A stretch of 64,000 bases of DNA from Antechinus flavipes (lineage: Eukaryota). Location: contig NC_067400.1 in the NCBI RefSeq assembly GCF_016432865.1, positions 624,588,001 to 624,652,000 of the forward strand. Reading direction: 5' to 3'. A program made the translations under genes and the position numbers. The notes under the pieces were generated by a model that was not told the origin of the DNA, made no database searches, and worked only from the letters and a program-made list of their open reading frames with translations. Shown in pieces: positions 1-64,000 of this stretch; the stretch's first letter is position 1, and each line of letters starts with the position of its first letter.

Positions 1-260
1 TCTTTTTGTTATTATTTACTTGCATTTTATTTTTTCTCATTTTTTCCAGTTTGATTTGATTTTTCTTGTGCAGCAAGATAATTGTATAAATATGCATAGA
101 AGAACTGCCCACATTTAATATATATTGGATTACTTGCCATCTAGGAGAGGGGGTGGGGGAAAGGGGGGAAATTTGGAACACAACGTTTTGCAAGGTTCAG
201 TGTTGAAACATTTATCCATGCATATGTTTTGAAAATAAAGAACCTTAATCAAAAAAAAAA
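1..260 (+). mobile_element. Older L1 3' end fragment
   Basis: Motif ttacttgccatctaggagagggggtgggg...AATAAA plus A-tail, shared with the other L1 3' UTRs here. Confidence 0.7.
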
Positions 261-510
261 TTGAATCTCAGCTCCCTAAAGACCCAGGATATTTCATTTG
301 CCTTTTTACCTCCAGGGACTACAACTACAGATAAAATGCTTATTGAAGGTTCTACATCAGAGTCTTAGATATAGAATGAACCAGTCTCTCATTGGTTAAT
401 TATTTTTAAGTTTATTTTATTTGAACAAAACAGAGTAAGAAAAAAAAACCAGAAAAGAAATACAAAACAAAATAAAACATTAATTATGACAGAGTGAAAC
501 GGCTTTGCTA

Positions 511-681
511 ACATATTTAACATATATAGGACTGCTTGCCATCTAGGGGAGGGGGTGGAGGGAGGGAGGGGAAAAATCGGAACAGAAGCGAGTGCAAGGG
601 ATAATGCTGTAAAAAATTACCCTGGCATGGATTCTGTCAATATAAAGTTATTATAAAATAAAATAAAATATTTAAAAAAAA
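511..681 (+). mobile_element. 5'-truncated young L1 (3' UTR plus poly-A) with 14-bp TSD
   Basis: TSD AAACGGCTTTGCTA at 497-510 and 682-695. 3' UTR is nearly identical to that of the L1 at 26773-27666. Confidence 0.88.
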
Positions 682-1745
682 AAACGGCTTTGCTAGAAGT
701 AGCAGAAGGCAAGACAATGAGCCTGGCAGGAGTAGCTGCTATGTGAGTGCCTGCATTAATGGTACCTTGGGCTCTGCCACTGGAACGACACTAATTGATG
801 TATTTTATTGTTGTCCTTCTACCTCAGCCTGTACCTGGGCATTGGGTGTGAGCTGCCTGGACTGTGCTTTTTTAGTAGGGTACGAGGAGAGCTGCGGCTT
901 TGTTCCAGGAGAAAGTCTCCAGCGCGAGCTCCCTCCTCCGGCTTTATCCAAGAAGAACTCAAGGGTATTTGCATGCTCCTGGCACTTTCCAGGCTAGGGG
1001 CATGAAGGGAATTGAGAGACATTTTTTCGCCTGGAAAGAAACGGGGTTACTGAAGTGAAAGGGAAGACATGGGTACCTCCAGGTGCACAAAGCTAGGACT
1101 GTTTCCTGCAGAGAAGAGGCTGCCTGGAAGCTTTCAATGAATAGACCACCCCCCAAAATGTCCTAATCGAGCAAAATCATCAGGAGACAGTTGTTCAGCA
1201 GATAACCAGCAGATGGCAGCATAGTAGAGCTCTACAATGGACACTAAAGGCTACTAGTTCAAAAGGGAGACGGAGGCTCAGTGGATGCTAGCACCCGACT
1301 GGTAGGTAACGGCCAGGGGCAAAAGACAGAGACCGGATGGGATGCAAGTACTGGATACCCCAGTGACCTCTGTTTCCTCCTGTTTCCTCTTGCCCAAAGG
1401 AGATTTGCTGACCCACTGAAGGGTGCATGTATTATAGGGGAGATTTCCCTTATTTGCTCTGCCACAGCTTGATTCCCTTTGGCTTTCAGCTTGTCTCCTA
1501 GTTTTGTCTGGTTGTTAGAGACTTGGTTCCAAAGAGGCCTTGGGAATCGGGGTTTTAAATACCCCCAAAGTGCCTTGAATTTAATACAGTTTTCAAGGAT
1601 TTCTGTTCAATAGTGTCCAGGCTAGTCTCGTGCATCATTACATCACAAATTTCCGGAGTGCCCTATGGGCCAATCCTTAGTTCTAAAGTGATGATCCCGC
1701 CTTAGTCTGAAGACCTCCAAGAAGGGAAACCCCATGCCCTCTCAA

Positions 1746-2107
1746 GGCAGCCCCCTCCATTAGTGGATGATTTTGCTAAGATGTTTTGTTCCTAACTCAG
1801 TGCTTAATTTGGAGACTCTCTTTGATGATCCGTAGCCCCCTTTGTGATCCTTGCCCATGTTCTTCCATGTGGGCAGCCCCCTCCATTAGCGGGTGATTAG
1901 TGGATGTTTTTTTCCTAACTCAGTGCTTAATTTGGAATCTCTCTGATGATCGGTAGCCCCCTTTGTGATCCTTGCCCATGTTCTTCCATGTTGGCAGCCC
2001 CCTCCATTAGTGGGTGATTAGTGGATGTTTTTTTCCCTAATTCAATGCTTAATTTGGAAACTCTCTTTGATGATCGGTAGCCCCCTTTGTGATTCTTGCC
2101 CATGTTC
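1746..2107. repeat. Three diverged tandem copies of a ~121-126-bp unit
   Basis: GGCAGCCCCCTCCATTAG starts at 1746, 1872 and 1993. Confidence 0.9.
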
Positions 2108-3437
2108 GCCTTGGGGTATTGAATCTAACTTGCAGGATTTTTCCTGATCCCTGAAGGACATTGTGGCTATCCACCTGTTGTGAATTTTCTTCCTAGCCTA
2201 GATTTATCCTTCATACTTGTTCCCTGAAGTCACTCATGGGTTACATCTTTCAGGCTTCCCATACTCATCCGGCAATAATCATTAATCATTTTTATAATCA
2301 TTTTTAATTCAGAGACTGGTTCATTTCATAATTCACTGCCATACGACGATGTGGGTAGAACGCTATTAAAGACAGATTCTTGATACCAATGGAAGTCAGG
2401 GATGATGAAGAGCAACTTTCTAAAGGCAATCCTCCCTGCTCTCCACCTCCCATTCTGTACTGGACCCCACGTTTTCCCTCGCACCCTCTATCCTAGATAG
2501 ACACGACGTTGGACAAATTCACGGGAACAGCGGAAGCTGTATTCTTCAGGAAAAAGCCCTAGGTGATGGAAATCTCTGTGGCGAAGGTTAGCCTTCACTT
2601 CTCTAGTGTATCGGTAGACTTGCATCATAGATGCCCATGGAAAAAGTATTTTTGGTACTTAATGGTGGCAGATTGAGGTGGATCCTAATTCCAGCCTCTA
2701 CAAGACCCGGGAATCCAGAAGAGGCTTAAAGAAAAATACCGCGAGGCAACTTCCCGTCCATCTCTGACATCATCCACCCCTTTAGAGTCCTAGCCTCAGC
2801 CATAAACACAGCTGGACCGAGTTTTGCCCAAACTATCCCGTCGGACAAGATTTCATCCCAATTTTACTATCGTCTCAATGTTTATCCAAAGTCAAATTCA
2901 ACCAACCCAGGCCTCAACTCTATTCCACATAATTCAAGCCCAATTTCTGGGAGAATCTCAGAGTTCTCATCTTTGAGGGCCACCCAAAGAGCCCATTCTT
3001 GCCCATAGCAGACGACCTCCTCTGGAACTCGTTAATCCCACCCTCAGTCTCCCAATTTGTAAAGTGACTGGATTGAACAAAACCACCTCCTTTTTTGTTT
3101 GTCTTGGGTAAGAATCTAACTTGCTGGAGTGTTCCTGACACATTGTGGGCAATAGGAGATTGTGGCTACGTCCCTGTCATCCCTCTCATTTTTTTCTACA
3201 TTTCCTTATCTTTCACTCTTATTCCCTGAAGTCCCTCCTCAGCCCATCCACAGAACAGACTTCGGCCCAGTCCCACCCTTGGCCACATCCCCGGCTCATC
3301 TGAAGCTCCCCTGGGCCCCGACCTTTTGCTCGTGGCTGCGATAGAACGGAGGTCCCTGGGGGCTCTTCCTGAGGTCTTGGAGCAATGCCTTCCTATTGTT
3401 GTAGAGAGGAGAGCGGAGGCAGAGCTGGGGTTGAGGT

Positions 3438-3443
3438 TTTATT
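3438..3443 (-). terminator. TSKS polyadenylation signal overlapping the stop codon
   Basis: Minus strand reads GAG CAA TAA A, so the last codon and the stop form AATAAA. Confidence 0.75.
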
Positions 3444-6400
3444 GCTCAGGCGCAGGCCCCCCACGTTTTGGAGGGGCTCCTCCGCTGCTCCCTCCCCCCA
3501 GGCTCGTGGCTGATCCCTCTAGTGGGAGGCTGCTGAGCTGGTCATGGAGGGAACACATCTTCAGATGCAGGTAGTCCAAAGCAGCCACTTTCTCCCTGCC
3601 AGAGGAGGGGGAAGAGGAGAGGGAGGGAGGAGGAGAGAGAGAGTGCTTAGATACTGGGCCTGGGACCATTAGCGATCCATCATAGGCTCTGAGGTTGGGG
3701 TCAGGAGGAGCTCATGAGGTCAGGGGTTAGAGGGAGCTCTAGAGGGTCAGGGGTCACAGGTCTTCCTCCTTTCAGGGATCACACTAGGACCAGGAGATAG
3801 GTGGACAAGAGCACAATCCTAAGAGGCAGTGGTTTCAGGACACATTGGGGTCGGGTGGGATTGTGAGGTGGGGTCAGGGGTCAGGACCCTCACTCAGGCT
3901 TCATCTTGTCTGTCAGCAGGAGGTTCTTGGCCCTGAGGGCCTCATCTTGAGCCAGCCTCAGAGTGGAGCTCAGAGCCTCAGCCCGCACGTGCTTTGCTAG
4001 TGCCTGGCGCTCTAATTCCTGCAGTGACAGGATGGAGGGCTGGGGTCTTCCTGCTGCCCACTCCCACTCCCCTGACCCCCGCCCTCCCAGCACTTCCAGA
4101 CTCCTGCGTACCAGGATCTTCTTGTGAAGGCGCTGGCAGCTGGGGCACGCCGGTGCCAGGCCGCGCTGCTTCACTTCGTCCACCAGGGGCGTCAGGGCCC
4201 GCTCCAGGAGCTGCTGCAGGGACTCGGACGACAGCTGCTGCCCCTGGCTGGGGGCGGTGGGCTCAGACTCCGGCCCTCCCCACCCCCACCCAGGAGCTTC
4301 CCCTCCCCCCATCTATCCCCGAGGACCCGCCTCTCCAGGTCACACACCCAGCTCGGGCCCAGGTGCGGCCCCTGCCAACCCGGGAGCCCCCGCGGCTTTA
4401 CCTGCCGCAGCGAGTGCAGGAGCCCGGCCGGTCCAAGGTCATGGAGAGCTCGGAGCCGCGACGGGCGCTGCCCAGCTGTCGACCTAACTCCTCCAGCACG
4501 GGCTTCACCGGACCCAGGCCCTCCAGCTCCCCGCGCAGTGAAGCCACGGACACCGCCGAGCGCTCCACCCTGGGGGCAGGGCAGATGGGGAAGGCTCAGC
4601 GGCCGCGTCCCCGCTGGGAACCCAATTAGGGCCGCTCGGCTGGGAGCCAGCTCGGGACCGGCCGGGTCCTGCCTTCCATCCTTCTACAGCCCTTTCGGCT
4701 CCCGAATGGCCCCACCCTCTCGGAAGCTACAGGGTTGGGGCTTGGCCCCTGTGGTCCGAGTGGACCGCGGATCAGCCCTCCCGGCCTACTCGCGAGGATG
4801 AGGATTGGGGCTGGGGGGGATGAGGATTGGGGGGTGCGGAGGATGAGGATTGGGGCTCCGGGGTAGGAGAGCGGGGCACCCGGGGAGGGGCCTCACATGG
4901 TGCAGAGCTCGTCCGCCCGGCCCCGCAGCTCCTGGAGGCCCCGCGCAGTCTGGGCCTGCTCCCTCTGGGCCCGCTCCCACTGGCCCAGGAAGCCGTCCAG
5001 CCGCCCCCCGAGGCCTCCGAGCAAGCGAAGTGCCTCTTGCACGGCGCCCTCCTCCTGATACCAGCGCGCAGTCAGCGAGGACACCTCTCTCCTGCACGGG
5101 GAACAGTGCCCGGCGCTCGGGGTCTGCCTGCTCCAGGAGCAGGACCCCAAAGCCTCACGAATTGCCCCTCCTCCCCATCCTGACCCCTTCCCCTCCGCTC
5201 CCCTCAGCCAGGCTGGAAGGTCCTTTCCGTCCTCTCCACTTCACTGCCTCGAATCACCTCCCGCTTTCCAGGTTGGCCACGCCCCCTCGTGAAAGGGCGT
5301 GTCCCACTATGGCTCCTCCCTCTCACCCCTAACCACTTCCCAGAGCAATCCCTTCCAAAACGGTTCTGGGAATATGAGCTCCCAGTTGGCCACATCCCGT
5401 CAGAAAAGGCGTGCCCCAGTATGGCTCCTCCCCCGCCCAAGTGGCCCCGCCCACTCCGTTTGAGAAGGCGTGTCCTGTGCTCCCTGGGTAGTCCCACCCT
5501 CTACATCCTAAAATGACTCGAAATCCTAGTCTCAGCTCCAAGACTGGTTCCCCCCACCTACAGAGTCTCGGTTACCTTCCCGCCCAGCCGGCCCAAAGAG
5601 CTCCGCCCCTCTGTCCCTACATAGGGCCCAGCGTCCCCTCCCCCCCCCCCCCACTCCGGCCTGGCAGGCCTGGGGTCACCTGAGCTCCTCCAGGCCGGCG
5701 GTGACCTTCTGAAGCTCCAGCTCTCCGCTGTCTCCTGTGCGGCCCTGGCCCTGGCCCTCGCTCTGGGCCTCGGACCCATCTCCGGGGACGGCTGTGACTC
5801 GGGGTCCGGGGGCCTCCGTGGGGCTGCCCATCAGGAGCATGGACGTGGGCCCGGAGACGAGCACGGCCCCAGGCTCCAGCTCCGGGTCTGGGTGCAGCTG
5901 GGGCTCGGGCTGGAGCTGGGACTCGGGTTCGGCCTGGGCCAGGATCTCTTCGGGGCTCGAAGTGGGGCAGGAGGAGACCATCGAGTGACGGGACAGTCCG
6001 GTCTCCATCTGCTGCTCCAGTTCCAACTGCTCAGCCTCCTGCCTTCTGGGGGGCTCATCCTGCAGCTGCTGCTGGAGGAACCGGAGTTTCTCCTGGGGAG
6101 GTGAGAGGGGAGCCCTGCTGGGAGCCTGGCCCCATCCCTCTCGCTGCCCCTGGGAGATGGGCGGGTGTCCGTGGGCTTAGGGCGCCAGATGACCAAGGCC
6201 AGCTCATTGGGAGGTGCTTCTGCCGGCCTGACTTCCCGCCCACCAGCCTTGGAGGCTCTGGACTCTCTGGCCGGGCCCAGCGCCCGCCCCGGGACCCAGG
6301 TGTCCCTCACCTCCAGCAGGGCCGAGTTCTGCTTCAGGACGTTTGTCTTTATCTCAGCGTCTTCCACTGAGCGGGTCACCTTCCGGCAATTCTCCTGGGA

Positions 6401-9123
6401 CCGGACAGCTGGGGCTGGGGGTGGGGGCTAGGGGAGGAAGCCCTCCCCCGGGGTGCAGGGGCTCCCCTGGGGCCCAGCCGCGGGCTAGCCCCCAGCCCGG
6501 CTCTAACGCCATGACCACACCCACGGGCCTCCCCTGGACCCGCCTGCAGCTCGGCTACTCCTTTCCTAACCGCGCCCACTCCAGGCGCGGCCTCTGGCTA
6601 CGGCCCGCTCCCCACCGCGGAGGCCCCGCCCCCAGGCCCCGCCCCCCTCCCCGAGGCCCCGCCGCCCCGCCCCGAGGAGCCCCGCTCACCTTGAGCTGGC
6701 TGCAGTAGCCCTCCAGCTCCTCCGCCTCCTGCCTCCTCCGCTCCAGGTTCTCGCTCAGCACGGAGCACTCGCTCTGCGGGAGGAGAGGCCCAGGGCGGGA
6801 CAAGAGTTGGGGGCCGGCAGGAGGGGTGGGGGGCTGGGGGCCCGCGCAGGCTCTGGACCGAGAGACACTGGCATTTCCTGGGGCCGGCAGGGGTCCCCCT
6901 CCCCTCCCTCCAGGATTCACGCGGGGCGGGGCCCGGGGGGACCCTGGGAAGGGGAGGGGGCTGTTCCAGGCAGCGGCTGCTGGGACCTGAAGCGACTGCA
7001 CGTGCTGATTGACCCGAGTGGTTTTCTCCTTGAGGCTGGTGATGGAGTCCTTGGCTCGCAGCAAGCCGCTGTTCACCCCGTTCTGTAGGAAATGGAGGGG
7101 GCGGGGGACAGCGCCCCGGATTTAGCTGCTCGTGTTCCCAGCCCTGGAGCCGGCCAGTGGCGGGGAAGGGGAGCGATCTTTTTGGAGATTCATGGATGCG
7201 GCGCTCAGCGGCCCAAGGGCTTCCTGCCCTGCCAGCCCTACGCCCCAGGTGTAGCCAGCCGGGGCTCCCACTCCTGACCCGTCCAAAGGCAGAGCTGAGG
7301 GCAGCGGGGGGCTGGGGCTTGCCGGACACGCAGCTACAGCTGCCCCACTGGGTTTCCCAGAGCCCCCTCACTGAGCTGCTCAGTGGCTGCCAGTGGCTCC
7401 AGAGCCCGAGCCTCAGACGCAGGCTCTCCTGGGATCAGGCTAGGGCACCTCCCTTTGTCAGCCACATTGGGCCGGGGCGGTGCCCCCCACTCCCGGGCCT
7501 CTGTAGGGCCCGTCCCCTGTTCCTGGGATCCTCTTGATGACCTCTGCACATCCCCCCCCCACAGACTGAGGTCAGCCTCTCTCTTCCCCGTCCGCCCTTT
7601 CCCGATGGCCCAGGGAGTGGCCTGGTTGCTTCCTAACTGGCCTTTGGCAGCTGGTGGCTCAGCAGACCGGGCCCTCCTAGGCCAGGAGTCAGGGAGCCCT
7701 GCGTGCAGGTGGGTGACCCTGAGCAAATCCCTTAATCTTTGCCTACCTCAGTTTCTTCAACTGTAAAATGAGACCCTCACAGCCCCCACTTCCCAGGGTT
7801 GTACTGGGGTCGAATGAGGTGCTATTTACCCTTGGTATAAACTTCTCCCTTCCCCTTTGTCTGCCGGCCCCCTGCACTTGGCACACAACGGGTGCTTAAT
7901 TAATGTTTGGTGGTGATTAGTTGGTGGCTCGCTGAGGTTCAAGATGGGAGCTTGAAATTGGGCCCTTAGGGCCGCGAGTTCAACGGGCCTAACCCCCAGA
8001 AGGCAACGCCCCCTTTCCTGCTCACTTCCAGTCCCTTTGTCTCCCACCTTCTGGGTCTCCCTGTTTCTGAGTCTCCACAAATGGGGGTGGGGGGATGGGT
8101 TAGCTTCCATTTTGCCCTTCTGATTCTGGACCAGGGAGGGAGGGGGTGTGGAAGCCTGGGGCTCCTCAGAAGTGGGTTTGAAAGCCCTTTGCAGAGGCTT
8201 GAGCCTCTGTTCCACAGCCTAGAAACGGCCCCCGGGCGGCCCACCTTCCCCAAGCCCGCCCTGGCTGGCAGGACCCCGGCCTAGAATCCCCCTTTGTTCT
8301 GGAGACCCCAAAGACGAGCCCCGGGCCCTACAAGAGCCTCGGTGGGTCACGGTCGCTCAAGCCCAGGCCCGGAGCCTTGGGTCTAAACAAGAAGCAGGCC
8401 CGGAAAGCAGTCTGGGAGGGAGGCGGGGGCCCTGGCAGCCGAGCCGAGGCGAGGGGGGCGCCGGCCTTACCAGCAGGTCGGCGATGTCGGGGTCGTCGGG
8501 GGCCCAGGTGGGAGCCGAGGATGGCAGGCTCAGGGCCGGGGGGGATGGCGTTCCGGAGGCGGGCAGAGCTGGCAGCTCTTCGGCGGTGGATTCAATCCTG
8601 GAAGAGTCAGGAGGCTCCACGGCTGCCAGGTTGAGGAGGGAGACATTGGTACAGGCTGAGGAGCGCTTCAGGTTCAGGCACCACTGCATGGGCTCGTGGG
8701 ACATCCGGGGCTCCACCCTGGAGGAGGGAGCTGCTCAGTTCCCCTGGCCACCCTTCCCCCTCTCCCAACCCCCGGACCCTCCAGACAAGCCAGTTTTCCC
8801 ATCACCCTTGGGGGCCTGAGCTCTCCCTCTCCCCCCTACCCCCAGCCTCCCAGAAAGCTCCAGGGCTCCAACCTGGAGGCGGCAGCAACTGCCCCAGGGA
8901 CTCCCCGGCTCCCCCTTCTCCCCCTGGCCGGCAAGCCCCAGGCCCCCACCCACCCATGGAAAGACACAGCCTTCTTTTTCTTCGTGATCCCCTTTCCTGG
9001 GCCAGATCCAGCCCCAGGGACCTCAGGCCCCAATGGAGTCCGGTTCTCAGCCCCTGCCGGGGGGTCTCCGGCTTCATGGATCTCCTTGGATTGCCAGATC
9101 GTCTTAACCACCACACTCGCCAT
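3439..9123 (-). CDS. TSKS: Testis-specific serine kinase substrate, 11 coding exons, 624 aa
   Basis: Starts MASVVVKTIWQSKEIHEAGD...KKKKAVSFHG and ends KMCSLHDQLSSLPLEG...PEQ*, matching mammalian TSKS. Exons (minus strand, all GT-AG): 9123-8954, 8717-8471, 7082-6987, 6773-6690, 6394-6311, 6092-5680, 5091-4897, 4569-4402, 4247-4112, 4018-3894, 3595-3439. Sum 1875 nt = 625 codons. Confidence 0.97.
7680..7825 (+). mobile_element. MIR/CORE-SINE fragment in TSKS intron 2
   Basis: gtgaccctgagcaaatcccttaatct...cctcagtttcttcaactgtaaaatg, the MIR core motif. Confidence 0.7.
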
Positions 9124-11346
9124 GATGTGAGTGGTGGGGGCGGGGCCCGGCCCAGGTGCCGGGGAGGGGGGTGGGGGGTCCACCGAGACCCACCACCCAC
9201 TCTGACCCCTGACCCCAGCCTCCGCCAGCCTGCCTCACAAAGGACCCAACCACCTAGAGATACCCTCCTGGGGGTGGGAGGACTCTAGAATCTATGAATC
9301 CAGCCCCTCCTCCTGTCCTAGAACTACAGTGGACTCTCCCAGGGCTCAAACCAGAACCTCTGGAGGAATGGAATGGGGAGTCCTTTCCCCCGCCTCTGCC
9401 CCCCAGAAGGGGAGCTCCCCAGTGACATTTCCAGGACAGCCCCATGAACCATCTCATGGGGTCTAGGAGGGGAGACATCCCGTCCATTTATAATTCACAA
9501 AGAACTTCGTGGGAATCAGAAGGGCAAAATGGCCTGAAACTCCCACGATCCAGCCTGCTGAACTTGGGGGAAGGGGACGATTTATTCACATTCACAGGGT
9601 AAGTAGCTTTAAGAAGCTGGAAACAGAGAACAAGTTCTAAACGGAGCCTGAAATCCTGATTTCTCCCAAGCGGGAGAACGAGGATCAGGGTCACAGAAAG
9701 GCTTTCCCCAACGCCTCCCCCTAGAACTTGGAACGGCCTTTTTCTGGCTTTGTTCCTAGAATCCTCAGAGGGAAATTCACCGGTTCCGTTGGGATGAGGT
9801 AAGTGTCCCGATACTGAGTCCAAAGGGCCTTAACACGAAGCCCTCCCTGTGCAGAGAGGAGAAGCCAGCCCCCCCCCTCTCCAGATGTGGGGGACCTTCC
9901 GGGGCTTCCGTTCTTGAGCACAGTCACGGACGGCTTTTTTATCTCCTTTCTGGGGAAACTGAGTGCAGATTTCTCATCCCAGAGGGTGCCAGAAACCAAC
10001 AGCAGAAGAGCCCGTGGACTTCAGGCTGTGAAGGGTGGGGGGGAGGATATTAAATGATAGAATTCAACTCAATAAACATCATTTAAATGCCTCCTGTATT
10101 CATGATTCAGTGCTTGGTCCAGGGATGTGTAAAAAGCCAACTGCTTTCAGTCTAAGGAAGCACCTCCTGTGCAGAGAAAGTAACATGGCTGAGATCACTC
10201 CCATTTTAGGCAAGAATGCTTTCTGCCTGAACCAGTCTGGACGGAGGGTGAACGGGGCCCGTACACCTCTGTAGACGATCAAAGCCGTGGCAGAGCTCTC
10301 AGAAACGCATTGGGAAAGGAGTTCCCAGGCCCGGATCTGAGAAATGGAGCCAGCCTGGCCCCATGGAGCCGGGGTGCCTCGGTGACAATCACTGGCTCCG
10401 CCATGTCTTGGAGAGGGCCCCGTGTGGGAAATCCCAGCCAAGAAGCCTTGAACTCTTCCCTCAGCCTTGTGCTCCCAACATCTGTCTCGCTACAGAAAAG
10501 ATTATATAATTGTTCCTGCATTATCCAGATGTTTTCTGGGAATTTTGCTTCAACCACAGAGGCCGGGAGATAACCAGGGCCAGACATGACTGCGAACTGA
10601 GGCGTTAGGAAGTCTCTGGGCTTAGAGGGACTCTGACCGAACTCACAACTTTTCATCCCCGTTCATCTATAAACAGGAATTATTTAACAACAGAGAGGAC
10701 TAAACTAAATGGATTTTAAGGGCTCCCAGATTCCCTACCTTCCCCCTCTCCCCACTTCAAATGAATCATAATAGCACCTTGTTACGTAAATAAAGACATG
10801 CTGGGTAATGGCGAGGGCAATGGAGAGATGGGAGAAAGAAGATTCACTTGTGGGAATCAGGAAAGGTTCCAAGTTAGTAGCTGAGTGAACCTAAGGGGAT
10901 AAGGACCCTAAAGGTGGGGATGAAAAGCAGGTCTGTCCCAGGCCTGGGGGAGACCTAGAACGGGCCGGACACAGAAGATGGATTGCCACGGAAGTCAGTT
11001 TGACTAGAACATCTCCGGGCCCTGATGGCAGGTCACCGCGTTAATTATTCATCGAGGCCGGCAATATCTACCTGAGCCATCAGCCCACTGGCATTATCAG
11101 TTTCTCTCTGGCACTTGCCAGGCTCACCTCAAGGCTAAAGGCTCTTTGGAAACCTAAGGGCACACTCCCTTCCAATTTTTAGACTTCATCCCCCACTCTA
11201 AGCCTAAATGGTTTGGACTCGCACCCATTGGCCGGGTTTGAAATTAATTTAGGAGATGAAATAGATTTCATCCAAAATAGTGAAATATCAATATTTCTAT
11301 CTATGCATAAAGAGCTGCTGAGCCACTACCCCATCGGGGGGCTCTC

Positions 11347-11888
11347 TTGAATCCACATATTCAGAAACTCGGCAGGCAGGGATCACACAGTTTGTTTCCC
11401 CTCTCACATAATAGTATTTTTTCAAGTATACAACATTCAATTTTATAAGATGCTGAATTCTGAATTTTTTCCTCCCTCCTTCCCGAGACAGCAAGCAATC
11501 TGATATAGATTATACAGTACAAACATATTAAACTTTTTTTTTTTTTTGCTGAGGTAATTAGGGTTGAGTGACTTGCCCTGGGTCACACAGTTAGGAAGTA
11601 TTAAATGTCTGAGATCAGATTTGAACTCAGGTCCTCCTGACTTCAGGGCTGGTGCTCTAGCCACTGTTCCACCTAGCTGCCCCTTGAATTCACATATTCA
11701 GAAACTCGGCAGGCAGGGATCACATAGTTTACGGCTTCCTCTCCCGCGCAATTAGTATTTTATTTTTCAATTATATAATATTCACTTTTATAAGATGCTG
11801 AATTCTGAATTTTTTCCTCCCTCCTTCCCAAGACAGCAAGCAATCTGATAAAGATTATACAATTATGTACAATCATATAAAACATATT
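11347..11888 (+). repeat. ~185-200-bp direct repeats flanking a WSINE1
   Basis: TTGAAT.CACATATTCAGAAACTCGGCAGGCAGGGATCAC...AACATATT at 11347-11529 and 11684-11888. Confidence 0.85.
11534..11683 (-). mobile_element. WSINE1-like marsupial SINE
   Basis: Minus strand GGGGCAGCTAGGTGG...AGAGCACCAGCCCTGAAGTCAGGAGGACCTGAGTTCAAATC...CAAGTCACTCAACCC...A-tail (tRNA-derived head with A and B boxes). Confidence 0.85.
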
Positions 11889-13203
11889 TCTGCATTAGTC
11901 ACGTCGAGAAAGAATCAGAACAAGAGGGAAAAACCACCAGGAAGTAAAAACAACAAAAAAGTAAAACTGGAACGCTTCGATCCGCGTTGGCACTCCCCAG
12001 CTCTCTCTCCCGGAAGTGGATAGCACTTTTCTTTATGTCTTAGACCATTATAAGCTGAGAAGAACTAATCACACAATGGTGCTGTGACTGGATCACATGT
12101 TGCCATTCAGTCATTTCCGTCACGTCCGACTCTCAGCGTCCCCATTGGAGGTCTTCTGATGGCAAAACCATCACAGTTTGCCTTTCCTTTTCTGACTCGT
12201 TTTACACATGAGGAAACTGATGCAAACAGGGTGACGTGACCTGCTCAGGATCTCGCAGTTAGTGCATCTGAAACCACGAAGACGAGTCTTTCTGACTTCA
12301 CATCTGCTGTGCCATCACCTGGCTTCCCTTAATTTATTATATATATATATATATGCCTTTAGCTGTCTTTCAGGACCCTTGGATATGGCAAGGAAGATTT
12401 TTTCCAGCAACATGTCTTATGACAAGCTGAACTTACAAAAAGGTTTTGAGGGAAGAGATGTCTTTACCTTTTCTCTGAATCATTGAATCAAAGGAAATTG
12501 GGGAACCCCATGAGGGAAACCAGTTCCTGCCTAGTTTCTGATTCCTCTAGACTGGAAGACCAAGACCCTCTTGGGTTCATCTCAGGTTTCCTCGTTGCCA
12601 GGGGTCTCCTAGCCTGCTCCCCCCGCCACGACCCACTCACTGAGGAAGGGTCTTCCACAAAGCCCCGGCTGCTCCCCCAACGGTAACTTCTTCCTGGAGT
12701 TCCTGTTCTTTGAAGAGGTCCAGTCAACCGGCCTTAACCTCCCTTCGGACTTTTCATCTCCCTCAGGTGTTTGTCTTCCTCCATGAGGTCGGTTTTTTTG
12801 CTTGGTTTCTCCTGCTGAATCCAGGGCCTGCTTAGTAAATGCATTTGCTCATCCATTCTTCCTCCATCATCGGCCCTAGGGAGCCCCGTGGGATTCACAA
12901 CAGCCATCAGCCGTCCGTTTGAGAGCTGGGGCTTTTAAGTGGACAGAGAACTCGGGGCCAGTCAGCGGTGTGATAGGTCAGCCAGCCAGGCTCAGAGAGG
13001 CTAAATCATGGGCGAATTGTGGCCTGGGAGTCTGGTTATCAGTCAGGTGTACATAGTAAAGACAGGCCCCGAGGAGAAGGCACTGAGGTAGAGTCTTGCC
13101 TTGGCAGGGCTAAAAGGTCTTTTATTTGTCATTCTTTTCGTCTGCCTATGGGACCAAAGAGGGAACTGCGATAACAGCCCTTGGGACCTGAGAACACACG
13201 GCT

Positions 13204-13557
13204 GTTACAGAATTTGGTTCTCCACAAAAAGGTGGTCCCCATAAGGAGCTAAGTGGGAGTACAACACATGATAAATAATCTAATAAAAAACAGATTCAAT
13301 CCCTACGTGTTTTGTAATTCAAAAGTGCCTGGATCCTGGAAGATTAATCCTTGTGGAGAGAAATCGCTCATAGCTAAGATTACGAACCAAGAGAAAGTCA
13401 CATGCAGCTGAGAACAGATTTCTCCTATTTCTTTTTGAATAAAAGCACAAGACTTGTGTGATAATCTCACGAGAAGACATCAGTGACTTGGAAGAGTCAA
13501 AAGCATCATTCGGGCTTTATTCGGGGCCTTGGCCATAGTTATGACCCTAATTGTTCA
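13204..13557 (+). mobile_element. Possible short solo LTR
   Basis: TGTTAC...GTTCA termini, AATAAA at ~13438; flanks CGGC/CGCC are an imperfect 4-bp TSD. Confidence 0.3.
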
Positions 13558-13682
13558 CGCCTTGGCCACATCCATTCCCTATGTATCCGCCCTTGTGAGT
13601 GCATTGCGAGGGATGTCCATTCTCCCTACATGTGTTTGTGGGAATGCATGTCCTAATGAATGGGGGAAATGTCTACTACTAC

Positions 13683-13842
13683 TTTTTTTTTTTTGTTTTG
13701 TTTTTTGCTGAGGCAACTGGGATTAAGTGACTTGCCCAGGGTCACACAGCTGGGAAGTGTTAAGTGTCTGAGACCACATTTGAACTCAGGTCCTCTTGAC
13801 TTCAGGGAAGGTGCTCTATCCACTGCGCCACCTAGCTGCCCC
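13683..13842 (-). mobile_element. WSINE1-like marsupial SINE
   Basis: Same consensus as 11534-11683, with A-rich tail. Confidence 0.85.
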
Positions 13843-14340
13843 CTCATTTCTTTCTATGTTATTTCATTAAATGTTTTTGCTTTGAACTAATTGTGAACTT
13901 TACCCGATTAGTAAAAGTGAACATAATTTGGGGGGCTCATCAGTTATGTTTTGAGTTTGCTGGGCTAAGAGCTGGGGATACATCAATTATGTAATTTGAG
14001 TTAATATTAACTGTAATATTAAAGTGACAGTAGTTTTCCGGGGGTCCCATGAGTCAAAGGGGTGCCCTGCAGATGTAAGGAGCTGGACTCTTCCTGCTGC
14101 CCCTTAGACGTTAGTGCTCTTCCCCCAGAATATTACTTTGCAGATGCTATTATCTGCCTACACGGTAGAATTAAGCTCTTAATGACTGAGATTATTTCTT
14201 TTTGTCTTCCTATTCCCAGGACTTAGCACAATGCTTGATGTGTAATACAAGCTGAATAAATACTCATTAAACTGTATTGAATTTGTCAGAACAAACTCAG
14301 AGCATTGTAGTCAGTTTGTTCACTTGAAATATTTATTTCT

Positions 14341-15233
14341 AGAATGACAGGAAAAGAGAATGCGCAATGTTGGAGGGGATGTGGGAAAACTCGGACACCG
14401 ATGCATTGTTGGTGGAATTGTGAGCAGATCCAACCATTCTGGAGAGCAGTTTGGAACTATGCTCAAAAAGTGATCAAACTGTGCATCCCCTTTGATCCAG
14501 CAGTGTTTCTACTGGGCTTATACCCCAAAGAGATACTAAAGAAGGGAAAGGGACCTGTATGTGCCAAAATGTTTGTGGCAGCCCTGGTTGTAGTGGCTAG
14601 AAGCTGGAAAATGAATGGATGCCCATCCATTGGAGAATGGCTGAATAAATTATGGTGTATGAATGTTATGGAATATTATTGTTCTGAAAGAAATGACCAG
14701 CAGGAGGATTTCAGAAAGGCCTGGAGAGACTTACAGGAACTGATGCTGAGTGAAATGAGCAGGACCAGGAGATCATTATATACTTCAACAACAATACTAT
14801 ATGATGATCAATTCTGATGGATGTGGCTCTTCGACAATGAGATGAACCAAATCAGTTCCAATAAAGGAGTAATGAACTGAACCAGCTACACCCAGCGAAA
14901 GAACTCTGGGAGATGACTATGAACCACTACGTAGAATTCCCAATCCCTCTATTTTTGTCCTCCTGCATTTTTGATTTCCTTCACAGGCTAATTGGACACT
15001 ATTTCAGAATCTGACTCTTTTTTTACAGCAAAATGACCGTTAGGACATGTATACTTATTTTGTATTTAACATATACTTTAATATATTTAACATGTATTGG
15101 TCAACCTGCCATCTGGGGGAGGGGGAAGAGGGAAGGAGGGGAAAAATTGGAACAAAAGGTTTTGCAATTGTCAATGCTGAAAAATTACCCATGCATATAT
15201 CATAAATAAAAAGCTATAATAATAATAAAAAAA
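14341..15233 (+). mobile_element. 5'-truncated L1 (ORF2 C-terminus, 3' UTR, poly-A) with 15-bp TSD
   Basis: ORF 14344-14817 reads CWRGCGKTRTPMHCWW...LGLYPKE...CPSIGEWLNKLW, the L1 ORF2 C-terminal domain. TSD GAAATATTTATTTCT at 14326-14340 and 15234-15248. Confidence 0.95.
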
Positions 15234-17729
15234 GAAATATTTATTTCTTTTGTTGATATGTAAAGAGCTGTGGACACTGTTCAGATCTGGATACCATGTT
15301 TTAGGGAGGACATCGAGACCTCGTGACGATAGAGCTGGGGATGTTTAGCCAGGAGAACGGAGGATCTTGAGGGCCCACAGGAGGACTTGTGAAATCGGAA
15401 AATGGCTTGTTTGTCTGATCCCAGAAGCCAGTTCTAGAAGCCATAAGTACGAGTCGTAAAGGGCTCGCTTGCAGCCTCCTCACTATGGGAGATGCCTCTG
15501 GAGGGAGCCGCTTCCCCATCACTGGAGCTCTAAAGGACCACTTGGTGAATAGGAGATGGCCACCGACGCCTGGCTTCCAGGTTTGAAATCCCGGCTTCTG
15601 TGATTGTCAGGTTGAATAAAAGCAAGAAGATGGAGCTGGACATGGCATTGGCCCCCAGTGCTTGTGGGGTCCAAGAAAAGCTTTCCTTTAGTTTATAGAA
15701 ATATGGCAGGCCATTGGATTAACAGTCCAGTGAGAGGATGAATTACCAGCTGGTGATCTATCTGAGCCAGCAATCAATAAACACTGCTTAAACACCTACT
15801 GCATACCAGGCACTCTGCGAAGTGCTGGGAATTTCATAACGGGGCTAAAAAAAGGTTCCTGCCCTCAAGAAGCTTCCAATCTAATGGGTAACCTGATTGC
15901 TGCAGCAATATTAGAGCACCATTCTTGGGGTGGGTAGGACCCCAATCTGGGGAGTTCTCATGGTAAAATCTTCTTTCACCTTCAGGGCAAGCATTTGGTA
16001 GGAATTTTTTACTCCTTCTCCGAGAAATGAGCCATTAAGATAATCTTCCCCCCTGATTCTGTAATTAAGGTTCACCCAGGACGTAACCTCCAAGGTTAGA
16101 AAGAGCAGTTTTCAGGATTGCTAGTCTCTGATTTGGGTTTAGAAAACAACGTGTCCATCTTGGAGTCACCGTTCCATCCTCAGAACCAAAAAAGCACAGG
16201 ATTAATATCCCTGTGACCTAAAATTCAGGCTTTAATTAATGCAGAGAAGAGTCCTTCTTGGGCAGATCTTAGCAAGGGGAGCTTGCTAACAGAATATTGT
16301 TTCAGAACTGAGAGTTAAAAGACAGACCAATAAGCTACTTTTGAGGTTTCACCATCAAGGGCACAAGTTTGTCATTTTTACATCTACTTAAAGGCTCAGA
16401 GACTCCTGCTAGTCTTACAGAGGGGAGGAGAAGAGCAGAGCAGATCCTGGATCTCTCCCTTTCAAAGTTCCCTGGAGCAACAGTTCTTCCTCAGTCACCA
16501 ACAAGGGGGCCATTTTATCAAAACAAAGTAAAAGGCCAACAGAGCTAGTTCTGTGGGGACTCAGTTTCCACTATATACATTAAATCTATATCCCCAAATT
16601 GCCTATACACCTAAAGTAGTTACATATGATGTGATTTTGAAGAAAAAAATTATGTACTCAGCAGCCAAGCCTGACAGAAATCGTTTGTTGACTGGGGATC
16701 ATTCTCAATTCAAGCATTTTTCTACTTAGAGAAATGTCCAAATTGAAAAAAGTCCCTTCATGATCTTGGGCATCTTTCTCACAATTCATTCTGATGTCAC
16801 CCTTTATAGGATTCACGAACAAGAAATATTTCACAGTCAAGACTGAGGAAAAGGTCCAAAATTTAGGTAACAATTCAGTTAAGAACTGGTATAATTAAAC
16901 AGAACAAAAGTCACAACTTCTTTCTCCTGCATCCTAGAGAAACATTTTCCTGAAACGATTCAGTCCTTTGAATAATATCTCAAGATTTCTTCTTCCCATT
17001 TGGTCCAAAGTGAAGAAAAGAGATATTTCCTATTAACTGAAATAAAGAAGTTTCTTTTTATTTTTAAATGGATCATTATCATCATCCCTTCAGGGCATGG
17101 GGAAAGTGGGTTTCTCACTTTCTAGATTTACCAATCAAGGCCTCCCTAGGCTAGTTTCATTACCGAACTAATTATTTCAGGGAAAAGTCCTTCCTGGGAT
17201 GATTCTTCCCAAGGAAAGCAGAACACTGTTTCAGAATTGATAGTTAAAGAAAGATCAATAAGATCTTTCTTTGAAATTGGCCCCAAGGTTTTAAATTATA
17301 ATTTTTTTTTTGACTGAGAAGCTCTTTTCTTTAAAAAAATTTCCCCAGTTACATGTAAAAACATTTTTGTTATACGTGTACATTCATAGTTTTAGGTTTC
17401 GCTATGAATCATGTTGAGAGAGAAAACTCAGAACAAAAGGGAAAAACCACAAGAGAAAGAAAAAAAAAAAAAAAACCAGAAGAAAAAGAAAAAAATTGGA
17501 CATAGCATGGGTTGATTTACATCAGTCTCCATGGTTCTCTCTCTGGATGTAGGTGGTGATTTCCATCCAACGTTTGCCTTGGGTCACTGAAGCGCTGAGA
17601 GGAACCAAGTCTGTTGTAGCTGACCATCCCACAATCTTGCTATTGCTGTGTATGACATCTTTCCGGTTCTACTTGTTTCACTCAGCATCACAAACTACAG
17701 TCAGTTAAAAATATGTTCTTCATATTTCT

Positions 17730-18187
17730 TTTTTTTTTAATTTTATTTACAAGTTATATGCATGGGTAATTTTACAGCATTGACAATTGCCAAACCTTTT
17801 GTTCCAATTTTCCCCTCCCCCCACCCTCTCCCCAATACATGTTAAATATATTAGAGTATAAATTAAATACAAATAAGTATACATATCCAAACTATTATTT
17901 TGCTGTACAAAAAGAATTGGACTCCGAAATATGGTACTATTAGCCTGTGAAGGAAATCAAAAATGAAGGCCGGCAAAAATAGAGGGATTGGGAATTCTCT
18001 GTAGTGGTTCATAGTCATCTCCCAAAGTTCTTTTGCTGAGCGTAGCTGGTTCAGTTCATTGCTGCTCTATTGGAACTGATTTACTTCATCTCATTGTTGA
18101 AGAGGGCCAGTTCATCAGAAGCGATCATCATATAGTACTGTTGTTGAAGTATAGAATGATCTCCTGGTCCTGCTCATTTCACTCTGC
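17730..18187 (-). mobile_element. 5'-truncated L1 on minus strand with 17-bp TSD
   Basis: T-tract at 17730; minus strand ends ...SEMSRTRRS.YTSTTVLYDDRF. TSD ATGTTCTTCATATTTCT at 17713-17729 and 18188-18204. Confidence 0.93.
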
Positions 18188-19949
18188 ATGTTCTTCATAT
18201 TTCTAAAAGCAGGAGAGGACCACAGAGTCAGGAAGGAAGCAAGCGCTGATGAAGCACCCACACTAGGTGCTAGGCATTGGGCATTTAGGAGCCTCCCAAC
18301 TCTAAGCCTAAAATGCTTTGGGATCAGAGGGACCCTATGGAAGGAGGTGAATAAGTGAGTCTTGGAGGAAGTAAAGGATTCTGTGAGAGGGAAGTGGGGA
18401 GGAAAACCATCCCAGGAATGGATGGGGATGCAGGACAGAGGCATCGAGGTGGGAGACAGAGCATCGTAGGGTGGGCAGGAAGCCTGGAAAGATGGGGCCA
18501 GCTGTTCACTTAACAAGCACTTATGAAGTGCTGACTACGAGAACGCACTGTGCTGGGCTAAGAGCTGGGGATACAAACAACGGCAAGAAGCGTTCTCGGG
18601 GGGCTTACTCTCTAACGGGCAAGGCTGTGCAAAAGAACTGGGCAGAAGTAAGATACCTGCAGAACACTGGGTTGGGAATGGCTTTGAAAGCTAAGGAAGT
18701 AGCTGTCGCTTTCTAGATGCAATGGGGAGTTGCTGGGGACTCAGTGAATAACAACGTAGACCTGAAGTCAAGGAAAATGACTTGGGCAGCGATATGGTGA
18801 ATGAGTTGGAATGAGGAGGAACCTAAAGTCGGTTGAAGGACCCATTGATTGCAGGACTTCCAAACTGAAGCAGGGGTTTTAAAGAAGGGGACAGATGCTA
18901 GATGTGATGCGGGTAGAAAAGGTAAGATGCTGATGCTGTGCTTACAAACATGGCAGATCGGAAGGACTGTGATACTTTCAGTATCACAGTTTGGGGGATT
19001 GTGGTTCTTCTTGCCTCCCTCTGCAGCAGAACATACCGAGTCTCCCCAGGTTTCTCTAAAACTCTTCCCCTTAATCATTTTTTATAACACAATAGCATTC
19101 TATCCCAAACACAATAGAAGAGAGACATAGGGTGGAAAAATCTTTAATATGATCGTTCACAATGTTCACCCATACCAGATTCACTTGCTGTCTTGGGAAG
19201 GGGACAGGGAAGGAGAAAAATTTGGAACTCAAAATCTGAAAAAACGAATGTTGAAATGAGCATTTTGACACGGAGGAGACAGAGAGTAGTGATCATTGGT
19301 AAGCTGGCGAACTTTGGCCAGCCAGGAGTACAGAGAGAAACACAAAGCACAAGCTGGTCTCAAGGAGCTCATGGGAGCACAACATGCAAATAATTATGTT
19401 ATAAACAAGCTCTAAACGGGTTAAACTGGAGATAATCCACTGGATTAAATGGTAATCCATCCCAAAGGAAGAAAGGCTGATGAGTTATGAAGCCGAGAGT
19501 CTCGCAAAGTGACACCTGGAGAAGGGGAGAACTTCTCTAGGACTGACATGTTGTGGGCTATGAGAAAAAGTATAGCCAGTGTGCTTGAGAAAAGGGCTAA
19601 GGAACCAGCCATGTGGGAAGGACCAGACCTTTGTGAGTCTGAATAGATGGAAAGAGCACAAAAAAAGATCTGAAATGAAGGTAACTGTTAACTGTAGAAC
19701 AGAAGTTCTGGAGGGCCCGGTGAGAGGGGCTGTAGTGGGACTTGGGAGAGACGGAGTGATGGAGAAGAGGAAGTGGGGAAGTCGGGTCGGGACTTGCCGT
19801 GGCTTACACTAAGTAGCTTACGATTAATCATGGATGGGTTTGGGAGGAAGAGGTGGGGTGAGTCTGTTAGTCACTGGGTTTGATTTAGGGCATAGGGCAT
19901 CGTGACCCCCATGGCCTTAGCTCTGTCCTCAGGTCGGGAAAGGAAGGAC

Positions 19950-21170
19950 TACCGATCTTCAGGCTTACCTTCCTGGGGTGAAATCCCACCCTGGGAGATG
20001 ATGGCCACTCATATGAATGTAACTCCTCCTCCCTGGAGCACCCTCATCATCTCAGTGATTCTGAATCCCCAGCAGACCTTGTTTAAATTACACTCTCTGT
20101 CTTTTCCTTCTTCTGCCCCCCTCACATAGACCCCTTTCACCCTGCACATCCAGCTCAAGATCTGCTCCTTCCCCTGTGCTCTTGGAAATCTGTTCCACAG
20201 ACTAACACCTTTCATTCACCTTTTTCTTGCTCACTTTTTTCATCTTGTACTTCCTGGAACCTGACTTCCTCCTGGTGCCGTAGTTTCCCTGGCCCCCCTT
20301 TCCAAAGCTGGGTGCATTCATTCACCCATTCAGTCACGGTGGATGAGCTGGAATTCTCCTATTCCCCACCAGGTCCCTTCCAGGATCTCCTCCTGCCTCC
20401 AGCTCTCCTCCTTTGAGGGTCAATTAAACAGTATTTGTCACCCAATTAAGATTCTGATGGTTGTTTTTGAACTCCAAGACACTTTTGTTCCTTCCTCAAC
20501 AACTCAGTGCCTTTTTCTCTTCCCTAATTCTTGCCCTTATACTAGGGAACTTCCACTTCCCCAACTTGCTCATTTTCTATGACCTCCACCTCATCTCATC
20601 CAAACTTCTGATCTTGCCTTCATCCACAAATGCCCTACTTCTGTGTTTAGGACTTGGAGATTCTCTTATCCAGTCATCATGCATTTTCATTCTACCTCTC
20701 CCTTTTCCTGACAACTGATTATCCTGCACCACATCTGCAATCCCTTACTTCTTTACCAGATTGCCATCTCATACACTGGCTCCCCTTTCCTTTTCTCCCC
20801 ATCTTGGTGAACCCCGGGTGAGATAGCTCAACTCTTCTCTTGGATCCCTTGCCCTTTTAGCTTATCAGTGATCTTGCCTCAGACGTAGATTACTCACCAT
20901 CTGATGCCTTTAAAACTTCTATTTCTGTACTGAATGAAACTGAAGAAAATCATGGAACTGTGACCCCTGGGTCCATTATAAATTGGTTATGGGATTTCAA
21001 CTGGGTCTTCACTACATCAAAGCAATCCTTTGCATCTTCTTAATCCATTACTTAATCCTACTCCCATAGCCCTTTCCCCAAACTTTTTCATTCTTCCTTA
21101 AATTTCTCATGAATTCCCTCCATCTTAGCTGAGAATCTTCCTTCATATTTCATTGAAAAAAATTGAGGTC
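19950..21170 (+). mobile_element. L2 LINE relic (endonuclease-side region)
   Basis: Pyrimidine-rich degenerate sequence with L2-like motif ttctgatcttgccttcatccac; boundaries approximate. Confidence 0.5.
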
Positions 21171-21189
21171 ATTCTCTAAGAGTTTCTTT

Positions 21190-22690
21190 AAAAATTTTTT
21201 TTAAATTTAATTTTAGACTAACTCTCTCACTTTTCTTTCCACCTTACCTCTCCCCCCCCCCCCCCCCCACAATTAAGAAAGCAAGAAAACGAATAAACAA
21301 AAAATCTCATTATAAACATGTATAGTTAAGGAAAACAAATTTCTGCTTTGGCTATATAAAAAAAAAAAAAATGCCTCATTCTGCACTCCGAGCCTACCGA
21401 CCTCAATCAGAAGGTGGACAATATCTTCTATTAGGAGTCCTCTGGAATTATAGTCGGTCAATTTGTTAACTGGAGTTCCCATGTCTTTCAAAGCCGCTGG
21501 TCTTTAGACTATTGTTATTGTAGAAATTGTTCTTTTGGTTCTTCTTACTTCCCGCTGCATCAGTTCATAGCAAGACTTGCCAGGTTTCTCTAAAACCCTT
21601 CCCCTTAATCATTTTTTACAACACAATAGTATTCCATCAAAATCACAAACTTGTTCAGCCATCCCCCAAATTGATCGGCAGCCCTTCATTTTCCAATTCT
21701 TTGCCACCACAAAAAGAGCTGCTACAAATATTTTCGTACTTATGGATCCTTTTCCTATGCCTTTTAATCTCTGGGGAATAGATATCACAGTGATAATATT
21801 GCTAGATGTGCCCAGTTTGGTAATTTTCTGAAAGAAGTTCCAAATTGCTTTCTAGAGTGAGTTGGACCAGTTCCCAACTCCGCCAAGAGAGCATTGATGT
21901 GCTTAAATTTCCGTAGCTCTGCCAGTATTTGTTATTTTCCCTTTTTTGTGATCTTAGGCAATCTGATAGATATCTGGTGGCATCTCGGGATTGTTTTAAT
22001 TTGCCCTTCTCTAATCATTAGTGATTTAGAGCCTTTTCCCACATGGTTATAGATAGTTGTTCATGTCTTTTGATTATTTGCCCTTGGGGAAGGATTCTTA
22101 TTCTTATAAATTAGAATCAATTTTCTATATAACTTAGAAATGAGATCTTTATTGAGAAACTTATTGCAAAGATCTCCCCTTATGTTTCTATTTTACTTTT
22201 AATTTTAGCTGCATCGGCTTTATTTGTACATGAACTCTTTATGTAATCAGAATGATCTCTTTTGCCTTCTGTGATCCTTTCTATCTCTTGCTTGATCGGG
22301 AAGTCTTCCTCTCTTCATAGATATGACAGGTAATTTTTTCCTTGTTCTGCTTTGTGTATGATGTCTCCTTTCATTTCTAAATCATTTCCTCATTTGGTGT
22401 TTATGTTCGCATACAGGATAAGATATTGGTGTATACCTAGTTTCTGTCAGACTGCTTTCCAGTTTTTCCATTGGTTTTGGCTGAATAGTAAGTTCCTGCC
22501 CCAGCAGCTGAGATCTTTGGGTCTAGCAAACACTAGATTACTGCACTTATTTGCATCTGTATAGTGGGTAGCTTATCTGTTCTGTTGATATACTTCTTGG
22601 TTTCTCAATTAGCAACCATTTTTAAAAAGTGATTTCAGTAATGTAATGCAGTTTGAGAACTAATATTGCTAGGTTCTCTTCCTTCCTATT
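21190..22690 (-). mobile_element. Old degraded L1 fragment (ORF2 3' part and UTR)
   Basis: T-rich antisense L1-like text such as ctgtcagactgctttccagt...aaacactagatta; no intact ORF; boundaries approximate. Confidence 0.6.
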
Positions 22691-22960
22691 TTTTCCTTCG
22701 GAACAATGAGTCAGTCAATAAACATTTATTATGCACCTGCTATGTGCACTTGGCTAAGTGCAGAGTGATAAGGTTCTGAATGGTGGATATATTGGGCAGA
22801 GAAGGGAGAAAATCAATCCCTGAGGCAAGTAGGGAGAGGGTACCCTATGGTCCCACCTTCTGGGGAGGTCGTCCAGTCAGAAATCCGGCCACATCAAACC
22901 TCTGAGAGCCACCCTCTGTAAGGGTCTTGAGCAGCCTCCCCTTGCTGTGTCCTGTGAGAT

Positions 22961-23262
22961 ATCTGTTATGAAAGTGGATTACAACATAGTATTTGCATTT
23001 TTTTTTTTTTTTTGCTGTTTGCTCGCTTTTTTCTCATTTTTTTTTCCTTTTTGATCTGATATTTCTTGTTCAACCTGATAAATGTGGAAATATGTATAGA
23101 AGAACTGCACATGTTTAACCTATATTGGATTGCTTGCTGTTTAATAGAGGGGGTGGGGAGAAGGGAGGGAGAAAAAATTGGGACTCAAGGTTTTGCAAAG
23201 GTGAATGCTGAACACTCTTTGCATGTATTTTGAAAATAAAAGGCTATTATTAAAAAAAAAAA
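22961..23262 (+). mobile_element. Older L1 3' end interrupting an LTR-like repeat
   Basis: Same 3' UTR type as 1-260, with AATAAA and A-tail. Its flanks rejoin into a sequence matching 30330-30380. Confidence 0.65.
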
Positions 23263-23706
23263 AAGAACTCCCAGTCATGTTCCTGAGGTTAATTTTTTCC
23301 TATAAAATCTACTTATGGCCATGCCATACTCATTGCCCTCCTTTGGCTGAGTCCCTTTCAGGGTTTAGCCTGAACCTCATGGGGTGCTCCCTTTCCACTG
23401 GGTAATGGTGAGCTCCACTGAGAAACTTGTCTTTCATATGCTCTCCCACTCCATTTCACATTTACCCTTCCTGGTGTGTGTTGTACCCCTTCATTTTGTC
23501 TGTAATCTCTTCCCTAAATAAATCTACCTTTAGCCAGAGAGAACGCCCATTGCAAATTCTTCACGTGACCGAACCCCAACTTTAGGCGGCTGCCATCTTC
23601 TAGTGTCTGCCTCAGACACTTCATGTTGGATGCTCAAAATCTTTGGCCTTCTTCTTGACAAAAGGTAAGCAATGTGCACCCCAATTTTTTTTTCTGCTCT
23701 TCCACT

Positions 23707-24290
23707 TGTTATGCCACAGTTCTCTTTAACTGTCCTGACTTAGTTTCCCTGTACAAGTTTCCCTTGTCTCAGTTTCCTTAACTGTTCTATCTCAATCTCT
23801 TTAGTTGTAAATCCCCCTCTGAAAACTAAGGATTATTCGCCCTCAGGTTATAAATTAGCAAGGTAAACGAGAGAGTAGATTCCTGACTGTTTTGTGTCCT
23901 CAAGGATTTACAATATCCCTTTAGAATATTCCAAGATAACCCATGATATCTTTACTTCTTCGTATTCAAACATCCTGTCTTCGGATTTTTTAGGGTTTTA
24001 TGGCTTCCCCTCCCTGATAGAAACTTTCCCTCCCTTTCTCTTCATTGTCTCCAAAAAGGTATTTAAGAAGTTGGGGTTCCTCCATTCATTGCTGGAGTAT
24101 GGCAGCTGTCAGTTGTATGCTGGACTCCTCCAGCCCTGGGATCAACATGAATTCCTTGGTCCCAGTATACTTATCTCTGTCTAACTGGATAATTCCAAAT
24201 GAGAGTCTTGTCCAGTCAATCTTACTCTCCCATTAATAAAATATTAAAATTCTCTAATCTCTCTCCTGCCTCAGTTTCTCCGGCATTACA
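23707..24290 (+). mobile_element. Solo LTR with 4-bp TSD (CACT)
   Basis: TGTTATG...CATTACA termini, internal AATAAA near 24235; CACT at 23703-23706 and 24291-24294. Confidence 0.85.
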
Positions 24291-24797
24291 CACTAAGTCA
24301 AGGAGTGACCAGAAACCCAGCAAACAGGTGGAACTTCAAAAGCTGCTGGCTTTCTCCTTCACTTAAATATAAGGAGGTCCTCCCTCCAATTTTAAGTCTC
24401 ATTCCTCCATGTAGTGGAGTTTTTTGGGGGAAATCCAGTATTTTTTTTCAAGGCTCAGTGATCACTTAGCAAAACTGGGGTCTGTTGATCAGACTTATTT
24501 GGGGAATGCCCTGAATTAAGTTGTTTTGCCATTTCTGGTGTGGATCCCACTTTTCTTGGAAGCTGAATCCAGGGCTGTTGGCTCCGAGAATGGGATAGGA
24601 GTGGGAGAGGCCAACAGAGTGTAGGACTGTGGTTTGGGTTTTCTAGGGGGGTTTCACTCCCCAAATATTGAAAAGGGAGAGTTATTTGCTATGAAACTTA
24701 GTAAGATAAGTAATTGCTGCTTCAAGAATTATAGGACTGACATTTAGGTTATAACTGAAAGCTTGTGGAAAAATTTAAAACTAGCTAAAACTGGTAA

Positions 24798-25337
24798 TGT
24801 TATGCCACAGTTCTCTTTAACTGTCCTGACTCAGTTTCCCTGTCTCAGTTTCCTTAACTGTTCTGTCTCTGACCCAGTAAAACTAAGGATTATTCGCTCT
24901 CGGGTTATAAATTAGCAAGATAAAAGAGTAGATCTCCTGATTCTTTTATGGATTTACAATATTCCTTTAGAATATTCCAAGATTAACCCATGATATCTTT
25001 ACTTCTTTGTCTCTGGAATTTTTAGGTTTTATGGCTTCCCCTCCCTGATACAAACTTTCCCTCCCTTTCTCTTCTTTGTCTCCAAAAAGGTATTTAAGAA
25101 GTTGGGGTTCCTCCATTCATGGCTGGAGAATGGCGTCTGGCAGCTGTATGCTGGACGCTGGATTCTTTGGGTCCTCCAGCCCTGGGACCAATATGGATTC
25201 CTTGGTCCCAGTATACTTATCTCTGTCTGACTGGATAATCTGAGACGAGAGTCCTGTCCAGTCAATCTTACTCTCCCATTAATAAAATATTAAAAACTCT
25301 CTAATCTCTCTCCTGCCTCAGTTTCTCCGGCATTACA
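24798..25337 (+). mobile_element. Second solo LTR of the same family with 4-bp TSD (GTAA)
   Basis: Same termini and homologous body as 23707-24290; GTAA at 24794-24797 and 25338-25341. Confidence 0.85.
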
Positions 25338-25868
25338 GTAATTACTGTGTAGGAAAGGTAGGGATGAGGTGAAAAACCTTATCTCGACTCACTTTGTACT
25401 TTAGAGCTATTCTCTTTTGCTCTCCACAGAATGGGAGGAGGAAAGGTTAACTTAAAACCATCTCTTCAGATTTCAAGATAAGTTGTGAATTTTGTGTGCT
25501 CGATTTCTTACTTATTACAATTGTATGAGAAAACACGATTAACTGGTGCGTGCTAAAATTGTGAACTTGTTTCTTCTGGCCATAAGATATTGGAAATTTG
25601 GATGCAAATATTGAAGTATTATTACTGAAAATTTAAGTCTATATTTGATTTAATTTTAAGCAAAAACTGGGTATTAAAACAAAGTTTTCTGGTAACTTAC
25701 TCAAAGATGTTATATGTTTGTATCTCGTAACAGAGATTAAGATATATATATATTTTTAGGATAATTCTCCTAATTAAATGAAATATGTTTAAAGTGTTAG
25801 GTTGTTTTCTAAATTATATATTGTACAATTTGCAAAAATTTTATGAGCTGTATTTTAAAATTCTGCCG

Positions 25869-28741
25869 GCCCTGCTGGACATGAATTTTGTTTTGTGAAT
25901 TTTTCATTCAAAATTATTCAGTTATCATCTAGATAACTAAGTTCTGAATTCTAGAAGCGTCATATTTCTAAAACCTAAAACTGGTTCCTACTATATCTAG
26001 GGAGGAAGGATGCAGTAAAAACATATCATTTAGCCCTTTTTTCCCCCTTCACTGTTTTGGGGGAAGTGAAGGGGAAAAAGACCCAAACCGAACCATTCTT
26101 GTTCCAAGGTCATCAGCCCTAGGAAATGACCTTGGCCTGGAAGATGAAATTTCCATACAAGAAAGAAAATAAAGGTGACAATTTGGCTATGATTTCAAAA
26201 ATATTTTTTAAGGATTTTTGGTTATAATCTGAAATTCAGGATTGAAAAATGTTTCATAGTTTTCTTTTAGATCAATTGGCATAATTATAAATGAAGTCGA
26301 AGTCCGCCCTTCTCTACTGGGCATGGCTGCTCCTTGGACTGACCTGAGCCTCTTTTGTGGGATTTGGCTATTTGAGAGAAAATGTTTTGGAACCGTAGAT
26401 AATATTACTTCTCGAGTCTGCATCCAGGTGTGGATGAGGACCGATAAATCGGAAAGCTCGCCCTCCCAGAACCTCAGAAGGTGGAGGTTTGTTCATCTGA
26501 GTAAAAAGGGGTTTGAAGGACGGCTTTTGGAGCTCCACTTGAGGTCAGCCCCTTTTAACAATCTGCAAACTACGTTCCTTTCTATAGGAATGATTCCCAC
26601 CTATTTCTGAGTCTGGCAAGGGAGTGGAGTTCGTTTGTGGTTTCCATAGCTGAAGTCAAACAGCTAAGTTGGCTTTGTCCTCTGCCTGCTTTTTTTCTCT
26701 TACAGCACGTTTCTATATTCAGATCAGCTTAAAAGCCATGAGCAGAATTCAAGTATAAAACCTTCCTGTTTCCAAATCATTATTGATCAGAGAAATGCAA
26801 ATTAAGACAACTCTGAGATACCACTACACACCTGTCAGATTGGCTAAGATGACAGGAAAAAATAATGATGAATGTTGGAGGGGATGCAGGAAAACTGGGA
26901 CACTGATGCATTGTTGGTGGAGTTGTGAACGAATCCAACCATTCTGGAGAGCAATCTGGAATTATGCCCAAAAAATTATCAAATTGTGCATACCCTTTGA
27001 TCCAGCAGTGTTTCTATTGGGCTTATATCCCAAAGAAATACTAAAGAAGGAAAGGGACCTGTATGTGCCAAAATGTTTGTAGCAGCCCTGTTTGTAGTGG
27101 CTAGAAACTGGAAAATGAATGGATGCCCATCCATTGGAGAATGGCTGGGTAAATTGTGGTATATGAATGTAATGGAATATTATTGTTCTGTAAGAAATGA
27201 CCAGCAGGATGAATACAGAGAGGACTGGCGAGACTTACATGAACTGATGCTAAGTGAAATGAGCAGAACCAGGAGATCATTATACACTTCGACAACGATA
27301 TTGTATGAGGACATATTTTGATGGAAGTGGATTTCTTTGACAAAGAGACCTGAGTTTCAATTGATAAATGACGGACAAAAGCAGCTACACCCAAAGAAAG
27401 AACACTGGGAAACGAATGTGAACTATCTGCATTTTTGTTTTTCTTCCCGGGTTATTTATACCTTCTGAATCCAATTCTCCCTATGCAACAAGAGAACTGT
27501 TCGGTTCTGCAAACATATATTGTATCTAGGATATACTGCAACATATCCAACATATAAAGGACTGCTTGCCATCTAGGGGAGGGGGTGGAGGGAGGGAGGG
27601 GAAAAAAAAATCGGAACAGAAACGAGTGTCAATATAAAGTAATTATTAAATAAAAATTAAAAAAAAAAAACCTTCCTGTTTCTATTTGAAAATGTGCGGT
27701 CATCAGGTAAATGACTCTTTTCCATCCTTGGGCAGATGAGCAGTCGGCTTAAGCATCTGCCCTGCTGGACATGAATTTTGTTTTGTGAATTTTTCATTCA
27801 AAATTATTCAGTTATCATCTAGATAACTAAGTTCTGAATTCTAGAAGCGTCATATTTCTAAAACCTAAAACTGGTTCCTACTATATCTAGGGAGGAAGGA
27901 TGCAGTAAAAACATATCATTTAGCCCTTTTTTCCCCTTCACTGTTTTGGGGGAAGTGAAGGGGAAAAAGACCCAAACCGAACCATTCTTGTTCCAAGGTC
28001 ATCAGCCCTAGGAAATGACCTTGGCCTGGAAGATGAAATTTCCATACAAGAAAGAAAATAAAGGTGACAATTTGGCTATGATTTCAAAAATATTTTTTAA
28101 GGATTTTTGGTTATAATCTGAAATTCAGGATTGAAAAATGTTTCATAGTTTTCTTTTAGATCAATTGGCATAATTATAAATGAAGTCGAAGTCCGCCCTT
28201 CTCTACTGGGCATGGCTGCTCCTTGGACTGACCTGAGCCTCTTTTGTGGGATTTGGCTATTTGAGAGAAAATGTTTTGGAACCGTAGATAATATTACTTC
28301 TCGAGTCTGCATCCAGGTGTGGATGAGGACCGATAAATCGGAAAGCTCGCCCTCCCAGAACCTCAGAAGGTGGAGGTTTGTTCATCTGAGTAAAAAGGGG
28401 TTTGAAGGACGGCTTTTGGAGCTCCACTTGAGGTCAGCCCCTTTTAACAATCTGCAAACTACGTTCCTTTCTATAGGAATGATTCCCACCTATTTCTGAG
28501 TCTGGCAAGGGAGTGGAGTTCGTTTGTGGTTTCCAGAGCTGAAGTCAAACAGCTAAGTTGGCTTTGTCCTCTGCCTGCTTTTTTTCTCTTACAGCACGTT
28601 TCTATATTCAGATCAGCTTAAAAGCCATGAGCAGAATTCAAGTATAAAACCTTCCTGTTTCTATTTGAAAATGTGCGGTCATCAGGTAAATGACTCTTTT
28701 CCATCCTTGGGCAGATGAGCAGTCGGCTTAAGCATCTGCCC
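25869..28741 (+). repeat. ~980-bp tandem duplication (copy 1 interrupted by an L1)
   Basis: Copy 1 = 25869-26772 plus 27683-27758; copy 2 = 27759-28741. I noticed only two differences (one indel in a C-run, one T/G). Confidence 0.95.
26773..27666 (+). mobile_element. 5'-truncated young L1 (frameshifted ORF2 C-terminus, 3' UTR, poly-A) with 16-bp TSD
   Basis: IREMQIKTTLRYHYTP...CWRGC...HCWW; frameshift near 27050. TSD AAAACCTTCCTGTTTC at 26757-26772 and 27667-27682. Confidence 0.95.
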
Positions 28742-29099
28742 GTTACTACTGAGGTTCCAAAGGAGACCCCAAGAGGTTGGGGTCACAGCCGGTGTCTCGA
28801 GGTGTCTCAGAAGAATCTGCAGGCTTGAACCCACCTCCAAGTCAAGGGACAAAGTAATTGTAAGGCCAGCTGAAGTGGGCTGAGTTCCACAAGGATTTAG
28901 CAAAGAGCCAGGAGCAAGAGGGAGAATGGAATTATAGGAAAAGACAGAGAGACCCGGTTCTTCATGTCACTGATCTGCTAATTTTATGGCCCAGAGGTAG
29001 AACTGGAGAGTGGTCTGGTATACAGCTCCACGTCATCTCAGAAACCCTTTATCACTGACCAACAGATTGTGATCTGGCTCAGGAAAGCTTCTAGGACTG

Positions 29100-29282
29100 C
29101 ATTATAGTTCTCCCAAGGCCAGGAGCCTTTAGGATCAGCGACAGACAGATTATTGGAACAACAGCCTTTCTAAAGTCTAGGGGAAGCAATCTATAACTGT
29201 ATTATTATGTTCCCAAGGCCAGGAGCCTTTAGGATCCGCGACAGACAGATTATTGGAACAATAGCACTCTAAGGTCAGGGGA
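29100..29282 (+). repeat. Two-copy tandem repeat, period 100 bp
   Basis: CCCAAGGCCAGGAGCCTTTAGGATC.GCGACAGACAGATTATTGGAACAA at 29112 and 29212. Confidence 0.85.
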
Positions 29283-32200
29283 CCTCGGGATTATCACTAT
29301 GTTTCCCCTCGAAGCTTGGACCCTATCGATACTAGAGCTATATCTTACTAGAAATGTTTGTCTCTAAATCTTTCAGAATGGAAGCACATTTAGCTATTGA
29401 GCAACCATTAGTGAGAGGCAGCCGCTATTCTCATGCAGTGTGAAATCAGAGCATTTTAATGCAGTTTTTTTTTTTTTTAAAGAAATGTAGAGTTTTTGTT
29501 ACGTCCATGCAAAAAGCCAATTCTGTTTAAGCTAATGGGGGACGTGTTTGCCCCGTGTGTCTGGGGCACTAGCGTGGCTCCTGATAAAGAACTTATTTAT
29601 TATATTCAGACCAAGCCATAGGCAATAGATTTGCGGATGCAAAAGGCTCTGAGCCCTTGGCACGTGCCCCGGCACCCGGCGACTTTTCACTGGTTGATCC
29701 CATAGAGCCCTCATTCACCTCGGTGCCAGCGCCAGCCGCAGGACGGGCCAGCTTCGGGGATCCGACTCGGGGGCACCTCCCGGCCCGCCCTCCAACTGCT
29801 CGTCGTTCCAGCAGGAAGGACTTTCAGAAGATAGTCACCCCTGCCCCAAGGACCTTGGGCCCCATCTGGCCGGAGGGAAACTGTTGGGGTGAATGGACCC
29901 CAGCCAAGCCCCTCCCAGGTGCGAGTGGGCCCGCAGTGGGTGCTTGCTGACCCTGTGCTAGTCTCTGCTCCCGTGCCCCGCAGGGAGCGGGCACCCTGTG
30001 CCAGCTCGGGCGGCAGTTCATCTCTCTCACTCCAGCCCCACAGAGCCTGTGTTTTACTCTCAGTTCTGGACGCCACTTGGGTCCCGGGATTTGGTCCCTA
30101 AAATTTCAGTCTGCTAGACCCCCAACCCTGTTTTCAAAAGATTCAGCCCATTAAGCGAGTGGGGAAATGGTGAGGTCCGGAATGGTGGCCGCGTTGGGCA
30201 GCGAGAAACGGAAGAAGTGAGAAACTCCACCCCTGAGGCGGGCAGAAGGCCCTGGCAGAGGTCAGTCAAGCTCCGTGGTCCCCCCTTTGGGGAGATGTCC
30301 AGTCAAACCCCTGAGGGCCCCCCCAGCCTGAGCAGCCTCCCCTTGCCATGCTCGGACAGAAACCCCAGTCATGTCCCTGAGGGCCATCCCATGGCTGCTG
30401 CAGCCGCGGCGGGCTGGGGGTCCTTCCCCTTCCCCCACGCCATGGGGTCTCTCCCCTGACGCCCCACCCCGCTTCTCCTCCTTTTGGGGTCCGAGTCCCT
30501 TCCAGGGCTGAGCCTGCCGGCTGAGGGCTCACCCCCACCTCAGGGGCTGCTGCCTCCCTCCTGGGTGATGAGGAGCTTGGTTTTCACATGCTCTCCCACT
30601 CACATTTACCCATTTTTCCTATTTCTGTGTTTTACCTGATTTCACACATTACCGTGTCTGCTGTGTCCCGCCCTTTTGTCTGGGACTCTTCCCCAGACAA
30701 ATCTACCCCTAGCGAAGACCCCAACTTTGGGTAGCGGCCCTCGTCGGGCGTCTCCCTCGGCCGTCACGGGGCACAGGGAGAGACAAAGGGCCGGCCTCCG
30801 CTCTCGGGGAGCTCCCGGGAGAAGGCAGCGCCTTGCGGCAGAGCGCCCCAGCCCGAGCCCAATCTGCCCTCCGACACTTGTGCCCTCTGGGCTGGGGAGG
30901 AAATGGCCGACCATTCCAGGCCCTTCCCGGGCCGCGGAGCCGGCGGCAAAGAAACATGTCTGAACAAGCTAAATGGGGGAGATGGGGGGGCATCCCCACC
31001 GCGGGGGCCAGAGCGGAGGCCGGCGGTCAGAGTCTCCGGAAGGAAGGGGTGAGGAGGGAGGCTCGGAAGGGTGACAGGCGGAGGGCCTCGTGTTTAACCC
31101 TGTGCCATGGAATCTGTGCCCACGGGGGATCCTATGGACCCCTGCTCAGGTGATATTTGTAAATGAATAAAATGAAATACATAAGCTTACAAAGGAAACC
31201 AATTCTATTGAGACGCAGTTATAAAAATATGAAAAAACGCAAATCCTTGGAGCCGGGGTTTAGGAGCTCTGTCCTAGACGGCCTCCGGCCTGGAGAGGAA
31301 GCCTACAAGGACGGGGGTCTGCGATCCGAGTCGTCCGGGCCACCTTCAGCTGCCGCTGCTCTGACCCCATGCAATTGGGCGCTCGCAGTATGCCACGCGG
31401 TGCCCTGGGCCACAAAGGCAGAGAACGAGGGGCCAGGGCTGCTGCCCCTGGGACCCGGGGGTGGTCGGCGGCCCCAGGAGGGCAGATGCGGGAGACCTCT
31501 TCTCCCTCCCCCCTCCCCGAAGGAGACCAGTTCCAGCCAAGAAGGGAAGCAGGAGGTCGGGGCAGTGAATCCCGTAGCAAGTAACAAAGACCCCCCCCAA
31601 ACAAAACCCCGAGAGCATCCCCAGGAGCCGCCATAGAGGTAGGATCTCTCCCCTGGGAGACAACTCAGTGGGACCATTAGAGTCCTAGCTCTCTCCCGAG
31701 GGGAGATCTCCGGAAAGCTCTTCCGCAGGAGGCTGGGGACAGCGCCGCTGGAAACCCGAAGCGACTGCAATGCCCCCAGGTCCGAAGACTCGAACTCTCC
31801 TCTCCGGCCCACGCTCATTTTGGCCGCCTCTGATGCAAGCTTCCACATCGTCCCCGGCCATGGCGGGAATCCCAGGCTGATGGATTTGGGGGCTGGGATC
31901 ACAGAAAATAGAAGATAGTTTCTGCCCTTTAAAAATTATTTTTACACACATCTGCCATCTGCCCTTCCTCAACTGAACAACCACCAGAAGAGGAAGGAGG
32001 GACCTAGGCCAGCAAAACAAATCCCTCTGCTGACGGTGCCTGAAGCCGTTCCCGCCGTCCCTTCTCTGGCACTGGGGGGCGGGCCGTTTCCTCTCCAGTC
32101 CTTTGCCTCGTTTCTCAGCGCGTTGGGCACAGTTTCAGAAGCTCTCAGGACGGTTTTTCTGCATAACCTCCTTGTGCCAGCGGCTGCCCCGGTCCTGCTC

Positions 32201-33699
32201 ACTCGGCACCAGACAGATCCCTGCCAGCCGTTTCCTGACTTGCCCGACGGGTGACTCGCAGAGCCCACGCGGACCTAATCTCTTTCCCTGCCAGGAAGAA
32301 GGCCAAATGGCCACTATCGGATGCCCCCGTTTCCCGGCGGCTGCTGTTGGTGCCGCGTGATGGAGGGCGGAACTCGGCGTCGGTGTCCCGCCTATTCCCT
32401 GAGCATCTTTAACCCCCCTTTGAGACCTCATTAGCCAACCTGCTCTGGGAGCCTCCCTCTGAGTTCCTGCTGCATTCCCTGAGAAACTCCAAGGCTTGTT
32501 TCCCATAGAGAAGATCTTTGCCGAGTCCTTGTCAGGACTGAGCCCGCTCTGAGGGTTCCCTTTCTCTCTAATGGAATCTTTCCCCTAACTCCGGTGAGCC
32601 GCCCCACGCCTCCGCGGGTCTCACCGCAGGACCGCCCAGCAGGGGGTGCCCTCCTCCGAGAAGGGCTCCGCCAGCAAAGCGGGATGAAAAGTAGCTCGGA
32701 AGAAAAGCGAGAGGCGCTTAGTCCGGCCGTCCACGTGGACTATGAGTCCGGCCTGGGGACCATTTGAGCTCCTGCGGGTCTGAAAAGCCGCAGCCCGACA
32801 CACCTTAACTCAGCTCTAATGCGGTGATGTCATCTGGGTCCCTTCCAGAACGAGGGACACCAGCACCCACCTCAGGCCGGGGAGGGGAGAGTGGACTGAG
32901 ACCTGGGCGGGGCTTAGCTGCGGGGGCTACATTCGGAGAGGAGGGCACCTCGCCTGCTCCCGCGCTCCTAACAGACGCTGGTTTGGAGGTCTTACTCCTG
33001 TTCGCCTGGGAGCTCCGTGGGGAGCGAGAGGTGGGCTTCACCTAGGATGACACAGTCCCTACACGAAGAACTCTCTAGAACCCGGGCCCAAATCAGGAAG
33101 CTCTCCCCCCAGAATTAAGAATAGACTAGAAATTCCTCATGGAACAGACTTTCCCCCAAAAAATTCAGAATAGGCTTTCCCAGAATTTATTGATGGAGCA
33201 GTTCAAGGACTCTTGCCAGGCAAGGACCCACGAATGGACTCTTCCAGTCTCCTAGAACCTATGGACGGAACAGTGCAATGACTCATGTGGTGGGGGAGGC
33301 ACATCCTCTCCTTTACTCCAGAATGGATTCTCCCAGCCTCCTTCAATCTTGAAGTGGATTGGGCAGAGCCAGGACTCTTGGTGGGGAGGGGGAATCTCTC
33401 CCTACATTTCGGAATGGACTCTTCCAGCCTTAAGACCCATCCTCCCCTAGATTTCAGAATGGACTCTCCCAGTCCATCTTCCTAGTAGCTCCGTAGAAGT
33501 TCACGGATTCACGGAGGAAACACTTCCCCTGAATTCAGAACGTCCATTATTTCCTGAGCCCAGGGCGGCCGGGTTCACGGTCAATAACGGGGAACATCGT
33601 CAGACTCCTCACCAATGCCCTCCTCCATCCTCCCCCTACCCCAGGTCCTTTTCTGCAGCAGGGAATTGCAGGCCTTATTCCACCTATCCCAGCTCGCTC

Positions 33700-34900
33700 C
33701 GCCTGTTGGCCAACAGCCAACGCCTCCCGGTTTCACCAATTCCCATTGGTGTGTGTTGGAGGGGAGGCTTGCGTCACGATTAGTCTGGACTTTTATTCCC
33801 CTCCCCCAACTCCCATTTAGTCTATACGATTCGCCGACCATGGCGGAAGTTTATCAGGATCCTCCAATCAGAATAAGAGTCGGAGAGCCAGGGCGGGATT
33901 TTTGCGCGGAGATGAACTCCACCCGTCTCCCAGGCAACGCCCCTCCCCTCTTCTTCCCCCTACGTCCCTGCTTCCCCGACCTAGTCCTCCGGGCGGAAAC
34001 AGAGAACGAGTTTGGCCAATGGGAGGCAGGTGGGGCGGAGGCGGCTCTACGGGACGCGAGCTTGGACCAATAGGAAGAGGGCAAAGGCGGGGCGATCGCG
34101 GTAATGACCAGTAGGCGATGAGAGACGCGGGGGCGGGGGCCCAATGAGGGGGCGTCGACGCGGCCCGCCCGCCTGCCTGCCGCGGTCCCTCCCTTTCTCC
34201 CTCAGCGCTGAGGAGAGGAGCGTCGGGTGGTCCCGGCCCCGGCCCCGGCTCCGGCTCCGCCCCCGCCCTCAGCACTCCCGACTCGGCCCCGGAGTCCGGG
34301 AGCCCCCGCCGCCATCATGCCGGCAGTGTCCAAGGGTGACGGCATGCGGGGCCTGGCCGTGTTCATCTCGGACATCCGCAACTGTGAGTGGGGCAGGGGC
34401 GGGGGAGGGGAGGGCAGGGGCGGGGCAGGGGGGCGGGGCAGGGGCGAGGCCACGCTGGTCACTCCCGAAGCTGCTGAGGCTCCCTAGTGCCTTCTGCTCC
34501 TGTCTGCCCCTCTCCCCGGCCCTCATCGGATTAGGATTCCTCCCCCAAATCGGGGCCACCCCTCAGACAGGGAAGTGAGGACTTGGCTCCTCCCTCCGGG
34601 GGCCGAGGCGGGATCGGAACCCAGAGCCTCTGCCGGGGTGGGGTGGGAGCGGGGAGGAGGCATCCTCAGGGAGCTGCCAGTCCGGGAGTCAGGGGCTTGG
34701 GGGGATGGCCCGGCCGGGCAGGGCCTTGAAGGCCGCACCTAACCCCGGGCTGGGGCCGCCAGGGTCAGAAGGGAGCAGGGGGTTGGAGGGGGCGGGGGCG
34801 GGGCCGAGTGCCCGTTCGGACGGTGGAGCTTCAGCCTTGTGCTGGGCGCTGTGGGCGCCCCCACTGTCCCTGAGGCAACTCAGGGACTTCTAGTAAGGCC
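33700..34900 (+). promoter_or_regulatory. AP2A1 CpG-island promoter
   Basis: Dense CpG; several CCAAT boxes (~33863, ~34015, ~34066, ~34141) and GGGCGG boxes upstream of ATG 34317. Confidence 0.8.
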
Positions 34901-37900
34901 TGAGGCCTAGGGCTCCTGGAGGGGTCCGGCAGGGGGAGGGGCGAAGGAAAGCGGGGAGGGCTAGTGAGGGCAAGCAGAGGGTCATGGCATGGGGCGCTGG
35001 GGAGGGCACCCGTGCTGGGAGGGCACCTGTGCTGGGAGGGCACCCGTGCTGGGAGGGCACCCGTGCTGGGAGGGCACCCGTGGCAGGGAGGGCACCCGTG
35101 GCAGGGAGGGCACCTGTGCCAGGGAGGGCACCTGCGGCAGGGAGGGCACCCGTGCTGGGAGGGCACCTGTGCAGGGAGGGCACCCTGTGCTGGGAGGGCA
35201 CCTGTGCCAGGGAGGGCACCCTGTGCTGGGAGGGCACCTGTGCCAGGGAGGGCACCTGTGCCAGGGAGGGCACCCCATGCTGGGAGGGCACCTGTGCTGG
35301 GAGGGCACTCCTTGTGGCTCTGTGCTCATACAGGACATTGGCAATGGGGGCTGGCAGCCTGGGGGGCCAACCTCGCCTAGATGAAGGCCGAGAGAGGAGC
35401 CAGTGTGCGGTGCCCGGGGTGGGGAGGAGCCTTTGGAGAGCCCCTGCTGGGTGGCAAGCCTCTTGGGTGGGGGGGGGGTGACCCCTCTGCCTGAAACCTC
35501 CCTGGCCTTTGCTGAGAAAACCCCGAGCTGTGGCCGACACGGATCCGGCACTTCTCTGGTGGGACGTCGGGGGTCCTCGTGGCAGCTGCGGGAGGGCTCG
35601 TCCCCCCGGTACAGAGGAGGAAACCGAGGCGGGCCGCGGGCACCCAGAGCTGGGGCATCTGAGGCCTCCTTGACCCCAGGCCGCGGTTTTCTCCTCTGGT
35701 CAGTCAGGGACCCGAAGCATGCTCCAGAGCCAGGGGCTGCAGGGAGGTCCCGGGGGAGGGGAGGTTTTCAGGCCTGGATCTTCCCCCCACCCCCCAAGGT
35801 AAGAGCAAGGAGGCAGAGATTAAGAGGATCAACAAGGAGCTGGCCAACATCCGGTCCAAGTTCAAAGGTGAGCAGGAGGGGCCGAGAGGGCCGGGGGGGG
35901 GGCCCGGGGGCTCCCTCTTCTGGGGGCTCCCATCCATGTGTGCTCCATCCCCTCCTCCCAGGGGACAAGGCCCTGGATGGGTACAGCAAGAAGAAGTACG
36001 TCTGCAAGCTGCTCTTCATCTTCCTGCTGGGCCATGACATCGACTTCGGCCACATGGAGGCCGTGAACCTGCTCAGTTCCAACAAGTACACGGAGAAGCA
36101 GATTGTGAGTGGGGGGCTGGGGGACAGGGGCGCTGGGGGCTCACTGAGGCCCTGGGCTGGGGGGGTAATGGGGGGCTGGGGGCTCACCGAGGCTCTGGGA
36201 TGGGGGGGTAATGGGGGGCTGGGGGCTCACCAAGGCTCTGGACTGGGGGGGTAATGGGGGGCTGGGGGCTCACCGAGGCTCTGGGCTCCCACGGGCAGGG
36301 CTACCTGTTCATCTCGGTGCTGGTGAACTCCACGTCGGAGCTGATCCGCCTCATCAACAACGGGGTCAAGAACGACCTGACCAGCCGCAACCCCACGTTC
36401 ATGTGCCTGGCCCTGCACTGCATCGCCAACGTGGGCAGCCGTGAGATGGGCGAGGCCTTCGCCGCCGACATCCCCCGCATCCTGGTGGCAGGGTGAGGGG
36501 GCGGGCAAGGGCGGGAGGGCGGGATGCCCGGCTGGGGGTGGGGGAGGGGGGAGAGCCGGGCGACCCCCGAGTCCTGGCCCCTCCAGGGACAGCATGGACA
36601 GCGTCAAACAGAGCGCCGCCCTGTGCCTGCTGCGCCTGTACAAGGCCTCGCCCGACCTCGTGCCCATGAGCGACTGGACGGCCCGCGTGGTGCACCTCCT
36701 CAACGACCAGCACATGGTGAGGTGCCCGCGCTGCTGCCGGGGGGGGGCGGGGGGGCCGGGGACCGGGCTGAGCCCCTGCCCCGCTTCTCCGTCCCAGGGC
36801 GTGGTCACTGCCGCCGTCAGCCTCATCACCTGCCTCTGCAAAAAGAACCCGGATGACTTCAAGACTTGTGTCTCGCTGGCGGTGTCGCGGCTGAGCCGGG
36901 TGAGTGGGGGGCCGGGCGGGGGCCCCTTCTCTCTGACTGCTTCTCCCTCTGTCTCCCCGCCTGCCCCCTTCCTCCTGATGCTGTTTCCGCTGCCTCTCCT
37001 CTTTCACAAGCACCTGGTCATTGGGGAGGCTTTGGGGGAGGCTCCGGGCCAGCCCGAAGTCAGGGGCCGACCCCCTGCAGACAGAGGGGCCGGCTCACTC
37101 CGTGCCCCACCACGCACCCTTGGATTCTTGGGGTGCAGCTGATCCCCCTGTTGGGGGAAGGGGCGGGTGAAGCACAGTCTGGCGCCAAACCTCCCTGCTG
37201 TGGTCCTAGGGACTGGTCTTGGGGGGCACTGACAGCTCCCCAGAGGCCTTGCCTCAGTGGGCCCAGCAAGAGTTTGGTTCTGAAAAACAGCAGCATTCAA
37301 GTGAGTATTTGAACCCTGGGTCAAGGGAGGAGCCCAGAAAAGCTGGAGGCGCAGCCCCCCTCCCCGGGCACCCCCTCTCTCCTCCTCTTTTGCTTCCTCC
37401 TCCCTGTCTCCGTCCCTCCCCCCTCCCCTCTTCTCTCCTCTTTACCCCACTCTCCCCCTCGTCCCCTCCACCGTCTCACCTCTGTCCCCCCGTACCCCCA
37501 GATCGTCTCCTCGGCCTCCACGGACCTCCAGGACTACACCTACTACTTCGTCCCTGCCCCGTGGCTGTCCGTGAAGCTGCTCCGTTTGCTGCAGTGCTAC
37601 GCGCCCCCAGGTAGGGCCTGTTCCCCGAAAGCTCCCGAAGGTTCTAGCCCAGCCCGACCTCCATCTTCTGGCCGGGCTCCGTCGGCCCCACGTTAAGGGC
37701 CTCCGGAAGAGGCTGGGGCCGGGCCCGGGGCCTCCCTTACCTCCTTCGGGGGGCTCGTTGGGTTGAGCAGACTCGAGATCATGCTTGGGGAAGGATGGGC
37801 CAGGGGTGGACCCTTGACCCTTCCCTGTCCCCCACGGGCCCCAGAGGACGCCGCAGTGAAGGGGCGGCTGGTGGAGTGTCTGGAAACGGTCCTGAACAAG

Positions 37901-40900
37901 GCGCAGGAGCCCCCCAAGTCCAAGAAAGTTCAGCATTCCAACGCCAAGAACGCCGTCCTCTTCGAGACCATCAGCCTCATCATCCACTACGACAGGTCGG
38001 GGGGCTGCTCTGGCGGGGTGGGGGAGGGGGCGGGCCTGGCTGCCACGAACCGTTCCCACAGACTCTGTCCCTGGCCCCCAGTGAGCCCAACCTCCTGGTC
38101 CGGGCCTGCAACCAGCTGGGCCAGTTCCTCCAGCACCGCGAGACCAACCTGCGGTACCTGGCCCTGGAGAGCATGTGCACGCTGGCCAGCTCCGAGTTCT
38201 CCCACGAGGCCGTCAAGACCCACATCGACACGGTCATCAACGCCCTTAAGGTACCGGCCTTGGCCGCCCGGCCCCTGCCCGCTCTGGCCCCCGCCCATCC
38301 CGGCCCCCTGCCATGGCCTGTGCTCACCACTCCCCCCATCTCCCAATGTGGTCCAGACGGAGCGGGATGTCAGCGTGAGGCAGCGGGCGGCCGACCTCCT
38401 CTACGCCATGTGTGACCGGAGCAACGCCAAGCAGATCGTGTCGGAGATGTTGCGCTACCTGGAGACGGCCGACTACGCCATCCGGGAGGAGATTGTGAGC
38501 TGGCCCCCTGCCCGACGGGGACCGTGGGGGCCGGGCCCGGCCTGGGGGCGGCCTCAGCCACGGGCTCCCTGCCTCCTCCTCGCCAGGTGCTGAAGGTGGC
38601 CATCTTGGCCGAGAAGTACGCCGTCGATTACAGCTGGTACGTGGACACCATCCTCAACCTGATCCGCATCGCGGGCGACTACGTGAGCGAGGAGGTGTGG
38701 TACCGCGTGCTCCAGATCGTCACCAACCGGGACGACGTGCAGGGCTACGCGGCCAAGACCGTCTTCGAGGTCGGCCCCCACCCCGTCCTGCAGCCCCCCT
38801 TCCCTGCCCCTGCAGTCGCCCCCACGAGTCACCCGCGGGCCCTTTCCTTCCTCAGGCCCTGCAGGCGCCCGCCTGTCACGAGAACATGGTGAAGGTTGGG
38901 GGCTACATCCTCGGGGAGTTCGGGAACCTGATTGCCGGGGACCCGCGCTCCAGGTGAGGCCGCCGGGCCGTGGGGGACGGGGCTGGGGGCGCGGGGCAGG
39001 GGGCCGGCAGTGCCCAGCGGCCTCTCCCTGTGCCCGCAGCCCCCCGGTGCAGTTCTCCCTGCTGCACTCCAAGTTCCACCTGTGCAGCGTGGCCACGCGG
39101 GCGCTGCTGCTCTCCACCTACATCAAGTTCATCAACCTGTTCCCCGAGACCAAGGCCACCATCCAGGCCGTGCTGCGGGCGGGCTCCCAGCTGCGCAACG
39201 CCGACGTGGAGCTGCAGCAGCGCGCCGTGGAGTACCTCACCCTCAGCTCCATCGCCAGCACCGACGTCCTGGTCAGGGGGGCTCCCTGACCCCGGGCTGG
39301 GGGCGCTGCTGGGCCGAGGGTGGCTGCCCGGCCGTGGGGTGGCCCCTGGAGCCTGGCGTGGCGCCGGGCCTGATGCCCCCCTTTTTTACCCCCCAGGCCA
39401 CAGTGCTGGAAGAGATGCCTCCTTTCCCAGAGCGGGAGTCTTCCATCCTGGCCAAGCTCAAGAGGAAGAAGGGCCCGGGGGCGGCCGGAGCCCTGGAGGA
39501 TGGGCGCCGGGAGCCCGGGCCCGGGGGTGACGTGAACGGGGGCGTGGAGCCGGCCCCCAGTGCCGGGGTAGGCGCGGGCCGGGCAGGGGGGATTGGGGGG
39601 GCTGCCCCCAGGCCGGGCTACATGGGCACCCTCTCTTTGCAGTCTACGCCCTCGCCCTCCACTGACCTCCTGGGGCTGCGGGCGGCCCCTCCCCCGGCGG
39701 CCCCCCCGGCCCCCCCCAGCGCCGGCAGCCTCCTGGTGGACGTGTTCTCCGACGGCCCCCTAGGGGGAGCGCCCAGCCTGGGGCCCGGCCCCGAGGAAGC
39801 CTTCCTCAGGTACCGGGGCCGCCCCCCTTCCAGCCCGGCCCCCCCGGGGGCCTCCCGCGGAGCCCCTCCCGGGCCCTCTCTGTTGTCTGAGTCCTAGGCC
39901 CCCCGCGGCTCCCTCTGTCCTTCCCTCGGGGGACTTCGGCCCGCGCTCAGCCTGCTCTCTCTCTGCCTCGCTGCCTCCCGGGGATTGGCTGCCTGCCCTG
40001 CCCTTCTCCCGTGTCTGTCCTGGGATTGGATGGCCCAGCCAGCTGGAGCCCCCGGCCCCTGAGAGTCCTGGGGCCCTATTGGCCGACCGGGCTCCAGCTG
40101 CTGAGTAAGGGGAGGGGGCGGGCGCCCCGGGAAGGGCTGGGGGGGCGGGGCCGGGCACTGCCGGAGGGGGGGGGGGAGTGTTGGGGGGGAAGGCTGGGTG
40201 TCGGGGAGCCCGAATGGGGGGAGCCCCCCGCGCTTGGTTTCGGGCTCCTCCTGCCCCGCCCACCTCAGCTCCTCCCTCTTCGTGCAGCCCAGCCTCCGAG
40301 GACCCCGGCGTCCCCATCCCGGAGGCTGACGAGCTTCTGAACAAGTGAGCCGGGCTCGGGGTGGGGGGTGGGGAGGCCGGGGTAGCGGGGCTGGGCCTGA
40401 CTTTCGGGCCCCCCCCGCGCAGGTTCGTGTGCAAGAACAACGGGGTCCTCTTTGAGAACGCCTTGCTGCAGATCGGAGTCAAGTCTGAGTTCCGGCAGAA
40501 CCTGGGTGTGTGGGGCTGGGAGTGGGGGGGGCAGTGATGGGCCGGGCAGTGGCAGGGGGGGGAAGCCGGGGCAGGCTGGCACAAGTAACTATGGGCTGGG
40601 ATGGGGGGGAAGAGTGGCGGGCGGCCCCTCAGAGCCAGGCTAAGGCCTTCTTCCCCTCCCCCCAGGCCGTATGTATCTCTTCTATGGAAACAAGACCTCA
40701 GTGCAGTTCCAGAGCTTCTGTCCCACTGTCACTCATCCTGGGGACCTCCAGACTCATATCCTACTCAGTCCAGGCTCTTTCCTCCCCCCGCCCCCTGTCC
40801 AGGGTCTCCCCTCCCCCCATGGCCATCTTCTCACTCTCTAGCTGCCCGCTCCCTGCCCCTGTTCCTTTCCTTGACCGGCTGGATGCACAGCTGGTGGTGC

Positions 40901-41830
40901 AGACCAAGCGGGTGCCAGGCCAGGTGGATGGAGGTGCCCAAGTGCAGCAGGTCCTCAACATCGAGTGCCTCAGGGACTTTGTCACCCCGCCCCTGCTCAC
41001 CGTGCGCTTCAGGTGAGGGGCCGGGGGGCAGGGGGAGGGTGTAGGAGGGTGGCAGGAGAGCCGTGGGGGCGGCGCTGGGCCGGGTATGGAGACTCACAGG
41101 ATACGGAGCCCAGGGCCTCCCTTGCCTTCCTCCTGCCTAGGTATGGGGGGGCTCCACAGGCCCTCACCCTCAAGCTCCCCGTGACCATCAACAAGTTCTT
41201 CCAGCCCACCGAGATGGCCGCCCAGGACTTCTTTCAGCGTTGGAAGCAGCTAAGCCTGTGAGGGGCGGCTGGGGGCCTGGGGGAGGGGGAGGGCTGGGCG
41301 GTGGGGGTGCCCTCCCTTGGGAGCTCAGTCTGGCCTGTCTTTCCTTTCATGTCCAGCCCCCAACAGGAGGCCCAGAAAATCTTCCAAGCCAATCACCCCA
41401 TGGATTCCGAGGTGACCAAGGCCAAGGTGAGGGAGTAGAATCCCGGGGTCAGGAGGGGGTGGGGTGGGAGGTCAAGGAGCTCTTGACAATCAGTGTCCCT
41501 TGCGCTCTAGCTCCTCGGCTTTGGCTCGGCCCTGCTGGACAACGTGGACCCAAACCCGGAGAACTACGTGGGTGCCGGGATCGTGCAGACCAAGGCCCTG
41601 CAGGTGGGCTGCCTGCTCCGGCTGGAGCCGAACGCCCAGGCCCAGGTGAGAGAAGGCCGCCGGCCGGCTCGCCCTCCCCCACCGCCTCCCAGTGGGCCCC
41701 TTCTCCACCCCTCCCCAACCTGACCCTGGCTCCTCATCTTCTCTGGCCCCAGATGTACCGCCTGACGCTCCGGACCAGCAAGGAGAGCGTGTCTCGGCAC
41801 CTGTGTGAGCTGCTGGCCGAGCAGTTCTGA
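34317..41830 (+). CDS. AP2A1: AP-2 adaptor complex subunit alpha-1 (alpha-adaptin A), 24 coding exons, 980 aa including the alternative exon
   Basis: [23 protein letters not shown]...[11 protein letters not shown]. Exons: 34317-34383, 35799-35867, 35962-36104, 36299-36492, 36587-36716, 36798-36899, 37502-37610, 37845-37995, 38082-38250, 38357-38494, 38587-38769, 38856-38953, 39040-39271, 39397-39567, 39643-39809, 40039-40104, 40288-40344, 40423-40505, 40666-40755, 40889-41012, 41141-41257, 41357-41426, 41511-41645, 41753-41830. Sum 2943 nt. The hinge insert exon and neighbouring genes indicate A1 rather than A2. Confidence 0.98.
35000..35308 (+). repeat. 17-18-bp G-rich minisatellite in AP2A1 intron 1 (~17 copies)
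   Basis: Unit GGGAGGGCACC(C/T)GTGC(T/CA). Confidence 0.92.
36110..36290 (+). repeat. ~42-bp G-rich repeat (~4 copies) filling AP2A1 intron 3
   Basis: GGGGGCTGGGGGCTCACC.AGGCTCTGG...GGGGGGTAATG repeated. Confidence 0.8.
40039..40104 (+). CDS. AP2A1: 66-nt alternative hinge exon of AP2A1 (neuronal long isoform)
   Basis: cccag|C CAG CTG GAG CCC CCG GCC CCT GAG AGT...GCT GA|gtaag encodes [21 protein letters not shown](D). Frame-preserving, and similar to the 22-aa insert of the long alpha-A isoform. Confidence 0.9.
40756..40888 (+). other. U12-type (minor spliceosome) AT-AC intron, AP2A1 intron 19
   Basis: 5' site ATATCCTA at 40756, branch site TTCCTTGAC at 40867-40875, 3' end ...TGCAC at 40888. 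Only this join gives the continuous frame GDLQT-Q-LVVQTK. Confidence 0.93.
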
Positions 41831-42097
41831 TCTCAGACCCCGTGTACCCCGGGTCCTGGAGGATGAGGGGGGGCCGTGTGCTGAGGGGCTTGGCTCCCGG
41901 GGTCAGAGCCAGGGGCTCCAGAACTCCGGGCCGAGGGTGCCCTGGCCGGGGCCGTCCCCTTTGCCCTTTTGTATCTATTTTTTGAGCTGCTGCTGTTTAC
42001 AGTGTCGGGGTCCCCCTCCCTGAAGCACAGAGGGGAAGGGGCTCGGGCCATCCCCTCCCCTGCCCTGCCCCTAGACCACCGTGTATTAATGTGAGCG

Positions 42098-42143
42098 AAT
42101 AAAAGATGAGACGCTGGTGCAGTGCAGGGCCGGGCGCTTTATT
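42098..42143. terminator. Convergent polyadenylation signals of AP2A1 (+, 42098-42103) and FUZ (-, 42143-42138)
   Basis: AATAAA and TTTATT 34 bp apart, between the two stop codons. Confidence 0.85.
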
Positions 42144-42149
42144 GGGGTC

Positions 42150-44594
42150 CTAGAGGAAGGGGGTGAGAGCGTGCAGGGTCCGAGTGGCCAGGCCCCGCAA
42201 GGCATGCGTTGGGCTCTGGGGGCTCACCAGCAGCAGGAGGCGGCGGGGCCCCGTCTGGATCGCCACCAGCCTGAGCCCAGCCCCGGGGTCCTCCCGGCCC
42301 TCCGGCCCCTTGGCAGCCGCCCCGGACACCATGTAGCAGGCCCGGGGAATCCCTGGGGGGCACCCCTGCTCTTCGGCCTTTTCCTCTGATGACCCCGCCT
42401 CTGAGGAGAAAAGGGAAACACGAGCTAGGGACTTGGGGCTCCCCACTCCGCGCCCCTTGGGAAGCCTTGAGCCCTGCTGACCTGGGGGGAAGTGGGTGGC
42501 AGTGACCAGAGCATAGAAGGAGCGGAGGAGGCGCCGGCGGGTCCTGGGGGAAGGACCTGGGGAGGAGAAAAAGAGATGCCCTTGAAGCTTCCCCCCTGTC
42601 CCGCTCCCTGGACCCACGTCCCATGCTGTGCCGGACCCCCCACCCTGGCGCACCTTCCTCTCCGCCAAGATCCACCGTGAAGAAGGCACGTTTTTGCTCC
42701 AGGTGCAGGAAAAGGAGCCTGGGGGGGAGATCCTGTTATGTTCCTGGGTGCACCCTGAAGCCTTCCGGGTCCCGGCTCCCCTCACTTACCCTAGAATGTC
42801 GGGGTGCAGGGAGAAGCCTGCCGGGATCGCCCTGGGTGCGAGGGCCAGGCAGGCCCTCAGCGGCTCCAGCATGGGCTGCCACCAGCGTTCCAGGACCTGG
42901 GATGGATGGGGGGGAGGGCTTGAGGCAGGGGTCAGGGCCTGCATCCCGCTCTGCCCAGGGGCCCCTGGCTGACTGGGGGCTCGGCTCACCTGAGGCTCCA
43001 GCTGGCTGAGAGACGGCTGAGGCCCACACAGCACACACAGCTCCAGGCCGGGCAGCAGCATCAGCGTCAGGAGGCGGTGGGGCACCTGGCAGAGGGGCAG
43101 CTTAGGGGCAGTGGGCACGGAAACACCCCCCGCCCTCCCCGGGCCCACCCTGCCCCTCACTCACCGTGGGACTCCCGTGGGGCAGGTAGACGGGGTAGTC
43201 GCGGGCAGCCTGGGCCGGCAGGGTGCCCACCAGCCAGGGCAGCAGCACCGCCTCCGGAGACCCGAGGCGCCACCAGCCCTCCGTGCCCACCACCACCCGG
43301 CCACCCACCACCAGGCTGGCAAAGACGCTGCCCACCTCCTCAGCAAAGCCCGCCAGGGCCTCCTGAGGGAAGAAAGGCTGGCCTCATTGGGGCTGTCTGC
43401 TAGGGGCTGCGGGGGGCTCAGTGAGGAGGGGGAAGGGGCAACATTTACTTTGGGCCTACTGGGGGTCCTGCTTGGGGCTCAGCGGGGGCCCTTCTGCTGG
43501 GGGCTCAGTTGGGGCTCTTCTGACTCAGTTGTTGAGTGGAGGAGTCTGCTCTGGGCTCAGTAGGGGTCTTGCTTGGGTTGAGTTGGGGTCTGTCTGCTCT
43601 GGCTGCCCCCTTTTATGCCCCCGCAAACCCCCCCTCTCCTTGCTCCTTGGGCAGCAGCTTGGGTGACCTGCAGCAGCGGCCCATCCTCCGGGGCGATGCA
43701 GTCCACGCACTGGGTCAGGTCCCCGGCCAGCTCCGCGTCCCCCAGGAGGCTGTCGATGAGGCCATAGGTGGCCTGGGGAGAAAGACCAGGTCGGGACTCG
43801 GGTGCCGGCCCCGCCCCTGAGGCCCCGCCCGCGACTCCGCCCCCCGCTTACTCTCAGCTCCTTCTTCAGTCTCTCCACGTTGCGGATTCTGGTCAACTCT
43901 TCGAGGCCGACCAGCAGGACCTAGAGACAGACATTGTGGGGACCTGGACGGGGTGGGGAGTGGGAGGGCAGGGGTCCGCACCCGGCCGGCAGCCTCTCAC
44001 CATGGCCCCGAACACCAGCTCCAGCAGCCGCTCCAGCCTGAGCTCCGAGCATCCCGGCTCCGAGGACAGCACGATGAGGGTGACGCTGTAAGGGGGACGG
44101 CCGGGCGTCAGGGGCGTGCTCATCACAAACCGGGACACTGAGGCACGCAGGGCGGGCCCTGGGCGCGGCGCCCCCATCCCCCCGGCTCACCTGTCGTGGA
44201 AAGTCTTCCACACCACGGCCGTGTCCTCGGTGCGCGCGGAGCGCAGCGTCACGTCCAGGTTCTGTCCGAACATGTGCACGCCATTGAGGGAGCCGATAAC
44301 GGAGAAGGGCAGCTGGAATGGGGTTCCAGGTCAGGACGGCAGCCAGGGACCGGCGAGAACTACAGCTCCCGGCGAGCCCTGCGCCAGAGCCCAGCGGCCC
44401 AGGTCCCGAACGCGCGGGCGCTTTCGGGAGCGGTAGTTCTCTCCCTCTCCCCCACCCCTTCCTGCTTCCGTCAGCGGCTTCACCTGCTGCCGGGAGGGGG
44501 CGCCCCCGCGGCTGCTCCTGCAGAATAGGGGGACTCCGCTGGAGGAGGCGAGGCAGAGTAAGTGCACGGCCCCCGAAGTGCCGTCTTCTGCCAT
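42150..44594 (-). CDS. FUZ: Fuzzy planar cell polarity protein, 11 coding exons, 427 aa
   Basis: MAEDGTSGAVHLLCLASSSGVPLFCRSSRGG...HALTPFL*. Exons: 44594-44484, 44312-44191, 44085-44001, 43920-43852, 43772-43668, 43362-43165, 43085-42990, 42896-42790, 42718-42654, 42556-42482, 42400-42150. Sum 1284 nt. Confidence 0.97.
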
Positions 44595-44599
44595 GTCAA

Positions 44600-45450
44600 C
44601 CCCGAGGGGTGATCGAGGAGTCGCGTAGGGATGCGCTGCTGATGATCTATTTCGCTCCGGAGAGCTGTCCCGTTTCCGTGGCCGGAAGTGCACGCGGCCC
44701 CATCAAAAATGGCGGCAATTGGGTCACTCTTCACTTTTGCCCGCCGCGAATGTGCGCGCCCCTATCAAAGATGGCGACGGGCCGGTCAGTGGTTTCGGTG
44801 TGATGGTGCCGTCTTCATTTCGCAGGCGGCTTCGTTTCCGTCTCCGGGTCGGAAATGCTCTCACCCCTAACAAAGATGGCGGCGGTCGGGATTGGCGGAG
44901 CTGAGCGTCACGCCGCCCGGACCAGGGGGGAGCTGAGCTTCCTTCCCGAGTGTCCCGTGCTTCCGGGGCGCTCCTTGCCTCCTTAACGCCTAGTCGCTAA
45001 GCTCTGACCTCTTCGTCTCCGATCCCGGTGCTGATTCAAAGATGGGCCCGGATAACGGGGTTGCTTAGCAACCACCCAGATTTTCGGCGTGCTGGTGACG
45101 TCACCGGCGCCCATCTAGCCCATTCACTGCGCAGTTAGGGACGGGACCGGGTCTGGCAGATGAAGCCGGGCGTGCTCCGTGCCCTCAGTCCCTGTTTTCA
45201 CTGAAAAAATCTCCCCCCCTCCCCCCCCCCCCGCCCCGTTTCCCCATCTTAAGAACAGAGACGGGGGCCGCGCTGTCACAAATCTTTTCTGCATCTGTCC
45301 ATGTCCTGCCGTGACCCGCGTCGAGGTGCTTAAGCTTCTAGTTTTCCTAACGTTAAACCGGCCTCGGATTCCCGTTACGGGGCCGGCCTGGCCAGACTCC
45401 AACCTTTGAGTCACCCGCCCCCGCGCCCCTGCTCCGGGAAAGTCCCAGCG
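44600..45450. promoter_or_regulatory. FUZ CpG-island promoter with ETS and repeated YY1-like motifs
   Basis: CCGGAAGT at ~44682; AA(A/G)ATGGCG at ~44706, ~44767 and ~44872; CpG-rich. Confidence 0.7.
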
Positions 45451-46139
45451 TCCTTAGGGGGCGCTTGCAGGTTTGATGGTCACGCTGCCCCTTTAAGGGG
45501 ACGTCCAGGGAGGAAATCAAGCCTAAACTACTTCCTGATTTCCCAGGGCCGAGGCCTTTGCGGACAAGAGCCTCCCGTTCTGGGGTGAGCTTGAAGCCCG
45601 GAGCCTCTGTGGGCTCCCTTTCTTGGAAGCTGAGCTGGCCTGGGAGTGGCGCCAGGCCCCCGGTACTGGGTTTGAGACCCGCCTGTTTCACAGCACCTCC
45701 CCCCTCAACCCCAACGAATCTCTGCTCCCTGCCCCTGAAATCCGAAAGTGGGGGTTCGGAGCTCTGGGGGCCCCTCCCCTGAATGCTCCGCTGCCCACGG
45801 CCCTCGCAGGGAATCTCTCTTTTCTCTTGGCCAACAATCCCAGGAACCTAATGTGAGCGGAGGGCAGACCCACAGACCCTGTGGGAGAGGGTTTCTCCAG
45901 CCTCAGGTCACATTACATTGTTTTCCCAGGGCCAGAGTGGTACCAGGGTATGGACGCTGGCTCCTGGCGGGGACCCATTTATCAGAATGGAATAATTCCC
46001 CTGGTTTCTCTCTTGCTGGAGTAGAGGCTCCTGGGTTCAGGGAAGCCTTGGGCAGGAGTACATCCCCCCAAGTGGACCTTCTCCTCCCTCTGCTTTGTAG
46101 AGCCCCTTCCTCGAGAAATTTTCTTATTCCTCTGGGTGT

Positions 46140-46355
46140 GCAGAGGCAAAAATACTGGCTCAGGAGTCAGGGAGTCCAGCCTCAAGTACTTCCTGTGTGA
46201 TCTTAGGCAAGTCACTTAACTTCTGCCCCTTAATTTCTTCAACTGGTATGTGAAAATATCACCTTCCTTCCCAAGTTTTTGTGAAGGTCAAAAGAGATTA
46301 TATTTGAAAAGTGCTTAGCACAGTGCCTGGCATACAGTAGGTGGTAAATTAATGC
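46140..46355 (+). mobile_element. MIR fragment with L2-like tail
   Basis: tgtgtgatcttaggcaagtcacttaacttct...aaagtgcttagcacagtgcctggcata. Confidence 0.7.
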
Positions 46356-47080
46356 TTGTTTCCACCCCCTCCTCTAGTCACATTTCCCCCAGCAGATTGC
46401 CTTCAGTACCAACCCTTCTCTAATGTTCAGTCTCTATCTACTGATTTCTTCTCCAACACCTAGGAATACTCCAAAGTTTCCCCCATAAACTATTTAAATT
46501 AATAAGCACCTACTATGTGGCAGGTACTGTGCTGAGTGCCGGGAATCCAAAAATAAAAGGCAAAAGACAATTCTACACTTAAGGAGTTTGGGGGGCAGGG
46601 GATGGGGGGGACAATGCAAATAATGTGTTCAAAGCAAGCTACATCCTGGCTAAATGGGAAGGGACCAACAGAGGGAAGGCCCTGAACTTCAGAGGAGCTG
46701 GGGAGGGTGTCCAGGAAAAGGAGAGATGTTGTTGGGAGCCAGGGAGCTCAGCGGTCAGAGCAGAGGAAGGAGGAACGGGGCCAGTCGGAGAGGACCCCGG
46801 GCCGGGGATGGAACAGCCAGGAGGCTGGGGCACTTTATTGAAGAGGGTGTGTTGGGCGGTGAAAGGTAAGAAGCTGGGTAAGGGGGGGAGAGGCTGGGCT
46901 ACCAAGGGTCTACGAAGAGAGACAACAGGAAGTCGCCGGTGTCAGTTGGGGGGGTGAGCTCTGGGGGAGCCACTTTTCTGGCTGAATGGAGAACGGATTG
47001 GCAAGGGAGACACTGGGGGCAGCTGTGACCCCTCAGCAGCTGCTGCCCTAGAGAAGGGGTGAGGTGAAGGGGAGCTGGAC

Positions 47081-47812
47081 AGGGGCAGTGATGGGAGCTG
47101 GGGAAGGGGCAGGGGCAGTGATGGGAGCTGGGGAGGGGCAGGGGCAGAGTGATGGGAGCTGGGGAAGGGGCAGGGGCAGTGATGGGAGCTGGGGAAGGGG
47201 CAGGGGCAGTGATGGGAGCTGGGGAAGGGGCAGGGGCAGAGTGATGGGACGAGCCTGGGGCAGAGTGATGGGAGCTGGGGAAGGGGCAGGGGCAGTGATG
47301 GGAGCTGGGGAGGGGCAGGGGCAGTGATGGGAGCTGGGGAAGGGGCAGGGGCAGTGATGGGAGCTGGGGAAGGGGCAGGGGCAGTGATGGGAGCTGGGGA
47401 AGGGGCAGGGGCAGAGTGATGGGATGGGCCTGGGGCAGAGTGATGGGAGCTGGGGTAGGGGCAGGGGCAGAGTGATGGGAGCTGGGGAGGGGCAGGGGCA
47501 GTGATGGGAGCTGGGGAAGGGGCAGGGGCAGTGATGGGAACTGGGGAAGGGGCAGGGGCAGAGTGATGGGATGGGCCTGGGGCAGAGTGATGGGAGCTGG
47601 GGAAGGGGCAGGGGCAGAGTGATGGGAGCTGGGGAGGGGCAGGGGCAGTGATGGGAACTGGGGAAGGGGCAGGGGCAGTGATGGGAGCTGGGGAAGGGGC
47701 AGGGGCAGTGATGGGAGCTGGGGAAGGGGCAGGGGCAGTGATGGGAGCTGGGGAAGGGGCAGGGGCAGTGATGGGAGCTGGGGAAGGGGCAGGGGCAGTG
47801 ATGGGAGCTGGG
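47081..47812 (+). repeat. 30-bp G-rich minisatellite (~24 copies) between FUZ and MED25
   Basis: Unit AGGGGCAGTGATGGGAGCTGGGGAAGGGGC, with +GA, -A and ~22-bp GGGCCTGGGGC variants. Confidence 0.95.
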
Positions 47813-48171
47813 GCCGAGTGATCTGAGAAGCTGCCAAGAGAGAAATCCACAAGCCTTGGCCAGAGCCTGGGAGTGGGAGCCAGAGAGCCCGGGACTTGTG
47901 CGCCCTCTACAGTAATTAGCAAGTGGTACAGGTGGAACGGTAGAATGACTTGAGGAACAAAGGTTCGAGGTTCCCTTCCCGTTTATTTATTCGCGATTTC
48001 CCACCAGTCTGGACCCCACCTGCTCGGCTTTGGCCCTGGGCCCTCAAACGGGGAGACAGAGGTTTAGCATTGGAAACAATTCATCAAATCGGACCAAGCA
48101 ATTACAATGACGCCATTGACTAGGCCACAATTAAATAATCTGATTTCTAATTGGAGGAAAGACCCCTCCAT

Positions 48172-48295
48172 GTGGCAGTGAGTAAAGCACCGGACTTAGA
48201 GTCAGGAGAACCTGATTTCAAACCTGACCTCACACACTTCACCCTTACTAGCCGTGCAACCCCGTGCCAGTCATTTAATCCCAGTGGCCCCTGAA
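48172..48295 (+). mobile_element. MIR/Mar1-type SINE fragment
   Basis: gtggcagtgagtaaagcaccggacttagagtcaggagaacctgatttcaaa...caagtca-like core. Confidence 0.6.
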
Positions 48296-48420
48296 GAGAA
48301 AACCTTGGGAGGGGGAGATCGAACAGGTGAAATTCCTTCCCATCAGAAAACGGGGTCCCCCCTCCCCCAAATGTCTGCACACACTCGAGAGAACATGGGA
48401 ACAGTAACTGACAGATCGAG

Positions 48421-48990
48421 TGTTAGGCTTGAGGAGCTAAATCAGTGGAGTTGATAGCCATAGTTATGTAATTTAGCCTGGTTCAGTATGATTGATTTAA
48501 TCCTCCAAGGAGATGTCATGGGCCAGAATTTGAAACAAGGCACTAAGTGGATTTGAGGAGACAATGGTTAAATCTAGTTTAGCATCGATTTAATCCTACA
48601 ACAAATAATGGTTTCTGGTGATGTAATGATTGGTGTGTACTCAGTGTGGGGCACATAAGCTCTCAGGGCCAGAAGGACAATTGCACTAGAAGCTCTCAGA
48701 AGCTGAGGCAGATTCATTCCATCTTCTACCTTTGTTGTGGCTGGAGGCTAAAGCACAAACCCTTGGGAGTCGGGGAGATTCAGAAGCCAGAGAAGGCAGG
48801 AGGGAGCTCAAGCTCTCAGAACCAAGACGACAGAAGGCCTCTAAGAAAGCTAACCAGGCCGCAGGCAGGAGACAAGACTTGGAAAGAGACAATAAAAGAT
48901 TTGGACTTTAACACCTGGCTGCATTTGGGGTGATTACTGAACTGAAACCGAGGCTGCCTCCAGAAACCCCAAGAAAACCCCAACATTTCA
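48421..48990 (+). mobile_element. Putative solo LTR
   Basis: TGTTAGG...TTTCA termini, AATAAA at ~48891, ~570 bp; no clean TSD. Confidence 0.55.
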
Positions 48991-49329
48991 GAGAAGAATA
49001 TTACAATTATGGGGCCACCCACGGGGTGCTAGAGATCCAGCTTTGGATCACTGGGTTTCTGGTCAGCATAACCTAGGTCCTCGGTTAAGAGTCTCGAAGC
49101 GATAGGGAGCGGTGATCCAATTTTTAGGCCATGAAGAGCTAGGTTTAAACAATATAAGAAGCTTTTCTCCCAATTCCCACAGTTGAATCAAGTTTTCTCA
49201 CAAGGCAGACAATGAACTAGATCTATATTTGAATAAAAAATCGAGCTAGCTCCAGAACTGTCACTCAATGGAATGAGTGGCTCACACTGGGCTGCCCTAA
49301 TTCCACGAGGAGGGGGCAGGGTTTAAAGG

Positions 49330-50400
49330 GAACTTTGGACATATTGAATTTCAAATATCTACCACATCTCCCAGTTCTATATATCTGAAGAGCAACTGGA
49401 GATGGGAGATTAGAGGCAGATATTGGGGCAGAAAAGTCAGATTTGAGAATGGGAACTGATGATAATCAGTAAGGGCAGTAACATAGAGGAAGAGGAAAAG
49501 ACAGAATCCCAAGGAACATCTATGGATAGAGGGTGTGATCAGGAGGAGGAGCCAACAAAAGGGACAGAGAAGGAGGGGTCAAAGGGTAAGGGAACCAAAA
49601 TGGAACGGAGTCTTGAAAACCTGGAGAGTCGACCCAGTGTCAAAAACTGCAGAAGTTAAAGAGAATGGGGGAGGAGAAAGGCCATTGGATTTGGTAGCTA
49701 AGAGATCACTAGTAACTTTGAAGAGAGCAGCCCAGGGGAATAAGTCTAACCACAAGGGGTTAAGAAGAGAGGAGAGGAAGTGGAGGCGCCCAGTGTAGAC
49801 AGCCTTGTCAGGAAGGTGAGCTACAAAGGGCAGAAAAAAATGATGGATGAGAATCAGCAGGGATGAAACAAGTGATCGGGAGAGGAGAGACATGACAATG
49901 TTTATAGGCAGTAGGAAACGAGCCAACGGAGATGAAAAATCACGGAAAATAGAAACAGAAAGGACAATATGTTGGAGGAAATGGGTTGGAATGAGGTTAG
50001 TTGGAAAAGAAGAAGGGTTAGCCTTGCTATGGAAAAGGCCACATCATCATTTGAGACTATGGCGGGGGAAGAGAGAGTGGAAGAAGGCTCCTGCGTGAGA
50101 GGAGGTGAGAAGGGAGAAGAGGGAGCTCATGGTGAATGACCTTCCTGGGGCAGGCAAATTATCACCAAGGGTGGGAGAGCCAAGGCTGAAACTTGTCTGG
50201 GTATAATTGGTGATATGAAAGGCAAAGCATTGGAGAGGACAGTGTAGACTTGAACTGGTTCATCAAGGGGAGAAAATGGGAGTGGCTAGAGGAGGCAAGA
50301 TGGCCTAGCAGGGTCAAGGGATGGAGGTGATGATGCAAGAATAAGTCATGTAAAGAAAGGCAGAGTGAGAGGTGGACTCGCCCATTGGATACAAATGGCT
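49330..50400 (-). mobile_element. L2 LINE relic (reverse transcriptase region)
   Basis: Minus-strand translation AALFKVTSDLLATKSNGL...SAVFDT resembles L2 RT motifs (KVTNDLL...SAAFDT); multiple stops. Confidence 0.75.
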
Positions 50401-50599
50401 CCGGAGCGGGAAGGGAGGCAGGGGACCTCGCATAGCTCCCCCACCCCAAACCCAACTCACTCAAATGCCACGGCCCCCTTGGAGAACGGAGGACAAACCA
50501 TCACAAAAACCATAGTGAAGGGGCTATCATCCTGCTGGGTTCCCACGCCGGCAAAATCCTTGACCCCCTCCCCGACCTTCCTCGCCCCCGTTGTCATTT

Positions 50600-56187
<5,588 letters not shown>

Positions 56188-56203
56188 CGTTGCCCCCCGC
56201 CCC

Positions 56204-56328
56204 AATAAAGCTTCCTTCCCCCGGCCTCGGGCCGGGCGCACTCGGACCGCGTGTCGGCCTGCTCTCTGGGAGACGTCCCGCGGGGGGAGGGGCAGCAGTC
56301 GGGAGGTGCCGTGAAAATAGCTTTTATT
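56204..56328. terminator. Convergent polyadenylation signals of MED25 (+, 56204-56209) and PNKP (-, 56328-56323)
   Basis: AATAAA 16 nt after the MED25 stop; TTTATT 23 nt beyond the PNKP stop. Confidence 0.85.
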
Positions 56329-56351
56329 GGGGAGGGGGCGGGGGCGGGGCC

Positions 56352-59160
56352 TCAGCCCTCGGAGAACTGGCGGTAGAGGGCCTCGTGCTGGGGGTCGGAG
56401 AAGCGGGGGCGGAAGGGGATCTCCAGAATCTGCGAGAAGCCCTCGGCCAGGGAGGGCGCCACGAACTGCTTCCTGCAGGGGAGGTTTGGGGTCAGGGGGC
56501 GCCGAGGCTTCCCCGCGGCCCCCTCGGCCCCCACTCACCTGTAGCTGAACATGACCATGTCCGACACTGCCGGGTGCGGGGACCCCGTCATCTCTCGGAA
56601 CTGGGGGGAGAAGTCACAGGGTCACGAGGTCAGGTCGGGGGGGAGGCCGGGGTCCCGCCCGCAGGTCCCCGCCCCTCCTCACCCGGTTGTTGTGTCGGGC
56701 CAGGTCCAGCGAAGCCGAGAAGTGGAAGCATCTGCAGGGGACCCCGGCCTCCTTGGCACACGAGATATACCTGGCAGGACGGTGGGGGGTGAGGGCTCCT
56801 GCGCCCCCCCTTCTGCCCCCCAACTCCTTACCCCCCCTCGCTACCTGGCCCGGCTGGCGGGGTCGGGGTTGGTGTTGTCCACCACGGCGCGGCCCCCGGC
56901 CTTGAGGGCCTCGGTGCACACGGCCACGCATTTCTGCCAAGAGCCCAGCGTGTCCTAGGGAAGCAGGGAGAGGCCTGAGCCGGGGCCACGCCCACTTGGC
57001 GGCTGGCGCGCGCCCGGCCCCCCACGTACCCGGTTTGCGTAGACGTAGCCTGCCGCCACCAGGTGTTCCTGGAGAAACGTGGACTTCCCGGCTGTGGGGG
57101 GGATGGGCGGAGAAGTCAGGGGGGCGCGTCTGGGGAAGGGGGCGGGGGGGACAGGAGTCAAAGGCCGCCTCACCTGCGGGGAAACCGACGGCGACGACGA
57201 TCTCGGGGCCGGGGCCCACGAGAGGCCCAGCGGGGGGCAGGCACAGCGGCCCCGTGGGGCTCAGACTTCTCTGCGGGAAATCGGGGGGAGGGATGAGGCC
57301 GGGCCCCCAAGAGGCGGGCCATCTCCCACCCAGAGCCCCCCCAAACCTCACCGGGTCAAAGTCTGGGAGGGTGAAGCGGGACGGGGTCCAGTCCAAGAAA
57401 AACTCTTCCGGAGTCAAGAACCGCAGGCCGAGGTTCAGAGCAAACTGAGGGGGACAGGGAGGTCAGTGCGCAGGCCCCCCCAGCCGGAGGCGGGGGCAGG
57501 GGCAGCAAGCCTTACCAGCCGGTCCCCACAAGAGAAGTCCTTCTTGCGGCCCGGAGCCCAGTTGGCCGGCCGGCCGGCGGCGTCTGAAAAGGAAGCGGCG
57601 TCAGTGCCCGGCCCTGCCTCGCGCCCGGCGTGCCCCCCAGGGCTCCCGACCTTACCTCCCACGTAGAAGCTGTCAGCCACGGAGACGGGGACCCCCTCGT
57701 TGGCCTGAGAGAGAGAGAGCAGGAAGAGGCTGGGGGCGGTGGCAAGGGGCCAGGACCCCCGTGATGGGGCCGGCCCGCTCCACCCTCCGGCCCCACAGGC
57801 AGCCCCGGGCACCTGCTGGCACATGTGCTCCCACATGCCCGTCGCCGGCTTCCGGTAAACGCCCGAGCCCGTGGCCACCAGCACCTGGGGGGGAAGAGAG
57901 GCGCGTGGGCTGGTGTGGAGGCCCCGGCCGCCCCCGGCCCCTCTGCCTGACACCCACCTGGAAAGGGGCCCCCAGGGCCTCCAGGACGGTCTCCATCTTG
58001 CTCTGGAACACCTGGGGCTGGAGCCGCCCTCGCCCGATGCCCATTTGGTTGGTGAAGACGACAAGCTGCAGAGGAAGGCGAGCGGGGGTCGTCGCCAGGG
58101 CCCCGGCCCGGCCCCCAGGCCCCCCCACGCCTCCCACCGGGTACCTTGTAACCATCAGCCTCCAGCTCCTGAAGCCGCTTTGGGATCCCCGGGAACAGGA
58201 TCCTGGTGGAAAGAAAAGGGAGGAAATGCCCCGGGGAGGCTCCCCCCTGCCCGGGCCCCCCAGACCCAGCTGTCCTACCTCCAGTCCTCGGGGCTGGTGG
58301 GGAAGACCTTGCCCGAGCGGGTGGTGATGAGGGTCCCGTCCAGATCGAAGGCGGCCACCTGGAGGGCACGGGCACCTCGGGTCAGACGTGCTGGGGCGCG
58401 GACAGAGGGTCCCCGAGACCCGTGGGGCAGGGGCTCACCTTCTCTCGGGCCCGGACCCCTGGGGCCGTGAACACTAGCAAGGGTCCGAGCTTCTGCCAGC
58501 CTTCGGGGCCTCGGGGCCGCTTCTTGCGGGGCTCTGATGGGGTTTCCTGGGGCGGGCTGGGCTGGGGGGGCTCCGAGGTCCTGAGCAGGGTCAGCGGGTG
58601 CTGACCATTCACCAGCAGCAGCGTCTCCCCGACAGCCAGCTGGGCCTGGGAGCCGGGGCTCAGCCTGGTGCTCCCCGCAGTGGAGGGGTTCGTGCCCCGC
58701 TGGGTGCAGAGGGGGTCCCTTAAAGTCAGGCCCGCCCTCCACTGATGGGAGGGGCTCCCGATGGTCAGGCCCCACCCCCATTTTGCTGGGGGGGGCTGAG
58801 GATTCCGAAGGCAGGACCCGCCCCCCACTGCTGCCAACCTGCCAGGGGGAGACCCAGTGATCCGTCCCTCTACCCTCCGACGCCGTTACCTGCGTCACCA
58901 TCACGACTTCAGACGTGGGGTCCACGCACACTTCCACTGTGGTGGGGAGGGGAAGATAAGGTCCCGCCCGCGTGGTGCCTGGGCCACGCCCCACCCCCAT
59001 CCCCGCCCTTCCCACCTTGGTTGCGCGAGCACTTCCGATCGGTGACACGAGTCAGTGGACCCCGACCCAACACGAGACTGCGGCCCGCGGGGGGCAAAGG
59101 GATGGGGGGCGGCCCTCCAGGCGGGCTGTGCAGCCACAGGGTGGGCTCCGGCGTAGCCAT
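56352..59160 (-). CDS. PNKP: Polynucleotide kinase 3'-phosphatase (FHA, HAD phosphatase, kinase), 16 coding exons, 506 aa
   Basis: FHA motif [21 protein letters not shown] motif FDLDGTLI, P-loop GFPAAGKST, C-terminus LYRQFSEG*. Exons: 59160-59016, 58936-58890, 58699-58439, 58358-58279, 58202-58145, 58065-57958, 57884-57813, 57704-57656, 57583-57516, 57444-57352, 57270-57174, 57091-57030, 56954-56845, 56770-56683, 56600-56539, 56472-56352. Sum 1521 nt. Confidence 0.97.
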
Positions 59161-59360
59161 ACCCACTTCCCCCGAGTTATACCGGCGCCGGAACCACTGC
59201 CGGAAGTCCCGCCTGCCCAGCCAGAGCGGCCCGGAAGAGGCTCGTTTCAATTCGACCCGCCCCCCCTTTCCTTTGGCGAGTGAGGCCGCACCCACTCCTG
59301 GTCCCTTCCCCCCAACCAGCCCTTTCCCCAAGAGTCAAGGCTACTGTTAACGTCAAACTC

Positions 59361-59366
59361 TTTATT
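59361..59366 (-). terminator. AKT1S1 polyadenylation signal
   Basis: TTTATT on + strand, the only hexamer I found between the AKT1S1 stop (60068) and the PNKP ATG (59160). Confidence 0.7.
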
Positions 59367-60067
59367 CGCAGGCGTTCCCCCTGCCCGTTCCCACCCTCAT
59401 ACGGGCGGGCGGTGCCCTTTAAGGCACGTGTAGGAATGAAGGCTTAGCAAGCCCCCGAGCGAGGGGGTGGCTGAACAGCTAAACCCTTCCCAGGAACAGG
59501 CCAATGGGGGAGTGGGTAGCGTCATCGGATATGCAATCGGGCCATCCCTGAGGTGGCGGGACCGGGACAGGGAGGCTGTAGTGTTAAGTAGGGGCTTCCC
59601 CGTAGTACGGTCTTTTTTCCCCCGTAAAGAGGAGCCACCGGCAGTTCAGGCGTTGATTGGATCCTCCCAAAAGGAAGAGGAAGGACCGAAAGATCTAAGG
59701 CTGCGATTGGCCCAGGAAAACACCTAGGCCAAGCGAGGAGCTGATTGGATGCCCCCACACCCTCTCTCCTAAAAGAATGCTCCAAGAAGGGAGCCTGGGA
59801 TTGGCCAGGGCCTGTCGAGGAGCGGAATTGAGGAAATTCCGGGAGCTGATTGGATGCTTCCATTAGCCTCCCCAACACAGGGAGAAGAGCCAGAAAAAAA
59901 CGGATTCCGGGAGGGAGGGGCAGCGAACGGATCCAGGATTGGCCAGACCTGGGCGTACCGGGGGCGGTGCCAAAGGGCAGAGCCCGCCCGGCGCAAGGTC
60001 GAGGTGTGGGGAAGAGGGAGGAAAGAAGGGTAGAGGGGGAGGGGCGGCGCTGGCAGCCCCCCTCCCC

Positions 60068-61244
<1,177 letters not shown>

Positions 61245-61399
61245 CCACGCCCTGGGGGAAGATAAGGGGTGACCAGAATAGAACCCGTGGGGGCCGGTCT
61301 GGCACTTGGGAACCTCCCTCGACATACAAACACCTTAACAAAGAAGCAAGGGGACTGTTAAAGCCCGGAGGGGCCGTTGGGTCCAATGAGCTCTAACAG

Positions 61400-62932
61400 A
61401 AAAGGCTCCGAAGGCCCAGAGGGGCCCCTGGCGGGGCTGTTACCCTGTCACTAGCGAGGCGCCGACAAGTCCCCGGGCGAGGCAGCCACGGGGGCAGCGG
61501 TACGAGGCTAGAAGCTCTAGGGCCGTTGTCATCGCATGCCTGAGGGCAGCACTTTGGGGGCAGAGAGGTAATCCGGGAAGAGGGGAAAAGCGATAGACTC
61601 TGCAACTGCATCCGGGGTTCCCCTAAGAGAGGACCCCCTGCGCACCTGCCACAAGCTCCCCCAGTTTGGCCATGGAGCAGTTGTTCAGCTCCGCCCTACA
61701 CGTGGGAAAACAGGAAGTCCAGCCCTTTTGTAGGCGGAGCAGGGAGTCCCGAGGTAACACGGGCAGCCCAACCAGGTCTGGAGAGGAAAGAGCCAATCAT
61801 TCTCCCCCCGACTCCTAAAGAAGCAAAAGGGATGTCCCGCCTCCCGGGGCGGAGAAAGGCTAATGTCGACCGCAGCCTTTGGGAGGAGAAAAGGCTAAGC
61901 CGGAAGTTCCGCCCTTGCGTGGGAGGGGGGAACCCCATTAGCCGGACCCCCAACCCCCCCACTATTATCCTGGTACAGAGTACAGGCTTGGCTCTGGGGA
62001 GGTTCTGGGGCGAGCGCGGGATCTAGGCCCCACCCCCCCTCGCGAGGCTGTCTGCACCCTCCGCTCGCTTACCTCGGCCGGGCTCCCGTCTCCCTGCCTC
62101 CCTCCCCTCCAGCCTTCGTTCCTCCCCAGGAGTCCGCGCCGCCGCTGCTCACGTGCCTGCGGCCAGCATGGCGGGCCTGACGCCCTCACAAGGCATGGCG
62201 GCTTCGGCGTCACTTCCGCCCGGCGCCAGCCTCTCCGATGACGCTCTGCATTCTACCCTCGTTCTGCAAGGAGGTTCCCACCCGGCTTGCCCTCAACCAT
62301 CATGGCGGCCCCCGGCTTCACGCCCCGCCCCTGCCCGATATCCATGGCGTTTCCGTCACAGACATTCTCGCTGAGGACGACCGCTCCGCCCTAGGCCCGC
62401 GAGCACGGTCGGGTACAATCACGTTCTCGCTCTGGGGACCCGCAACGCCGCGGCCGCTGCCTTTCTCTGGGTGACTACCGCTGTTTCCCTTTCTCCCCCC
62501 GCTTCCTGGCATGGAAGTGGTGTGCCCCGCACTAACATGGCCCTCACAGCGCAGCGCAGCGCAGCTCAGCTCGCTTCCTAGAACGACGGCAGCACGGCTA
62601 CGACAGCCCTAAAAATCGGGGTGGAAAAGGCGGGGCACGCACAGAGAAAAAGCTTGGCAACTCCACTTTGTTTACTTCTTTCTGGGAGCCCACGTGACGC
62701 GCCAGCGCCCAGCCCACTCCCGGCCCCGCCCTCCATAGCGTCTGCGCAGAGCGTCTGGGTCCCTCTCCTCCTCTTCCTCCTCGATTATTGGTTTGATCCA
62801 CTGGTGGATGAGGGAAAGAAGCGGGCCATTTTACTCCGCTGGAGGGGAGGTCCTCCTCGCCGGATGTGACGTTAGAGTTTATCTTCGGAGGTGGCGCGAG
62901 CTCGGGGAGTGGCCTCGGCCCCAGCTGCAACT
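61400..62932. promoter_or_regulatory. Bidirectional CpG-island promoter shared by AKT1S1 and TBC1D17
   Basis: CpG-dense interval between divergent genes; ETS motif CCGGAAGT at ~61900, CACGTGAC E-box at ~62691, GC boxes. Confidence 0.75.
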
Positions 62933-63593
62933 ATGGAGGAGGCTGGCTACCGGGTAAGTGTTGACGGAGAACCTAAGCGGCCTTCGGCCTAACCCTTCCC
63001 TTCCTCCTTTCGGAATCTGGATCCTGCCCTTCTCTGACCCTTTCTCACTACTTTCCTGGCTCCCGATCTCTTAGCTCATGCGATTCCCTCGGGCCCGAAA
63101 CCTGGGTAAAGTGCGTCCACTTCTCTGTTTTTTTGGGCGCATGCGCTTCCACTCAGGTACCACTTTCTGGCGGAACCGCTTCCTCGCCCCTGGCTGTGCG
63201 CATGCGGGCCTCTGGTCCCCGGGTGCTCGCCTTTCCCCCTCCCTCCCTCCGCCCCACCCATCCCGGTTTCTGTGCCCCGACGCTAGAGTCCTGAGCTCCA
63301 CCTCCGCCCGTAGGTAGTGTTCGAGAAGGGCGGGGTGTTCCTGCACACGAGCGCCAGGGGGCGGCACCAGGACCCGGGCTCCCTCATCGCCGGCGTGCTG
63401 CGCCTGCTCGAGAAAGTGAGTCCCAGGAGGTGGGCGTGGCTTCGGTCATGGGGGTGGGCTCTGGGCGGGACGGGGGCGACCCGATCCTTGGTCTCTTCTT
63501 GTCCTTCCACCGCTCCAGGACAACGACGTCATCCTGCACTGGGCCCCCGTGGAAGAGGCCGGAGACTCCTCCCACGTGGTCTTCTCCAGGAAG
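62933..63593 (+). CDS. TBC1D17: TBC1 domain family member 17, first three coding exons (gene continues past the window)
   Basis: MEEAGYR | VVFEKGGVFLHTSARGRHQDPGSLIAGVLRLLEK | DNDVILHWAPVEEAGDSSHVVFSRK; exons 62933-62953, 63314-63415, 63519-63593 with GT-AG sites; head-to-head with AKT1S1 as in human. Confidence 0.95.
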
Positions 63594-64000
63594 GTGGGCC
63601 CCTCCCCCTTGCCCACGATGTGTATTGCCCCCACGTTTCCTGGGGCGGGCTTAGGTCCTGTCATCCCAGGCCGAGTCCCAGGGCTTCCGCTCTCAGCTCC
63701 TCCCGTCTCTGAGGTGCCTTTAAGGTCATCCCCGAGCCTGAGTCCTTCCCACTCCAGAGCACGCGTTGGGGTCCCCCAGCCCGGGACGGACGCGATCTCC
63801 ACTTTCCCGGCGGTTAGGGCTCCCTTGTAGACTTAGCTCTTTCTGTCTCGGGACAGAAATTGGGGGTTCTCATGCCCAGAATCCACATAGTCCCCTGCAT
63901 TCAGATCTCCCGTTTCCCCAGGGCCCGTTTTGGGGTTTCTCTGTGGACTTAGGTCCCTTGTGTTTCACGGCACATTTGGGTCTCATGTTTAGGACCCCAC

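What the first reader, a model, noticed from the sequence alone, without database searches (positions are those of the whole stretch)
56188..56351. PTOV1 is missing: MED25 and PNKP stop codons are only 164 bp apart
Seen: gap-free sequence containing both poly(A) signals, with no room for a gene and no ACID-like remnant. Established (recalled): the human order is FUZ-MED25-PTOV1-PNKP-AKT1S1-TBC1D17, and PTOV1 consists of two tandem domains homologous to the MED25 ACID domain. Inference: this may be the ancestral pre-duplication state, with PTOV1 arising in eutherians by local duplication of MED25 ACID exons. Clean loss or relocation in this lineage is the alternative.
Basis: partly seen in the sequence, partly recalled or inferred. 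Interest (0 to 1): 0.7.

Follow-up and report, generated by a model that had tools for sequence, protein, structure and literature searches.

The report
Marsupial MED25–PNKP junction lacks PTOV1
In this marsupial the genes MED25 and PNKP end tail to tail only 164 bases apart, with no trace of the cancer-linked gene PTOV1, and comparison with other animals indicates that this is the original layout and that PTOV1 arose later, in the ancestors of placental mammals, as a partial copy of MED25.

Summary
MED25 (+) stops at 56185-56187 and PNKP (-) stops at 56352-56354. The 164-bp spacer has no N and carries one AATAAA for each gene. Rat PTOV1 matches nothing in the 64 kb except the single set of MED25 ACID exons.

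- Koala, bilby and opossum have the same junction (149, 137 and 167 bp), with both poly(A) signals conserved.
- A turtle also has MED25 directly against PNKP (516 bp).
- Rat has MED25-PTOV1-PNKP-AKT1S1, and aardvark has PTOV1 next to PNKP.
- In a search of 5.8 billion proteins, every hit scoring above the MED25 level was a named eutherian PTOV1, a predicted eutherian MED25-PTOV1 read-through model, or one of five nameless entries that fall inside crown-eutherian PTOV1.
- Both PTOV1 blocks keep MED25's intron positions and phases.
- In a domain tree, PTOV1 A and B sit inside vertebrate MED25.
- The fly "PTOV1 homolog" sits inside dipteran MED25. An AU test rejects fly-mammal orthology (p 5e-6), against what the PTOV1 literature states.

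Not done:
- No genome-wide tBLASTn of marsupial or monotreme assemblies.
- No tree with a joined marsupial ACID domain.

Gene birth by local partial duplication is a known process. This is a new dated case and a correction to published orthology.

The parts
51290..56187 (+). MED25 coding region, from the ATG to the stop
   Evidence: ATG at 51290. The N-terminal exon hits Pfam Med25_VWA and the ACID exons hit PF11232. The C-terminus is identical to koala, bilby and opossum MED25 over the 31 residues compared.
53805..55113 (+). The five MED25 exons that encode the ACID/PTOV domain. Exon A ends at 53888. Exon B is 53971-54056. Exon C is 54195-54252 (58 nt, located by coordinates only). Exon D is 54347-54454. 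Exon E is 54898-55113. The next exon starts at 55208 with MGG.
   Evidence: Splice contexts and phases (0, 2, 0, 0). This is the only place in the window that rat PTOV1 matches.
56185..56187 (+). MED25 stop codon (TGA)
56204..56209 (+). MED25 poly(A) signal AATAAA, 17 nt after the stop
   Evidence: Conserved within CCAATAAAGC in koala, bilby and opossum.
56188..56351 (.). 164-bp stop-to-stop spacer between the convergent genes. PTOV1 is absent here.
   Evidence: Its outer parts align with rat on either side of about 16 kb that holds PTOV1.
56323..56328 (-). PNKP poly(A) signal AATAAA (TTTATT on the + strand)
   Evidence: Conserved within CTTTTATTG in all four marsupials, with a similar motif in turtle.
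56352..59160 (-). PNKP coding region, from the stop at 56352-56354 to the ATG at 59160
   Evidence: The last exon matches the last exon of the PNKP-domain gene in the turtle locus.
60068..61244 (-). AKT1S1 (PRAS40) coding region
   Evidence: The best protein hits are marsupial AKT1S1.
43100..44594 (-). FUZ, with its ATG at 44594 (the 3' limit is approximate)
   Evidence: FUZ is also the upstream neighbour of MED25 in bird and turtle.

Best explanation
The 164-bp MED25|PNKP junction is the ancestral amniote arrangement. Two convergent genes have their poly(A) signals facing each other across a short spacer. PTOV1 is not missing from marsupials. It had not yet been made when their lineage split off.

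PTOV1 arose on the eutherian stem, after the split from marsupials and before the placental radiation. A genomic segment carrying the five MED25 exons for the ACID domain, plus the start of the next exon, was copied in tandem into the space between the two poly(A) signals. It ended up as two blocks (A and B) behind a new first exon.

Shown here: the junction in four marsupial orders and one turtle; PTOV1 beside PNKP in rat and aardvark, with MED25 upstream of it in rat; identical intron positions and phases; PTOV1 nested within vertebrate MED25.

Inferred: the exact branch (eutherian stem) and the mechanism (tandem segmental duplication rather than retroposition).

A corollary is that the fly 'PTOV1 homolog' and a mayfly two-domain protein are separate duplications of insect MED25, not orthologues of PTOV1.
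For: Junction. Stop-to-stop spacers are 164 bp (window), 149 bp (koala L005), 137 bp (bilby L006) and 167 bp (opossum L007), with both poly(A) signals conserved. The turtle Platysternon L002 has FUZ, MED25 and a PNKP-domain gene, with a 516-bp spacer that holds no N.

Eutherian layout. Rat L004 has MED25, PTOV1, PNKP and AKT1S1 in that order. Aardvark L008 has PTOV1 next to PNKP. The same flanking anchors are about 130 bp apart here and about 16 kb apart in rat.

No second copy. tBLASTn of rat PTOV1 hits only the one set of ACID exons in the window, koala, bilby, opossum, bird, turtle and frog loci.

Protein search with PTOV1. Every hit at 316 bits or more is a named eutherian PTOV1 (Afrotheria and Xenarthra included), a predicted eutherian MED25-PTOV1 read-through model, or one of five nameless entries that fall inside crown-eutherian PTOV1. 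MED25 of all tetrapods follows at about 282 bits. The same database does hold marsupial and platypus annotations.

Exon structure. Rat PTOV1 has 12 coding exons. Blocks A and B each have phases 0, 2, 0, 0 and exon sizes 83/74, 58/58 and 108/105 nt. MED25 here has 86, 58 and 108 nt with the same phases. PTOV1 ends RG|MGG-stop where MED25 continues RG|MGG....

Tree. PTOV1-A (100/99) and PTOV1-B (100/99) group together (93/85) inside vertebrate MED25 (98/96). In the smaller tree they nest with eutherian MED25 (SH-aLRT 81-88).

Characters. S and L at alignment columns 2 and 5 are shared by eutherian MED25 and PTOV1-A, against T and V in all four marsupials and V, M or I in every outgroup at column 5. 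At column 41, marsupial MED25 and both PTOV1 blocks have Q, against H in eutherian MED25. The tail reads LEQ in therian MED25 and PTOV1-B, against IEQ in most sauropsids sampled and coelacanth.

Fly and mayfly. The Drosophila PTOV1 homolog domains sit beside Drosophila MED25 inside Diptera (100/99), and each still does so when the other is left out. The AU test rejects a fly-plus-eutherian PTOV1 clade (delta lnL 80, p 5e-6). The Cloeon two-domain protein groups with a Cloeon MED25-like protein (100/100).
Against: - No whole-genome tBLASTn of any marsupial, monotreme or sauropsid assembly was possible. Absence elsewhere in those genomes rests on annotated proteins in the database, which lists only the best 120 hits and only proteins of 231-735 aa.
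- The monotreme locus could not be fetched.
- Outgroup synteny rests on one turtle. The bird and frog loci showed no PNKP within 10 kb.
- The ACID domain is so conserved that the tree leaves PTOV1's position among jawed-vertebrate MED25 weakly resolved.
- The marsupial-versus-eutherian timing rests on two or three residues. These could also arise by convergence or by gene conversion between neighbouring paralogues.
- The published review states that PTOV1 is conserved in fish and insects (PMC5355357).
Confidence: 0.8

Rival explanations
1. PTOV1 is older (therian or mammalian) and was deleted cleanly in the marsupial stem, leaving MED25 and PNKP abutting.
For: The tree does not resolve whether PTOV1 split before or after the marsupial-eutherian divergence. 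Q at column 41 is shared by PTOV1 and marsupial MED25. The monotreme state was not seen.
Against: A turtle outgroup has the same MED25|PNKP adjacency. No platypus PTOV1 appears among the hits, although platypus proteins are in the database. A deletion would have had to remove at least 8 kb and still leave both poly(A) signals and a spacer of about 150 bp intact in all four marsupial orders. PTOV1-A shares S and L with eutherian MED25 and not with marsupial MED25.
Confidence: 0.1
2. Marsupials have a PTOV1 gene that was moved elsewhere in the genome.
For: Only 64 kb of this genome and about 22 kb of three other marsupial genomes were read. No genome-wide search was possible.
Against: No marsupial protein scored above the single-domain MED25 level in the PTOV1 search. 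RefSeq annotations of at least eight marsupial species are in that database.
Confidence: 0.05
3. The junction is an assembly artefact, such as a collapse or a missing segment.
For: The read-level check failed, so this assembly itself was not verified with reads.
Against: Four independent assemblies of four species show the same junction, with alignable spacers and no N. Contigs from public runs of several related organisms hold 41-94% of the sampled words of 54800-57800.
Confidence: 0.01

Closest known systems
Eutherian MED25-PTOV1-PNKP-AKT1S1 locus (seen here in Rattus rattus L004 and aardvark L008; the human locus as described in PMC5355357)
   Same: The flanking genes, their orientations and both poly(A)-signal regions are the same. 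The MED25 ACID exons have the same boundaries and phases.
   Different: The marsupial locus has about 130 bp where rat has about 16 kb that includes the 12-exon PTOV1 gene.
Drosophila 'protein PTOV1 homolog' (P0081, P0155)
   Same: It has two tandem PF11232 domains and no VWA domain, as PTOV1 does.
   Different: Both domains nest beside Drosophila MED25 inside Diptera. Orthology with eutherian PTOV1 is rejected. The review calls it the orthologue.
Cloeon dipterum two-domain PTOV protein (P0096, P0156)
   Same: It has two tandem PF11232 domains.
   Different: It groups with a Cloeon MED25-like protein and its nearest other relatives are insect MED25s. It may be a lineage-specific duplicate, or two adjacent genes merged by the gene caller.
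Turtle (Platysternon megacephalum) FUZ-MED25-PNKP locus, L002
   Same: MED25 and PNKP are convergent with nothing between them, and both have poly(A) signals close to their stops.
   Different: The spacer is 516 bp, against 137-167 bp in marsupials.

Membership tests
PTOV1 | One gene encoding two tandem PTOV/ACID domains (PF11232) without the MED25 VWA domain | tested here: not met
   The window, koala, bilby and opossum loci each contain only one set of ACID exons, and these lie inside MED25. Among all proteins fetched, two-domain proteins are eutherian PTOV1 and MED25-PTOV1 read-through models, a few nameless entries that fall inside crown-eutherian PTOV1, Drosophila or Cloeon.
PTOV1 | Position between MED25 and PNKP on the MED25 strand | tested here: not met
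   The 164-bp spacer holds only two poly(A) signals. The full position is filled in rat, and aardvark shows PTOV1 beside PNKP.
MED25 | N-terminal VWA domain plus one ACID/PTOV domain plus the conserved C-terminus | tested here: met
   Pfam Med25_VWA and Med25 hits on exons scanned separately. The C-terminal 31 residues are identical in four marsupials. The exons were not joined.
PNKP | FHA, phosphatase (PNK3P) and kinase domains, with the conserved C-terminal ...QFSEG | tested here: inconclusive
   The C-terminal exon matches the last exon of the turtle's PNKP-domain gene. The syntenic gene in koala, bilby and opossum carries FHA_2, PNK3P and AAA_33. The last exon alone gave no Pfam hit, and the other window exons were not scanned.
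Lineage-specific gene born by tandem segmental (partial-gene) duplication | The copy keeps the parent's intron positions and phases and lies beside the parent | tested here: met
   Phases 0, 2, 0, 0 and near-identical exon sizes in MED25 and both PTOV1 blocks. The copied boundary RG|MGG is kept. PTOV1 lies directly downstream of MED25.
Lineage-specific gene born by tandem segmental (partial-gene) duplication | Absent from outgroups at the syntenic site and elsewhere | tested here: inconclusive
   The syntenic site is empty in four marsupials and one turtle. 'Elsewhere' was tested only through annotated proteins, not by a genome-wide search.

The most novel reading that the evidence does not exclude
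PTOV1 is a gene of placental mammals only. It was made by copying five MED25 exons into the gap of about 130 bp between the MED25 and PNKP poly(A) signals. Mediator-free proteins with two ACID domains were invented independently at least three times: in eutherians, in drosophilid flies and in a mayfly. The fly 'PTOV1 homolog' would then be a convergent analogue and not an orthologue.
Probability: 0.7. Interest if true: 0.6.

Novelty: new member of a known kind. Interest (0 to 1): 0.5.

Why it matters
PTOV1 is studied as an oncogenic adaptor. The literature calls it 'conserved' in fish and insects, and its Notch interaction was tested by expressing the human protein in flies (PMC5355357, PMC8468328).

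If PTOV1 is a placental-only derivative of MED25, three things follow.
- Marsupials are natural PTOV1-null mammals in which MED25 ACID works without its paralogue.
- The fly gene cannot be assumed to share PTOV1's function by descent.
- Repeated birth of double-ACID proteins that do not bind Mediator suggests a recurrent selective use, plausibly as competitors of MED25 for activators. That last point is inference.

It also gives a cleanly dated example of gene birth, with both flanks of the insertion site still recognisable.

Tried and rejected
There is therefore no read-level or RNA 3'-end evidence. They were masked in local BLAST, and exon C was located by coordinates only.
- The look-up of encoding contigs found nothing on record for the Dermochelys, Varanus and Ascaphus MED25 isoforms or for platypus AKT1S1.
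- The bird (L001) and frog (L003) loci gave no PNKP within 10 kb, so they say nothing about adjacency.
- Papers: no paper in the library links PTOV1 with 'eutherian' or 'placental mammals'. The only hit for 'marsupial' is an unrelated review on milk and mTORC1, and the only hit for 'gene loss' is the CIBLIN paper discussed in the full report.
- The Rfam scan of the window found nothing.
- I considered and rejected the published view that PTOV1 is bilaterian. PMC4568025 lists it from Ensembl orthology groups that allow lineage-specific duplicates, and the tree and AU test contradict fly orthology.
Marsupial exons were compared one by one. For that reason no tree includes a marsupial ACID domain.
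- Human entries in the hit lists were not used.

Full report
**Observation**

Reading 55600-57000 shows the MED25 frame ending ...ILMDLI with TGA at 56185-56187. On the other strand the PNKP frame ends ...QFSEG with its stop at 56352-56354. A script confirmed both ends and both AATAAA signals, at 56204-56209 (+) and 56323-56328 (-). The spacer is 164 bp, and the window contains no N.

Open frames on both strands give the gene order:
- AP2A1 (+, ATG at 34317)
- FUZ (-, ATG at 44594)
- MED25 (+, 51290-56187)
- PNKP (-, 59160 down to 56352)
- AKT1S1 (-, 61244 down to 60068)
- the first TBC1D17 exon (+, 63314)

. Pfam recognises Med25_VWA and the PTOV/ACID domain PF11232 on separately scanned MED25 exons.

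**Which genome**

Earlier notes of this scan call the genome the yellow-footed antechinus. I treated this as a lead only. In agreement with it, an open frame covering the first AKT1S1 exon finds koala, monito del monte, opossum and bilby AKT1S1 as its best named hits. These match at 80-86% over about 65% of the query for the first three, while eutherian proteins mostly match only the conserved first third.

**No PTOV1 remnant**

Rat PTOV1 (P0176) was run by tBLASTn against the window at E<=1, with places 54197-54257 masked. It hits only the MED25 ACID exons at 53805-55047. ACID exon peptides searched against the window find nothing else above noise.

**Is the junction real and general?**

Independent assemblies answer the question instead. 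Starting from marsupial AKT1S1 proteins I fetched three loci:
- koala (L005)
- bilby (L006)
- opossum (L007)

All three show TBC1D17, AKT1S1, PNKP and MED25 in that order, with MED25 and PNKP tail to tail. The stop-to-stop spacers are 149, 137 and 167 bp. The four spacers align. Both poly(A) signals, with a few flanking bases, are conserved, while the middle is free to vary. Rat PTOV1 again hits only one set of ACID exons in each locus. The state is therefore shared by Dasyuromorphia, Diprotodontia, Peramelemorphia and Didelphimorphia.

**Outgroups and ingroup**

- In the turtle Platysternon (L002), FUZ, MED25 and a gene with FHA and PNK3P domains follow one another. MED25 and PNKP are convergent, 516 bp apart, with no N between them.
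- Bird and frog loci showed only MED25 within reach.
- In Rattus rattus (L004) the order is MED25, PTOV1, PNKP, AKT1S1.
- In aardvark (L008) PTOV1 lies next to PNKP.
- The marsupial sequence just after the MED25 stop and just before the PNKP stop aligns to rat positions 543-650 and 16865-16895. About 130 bp here therefore corresponds to about 16 kb in rat.

**Distribution of PTOV1 proteins**

A full HMMER scan with the last ACID exon found two kinds of named protein with two PTOV domains: eutherian PTOV1 and insect proteins (fly 'PTOV1 homolog' and a mayfly protein).

A word-indexed search with a 420-aa PTOV1 gave these results:
- Every hit at 316 bits or more is a named eutherian PTOV1 (Afrotheria and Xenarthra included), a predicted eutherian MED25-PTOV1 read-through model, or a nameless entry.
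- MED25 of mammals, birds, reptiles and frogs follows at about 282 bits.
- The five nameless high-scoring hits fall inside crown-eutherian PTOV1 in a tree.
- A domain count over all fetched proteins found no other two-domain protein.

The database does contain RefSeq proteins of at least eight marsupials and of platypus, so their PTOV1 would have been visible if annotated. This is evidence from annotation, not from a genome-wide search.

**Exon structure**

I mapped rat PTOV1 exactly onto its locus, which gives 12 coding exons.
- Block A is exons 2-6. Block B is exons 7-11. Exon 12 encodes only MGG and the stop.
- Both blocks have intron phases 0, 2, 0, 0.
- Their exon sizes are 83/74, 58/58 and 108/105 nt.
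- MED25 in the window has 86, 58 and 108 nt with the same phases. Its exon E ends ...RG and the next exon begins MGG.

The copied unit was therefore genomic DNA with introns. It ran from the first ACID exon into the exon after the domain.

**Phylogeny**

An IQ-TREE analysis of 59 domains gave these results:
- PTOV1-A (100/99) and PTOV1-B (100/99) group together (93/85) inside vertebrate MED25 (98/96).
- Both domains of the Drosophila 'PTOV1 homolog' sit beside Drosophila MED25 within Diptera (98/92 and 100/99).
- The mayfly protein groups with a mayfly MED25-like protein (100/100).

Each fly domain keeps its place when the other is removed. Forcing fly and eutherian PTOV1 into one clade costs 80 log-likelihood units (AU p 5e-6). 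A smaller tree nests PTOV1 with eutherian MED25 at moderate support.

**Timing within mammals**

- All four marsupials are identical in exons B, D and E.
- At alignment columns 2 and 5, eutherian MED25 and PTOV1-A share S and L. Marsupials have T and V, and at column 5 every outgroup has V, M or I.
- At column 41, marsupial MED25 and both PTOV1 blocks have Q, while eutherian MED25 has H.
- In the tail, therian MED25 and PTOV1-B have LEQ, where most sauropsids sampled and coelacanth have IEQ.

The simplest order of events is as follows: L in the mammalian lineage; S and L on the eutherian stem; the duplication; then Q to H in MED25. All of these precede the placental radiation. These are few characters, and convergence or gene conversion could mimic them.

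**Literature**

The main review calls PTOV1 conserved in mammals, fish and insects, and calls the fly gene its orthologue (PMC5355357). PMC4568025 lists PTOV1 among bilaterian-conserved genes, but from Ensembl orthology groups that allow lineage-specific duplicates. No paper in the library links PTOV1 with eutherians, placental mammals or marsupials in this sense.

**Verdict**

Loss in marsupials stands at about 0.1, relocation at about 0.05 and an assembly artefact at about 0.01.

The feature in the window is itself ordinary: a compact convergent gene pair. The interest lies in what it dates. PTOV1 appears to be a placental invention, and the fly 'orthologue' appears to be a convergent duplicate.

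Noticed in passing
window 54479-54868: A 31-bp minisatellite (12.6 copies) fills the MED25 intron between ACID exons D and E. The same intron in the warbler locus (L001, about 30458-32306) holds a tandem array whose units each look like the start of exon E.
   Followed up: no
window 47080-47813: A G-rich minisatellite with a 30-bp unit, about 25 copies and higher-order periods of 147 and 177 bp lies in the 6.7-kb FUZ-MED25 intergenic region.
   Followed up: no
P0198 (Panthera leo), P0202 (Suncus etruscus): Predicted 'MED25 isoforms' of about 723 aa carry the MED25 ACID domain followed by a PTOV1-B-type domain. These are MED25-PTOV1 read-through models, which shows how closely the two eutherian genes are coupled.
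   Followed up: partly
window 54898-55113 and the same exon in L005, L006, L007: All four marsupials share two MED25 ACID substitutions, HFHH for HFPH and IPNDQ for IPYDQ. The first was seen in no other vertebrate sampled. The second also occurs in fishes, cyclostomes and one bird.
   Followed up: partly
L004 1-2077 (Rattus rattus): The longest annotated rat MED25 product (801 aa) ends about 1.4 kb beyond the canonical ...MDLI stop, which maps to L004 543-650. It is therefore an extended 3' isoform reaching towards PTOV1.
   Followed up: no
P0001 (Coryphaenoides rupestris, 428 aa): A fish 'hypothetical protein' has a partial VWA domain and two partial PTOV stretches. It looks like a mis-assembled or mis-called MED25, not a fish PTOV1.
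   Followed up: partly
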